Shown piece after piece: positions 1 through 19,002 of a stretch of 19,002 nucleotides of DNA. The notes under the pieces were generated by a model that saw only the letters and a list, made by a program, of their open reading frames with translations, was not told where the DNA came from and searched no databases. The stretch lies in contig JBCCXZ010000065.1 in assembly GCA_039190745.1 (NCBI GenBank), positions 1-19,002 on the forward strand, read 5' to 3'. Source of the DNA: Planctomycetota bacterium (lineage in GTDB: Bacteria > Planctomycetota > Planctomycetia > Pirellulales > Lacipirellulaceae). The first letter of the stretch is position 1; the number at the start of each line of letters is the position of its first letter. The translations under genes and the position numbers were made by a program.

Positions 1-158
1 CCCGGCTTTGATGCCCTCCCCGGCTTTGATGCCCCACCCGGCTTTGATGCCCTCCCCGGCTTCGATGCCCTCCCCGGCTTTGATGCCCCACCCGGCTTCG
101 ATGCCCGACCCGGCTTCGATGCCCTCCCCGGCTTCGATGCCCGACCCGGCTTCGATGC
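1..158. repeat. 18-bp tandem repeat (CCCGGCTT[T/C]GATGCC + CTC/CCA/CGA), at least 8 full units plus a partial one; continues off the window
   Basis: Units start at 1, 19, 37, 55, 73, 91, 109, 127 and (partial) 145. They encode the hexapeptide repeat on the minus strand. Confidence 0.97.
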
Positions 159-309
159 TGATCCGACCGGCAGCAACAAGGCGTGGCACCTTAAGCCAGC
201 CAAGATCGCCGTCGACTTCAATGTGCCCCCTTGCAGTCAGGAGCGATTCGTCGGCGGTAAAGTTGCCGTTGCCGTCGAAGTGCTCTTTGGTCAGTCGCGT
301 TGTTTCCAT
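1..309 (-). CDS. Hexapeptide-repeat (GI[EK]AG[ESW]) protein, probably phage/mobile-element encoded; 3' end runs off the window
   Basis: Manual translation from ATG at 309-307: METTRLTKEHFDGNGNFTADESLLTARGHIEVDGDLGWLKVPRLVAAGRISIEAG-SGIEAG-EGIEAG-SGIEAG-WGIKAG-EGIEAG-EGIKAG-WGIKAG-EGIKAG. It is open for 103 codons to the window edge and lies inside the att-bounded segment. It is absent from the ORF track because it has no stop codon in the window. Confidence 0.8.
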   Translation of the reverse strand, partial: METTRLTKEHFDGNGNFTADESLLTARGHIEVDGDLGWLKVPRLVAAGRISIEAGSGIEAGEGIEAGSGIEAGWGIKAGEGIEAGEGIKAGWGIKAGEGIKAG

Positions 310-323
310 TTCGCGTCGCCCAC

Positions 324-414
324 AAAAAAACGCCGCCCGAGGTGCCAACCCCAGCCATCCTGCCGAAGCGGGATTGCTTGTGCTGCGTGGTGGGGCTGGC
401 ACGCCGGGCGGCGT
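324..414 (-). terminator. Intrinsic terminator-like stem plus U7, 14 nt upstream of the ATG at 309
   Basis: GC-rich stem base (ACGCCGCCCG/CGGGCGGCGU) running directly into UUUUUUU on the minus strand. Confidence 0.6.
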
Positions 415-442
415 GGTTCAATCAAGTTGTCTCACGCAGCAC
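324..442 (-). ncRNA. Structured leader RNA / putative attenuator upstream of the hexapeptide-repeat gene
   Basis: Arms 391-414 and 330-353 form a 24-position stem with 23 pairs on the minus-strand RNA, including two G-U wobbles that would be A-C mismatches on the plus strand. A U7 tract follows (330-324). The loop contains AUCC-C-GC-UUCG-GC-A-GGAU. The 10-mer at 433-442 is exactly complementary to 380-389. Confidence 0.65.
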
Positions 443-486
443 GGGGGTGAGATTAAGTCGATCGCAGAAGTCCTACGAAACGGTCC

Positions 487-695
487 GGTGACCAATCGCC
501 GTAGGTGTTGCCGCTGCGAGAGTTACGCGGCGAGAGGGATCAGGTGCCGACCGGAATCAGCACGGTTTCGACAGGAAAAGCGCAGATTGCTGCCCAAAAC
601 AAAATCTGAAGAAATCCAAAAAAGTTTCCGGGTGACCTGCGGCGGATAGAAGCACCGCGAAGGAGAGAAGCGTCAGGGTCACCTATTTGGTCACC
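487..695. repeat. GGTSACC sites, putative tyrosine-integrase arm-type binding sites
   Basis: GGTCACC at 677-683 and 689-695 (12-bp spacing), and inverted copies GGTGACC at 631-637 and 487-493. All lie about 100-310 bp inside the att core. Confidence 0.45.
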
Positions 696-798
696 CAAAC
701 CCCTCACCGAACTGGCGTAGAAGCCAGATTCCTGAACTCAGAGGATTGCAGCGCTACCGGAATGCGCGTGCTTTGAACACGGTTTGAACAAGGTTAAG

Positions 799-854
799 TG
801 ACTCGAAATCAGGTGCCGGGTAACCGGTTGAGGGTTCGAGTCCCTTGCCCTCCG
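799..854 (+). pseudogene. 3' half of tRNA-Ser(CGA) (tRNA fragment, att core)
   Basis: Anticodon loop CTCGAAA at 802-808 (anticodon CGA) with 3' stem strand TCAGG, long variable arm CCGG-GTAA-CCGG, T-arm GAGGG-TTCGAGT-CCCTT, acceptor 3' strand GCCCTCC and discriminator G. Upstream of 799 there is no matching GGAGGG 5' end or D-arm, and only 3 bp of the anticodon stem can form. Confidence 0.88.
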
Positions 855-1265
855 CTTCTCTTTTCTTAGTGGGCCCGCGTCTTGGGTTTTGTCGGCCCCG
901 CCTGGGGCCCCCGCGGACGGAAGTCGCCGGGCCGTGCTTGTATTGCAGGGTTTGCCTGGTTCTTTTGGCCCGAGAACGCGAACACGCGGCGATATGCCAA
1001 AAGTCGGGCGTTTTGTCGCGTCCGATTTCCTCTCTGGGCGGGTTTTCCAGGCTCGGGGCTGCATGGGTGCGGTCTTAACTTTTCGAGTTTACGTCCAATG
1101 GAGGCAGCGCTGGGGGTGAATTGCTGATCTGGCGGGTAGCAAGCCTCATGTTTAAGGATGGCTATGGCCCTGAACCGCACAGACCATGAATACATACGTT
1201 TGTACACTATTCTGCGGCCGCTTTCAACAACGCGTTCCGATGCTGGATAAGCGGCTTTGTTTGCG

Positions 1266-2441
1266 CTACTCGGCCAGGAGGCGCTGGATTTCTTCTTCCG
1301 ACGGCAGGCGGCTGCTGTAACCGGTAACGACCTTCCCGCCGCGGTCGACCAAGAAGTAGGTGGGCAGGCCGCTGACGCCGTAAGCGACGGCGGTCTCTCC
1401 CGTGTCGATTGCAATGGGGTAGGTAAACCCTCGCTTGGCGAGAAACGGCTCACAGGTTTCGCCACCGGACTCCGTGTGGACGCCGATCACCAGCAGCCCG
1501 TCGTCCGCGTAGGCCTCGTGGAGTTTCTGCACCTCGGGCATCTTCGCGATGCAGCCGCCGCAGGAAGTCGCCCAGAAGTCGATCAGCACCACCTTGCCGT
1601 CAAACGCGCTGCGGTCGAGCGGCCCGGTTGTGTTGAGCCACTTGGAAGCGGTGATCACGGGGGGCTCCGATCCCGGCAGGTTCTCGCGGATCCGCTTCTG
1701 CGCGAGCGCGGCGCGGGCGAGGGCCGCGGCGCGGTACTCCGCGATCAGGAGCTCGCCGTCGTCGTACGCCCAGGTTTCGCCGTGGTGCGCTTGTGCGAGT
1801 CCGTCGAGCATCGATCCGAAACCGTGGCCGGGCTCTACGAGTTGCGTCGGGTTGAGGCGTACGAAGGTGTCCCACTGCTTCGAGTCGGGGCCGGAACCGA
1901 CGCAGAACCAGGAGCCCAACTCCCAGCCCGAAAAGATGAAGCCAGATAAGGACTGCGAGTAGCCCCGCTGTGCTTGCTGATCGGCGGGTACGAGGCCCTG
2001 CGGAACAAACGTCGGGCGGTCGTCGCTGCGTTGCCTGATCGCGCGGACCACGACGGAGTTGTCTCGGACGGCATACCGCCGGTTGTCGTACGAGACCTCG
2101 AGCGCAGGGACACTCTCAAAGACCGAGACGACCGGGTAAACGCCCTGTTCGATCTCGGCAAGGGCCAGCCGCCATTCGAGACCCTCTTCCGACCGACGCT
2201 CGACGTGTAGCCACCCCTGATCGACCCAAAGCCGACAGACGAGATTGTTGTCGGAGACCCCCTCGATGACCGGGTAGTCCACCGATGCTTCCCACCCCTC
2301 TCCGAAACCGCTTGTGTCGATATCCGCAGGAACAGGAGCCACACGGGGCATGGCTTCGATTGCGAAGACGCCCGAGGCGTGCGAGACCAGGGCCGCGATC
2401 AAGAGAATCTGCCATGCGTGTCTGAATCGGGAATGGAACAT
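1266..2441 (-). CDS. Exported TlpA/ResA-like thioredoxin-domain protein with an uncharacterised N-terminal region
   Basis: N-terminal signal-like peptide (ILLIAALVSHASGVFA). C-terminal GKVVLIDFWATSCGGC...GLLVIGVH...YGVSGLPTYFLVDRGGKV is a TlpA-type fold. Starts 3 nt after the M56 gene stop. Confidence 0.88.
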   Translation of the reverse strand: MFHSRFRHAWQILLIAALVSHASGVFAIEAMPRVAPVPADIDTSGFGEGWEASVDYPVIEGVSDNNLVCRLWVDQGWLHVERRSEEGLEWRLALAEIEQGVYPVVSVFESVPALEVSYDNRRYAVRDNSVVVRAIRQRSDDRPTFVPQGLVPADQQAQRGYSQSLSGFIFSGWELGSWFCVGSGPDSKQWDTFVRLNPTQLVEPGHGFGSMLDGLAQAHHGETWAYDDGELLIAEYRAAALARAALAQKRIRENLPGSEPPVITASKWLNTTGPLDRSAFDGKVVLIDFWATSCGGCIAKMPEVQKLHEAYADDGLLVIGVHTESGGETCEPFLAKRGFTYPIAIDTGETAVAYGVSGLPTYFLVDRGGKVVTGYSSRLPSEEEIQRLLAE

Positions 2442-2444
2442 ATC

Positions 2445-4331
2445 TCAACCCTCGTCCTGCGTTTGGTCCTTGGCGACAAGCGGGAGCCCTTCGATCGAAG
2501 CCCACTCGTACTCTCGGACTTGGAATCGGAAGTGGTCGACGCGGTCGAGGGACAGGTTTGGGAACCTCACGGTGCTCATGGTGATCTGGCCGGCGCTGTT
2601 GCCGCCGCGGCCCTGCTGCTGGTGCAACTCGCCCGAGCGGTCGATCGCGACGACCCGGCAGTCTTGCTGGGAGTAGTTGTGCGAGACGACCAGATACAGT
2701 CCGCTGCCGTCGGGCCGCGCCTCGGAAAACAGGACGCCTTTGCCCGAGAGCAGGCCAACGGCGGCCTGATGACCGCGGTTTTCGACAATGGTTTCCCACT
2801 CTCCTGCGGCCAGGCCGACTCTAAGGCCTACGGTTTCCAGGCCGGCTCTGGGCCGAAAAGCGCGAGTAGCGTATTCGCCCGGGCGGTCGTCTCCCGGGAC
2901 CTCGACTTTGGCTCCACCCTGCGACACGCCGGCACCCAGGATGTGCCACCGGAAGCTGGCTCCTTCTGGCAGGCCGCTGGTGTGAAGAATCACTCTCCGC
3001 GTCGTGCGCGGCGTTGTGGAACCCCTTTCTCGCTGTTTCCAAACGAAGCGTGACCCGTCTAACGAGTTGCCGAGCGGGCCCCACCAACGCTCGGGCTGCT
3101 GATCGATGGCGCCTATTGCTACCGCCTCGACAACTGTTCCGGAAGAAAACTCGACCGTGGGCTTCGAGTCTGTTGCGGGGATCTGGATCGGTGTTGTGGA
3201 GGTCGGGTTCGGGTCGGGGTTGTCGGCGCGGCTGGGCCAAACGGCGGGTCCGGCAAGGAACAGCACGACGATGAGGGTCGCGACGGTCGGACGCAGCGGC
3301 AGGCAGACCGGTTCCACGACCGGCTCGCCGCAGAGACGCGCTATGCGGCGCCGGAGTTCCGAAGGCGACCGCCCGCTGGCGGCGAGGGCAAGCACGTTGA
3401 CCCGGGCTGAGCCCACTGGTTTGGAGAGTTCTGCGATTCTCAGCAAAGCGGCGGCATAGCGGACCGCGACCGGTTCGGGGTCCTTCTGGGTTTGACGGCA
3501 CGCGATATCGTCGCAGCAGTATTCACGGAGCCTGTCGATGCGGCGACTGAGCAGCCAGAGGGCGGGGTTGAAGAACAGCACGGCCTCGGCGAGGCGCTGC
3601 ACCAGGTTCACCCACAGGTCCCAACGTACGCCATGCGCTAACTCGTGCCTCAGGATCAATTCCAGGTCGTCCGCGGAGAGGCGTGCGATGGTCGCGGCGG
3701 GGAGGACGATCACGGGGCGCACCAAGCCGATGAGCTGCGGCACGACTGCTTCCCTACTGACGACGAGTGCCGGCGTGGCAGAGACCGCTAGCCGCTTGCT
3801 AATCGCTGCCAGACGTTCCGGCAGCTCGCCCGAGACCAGCGGCATTGCGCGTCGCACGATCCGTCGAGCACGAGAGACTCCTAAGCCGAGCCGGGCGAGC
3901 ATGGCGGCCACGCCTAGGCCGTACAAAACGGCCACCCAAAGCGTGGACCAACCCTTAGGTCGCGGGGCGTGCGGCGGCTCTGGAACGGCAAGTGCGGGAG
4001 TGTCTGTTACTGCGGCGCTGTGCTGTTGCGGACCTGCCGCGGCCTTCTCGGAGCCCGGCCCTGCGTTTGTTGCACCACCGGTGAGAGCGGCCACCGGGGT
4101 CGAAACAGCGGCTTTGGGCGGGATCTGCACGAGGAGAAACGTCGCGCACGTCACCAGGATACCGGCGAAGAGAGCGACTACGTTGATTCGATACGACTGC
4201 GCCGGCGACTGCCGCAGGCGGCCGACCATCCAGCTCAAGCACGCGAGCAGGGTGAACTGCCACAAGGAGTGCCCCAAGGTCAGGCAGAGGCGGTCGCAAA
4301 AGATTGAGTCGACGGGGACGAACGCGTTCAT
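2445..4331 (-). CDS. BlaR1/MecR1-like M56 family membrane metallopeptidase with a non-penicillin-binding C-terminal domain
   Basis: TLGHSLWQ N-terminal motif, transmembrane segments, PQLIGLVRPVIVLP, HELAH zinc motif and FFNPALW...REYCCD. Overlaps the blaI-like stop codon (ATGA coupling). Confidence 0.92.
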   Translation of the reverse strand: MNAFVPVDSIFCDRLCLTLGHSLWQFTLLACLSWMVGRLRQSPAQSYRINVVALFAGILVTCATFLLVQIPPKAAVSTPVAALTGGATNAGPGSEKAAAGPQQHSAAVTDTPALAVPEPPHAPRPKGWSTLWVAVLYGLGVAAMLARLGLGVSRARRIVRRAMPLVSGELPERLAAISKRLAVSATPALVVSREAVVPQLIGLVRPVIVLPAATIARLSADDLELILRHELAHGVRWDLWVNLVQRLAEAVLFFNPALWLLSRRIDRLREYCCDDIACRQTQKDPEPVAVRYAAALLRIAELSKPVGSARVNVLALAASGRSPSELRRRIARLCGEPVVEPVCLPLRPTVATLIVVLFLAGPAVWPSRADNPDPNPTSTTPIQIPATDSKPTVEFSSGTVVEAVAIGAIDQQPERWWGPLGNSLDGSRFVWKQRERGSTTPRTTRRVILHTSGLPEGASFRWHILGAGVSQGGAKVEVPGDDRPGEYATRAFRPRAGLETVGLRVGLAAGEWETIVENRGHQAAVGLLSGKGVLFSEARPDGSGLYLVVSHNYSQQDCRVVAIDRSGELHQQQGRGGNSAGQITMSTVRFPNLSLDRVDHFRFQVREYEWASIEGLPLVAKDQTQDEG

Positions 4332-4726
4332 TGCTTCTTCTCCTTAACTTTGCGTGCGATGAGCTTGCGGAGTTCGGCGAGCTCCTCGGCGTCGACATCG
4401 GCGGTGTCGAGTAGGTTGAGCACCATCGCGGCGGGGGAACCGTCGAAAGCGCGGTGCAGCAGGTCGCCCATCATGCGTCCGGTTACCGACTGCTTGTCCG
4501 ACTTGGGTTCGAAGAGGAACGAGTTGCCCTGCTTGCGGCGGCGGAGGTAGCCCTTGCGGTGCATGATGTTAAGCACGGTGATGACCGAGCTGTGCGCCAG
4601 CGTTCGGCCGGCGTCTTCTTCGAGCCGCTCTCTTACCGCGCGGACGGGGAGCGGGGACTGCTGCCAAAGGACCTTGAGAATCTCAAGTTCCAATTCGGTC
4701 GGGTGTTCCGAAGCGTGCCTGGCCAT
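4328..4726 (-). CDS. BlaI/MecI/CopY family transcriptional repressor
   Basis: PTELELEILKVLW...LAHSSVITVLNIMHRKGYL...AFDGS...LAELRKLI signature. ATG at 4726 preferred over GTG at 4750. Confidence 0.93.
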   Translation of the reverse strand: MARHASEHPTELELEILKVLWQQSPLPVRAVRERLEEDAGRTLAHSSVITVLNIMHRKGYLRRRKQGNSFLFEPKSDKQSVTGRMMGDLLHRAFDGSPAAMVLNLLDTADVDAEELAELRKLIARKVKEKKQ

Positions 4727-4770
4727 CGGGCGCCTCTGGGCTTGCGGCACATATCTAACGAATTAAACGA

Positions 4771-4799
4771 ACGGTATCAAGACACGGCAGACGGGTCAA
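4771..4799 (-). promoter_or_regulatory. Putative sigma70-type promoter of the blaI-M56-tlpA operon
   Basis: Minus strand TTGACC-N17-TACCGT with TG at the extended -10 position. An AT-rich TTCGTT direct repeat just downstream may be the repressor site. Confidence 0.5.
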
Positions 4800-5079
4800 C
4801 AAGAAACGTCTAAATAATTCGATGATCGGCCGTGAGAAGACCGTTGCGCGGAGCGGGACCGTGAGTAACCCGAGCAACCCAGGGGACGAAGAGATACGTC
4901 GCCCCCAACCGCTGGCTAAGTGGAACGGGTGAACGTGGAGACGCCGAAGCATTGCCGGCGGGTTGCCAGCGGATGCTTGGGGCGGGGGGGTCGAGGGTCG
5001 GCAGTGCTGACGAGGCAGCACTGGCGCGGGTAAGTTAGCGCGGGTACAGATGCCGGATGGCACCGATGGGTGCTCCGGG

Positions 5080-6174
5080 TTAAGCGGCCCGCCGGGCTGT
5101 GTTCGCGCCGGGAGCGGGCGAGAAGCACGCCTCGATTAAACGCTTGAGTACGGCCGGCTGGAACTTGCCGACGCGGTCGGTGGTTCCCAAGATCTCGAAG
5201 AGGCGTCCGACATCGACCGGCGAGCCGATGCGTTGTTCATGCGTGATCACTTCTTGGAGGTACGTCGGGTGGATTTCCCTTTCGGCCGCCAACGAGTAGA
5301 GCACGTTGGGGCCCCAGCCGTAGGTCTGCATGAGCGGCTCGACGTGAGCCTTTAGGAACGGGTAGAGGGTTTCTGGCCGGTACTCGGCCGATGTCGATAG
5401 GAGTTCGGAGAGCAGGCACTCGGTGCGGCAGTTGCCGGCGCCGCGCCCCATTCCCATGAGCGTCCCGTCGAGCCAGGTCACGCCGCACTCGGCCGCGGCC
5501 AGCGTGTTGATCAGGGCCAGCCCGCGGTTGTCGTGGGCGTGGAAGCCGATCTCGCCCCCCCAGGCTTGGCGGAGGGCGTCTGCGATGCTCTCGACCTGCG
5601 CGGGGTAAGCGCTCCCTAGGGAGTCGGCGAAGTACAGCACTTCGGGTTGGCAGACGCCAACGATTCTTGCCGCGTTCTCGACCTCGCTGAGCTGCTTCGA
5701 CGGGGCCTGCATGAGGTTGACGCCGACCCGGTAACCCCGTTCGTGCAGTCGGTTCACAACCGCCGGCGCCTGTTGCACCGTGCTGAAGTGCGCGGCCACC
5801 CGGACCATCGAGACGGGGGATTCGCTGCGGGGCGGGAAGAAGTGGTCGGTGCGTTGCTGGAGGCTCTCGGTCGAGGAGATCAACTCGGAAAGATTGACCA
5901 TCACCGCGACCGTCACGTCAGACGGGAAGTGGAGCTGCTTGAGGAACGAGTCGTGGCTGCAGGCGAACGGGCCGCTGTCGGGTTGGGCTTGGAGGTGGCG
6001 GAAGCCGATTTCTAGGACGTCGATGCCGGCCGACTCGGCGGCCTTGAGGTAGCCGCGGGCGAAGTCGGTCGAGAACCGCCAGTTGTTGTGGTACCCGCCG
6101 TCGCGGAGCGTGCAGTCAAGGGTCGTCAGGCGGCCTAGCCGCGGGCGGCAAACTTCGAGCGGGGCATCGGCCAT
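5080..6174 (-). CDS. DRE-TIM metallolyase, 4-hydroxy-2-oxovalerate-aldolase-like (aldolase catalytic domain protein)
   Basis: LDCTLRDGGY, YFADSLGS, GFHAHDNRGLA and GMGRGAGNCRTE motifs. Start moved to ATG 6174 (364 aa) because the upstream 98 codons of the track ORF look non-coding. Confidence 0.9.
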   Translation of the reverse strand: MADAPLEVCRPRLGRLTTLDCTLRDGGYHNNWRFSTDFARGYLKAAESAGIDVLEIGFRHLQAQPDSGPFACSHDSFLKQLHFPSDVTVAVMVNLSELISSTESLQQRTDHFFPPRSESPVSMVRVAAHFSTVQQAPAVVNRLHERGYRVGVNLMQAPSKQLSEVENAARIVGVCQPEVLYFADSLGSAYPAQVESIADALRQAWGGEIGFHAHDNRGLALINTLAAAECGVTWLDGTLMGMGRGAGNCRTECLLSELLSTSAEYRPETLYPFLKAHVEPLMQTYGWGPNVLYSLAAEREIHPTYLQEVITHEQRIGSPVDVGRLFEILGTTDRVGKFQPAVLKRLIEACFSPAPGANTARRAA

Positions 6175-6409
6175 AGGAATAGGCACCGGGGCAAGAGGTG
6201 GTTGGAACCGTGCTGCGAGGTCTGCTTCTTGGGGAGCCGTCCGCGAGCAGTACTGCCTGCTGCCGTCATGAGAAACCGAAACACGAGCAGGGCTATTTGG
6301 GCCGCGCTGCAAGGGCCCCCGCGTTACAAGGGCCCCGGAGAATAGGCGGCCAGCAGCAGCCTGGTAAGGGCAGTTTGCCTCCTGGGAGTGGTGTTGAGGG
6401 AGAGTGGCG

Positions 6410-6438
6410 TTGACGGTCGCGGGCCGACTCCGTATCAA
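6410..6438 (+). promoter_or_regulatory. Possible promoter for the GT-like/kdsB pair
   Basis: TTGACG-N17-TATCAA; the -10 is imperfect. Confidence 0.3.
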
Positions 6439-6569
6439 CTCCCAGCCCGCCCTGCTTGTCCCTACCACTCACGTCCCTACCACCCTGGCGCATACCACCC
6501 ACGCCAGCAGCCCCACGCCCGGAACCCGCCGCGGCGAACCCGCCGCCGGCTTTCGTTAGAGTCTGCCCC

Positions 6570-7865
6570 ATGCGTGGCCACATTGTTTACTTTGCTCGAC
6601 GCCCGAACGACCTCGACCACGTTGTGCCGGTGCTCTGGAACTGGCTCGAACGCGGGGCCGGTCGGGTCGACGTGGTGCCGATCGGCAACCCATCGCTTGC
6701 TCAGGACCCGCGTCTGCGGTTCCTGGAACGCTTCGAGGCGGTGAAGGTCTGGGGCCTGGGCGACTTGGTCTCCCGAGAGTTGTACCGTCCTTACGAGCGG
6801 TACTGGCAAACCCGGCCGAGCCTGACGCCCTCGAAGCTGAAGCGTGCTTGGAACCGGCACGTGGTCCGGCCCCCGAAGGATTATGGCACAATCCTCGGCA
6901 CGCTCGCCGAGCCTTTGCTGCGGAAGTTCGCGGACAAAGCGAATCGGAGCACTGTCCTGCTCGACTGGGCCTGCGACGGGGACGATCGGCTGCATTTCGA
7001 TAACGTCCTGCACAGTCTCAAGGACTCTATGGGCTTCACCACCGTGGCGATGCCGCATGGGGACGAGCCGCACCATACGGCCCTGGGGATGACGGGGCTG
7101 CACGCGGTGGACCCAGCACGGGCGTGCGTGAGCTACAAGAACTGCGGTCGGTTCGACTACGTCGTCGCGCCGAATGAGCCCTGCGCAACCCGGTTTCGCG
7201 GCCACGTGCCAGACTCGCGATTAAAAGTGCTTGGCTCAGCACGCTTCAGTCGGGCCTGGGTGGCCTCTGGGGCCTCTGAGGTCTTCGGTGAGCAGTCGCA
7301 AGAGAACGTCGGCCGGCCGTTCGTCGTGATGTTCTTGAGGGACCTCGGGTACCCAGTTTTCTGGGAGGAAGTGCTCCGCACCTTCGATTTGCTTTCGCAC
7401 TCCGGCGCACGGTTGATCGTTCAACGGCACCTGACAGACAACGCGAGCCGGAAGATGGACCGCATGTACCCGGGGCTGCGGCTCGGCGACCACGGCTCGT
7501 ACGCTGTGACGGCCGACCCGGCCGCCTCGGGCTGGCTCGCGAGCCACGCCGCGGCGGTCATCGACCTGGGGACGAGCATCTGTTTTGAGAGCGTCCGCCT
7601 CGGCGTGCCGGTGATCTCGCCGGAGTATCTGCACGCGACGCACACGTGGGTTTCGCTCCTGATGCCGAGCACCCGGGCGTACGATCGTTGCGGCCTGCTT
7701 GAAGCGGTCCAGAAGGCGGTGGCCGCGCCGGGCGCCCCCAACTACAGCCCCGAAGAACGCCGCACCTTCGTCGAGACAATGCTCGACGTTCCTGACGAGC
7801 ACGTCCTTGAACGGCATACTGAATTTTTGCTCCGCTCAGTTCAACAACGGCAATCGGCGGCTTAG
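6570..7865 (+). CDS. Hypothetical protein, probable GT-B-fold glycosyl/ulosonyl transferase (TagF- or sialyltransferase-like)
   Basis: 431-aa ORF from ATG 6570. NDLDHVVP, MPHG, KVLGSARF and TSICFESVRLGVPVIS resemble GT-B sugar transferases. Lies directly upstream of the kdsB-like gene. The function is an inference. Confidence 0.7.
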   Translation: MRGHIVYFARRPNDLDHVVPVLWNWLERGAGRVDVVPIGNPSLAQDPRLRFLERFEAVKVWGLGDLVSRELYRPYERYWQTRPSLTPSKLKRAWNRHVVRPPKDYGTILGTLAEPLLRKFADKANRSTVLLDWACDGDDRLHFDNVLHSLKDSMGFTTVAMPHGDEPHHTALGMTGLHAVDPARACVSYKNCGRFDYVVAPNEPCATRFRGHVPDSRLKVLGSARFSRAWVASGASEVFGEQSQENVGRPFVVMFLRDLGYPVFWEEVLRTFDLLSHSGARLIVQRHLTDNASRKMDRMYPGLRLGDHGSYAVTADPAASGWLASHAAAVIDLGTSICFESVRLGVPVISPEYLHATHTWVSLLMPSTRAYDRCGLLEAVQKAVAAPGAPNYSPEERRTFVETMLDVPDEHVLERHTEFLLRSVQQRQSAA

Positions 7866-7926
7866 TGCCGCGGTGCAGGGCTTCCCACGCATCAGAGACC
7901 GATCACTCTGACAAAGGCCAGGAATT

Positions 7927-8655
7927 GTGAATCCCGTCATCATTATCCCTGCTCGTTACGAGTCTTCGAGGTTCCCCGGCAAGCCGCTCGCGCACTTGTT
8001 GGGCAAGCCGCTGGTGGCGTGGGTCTGGGAGCGTTGCGTGGCTGCGCTCGGGCCCGACCGCGTTTATGTGGCGACCGACGACGAACGCATCGAACGCGAG
8101 TGCCTTCGGCGAGGGATCCGCGTTGTCATGACTTCAGAGGATTGTGCGACGGGTACCGATCGGGTTTACGAAGCCAGCCAGAAGATCGGCGCCGATTACT
8201 ACATCAACGTCCAAGGGGACGAGCCTCTGGTCCAGCCCGAAGACGTGCACAAGGTGATCGCTTTTGCAGAGAAAAATCGCGGTTCGGTGGTCAACGCGAT
8301 GTGCAAGATCGCGAGCGAAGAGGAGTTCCGCGATCCGAAGGTGCCCAAAGTGGTCGCCGATCGCACGGGGAGGCTGATGTACATCTCACGGGCCGCGATC
8401 CCGACGACGAAGGGCCTCGCGTTCCGCTCGGCGTGGAAGCAGGTGTGCATCTACGGCTTCTCGCCGGAGGCGTTGGCGCAGTTCGGGGAGCACCGCGAGA
8501 AGTCGCCGGTCGAAGAGATCGAGGACATCGAAATCCTGCGTTTCTTAGAGCTGGGATTTGATGTGCGGATGACACCCGTCTCGCCTGTAGAGGTAGCCGT
8601 CGACTTCCCCGAAGACATCGCGGTTGCGGAGCGCGCGCTGCGGCGTGCGGCTTAG
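7927..8655 (+). CDS. kdsB: 3-deoxy-manno-octulosonate cytidylyltransferase (CMP-Kdo synthetase-like)
   Basis: IIPARYESSRFPGKPL, VATDDERI, TGTDR, NVQGDEP, MYISRAAIP, EDIEILRFLE and AVDFPED motifs. Confidence 0.93.
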   Translation: MNPVIIIPARYESSRFPGKPLAHLLGKPLVAWVWERCVAALGPDRVYVATDDERIERECLRRGIRVVMTSEDCATGTDRVYEASQKIGADYYINVQGDEPLVQPEDVHKVIAFAEKNRGSVVNAMCKIASEEEFRDPKVPKVVADRTGRLMYISRAAIPTTKGLAFRSAWKQVCIYGFSPEALAQFGEHREKSPVEEIEDIEILRFLELGFDVRMTPVSPVEVAVDFPEDIAVAERALRRAA

Positions 8656-8856
8656 CCTCTCTCTCTCGGCCTTGCTGGTGGAAGCGAGGAAGGCGGCAGT
8701 AGGCTGCCTCGGTGGGCGGTATCGCGGGCTGGGCTGCTGACAAGGGTTCGTCCATCGACGACAATAGCCGGGAAGCCGAGTTGCGGCCTGGGCGATGGCC
8801 CGGCCCCTACGCAGCCTTTGATTCAGCACACAGCACCCGAGAACCACACCGCACCG

Positions 8857-9717
8857 ATGGCAGGAAAGAAATCGCGTTCGAAGCCGGGCCGGAAGCCCAA
8901 CCCCAGCAAACCTACCCAAGCCGACCTGGCCGACAAGTTTGTCTGTTACCAAGAGTCGGTCCAATCACCCGAGCACGAGATCGAGTTTTTCGAGCAGGCC
9001 TTCCGCGACGCTTACGGGCGGCGTCCCTACAGCCTGCGTGAGGACTTCTGCGGGACGTTCGCGGTTTGCTGCGAGTGGGTGAAATCGCGGAAGAAGCGGA
9101 CAGCGGTCGGGGTCGACTTGTGCCCCGAGACCCTGCAGTGGGGGCGGGAGCAGAACCTCTCGCGGCTGTCGGACCACCAGCGGGGGCGCGTGACGCTGCT
9201 GGAGGACGACGTGCGGTCGAGCAACGGCAGCAGGTTCGACGTGCTGGCGGCTCAGAACTTTTCGTTCTGGCTCTTCAAGACGCGGCGGGAGGTGGTGGAG
9301 TACTTCAAAGACGCGCGGGCCAACCTCAAGCCCGAAGGCGTGTTCGTCCTGGACATGATGGGCGGCGGCGCCTGCTACGAAGAAGGGAACGTCGACAAGC
9401 GGAGGGTCGGTAAAGGCAAGAAGGCCTTCTGGTACGAGTGGGAGCAGTCAAGCTTCGACCCGATCACGCGCGACGCGAGCATGTGCATCCACTTCCGCTT
9501 CCAAGACGGCAGCCGCTTGGACCGGGCGTTCGAGTACCACTGGCGGTTTTGGACGCTCCCGGAGGTGCTGGAGATGTTGGAGGAAGCTGGCTTCAGTGAG
9601 AGCCACGTCTACTGGGAGCTGGAAGACGCCGACGGCGAAGACACCGGCGAATTCGAGCGGAAGACCGAGGCCGAGAACTCCGACGCCTGGGTCTGCTACG
9701 CCGTGGGCGTGAAGTGA
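8857..9717 (+). CDS. Class I SAM-dependent methyltransferase
   Basis: YQESVQSP, LREDFCGT (motif I variant), AVGVDL, LKPEGVFVLDMMGG and WTLPE..EMLEEAGF. ATG 8857 preferred. Confidence 0.85.
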   Translation: MAGKKSRSKPGRKPNPSKPTQADLADKFVCYQESVQSPEHEIEFFEQAFRDAYGRRPYSLREDFCGTFAVCCEWVKSRKKRTAVGVDLCPETLQWGREQNLSRLSDHQRGRVTLLEDDVRSSNGSRFDVLAAQNFSFWLFKTRREVVEYFKDARANLKPEGVFVLDMMGGGACYEEGNVDKRRVGKGKKAFWYEWEQSSFDPITRDASMCIHFRFQDGSRLDRAFEYHWRFWTLPEVLEMLEEAGFSESHVYWELEDADGEDTGEFERKTEAENSDAWVCYAVGVK

Positions 9718-9733
9718 CCGCAGTGGGTGAGAG

Positions 9734-10402
9734 TCAGCCGGCCGGCTGCTTCAAGTCGGCCCACCGCAGCCAGGAAGGCGCGGGCCCTTGGCGGCCGCGG
9801 TTGGCGCCGGGCTTAGCGTCGGCCGTGCCGGTGTCTTGGGGGAACAGGAAGACGGCGCCCAGCATGATTTGTTTCGGGTCTATCCCGGCCCAGTCGTAGA
9901 CCCTCTCGCTGCGGAGGACGCCGCCGCTGGACCAGTAGTTGTTCGAGCCGACCGCTGTGGCCAATAGAAGCAGGTTCTGGACCGCCGCCGAGGCCGCGGC
10001 GATGTGCTCCATGTTCCTCAGGGTCGGGGCGAACTCCTGGAACGCAAGGGCCGGCTCTTGCGGGTCGGGCAGCCAGGTTGCGAGCACCAGCGCGTCGGCG
10101 GCGGCGAGCATGTTGGCGATCTTGCCGGACTCGATGTCTTCAGACAGGAGCCGTTCGAGCAACCGCCGGCAGGCCTCGCCGTCGAGCACGTGGAACCGCC
10201 ACGGGACGGGGGAGGTGAGCGGCTCGGTGCGGTGGCTCTGGTCGGCCGGGTAGTGGAACGGCGCGTGGCTGGCCGCTTGCAGGAGCTCCGCGAGCCGATC
10301 GCGGACCGCTGGGTCGGGGGCCTCCCAGGGCGATTCCGGATCGGCAAGCACCTTGAGGGTGCGGCGGTCTTGGATAACTTGCCTAAGCGAGTCTAGCTTC
10401 AT
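9734..10402 (-). CDS. Nitroreductase family protein
   Basis: IQDRRTLK, ASHAPFH, PWRFHV, AASAAVQNLLLLATAVG and NYWSSG motifs. Confidence 0.88.
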   Translation of the reverse strand: MKLDSLRQVIQDRRTLKVLADPESPWEAPDPAVRDRLAELLQAASHAPFHYPADQSHRTEPLTSPVPWRFHVLDGEACRRLLERLLSEDIESGKIANMLAAADALVLATWLPDPQEPALAFQEFAPTLRNMEHIAAASAAVQNLLLLATAVGSNNYWSSGGVLRSERVYDWAGIDPKQIMLGAVFLFPQDTGTADAKPGANRGRQGPAPSWLRWADLKQPAG

Positions 10403-10456
10403 TCGTAGTAACACTCGTGTGGGGTTAGCGCCGCTCAGGGCGACCAGCGGATGCCG

Positions 10457-10960
10457 CTACCAGCCCATCGTGCCCGGGGGCCCTTTGAAGGGGCCGACGA
10501 TGTCGGCGGTGATCCAGCCGCCGTAGAAGTCGCCCTCCTGAGCGGTGACCTGCTCGTCGTCGACGTAGCAGGCGTCGGCCTTGCTGGGGTAGAAGGCGAA
10601 GCAGTTGGCGATGGCGGCGAACGGCGCCGTCGGGCGTGGATAGTACCAGGCGATGTTGGGGATAAATTGTTCCCCGCCCTCGTTAGTCTTCAGCTCTAGG
10701 TCGTAGTAGCGGGCGCGGCCCTTCCACTCACAGAACGATGTGCCGGCGGCTTGCTTGAGGTGCTGCATCTGCACGTCGTCCGGCGGGAGGTAGTACACCG
10801 GCGGGTGGCTGGTTTCCAAAACCCGGTGGGCGCGGGTCGTGTCGGCCAGCGTGACGCCGGCGACGACGACGCGGATCCGCTTGGCGACAGGCTCTAACCG
10901 CGGCGGGCGAGGGTAGTCCCAAACCGATTCTTGGCCGGGGCCGGGTGGGGTTCGCTGCAT
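10457..10960 (-). CDS. DUF427 domain-containing protein
   Basis: ESVWDYPRPP, VLETSHPPVYYLP, SFCEWKGRARY, AWYYP and FYGGWIT signatures. Confidence 0.92.
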   Translation of the reverse strand: MQRTPPGPGQESVWDYPRPPRLEPVAKRIRVVVAGVTLADTTRAHRVLETSHPPVYYLPPDDVQMQHLKQAAGTSFCEWKGRARYYDLELKTNEGGEQFIPNIAWYYPRPTAPFAAIANCFAFYPSKADACYVDDEQVTAQEGDFYGGWITADIVGPFKGPPGTMGW

Positions 10961-10995
10961 GTGGAATCGAAGATCTGAGATTGCAGATTGAAGAT
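10961..10995. repeat. Degenerate heptamer tandem repeat (5 units; four end in AGAT, the first is degenerate)
   Basis: GTGGAAT CGAAGAT CTGAGAT TGCAGAT TGAAGAT fills most of the ugd-DUF427 spacer. Confidence 0.65.
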
Positions 10996-11011
10996 CTACG
11001 AACGCGTAGCG

Positions 11012-12370
11012 TTACGGCTTTGCCACCGGTCGGCCGATGCTGTGGTAGGTGAAGCCGCGTTTTTTCATGTACTCGGTGTCGTAGAGGTTGCGGCCGTCGA
11101 AGACGAGCCGCTCGCTGAGCCCGGCGGCGATCTTGTCCCAGTCGGGGCGGTGGTAGTCCTTCCACTCGGTCATGATCACCAGCGCGTCGGCGCCCTCGGT
11201 GGCGTCGTAGGGGTTCTCGGCGAAGGCGAGGCGGTCGGCGTGGCCGTGGGAAGCGAAGTGCTCGCGGACGTTGGGCATCGCCTCGGGGTCGTGCGCCTGG
11301 ATGTTGGCACCCTTGGTGAGAAGCGTGTCGAGCAGCACCAGGGCAGGGGCTTCGCGGATGTCGTCGGTGCGGGGCTTGAAGGCCAGGCCCCAGACGGCGA
11401 ACGTCTTGCCGGCGTAGGGCTGGGCTGGGTTGTCGGGCGTGTGCTCTTCGGCCCCGTAGTGATGCTCGACCTTGTCGAGCACGACGCGTTTCTGGCGTTC
11501 GTTCACCCCGTCGACCGCGTGCAGCATGCGGGGCTCGACGCCGTGGGCGTTGCTCATCGATGCCAGGGCACGAACGTCTTTGGGGAAGCAGCTGCCCCCG
11601 TAGCCGGCTCCGGGGAAAAGGAACGCGAAGCCGATGCGGGAGTCGTGTCCGATCCCGCGGCGGACGTCGTTGATGTCGCCGCCCATCTGCTCGCAGAGGT
11701 TGGCCATCTCGTTGATAAAGCTGATTTTGGTGGCCAGCATCGCGTTGGCGACGTACTTGGTCATCTCCGCGCTCTCTGGCGTCATCGTGAGGAACGGCTT
11801 CTCGGTGCGGAGGTAGGGCGAGTAAAGCTGGTGGAGGACGTCGGCGGCACGTTGGGTGCGGACACCGACGACCACGCGGTCGGGCTTCTCGAAGTCTTCG
11901 ATCGCGGCACCTTCTTTGAGGAACTCGGGGTTGCTGGCGACGTCGCACTCGCGGCCGGTGATCTCGCGGAGCATAGCGAAGATGCGGGCGTTGGTGCCAA
12001 CCGGGACGGTGCTCTTGGTGACCACGACGGCGTCTTCGCGGAGGTGAGGTCCGATGGTCTTCACCACGGCCCACATGGCGGAGAGGTCGGCGGCTCCGTC
12101 GTGGCCCTGTGGGGTGCCGACGGCGAGGTAGACAACCTCGGCGGGCTTCACCGCCGACGGGGTATCGGTGGTGAAGGTCAGGCGGTTGGCCTCGGTGTTG
12201 TGGCGAACCATGTCGGCCAGGCCGGGCTCGTAGATGGGGATCTCGCAGCGGCGGAGGGCTTCGACCTTGGCCTCGTCGATGTCGACGCAGGTGACGTCGT
12301 TGCCGCTGTCGGCGAAGCAGGTGCCGGTGACCAGGCCGACGTAGCCGGTGCCGATGACCGCGATTTTCAT
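11012..12370 (-). CDS. ugd: UDP-glucose 6-dehydrogenase
   Basis: [40 protein letters not shown] (catalytic Cys), [15 protein letters not shown] and FDGRN. Confidence 0.97.
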
Positions 12371-12563
12371 GGAGAAAGTCCTGGGAAGTTTGAACGCTGT
12401 GTACTGGTTCGGCGGGGAGAGCCGCCGGAGGCACGGCCCCTGCCGCCGGGGTTGGGGTTCGGTTGATCTTGCAATTTAGCACATCGGCGGGGCCGTTCCG
12501 ACCCGATTCCGGCGGGCGACGGACTGGGTACGATGAGTGGATTCTCTCCGGAGGCAGCTAGCG

Positions 12564-13022
12564 ATGGGCGATGACTTGGTTTGGCAGACGACCGACACGC
12601 CCGTGAAGGCGGACGACGGCGTCGTCGACGCTGGGCTCTCGGCTCACAACCGGGCGGCGGGCGTGCTGGAGGGCGTCCGTCCGCTGCGGTGTTATGCCCG
12701 GACGGCCTCGGGCCAGGTGGTCGGCGGGGCGCTGGCCCAGACCCTGGGGGAATGCTGCTCGCTGGACATCTTGTGGGTCGACGAGGCGTTGCGTGGCCGC
12801 GGGATCGGTGCGGAGCTGGTTGGACGCGTGGAAGCGGAGGCAGCGCAGCGGGGGTGTCGGCTGGTGTTCCTCGAGTCGTTCAGCTTCCAGGCGCCGAGGT
12901 TCTACGAGCGGCTCGGGTACGAGAGGTTGTGCGCCTTCCCGGGGTTCCCGGACGGCGCCGTGAAATACGTGATGCAAAAGCGGCTTTCGGAGCCCACTGA
13001 TGGAGAGCAAGACGATGGCTGA
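12564..13022 (+). CDS. GNAT family N-acetyltransferase
   Basis: LWVDEALRGRGIG acetyl-CoA motif and SFSFQAPRFYERLGY. GGAGG RBS at 12550-12554 supports ATG 12564. Confidence 0.9.
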   Translation: MGDDLVWQTTDTPVKADDGVVDAGLSAHNRAAGVLEGVRPLRCYARTASGQVVGGALAQTLGECCSLDILWVDEALRGRGIGAELVGRVEAEAAQRGCRLVFLESFSFQAPRFYERLGYERLCAFPGFPDGAVKYVMQKRLSEPTDGEQDDG

Positions 13023-13580
13023 TTCGATCCGGACCTACCGCGGCGTGACGCCGACGCTTGGCGAGCGGGTGTACGTCGACCCGACAGCCGTGGTGCTGGG
13101 CGACGTGGTGCTGGGGGACGACGTCTCTGTCTGGCCGGGGGCGGTCATCCGCGGCGACATGCACCGGATCCGCGTAGGGGCGCGCAGCAACGTGCAGGAC
13201 AACGCGGTGCTGCACATCACGCACGCGGGGCAGTTCAACCCGGACGGCTTCCCGCTGACGATCGGCGAGGACGTCGTGATCGGCCACTCGGCCGTGGTGC
13301 ACGGCTGCACGGTAGGCGACCGGGTGCTTATCGGCATCGGCGCGATCGTCAACGACGGCGCGGTGGTCGAGGACGAGGTGCTGGTGGGCGCGGGCACGCT
13401 CGTGCCGCCGGGCAAGCGGCTCGCAAGCGGCTACGTGTACGTCGGCAACCCTTGCAAGCAAGCCCGACTGGTGACCGATCGCGAGCGGGAGTTCTTCCGC
13501 TACTCGCCGGGGAACTACGTGCGACTGAAGGATACTTACTTGGCGGAACGCCGCGGTGAAGGATCGGTTGGTGCGTCGGA

Positions 13581-13596
<16 letters not shown>
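13015..13596 (+). CDS. yrdA: Gamma carbonic anhydrase family protein (YrdA-like, left-handed beta-helix)
   Basis: IRGDMHRIRVGARSNVQDNAVLH, GHSAVVHGCTVG and VPPGKRL, with three Zn-ligand His residues. GGAG RBS at 13002-13005. Confidence 0.92.
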
Positions 13597-14930
<1,334 letters not shown>

Positions 14931-15002
14931 TGCTTTGCGTCCTTTCGGGTGGCGGTGATCCGGGGAGTCTACCACGCGGCTTCTGCCTAAGGCACTGGGC
15001 GC

Positions 15003-15045
15003 AAAAAGATGCGGGCGGCACGCCAGGGCATGCCCCCCGCATCTT
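15003..15045 (-). terminator. Intrinsic terminator-like hairpin downstream of the PEP-CTERM gene
   Basis: AAGATGCGGG (15006-15015) / CCCGCATCTT (15036-15045) inverted repeat with further internal pairing, ending in a U5 tract on the minus strand. Confidence 0.65.
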
Positions 15046-15062
15046 GCGACAAAAACTTGTGA

Positions 15063-18000
15063 CTAGCCGCGCCGTAGCCCGGCAGCAAACGCCAGGCCGA
15101 CCACCGGCATCAACGCCGTCGTCGGCTCAGGGACGACAGTGGTCGCGGCGAGCGTGGCACTGACTGCAGAGCCCGCGCCGAACTGGCCCTCCCAGACGGC
15201 GAGGTCGGCGGCGTCGATGTCGCCGTCGAAGTCGGCGTCGCCCTCGGCCTGAGTGTTGCCGACGCCGAATCCGCGTTGCAGGATCATCAGGTCGGCCACG
15301 TCGACGTCGTTGTCGTCGTCGAAGTCGGCGTTGAGGTCGGCGACCACCTCGAGCCGCACGATCGTGGGCAGGTAGTTGACCTGGAAGACTCGACCGTCGG
15401 CGAGGGTATTCGGCTGCAATACGTCAGCGAAGGCGCCGCCGACGCCGCCCGAGGCGGAGAGGATGTTGAAGGTGTCGCCGATGTCGGGCTGGAAGCCGGC
15501 GAGCAGCGTGAGGTCGAGCGTGCCGTCGAGCAGTGCGAGGCCGGTGAGGTTCATGCGGTCGAAGTCGTTCAGTCCGATGCCCTCGATATCGAGCTGCCAC
15601 GTACCGGAACTGTTCTGCTGGAAGTCGAGGCCGGTGGTCTGCCCGAGGGAGGGGCCGAGTTCGAGCGTTCCCTCGTTCTCTAAGAGAATGTCGATGTCGG
15701 CCCCGTCGAGCAGGATGAGATTACTGCCGATCTCGTTGACGATCGCGCCGGCGCCGCTGAAGGTCGCACCGGCTTGGACCTGCGTGTCGCCGTCGAGGCG
15801 GAGCTCGCTGCTTACGGTGACCACTGCCGTCGACTGGATCACCGCGCCTGTATCCCACATAGCCGGGTTGTTATCGACGTTGACAGCGCCGCCGAAGGTC
15901 TGCGTGCTAACCGCACGGAGAGTACCTCCGGTCATGTTGAGAGTAGAGCCCGGGTCAAAGTCGAGGTTGAACCCGTTGACGAAGAACTCTCGCCCGTTGC
16001 TTACATTCACCGTGCCAGCGAAGCCGAACGAGCCGGCATCCACAAGCTCTAGATTGCCGCCGTTTGCAGACAGGACGCCGTTGCCGGCGGCTCCGTCCCA
16101 GTCGCTGGTAATGTTCGTGAGGCGGAGCGTGCCGTTGCCAGCGGCCCTAATCTCGTTGTTGTTGATAATGGGCGCGCTGATGGTTCCGAAACCGGTAATG
16201 TCGTTGATGCCTCCGAAACCATCGTGCGTGATCGTCGCCCCGGTCAGCTCACCGCCGTCGAGCGTCACGCTGTTCACGCTGGAAGTGTTCCAGGGGTTGG
16301 TGATGTTGAGAACGCCGTCGTTGTCGACGGGCCCCAAGCGGCGACCGCTGAGGATGGCCCCGTTGATGGTCAGCGTGCCGTCGTCTGCGCGGAGGTCGCC
16401 GCCGATGCCGAAGTCGATGTCGGCGTTGATCGTGCCGAAGCCCCGCAGGGTACGGTTGAACTCGGCCCGGATGGCGCCGGGGCCATTGATCGTGCCGCCG
16501 GCGATGGTGTTGGGGTCGGCCGCTTGATCGCCGCCGTCGAGGGTGAGGCCCTCGCCGGCAGTGTTCACGTTCACCGTGCCGCCTATGTCGAGCCGTGCAG
16601 TGCTGCGGCCGTCGCCGTTGACGGTGAGGACGCCGTCCATGTTCACGTCGCTGCCCGCGAGGAAGGTGTCGGCCGTGGCGTCGCCGTTGTAGGTGACCCG
16701 GCCGACGGAGTTCACCGTCCACTCGTCGTTCGGGTTGTCGAGGTTGACGGTTAGCGTAGCCCCATCGGCAATGACCATGTCGGAGAGATTGAGAGTGATA
16801 AAAAACCCTTGATTGCCGTAATCCGCCATCGTTGCCGCATTGATGGTGAGGTCGGCGTTGATGTTGGTGTCGTTGGCGAACGCCGGGAATGGCGGCTCGA
16901 ACGAGTTGTCGAGGTCGACCGTGCCGCCGACCATGTCGATGGTGGTGGCCTCTTCGATGTTGTTCGTCCCGCCGAGTTGCCACGTGCCCGTGCCGGTGAA
17001 CTCGCCGTTGTTCCCGCCGCCCGCGGGGGCGAACGTAGTGACGCCTGAGTTGCGGAGGGTTGCGCCTGCGTCGATGAAAACATCGGCGTCGGAGAGATAG
17101 GCGGCGGCAGCGGAGATCGCGGCTACTCCAGCCCCGGCGACGTTGAGGTTGGCGTCGGCGGCGCCGAGGTCGTCGCCAAACTGGACGTCGTCGCCCGCGA
17201 GCGTGCCGCCGCCGTCAAAGTTGGTCGTGCCGTCCATCTGCCAGACGTTGGCGGCGTTGTCGACCGAAACAGCGCCGCCGTTGATGTTTAGGGTACTGTC
17301 GTACTGGTTGTTGCCGCCGAGATCGATGCTGGTTACGTTGATGGTGAGGTCGCCGCCAGATTCGATCGTGGTCTCTCCCTGGTCCCAGTCGAGGGTTGTG
17401 ACCGCGATGGCGGACGTGCCGGTGACGCTGAGCCCTTCGTTGGTGACTGTGGATTCACCAACACCCCCGGTAATGTCGCCTCCGGCGAGGGTAAAGGTAC
17501 TGGCTCCGTCGCCGATGACTACGTCGCCCGTGAGGTTTGGCAAGGCGGCATTGACTGTGAGGTTGGCTCCTTCCTCGAGGACGACATCGGTGGCAATGAC
17601 ATGGTCGAAGCCGGTGGTGGTGATGTTGGCCCCGCTCTGGACGGTGAGCGTGCCGCCTTCGGCGATGGTGGCCCCAGACACGATCGTATTGGCGAGGTTG
17701 ATATCACCGAGATTGCCGAGTTCCCAGTTGGCGGTGTTCACTTCGAGCGTGGCGCTGTTGACGTTGAGGTTGCCGTTGAAACCGCCGCTGTCGTCGATGG
17801 CCGTAGAGTTGATCGTCAGCGTGTTCCCGGGCTGGATTGTGATGTCTATGGCAGAGCCGGCGGTGCCGTCCATGTCGAACGTGGCCACGTCCATGGTCTG
17901 ATTTGCGGTGACCGTCGCGTCGGCGTTCTGCCTGAAGATCCCGCTGCCGGTGAGGGTCGCACCCGCCCAGGTCGTTAAGGTGCCGCTGGAGAAGGCCTCG

Positions 18001-19002
18001 CCGTCGACGTTGATGACTCCGCCGCTGAACACGGTCGCGACGCTCATGACCAGGGTCCCGCCGGCCTCGACGTCGAGGGTCCCGCCGGACTTTGCGAAGG
18101 CGTCGCCGAAGAAACTGCTCGTGGTGGCAGGAGTGCCGTCGCCGGTGATGGTGATCGTGCCGTCGTCCTGGCCCCAGATGTTGTTGAGGTTTTGGACGCT
18201 GAGGATGCCACCGTCGATGTTCATCGTGCCGCCGTAGCGGTCGGCGCTTGAGGTGAGGTTGGCGTTGAGGCGGCCGTCGCTGGCGATGTTGATAACGTTG
18301 TCTGCGGCTCCGGCGCCGTCCCAGTCCCAGTCGTCGTCGTTGACGGTGACGATGGCGCCTGGGCCGATGTTTACTTCGGTGCTGTCGGCACTGTTAGAGC
18401 TCATATCGAAGTCGACGCCGGCGCCGATTGTAGAACTGGCGTTGAAGGTAATGGCGCCGTTTTGCAGGCTGATCGTGCCGCCGGTGCCCTGATAGCTCGT
18501 GTTGAAGATCAGGTGGTCGTTTGCGTTGTCGAGGTTGATCGTGCCGCCGGTTTGGGAAATCGTGCCGCCGGTGATGGTTGCCGGCCCGGCGAACTGGCCC
18601 GCGAAGAGGCCGGGCACGGTGTTCACGTTCATCGTGCCGTTGAAGCCCCAGGCGTCCTGGACGTCGAGCGTCGACTTGCGGGCGAGGTTCATCGTGCTGC
18701 TGAACGCCGGGTCGGACGCCGGGACGATCGGGATGTTGAGGTCGAGGGTCCCCGAGGCGAGCAGGTTGACGGTCGAACCGCCTTGGTCGAGGTCGGCGGT
18801 GGTATCGGGGTCGGTGGCGTTGATGGTGAGCGTGCGGGCGACATCCGTGAAGATCAGCAGACCGTCGGTGGTGTTTCCTACGCTGAGCGTGGCGCCGGAG
18901 AGCGTGAACCGTGAACCGTTCGAGGCTACGCTGTCTTCCAGGTCGATCGTGCCGTAGCCGATAAGCGTGGCGCCGGAGTTGACATCGAGCCGTTCGTCGC
19001 CG
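15063..19002 (-). CDS. Large Gly/Asn/Thr/Asp-rich beta-strand-repeat surface protein with a dockerin-like tail and PEP-CTERM sorting signal; 5' end off the window
   Basis: The frame appears open beyond the track start at 18692 to the window edge (>1300 aa). Autotransporter-passenger-like composition, tandem ADFDDDNDVDVADL / GDADFDGDIDAADL repeats, and VPEP followed by a hydrophobic stretch and RRG. Confidence 0.93.
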   Translation of the reverse strand, partial: GDERLDVNSGATLIGYGTIDLEDSVASNGSRFTLSGATLSVGNTTDGLLIFTDVARTLTINATDPDTTADLDQGGSTVNLLASGTLDLNIPIVPASDPAFSSTMNLARKSTLDVQDAWGFNGTMNVNTVPGLFAGQFAGPATITGGTISQTGGTINLDNANDHLIFNTSYQGTGGTISLQNGAITFNASSTIGAGVDFDMSSNSADSTEVNIGPGAIVTVNDDDWDWDGAGAADNVINIASDGRLNANLTSSADRYGGTMNIDGGILSVQNLNNIWGQDDGTITITGDGTPATTSSFFGDAFAKSGGTLDVEAGGTLVMSVATVFSGGVINVDGEAFSSGTLTTWAGATLTGSGIFRQNADATVTANQTMDVATFDMDGTAGSAIDITIQPGNTLTINSTAIDDSGGFNGNLNVNSATLEVNTANWELGNLGDINLANTIVSGATIAEGGTLTVQSGANITTTGFDHVIATDVVLEEGANLTVNAALPNLTGDVVIGDGASTFTLAGGDITGGVGESTVTNEGLSVTGTSAIAVTTLDWDQGETTIESGGDLTINVTSIDLGGNNQYDSTLNINGGAVSVDNAANVWQMDGTTNFDGGGTLAGDDVQFGDDLGAADANLNVAGAGVAAISAAAAYLSDADVFIDAGATLRNSGVTTFAPAGGGNNGEFTGTGTWQLGGTNNIEEATTIDMVGGTVDLDNSFEPPFPAFANDTNINADLTINAATMADYGNQGFFITLNLSDMVIADGATLTVNLDNPNDEWTVNSVGRVTYNGDATADTFLAGSDVNMDGVLTVNGDGRSTARLDIGGTVNVNTAGEGLTLDGGDQAADPNTIAGGTINGPGAIRAEFNRTLRGFGTINADIDFGIGGDLRADDGTLTINGAILSGRRLGPVDNDGVLNITNPWNTSSVNSVTLDGGELTGATITHDGFGGINDITGFGTISAPIINNNEIRAAGNGTLRLTNITSDWDGAAGNGVLSANGGNLELVDAGSFGFAGTVNVSNGREFFVNGFNLDFDPGSTLNMTGGTLRAVSTQTFGGAVNVDNNPAMWDTGAVIQSTAVVTVSSELRLDGDTQVQAGATFSGAGAIVNEIGSNLILLDGADIDILLENEGTLELGPSLGQTTGLDFQQNSSGTWQLDIEGIGLNDFDRMNLTGLALLDGTLDLTLLAGFQPDIGDTFNILSASGGVGGAFADVLQPNTLADGRVFQVNYLPTIVRLEVVADLNADFDDDNDVDVADLMILQRGFGVGNTQAEGDADFDGDIDAADLAVWEGQFGAGSAVSATLAATTVVPEPTTALMPVVGLAFAAGLRRG

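Follow-up and report, generated by a model that had tools for sequence, protein, structure and literature searches.

Inside one end of an integrated, prophage-like element of a planctomycete, we found a leader whose predicted 5' end is exactly complementary to the head of a long hairpin further along the same transcript. The same arrangement, written in other letters, was found at seven further loci of integrase-related elements. The leader is real, conserved and covarying, and it is very probably an RNA switch of some kind; it would represent an apparently undescribed variant of RNA-based phage immunity or attenuation. We propose that it acts as a two-box antisense-RNA switch, in which pairing in cis would let the early genes through and accumulated stalk RNA would force the stalk on new transcripts; we give this proposal an even chance of being correct.

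The window, which here means the whole 19,002-nt stretch of DNA analysed, is the start of contig C65, and a repeat at its positions 1-158 overlaps the end of contig C103. The leader is located on the minus strand. A putative -10 hexamer, TAATCT (450..455), lies 7 nt ahead of the first base of the 5' target GTGCTGCGTG (433..442), which would form +1 to +10 of the transcript. It is followed by the left arm of a 24-position stalk (391..414), the anti-target CACGCAGCAC in the stalk head (380..389), an inner hairpin (357..374) capped by cUUCGg (368-363), the right arm of the stalk (330..353) and a U7 tract (324..330), which is the predicted intrinsic termination site and whose first U also closes the stem. 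The two arms (414-391 with 353-330) pair over 24 positions with two G-U pairs and one C-C mismatch. The 3' strand of the inner hairpin overlaps the motif CAGGAUG (362-356), a putative CsrA-type site. The ATG of the first early-operon gene, which encodes an IEAGxG-repeat protein (1..309, minus strand, running on into C103), is at position 309, 14 nt after U7, and the terminated RNA is predicted to be about 120 nt long. A previous sequence-only reading had claimed the hexamer, the decamer, both arms, the loop complement, the cUUCGg cap, U7 and the ATG; on re-check, all of them were found where it had placed them, and the claimed exact complement between GTGCTGCGTG (442-433) and CACGCAGCAC (389-380) held at 100%.

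The minus-strand region 310-445 folds with an energy of -68.6 kcal/mol (z = -3.8), and none of 200 shuffled sequences was equally stable. Hairpins with a cUUCGg-type tetraloop are stable in themselves. Generic sigma-70 and terminator scans of the window listed neither the promoter nor the terminator of the leader, because a -35 match is absent and the loop is oversized for the terminator scan. Within the 3.89-Mb host genome, an upstream complement of at least 8 nt to the loop was found in one of 80 long hairpins, namely the window leader, the others reaching 7 nt at most. Similarly, 14 of 17,565 TAnnnT sites had a 10-nt complement of the +1/+2 sequence within +30 to +90, and a scanner for the whole layout gave 71 matches in the 3.89 Mb, with a score of at least 50 and at least 10 nt of complement only in the window leader.

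The leader is placed at the head of an operon by its surroundings. The att core (attR, 799..856, plus strand) is a 58-bp perfect copy of the 3' part of tRNA-Ser(CGA), with 100% identity over 58 nt to C4:114936-114993, and both the full copy of this tRNA and the integrase are on contig C4. Beside the tRNA there are the integrase gene, a small gene that is xis-like by position and a gene with a LexA DNA-binding domain. On contig C103 the genes, all on the leader's strand, encode an SNF2 helicase, a Pam3 gp33-like protein, a primase, a UvrD-like helicase, a VRR-NUC protein and a CsrA-like protein; the gene between those for the Pam3 gp33-like protein and the primase is presumably SSB-like, a label assigned from its position. 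This layout of C4, C103 and att puts the leader at the start of the early/replication operon, some 350 nt inward of attR. Four GGTGACC/GGTCACC repeats (487-493, 631-637, 677-683 and 689-695) are probable integrase arm-type sites, judging from the sequence; two further copies occur at attL, and such repeats also come after the att fragment in the homologous locus G226. A repressor gene is absent from the window between att and the leader. The sequence-only reading spoke of a prophage end. Neither terminase nor portal was found in the 95%-complete host assembly, and its one capsid gene lies elsewhere, so we call the element prophage-like; its middle is unassembled and falls in a gap between contigs.

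The only capsid gene of the host assembly lies in a separate small element on contig C14. This element of about 10 kb (G000:C14:36385-46433) carries integrase-like, capsid, HNH-like and helicase-like genes (all labels except capsid by eye or BLAST), and it looks like a PICI-type satellite from its gene content; terminase and portal had no match in the G000 genome. On C103 (L022, about 3156-3978, minus strand) the Prim-Pol/PriCT primase is split across two frames, while its homologue in locus L194 is a single ORF of 496 aa; the element may be defective, or the split may be an assembly error. Just outside attR (window 959-1098) lies a palindromic repeat that is scattered over the host genome in dozens of diverged copies.

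Homologues of the leader were sought through proteins and position, because the search by nucleotide sequence failed. The window and seven loci of integrase-related elements share the layout of TAnnnT, 7 nt, a 5' target of 8-13 nt and a long stalk with the complement in its head. Seven different codes are present over these eight loci, each matched by its own complement and one of them with a G-U pair, and the members share almost no primary sequence. L194 (G417, a Bythopirellula MAG contig) has the closest helicase among the genome records (58%), and the same layout with a different 11-nt pair was spotted in it by eye. Its leader folds with z = -6.3, and it ranked with the window as the top two among 538 terminator-like candidates in 169 loci. 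G026:C2, reached via its integrase, is an element of 51.6 kb in tRNA-Ser with a 9-nt pair, a stalk of 25-26 positions and a cUUCGg hairpin, the stalk having no U-tract after it; G026:C1 is a second element in the same genome with the identical code. G031, at the true attR of a related integrase, has a 10-11-nt pair and no U-tract. G226 (integrase 64% identical), again spotted by eye, shows a 13-nt pair including one G-U, a bulged stalk, cUUCGg and U5. The viral contigs L689 and L696 have, respectively, a perfect 13-nt pair starting at +1 with U7, and an 8-nt pair with a GAAA inner hairpin and a U-tract. Conservation of the target/anti-target pair, which had been set in advance as the point on which the sequence-only reading could fail, was thus observed at seven further loci by full exchange of the sequence.

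The position of the leader is also constant. Between the att fragment or integrase end and the predicted +1 there are 274-448 nt, except in L696, where the distance to the integrase end is about 890 nt. In L689, L696 and G226 the order integrase, tRNA (att) fragment, leader and gene is directly visible, as predicted for an excised circle. The leader precedes the first early gene, with replication genes downstream in the window element, L194 and G026. The first genes themselves differ and encode the IEAGxG-repeat protein, small HTH-like proteins, an HNH-like protein or unknown proteins (HTH and HNH labels by eye).

As the members were counted by the complement, the occurrence of an 8-13-nt complement in 8/8 loci is no independent test; such a test is offered by L194, G026:C2 and G226, since proteins had led us to these loci before we noticed the feature. 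Of 25 integrase-related elements, three are large and have both att ends, and all three contain the leader. Another 14 are small (7-24 kb) and had no strict match, and for the remaining eight the second att end was absent from the fetched DNA. Two of 25 viral integrase loci were members; the energy scan covered 21 of these 25, two without downstream DNA and two near-duplicates having been left out. Applied to 64 regions, the energy scanner evaluated 710 sites and matched 10 regions, missing L696, and its false-hit rate in the host genome was 589 of 62,886 sites, or 182 under stricter limits.

Direct searches for the leader were negative. A nucleotide search of 61 relatives gave tRNA matches only, and BLAST and nhmmer against 273 loci found no homologue. 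The exact decamer pair had three matches in viral contigs, all of them simple hairpins without the leader layout. A pattern built from the first two members and run on 401 genomes matched at about the control level, with a complement longer than 7 nt in 0 of 109 other matches, and a second pattern was uninformative. A single-sequence covariance model of the leader did not recover L194, MAFFT did not bring four members into register, and the output of a loose U-tract scanner was mostly noise. Searches with the first genes gave nothing beyond the second G026 copy. The leader was absent from the helicase relatives L114, L195, L220, L274 and L297, and in three of these five, small HTH-like genes (by eye) were found upstream instead.

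Several candidates were dropped. G361b2, L552 and L592 were weak matches and were rejected because they fall within the false-hit rate of the energy scanner, and L536 was judged to be a host REP-like palindrome that is not at an att end. L259 and L026 have a similar layout with a -10 spacing that does not match. The similar target/stalk/anti-target layouts at L259:8019, which in a Sedimentisphaerales MAG is some 1.5 kb away from a tRNA-Gly, and at L026:4838, ahead of a gene start in an AT-rich phage, may be analogues outside the integrase-related group. In the 9.9-kb satellite-like element of G361:C2 (L643), about 350 nt inside the att end, an 8-nt 5' complement was observed together with a stalk that holds the Shine-Dalgarno sequence and start codon of the first gene; it is possibly a translational form of the switch, as a candidate within the false-hit rate.

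In the window, in L194 and in both G026 copies, exactly 7 nt separate the hexamer TAnnnT from the first paired base. With TAnnnT/C the equal spacing is seen in 8/8 loci, where the 7-nt spacing guided the search or the choice of +1 in L689, G226, L696 and G031. The two G026 copies are identical from the predicted +1 on, and upstream of it only the hexamer is kept, its inner letters differing between the copies. The members showed no conserved -35. From this conserved spacing we infer that transcription starts at the first base of the target. These covarying codes and the folding computations given below support the sequence-only reading, in which a two-state, RNA-level switch sits at the end of the element and the predicted transcript begins with the decamer.

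The decamers could instead be a DNA inverted repeat, that is, half-sites of an operator for the LexA-domain protein or a cruciform, beside an ordinary terminator. The perfect Watson-Crick pair in six of the seven codes and the LexA DNA-binding-domain gene in three elements would suit this explanation. However, the G226 pair contains a G-U, the two sites are spaced anywhere from about 34 to 54 nt apart and have no common half-site consensus, and one arm invariably begins at the predicted +1 to +4 while the other is invariably in a hairpin head. We regard the DNA reading as highly improbable. The integrase gene offers another explanation. Retro-regulation of an integrase transcript is the function of sib in phage lambda, and since the circular order points the integrase gene through att into the leader, the stalk could terminate or retro-regulate the integrase transcript crossing attP in the excised circle, with the decamer pair being incidental. 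This is very unlikely in our judgement, as it leaves unexplained why the 5' target covaries, why the -10 is conserved at 7 nt and why the G026 copies are identical from +1.

The proposed two-box switch would hold the element's early (replication) operon off while the element is integrated. From a promoter just inward of the att site, the transcript would start with the first base of the target. As soon as the anti-target is made in a naive cell, it would pair in cis with the 5' target, and the helix would enclose the left arm and delay the stalk. Our computations, which are equilibrium foldings of growing prefixes and not kinetics, gave the target helix, for 7/7 codes, a probability of about 1.0 once the anti-target is present; when the right arm has been made in part, this falls to about 0. 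In four members, the left arm can form a self-hairpin of 4-6 bp inside the target helix (6 bp at 400..415 in the window), which is a candidate anti-stalk; it is suggestive only, the shuffle fractions being 0.07-0.22 and none significant alone. In G026 and G031 the helix and the full 24-26-position stalk would be mutually exclusive by geometry, because the spacers are only 7-8 nt.

Through the delay of the stalk, some transcripts could reach the early genes. The claim of the sequence-only reading that cis pairing favours read-through needs qualifying: the target helix forms first in the computation, but at equilibrium the closed (stalk) form, with an advantage of 10-16 kcal/mol over the open form, overtakes it before the U-tract, which counts against the two-box switch. 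A kinetic trap or a factor is therefore required for read-through. Transcripts in which the stalk folds would stop at the U-tract or, where there is none, be cut or silenced, and would leave a stable stalk RNA of 85-99 nt displaying the anti-target. New transcripts, whose own anti-target is made 45-65 nt later, could be captured by this RNA at their free 5' end, and the cis helix would then be blocked and the new transcript committed to the stalk. The outcome would be a protein-free negative feedback and a code-specific immunity against elements with the same code.

Several results are in favour of this two-box switch, in addition to the seven codes each matched by its own complement and the fixed position near the att/integrase end ahead of the first early gene. 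Cognate duplexes were computed at -13.5 to -27.6 kcal/mol versus -0.7 to -10.8 kcal/mol for non-cognate ones, and in the 7 x 7 matrix the cognate beat every non-cognate in each row (narrowest in L696, -13.5 versus -9.9). Unfolding the stalk RNA at the anti-target takes 1-6 kcal/mol, and net trans binding was computed at -11 to -14 kcal/mol in five loci. The G-U pair in the 13-bp helix of G226 points to RNA, as does the UUCG hairpin of G026, in which a G-U pair of one copy is a G-C pair in the other; the identity of the two copies begins at the predicted +1.

On the trans action of the stalk RNA, and with it immunity, our judgement is evenly balanced. Divergent codes are not proof of it, because the stalk sequences have diverged equally. 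The two co-resident G026 elements would be homoimmune because their codes are identical in target and anti-target, yet both are integrated; they may have integrated silently, as their integrases and att sites differ. An unprocessed terminated RNA would retain its own target and might titrate itself, and the LexA DNA-binding-domain gene near the integrase could supply protein repression instead. A third box downstream of the leader was not found, the best duplex being no better than shuffles (fractions 0.37-0.54 in five loci, namely the window, L194, both G026 copies and G031), and three elements contained no conserved second target elsewhere.

All the structural evidence would fit equally well with a cis-only attenuator, in which one transcript can fold either into the target helix or into the stalk, the choice being set by transcription speed or by a protein (e.g., the element's CsrA-like one at GGA) without any RNA in trans. 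The same code in two co-resident elements would then need no explaining. Judged by the consensus of CsrA sites, the leaders of both elements with a CsrA-like gene contain a GGA motif, which is CAGGAUG in the window and an AGGA-loop hairpin in G026, but no such motif was seen in the L194 (G417) leader, and CsrA had no match in L194. The members also show no ligand-like conserved sequence, sharing nearly no primary sequence, and the stable tetraloop hairpins (UUCG in G026 and G226, GAAA in L696) and the exposed anti-target in the terminated RNA suit an RNA that persists. We consider the cis-only explanation unlikely.

The stalk had been read as a terminator, and this would fit five of the seven distinct leaders, where a U-tract directly follows the stalk, but not G026 and G031, so that the stalk is not always an intrinsic terminator; this also weakens the two-box proposal as a general account. 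The same switch might have its main output in processing or translation, the two-turn stalk being an RNase III substrate or a Rho trigger that severs or destabilises the early mRNA and frees the head RNA. The host encodes both RNase III and Rho, the leaders without a U-tract have stalks of 24-26 positions, and the U-run further downstream in G026 differs between its two copies. Against this stand the five leaders with a U-tract right behind the stalk and the computed accessibility of the start-codon region, which differs little between the two states in 4/5 loci. Such an output appears quite improbable to us.

The P4 CI-like logic suggested by the sequence-only reading is a fair analogy for the two-box switch. 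The CI RNA of satellite phage P4 arises by processing of an untranslated leader and terminates transcription by pairing with two sites, seqA on its upstream side and seqC on its downstream side (PMC4825925), and relatives of CI and seqA are detected by the Rfam models C4 and isrK (PMC10111431). P4 serves as the precedent for the two-box switch, since both involve a small structured leader RNA of a replication operon that is complementary to an upstream site in its own transcript (in 8/8 of our loci, where this is also the membership criterion), with premature termination proposed. Unlike P4 CI, our leader has no seqC-like site, its target is the extreme 5' end, and the 16-26-bp stalk itself is the predicted intrinsic terminator in 5/7 leaders; in addition, it is not inside a Bro/eta gene, and its hosts are large planctomycete integrative elements. 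Rfam found no family over the window at the gathering score, C4 and isrK being absent up to an E-value of 10 in the window region and seven homologous loci, and the best C4 hit in the whole host genome was at another site (E 0.55). No named Rfam family thus matches the leader, in agreement with the sequence-only reading, and we did not file it as a member of P4 CI or P1 C4 because it matches no Rfam model and has no seqC-like downstream target.

The c4 RNA of P1/P7 blocks translation of an antirepressor and is the basis of heteroimmunity (PMC12197685), and the c4 motif is listed for Proteobacteria and phages (PMC2864571). Our leader resembles c4 (RF01695) in its loop-displayed antisense, and a phage-specific code could likewise give heteroimmunity. 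It differs from c4, whose target is described as near the antirepressor RBS, since no anti-target site near a start codon was found, the first genes vary, RF01695 was unmatched, and pairing of the anti-target downstream, as in the c4-type RBS target of an antirepressor operon, gave nothing significant. With IsrK/STnc1160 of Gifsy-1 (PMC4825925) it shares a short leader RNA, alternative folds and a terminated isoform that acts in trans (proposed here); IsrK activates downstream translation in trans, whereas repression is proposed for our leader, and the isrK model was unmatched. In the open-access literature, the scope of our search, we found no planctomycete case of such an RNA switch and nothing on the maintenance of lysogeny in planctomycete prophages.

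A wider reading is that this is an independently evolved minimal immunity, in which a leader of about 120 nt would be terminator, repressor RNA and operator at once, and the 8-13-nt code would set the immunity groups of planctomycete prophages, replacing a protein repressor as an exchangeable module. We offer it tentatively, as possible but somewhat doubtful; if true, it would provide a portable, programmable set of orthogonal attenuators. The findings suggest that RNA-coded immunity, known from the coliphages P4 and P1, may have arisen more than once and be invisible to Rfam because the members share structure and almost no sequence. The leader also offers a concrete, testable switch with seven natural orthogonal codes and, if the trans action is true, a two-box design that is simpler than that of P4 and usable as an RNA-controlled terminator.

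Some further observations concern the elements themselves. The L194 element is 32 kb long and flanked by two tRNA-Lys copies (G417:C141:47353-79356). It contains HNH and large terminase genes followed immediately by genes for unknown proteins of 306, 693, 139 and 351 aa; a recognised capsid or portal was not found in the G417 genome, and the element is either a deleted prophage or an unusual satellite. The three large elements G417, G026:C1 and G026:C2 each bring a tRNA-Met(CAT) gene with them. On the sense strand of the integrase gene (L021:3480-3500) the anti-target decamer recurs as a perfect copy, which was not seen in the other two elements checked and is probably due to chance. Finally, a second GC-rich hairpin with a U-rich tail lies ahead of the SNF2 gene on C103 (L022, about 6700-6770, minus strand), and the next 18 nt nearly match the 3' end of the leader; together they may reflect processive antitermination or a duplicated translation signal.
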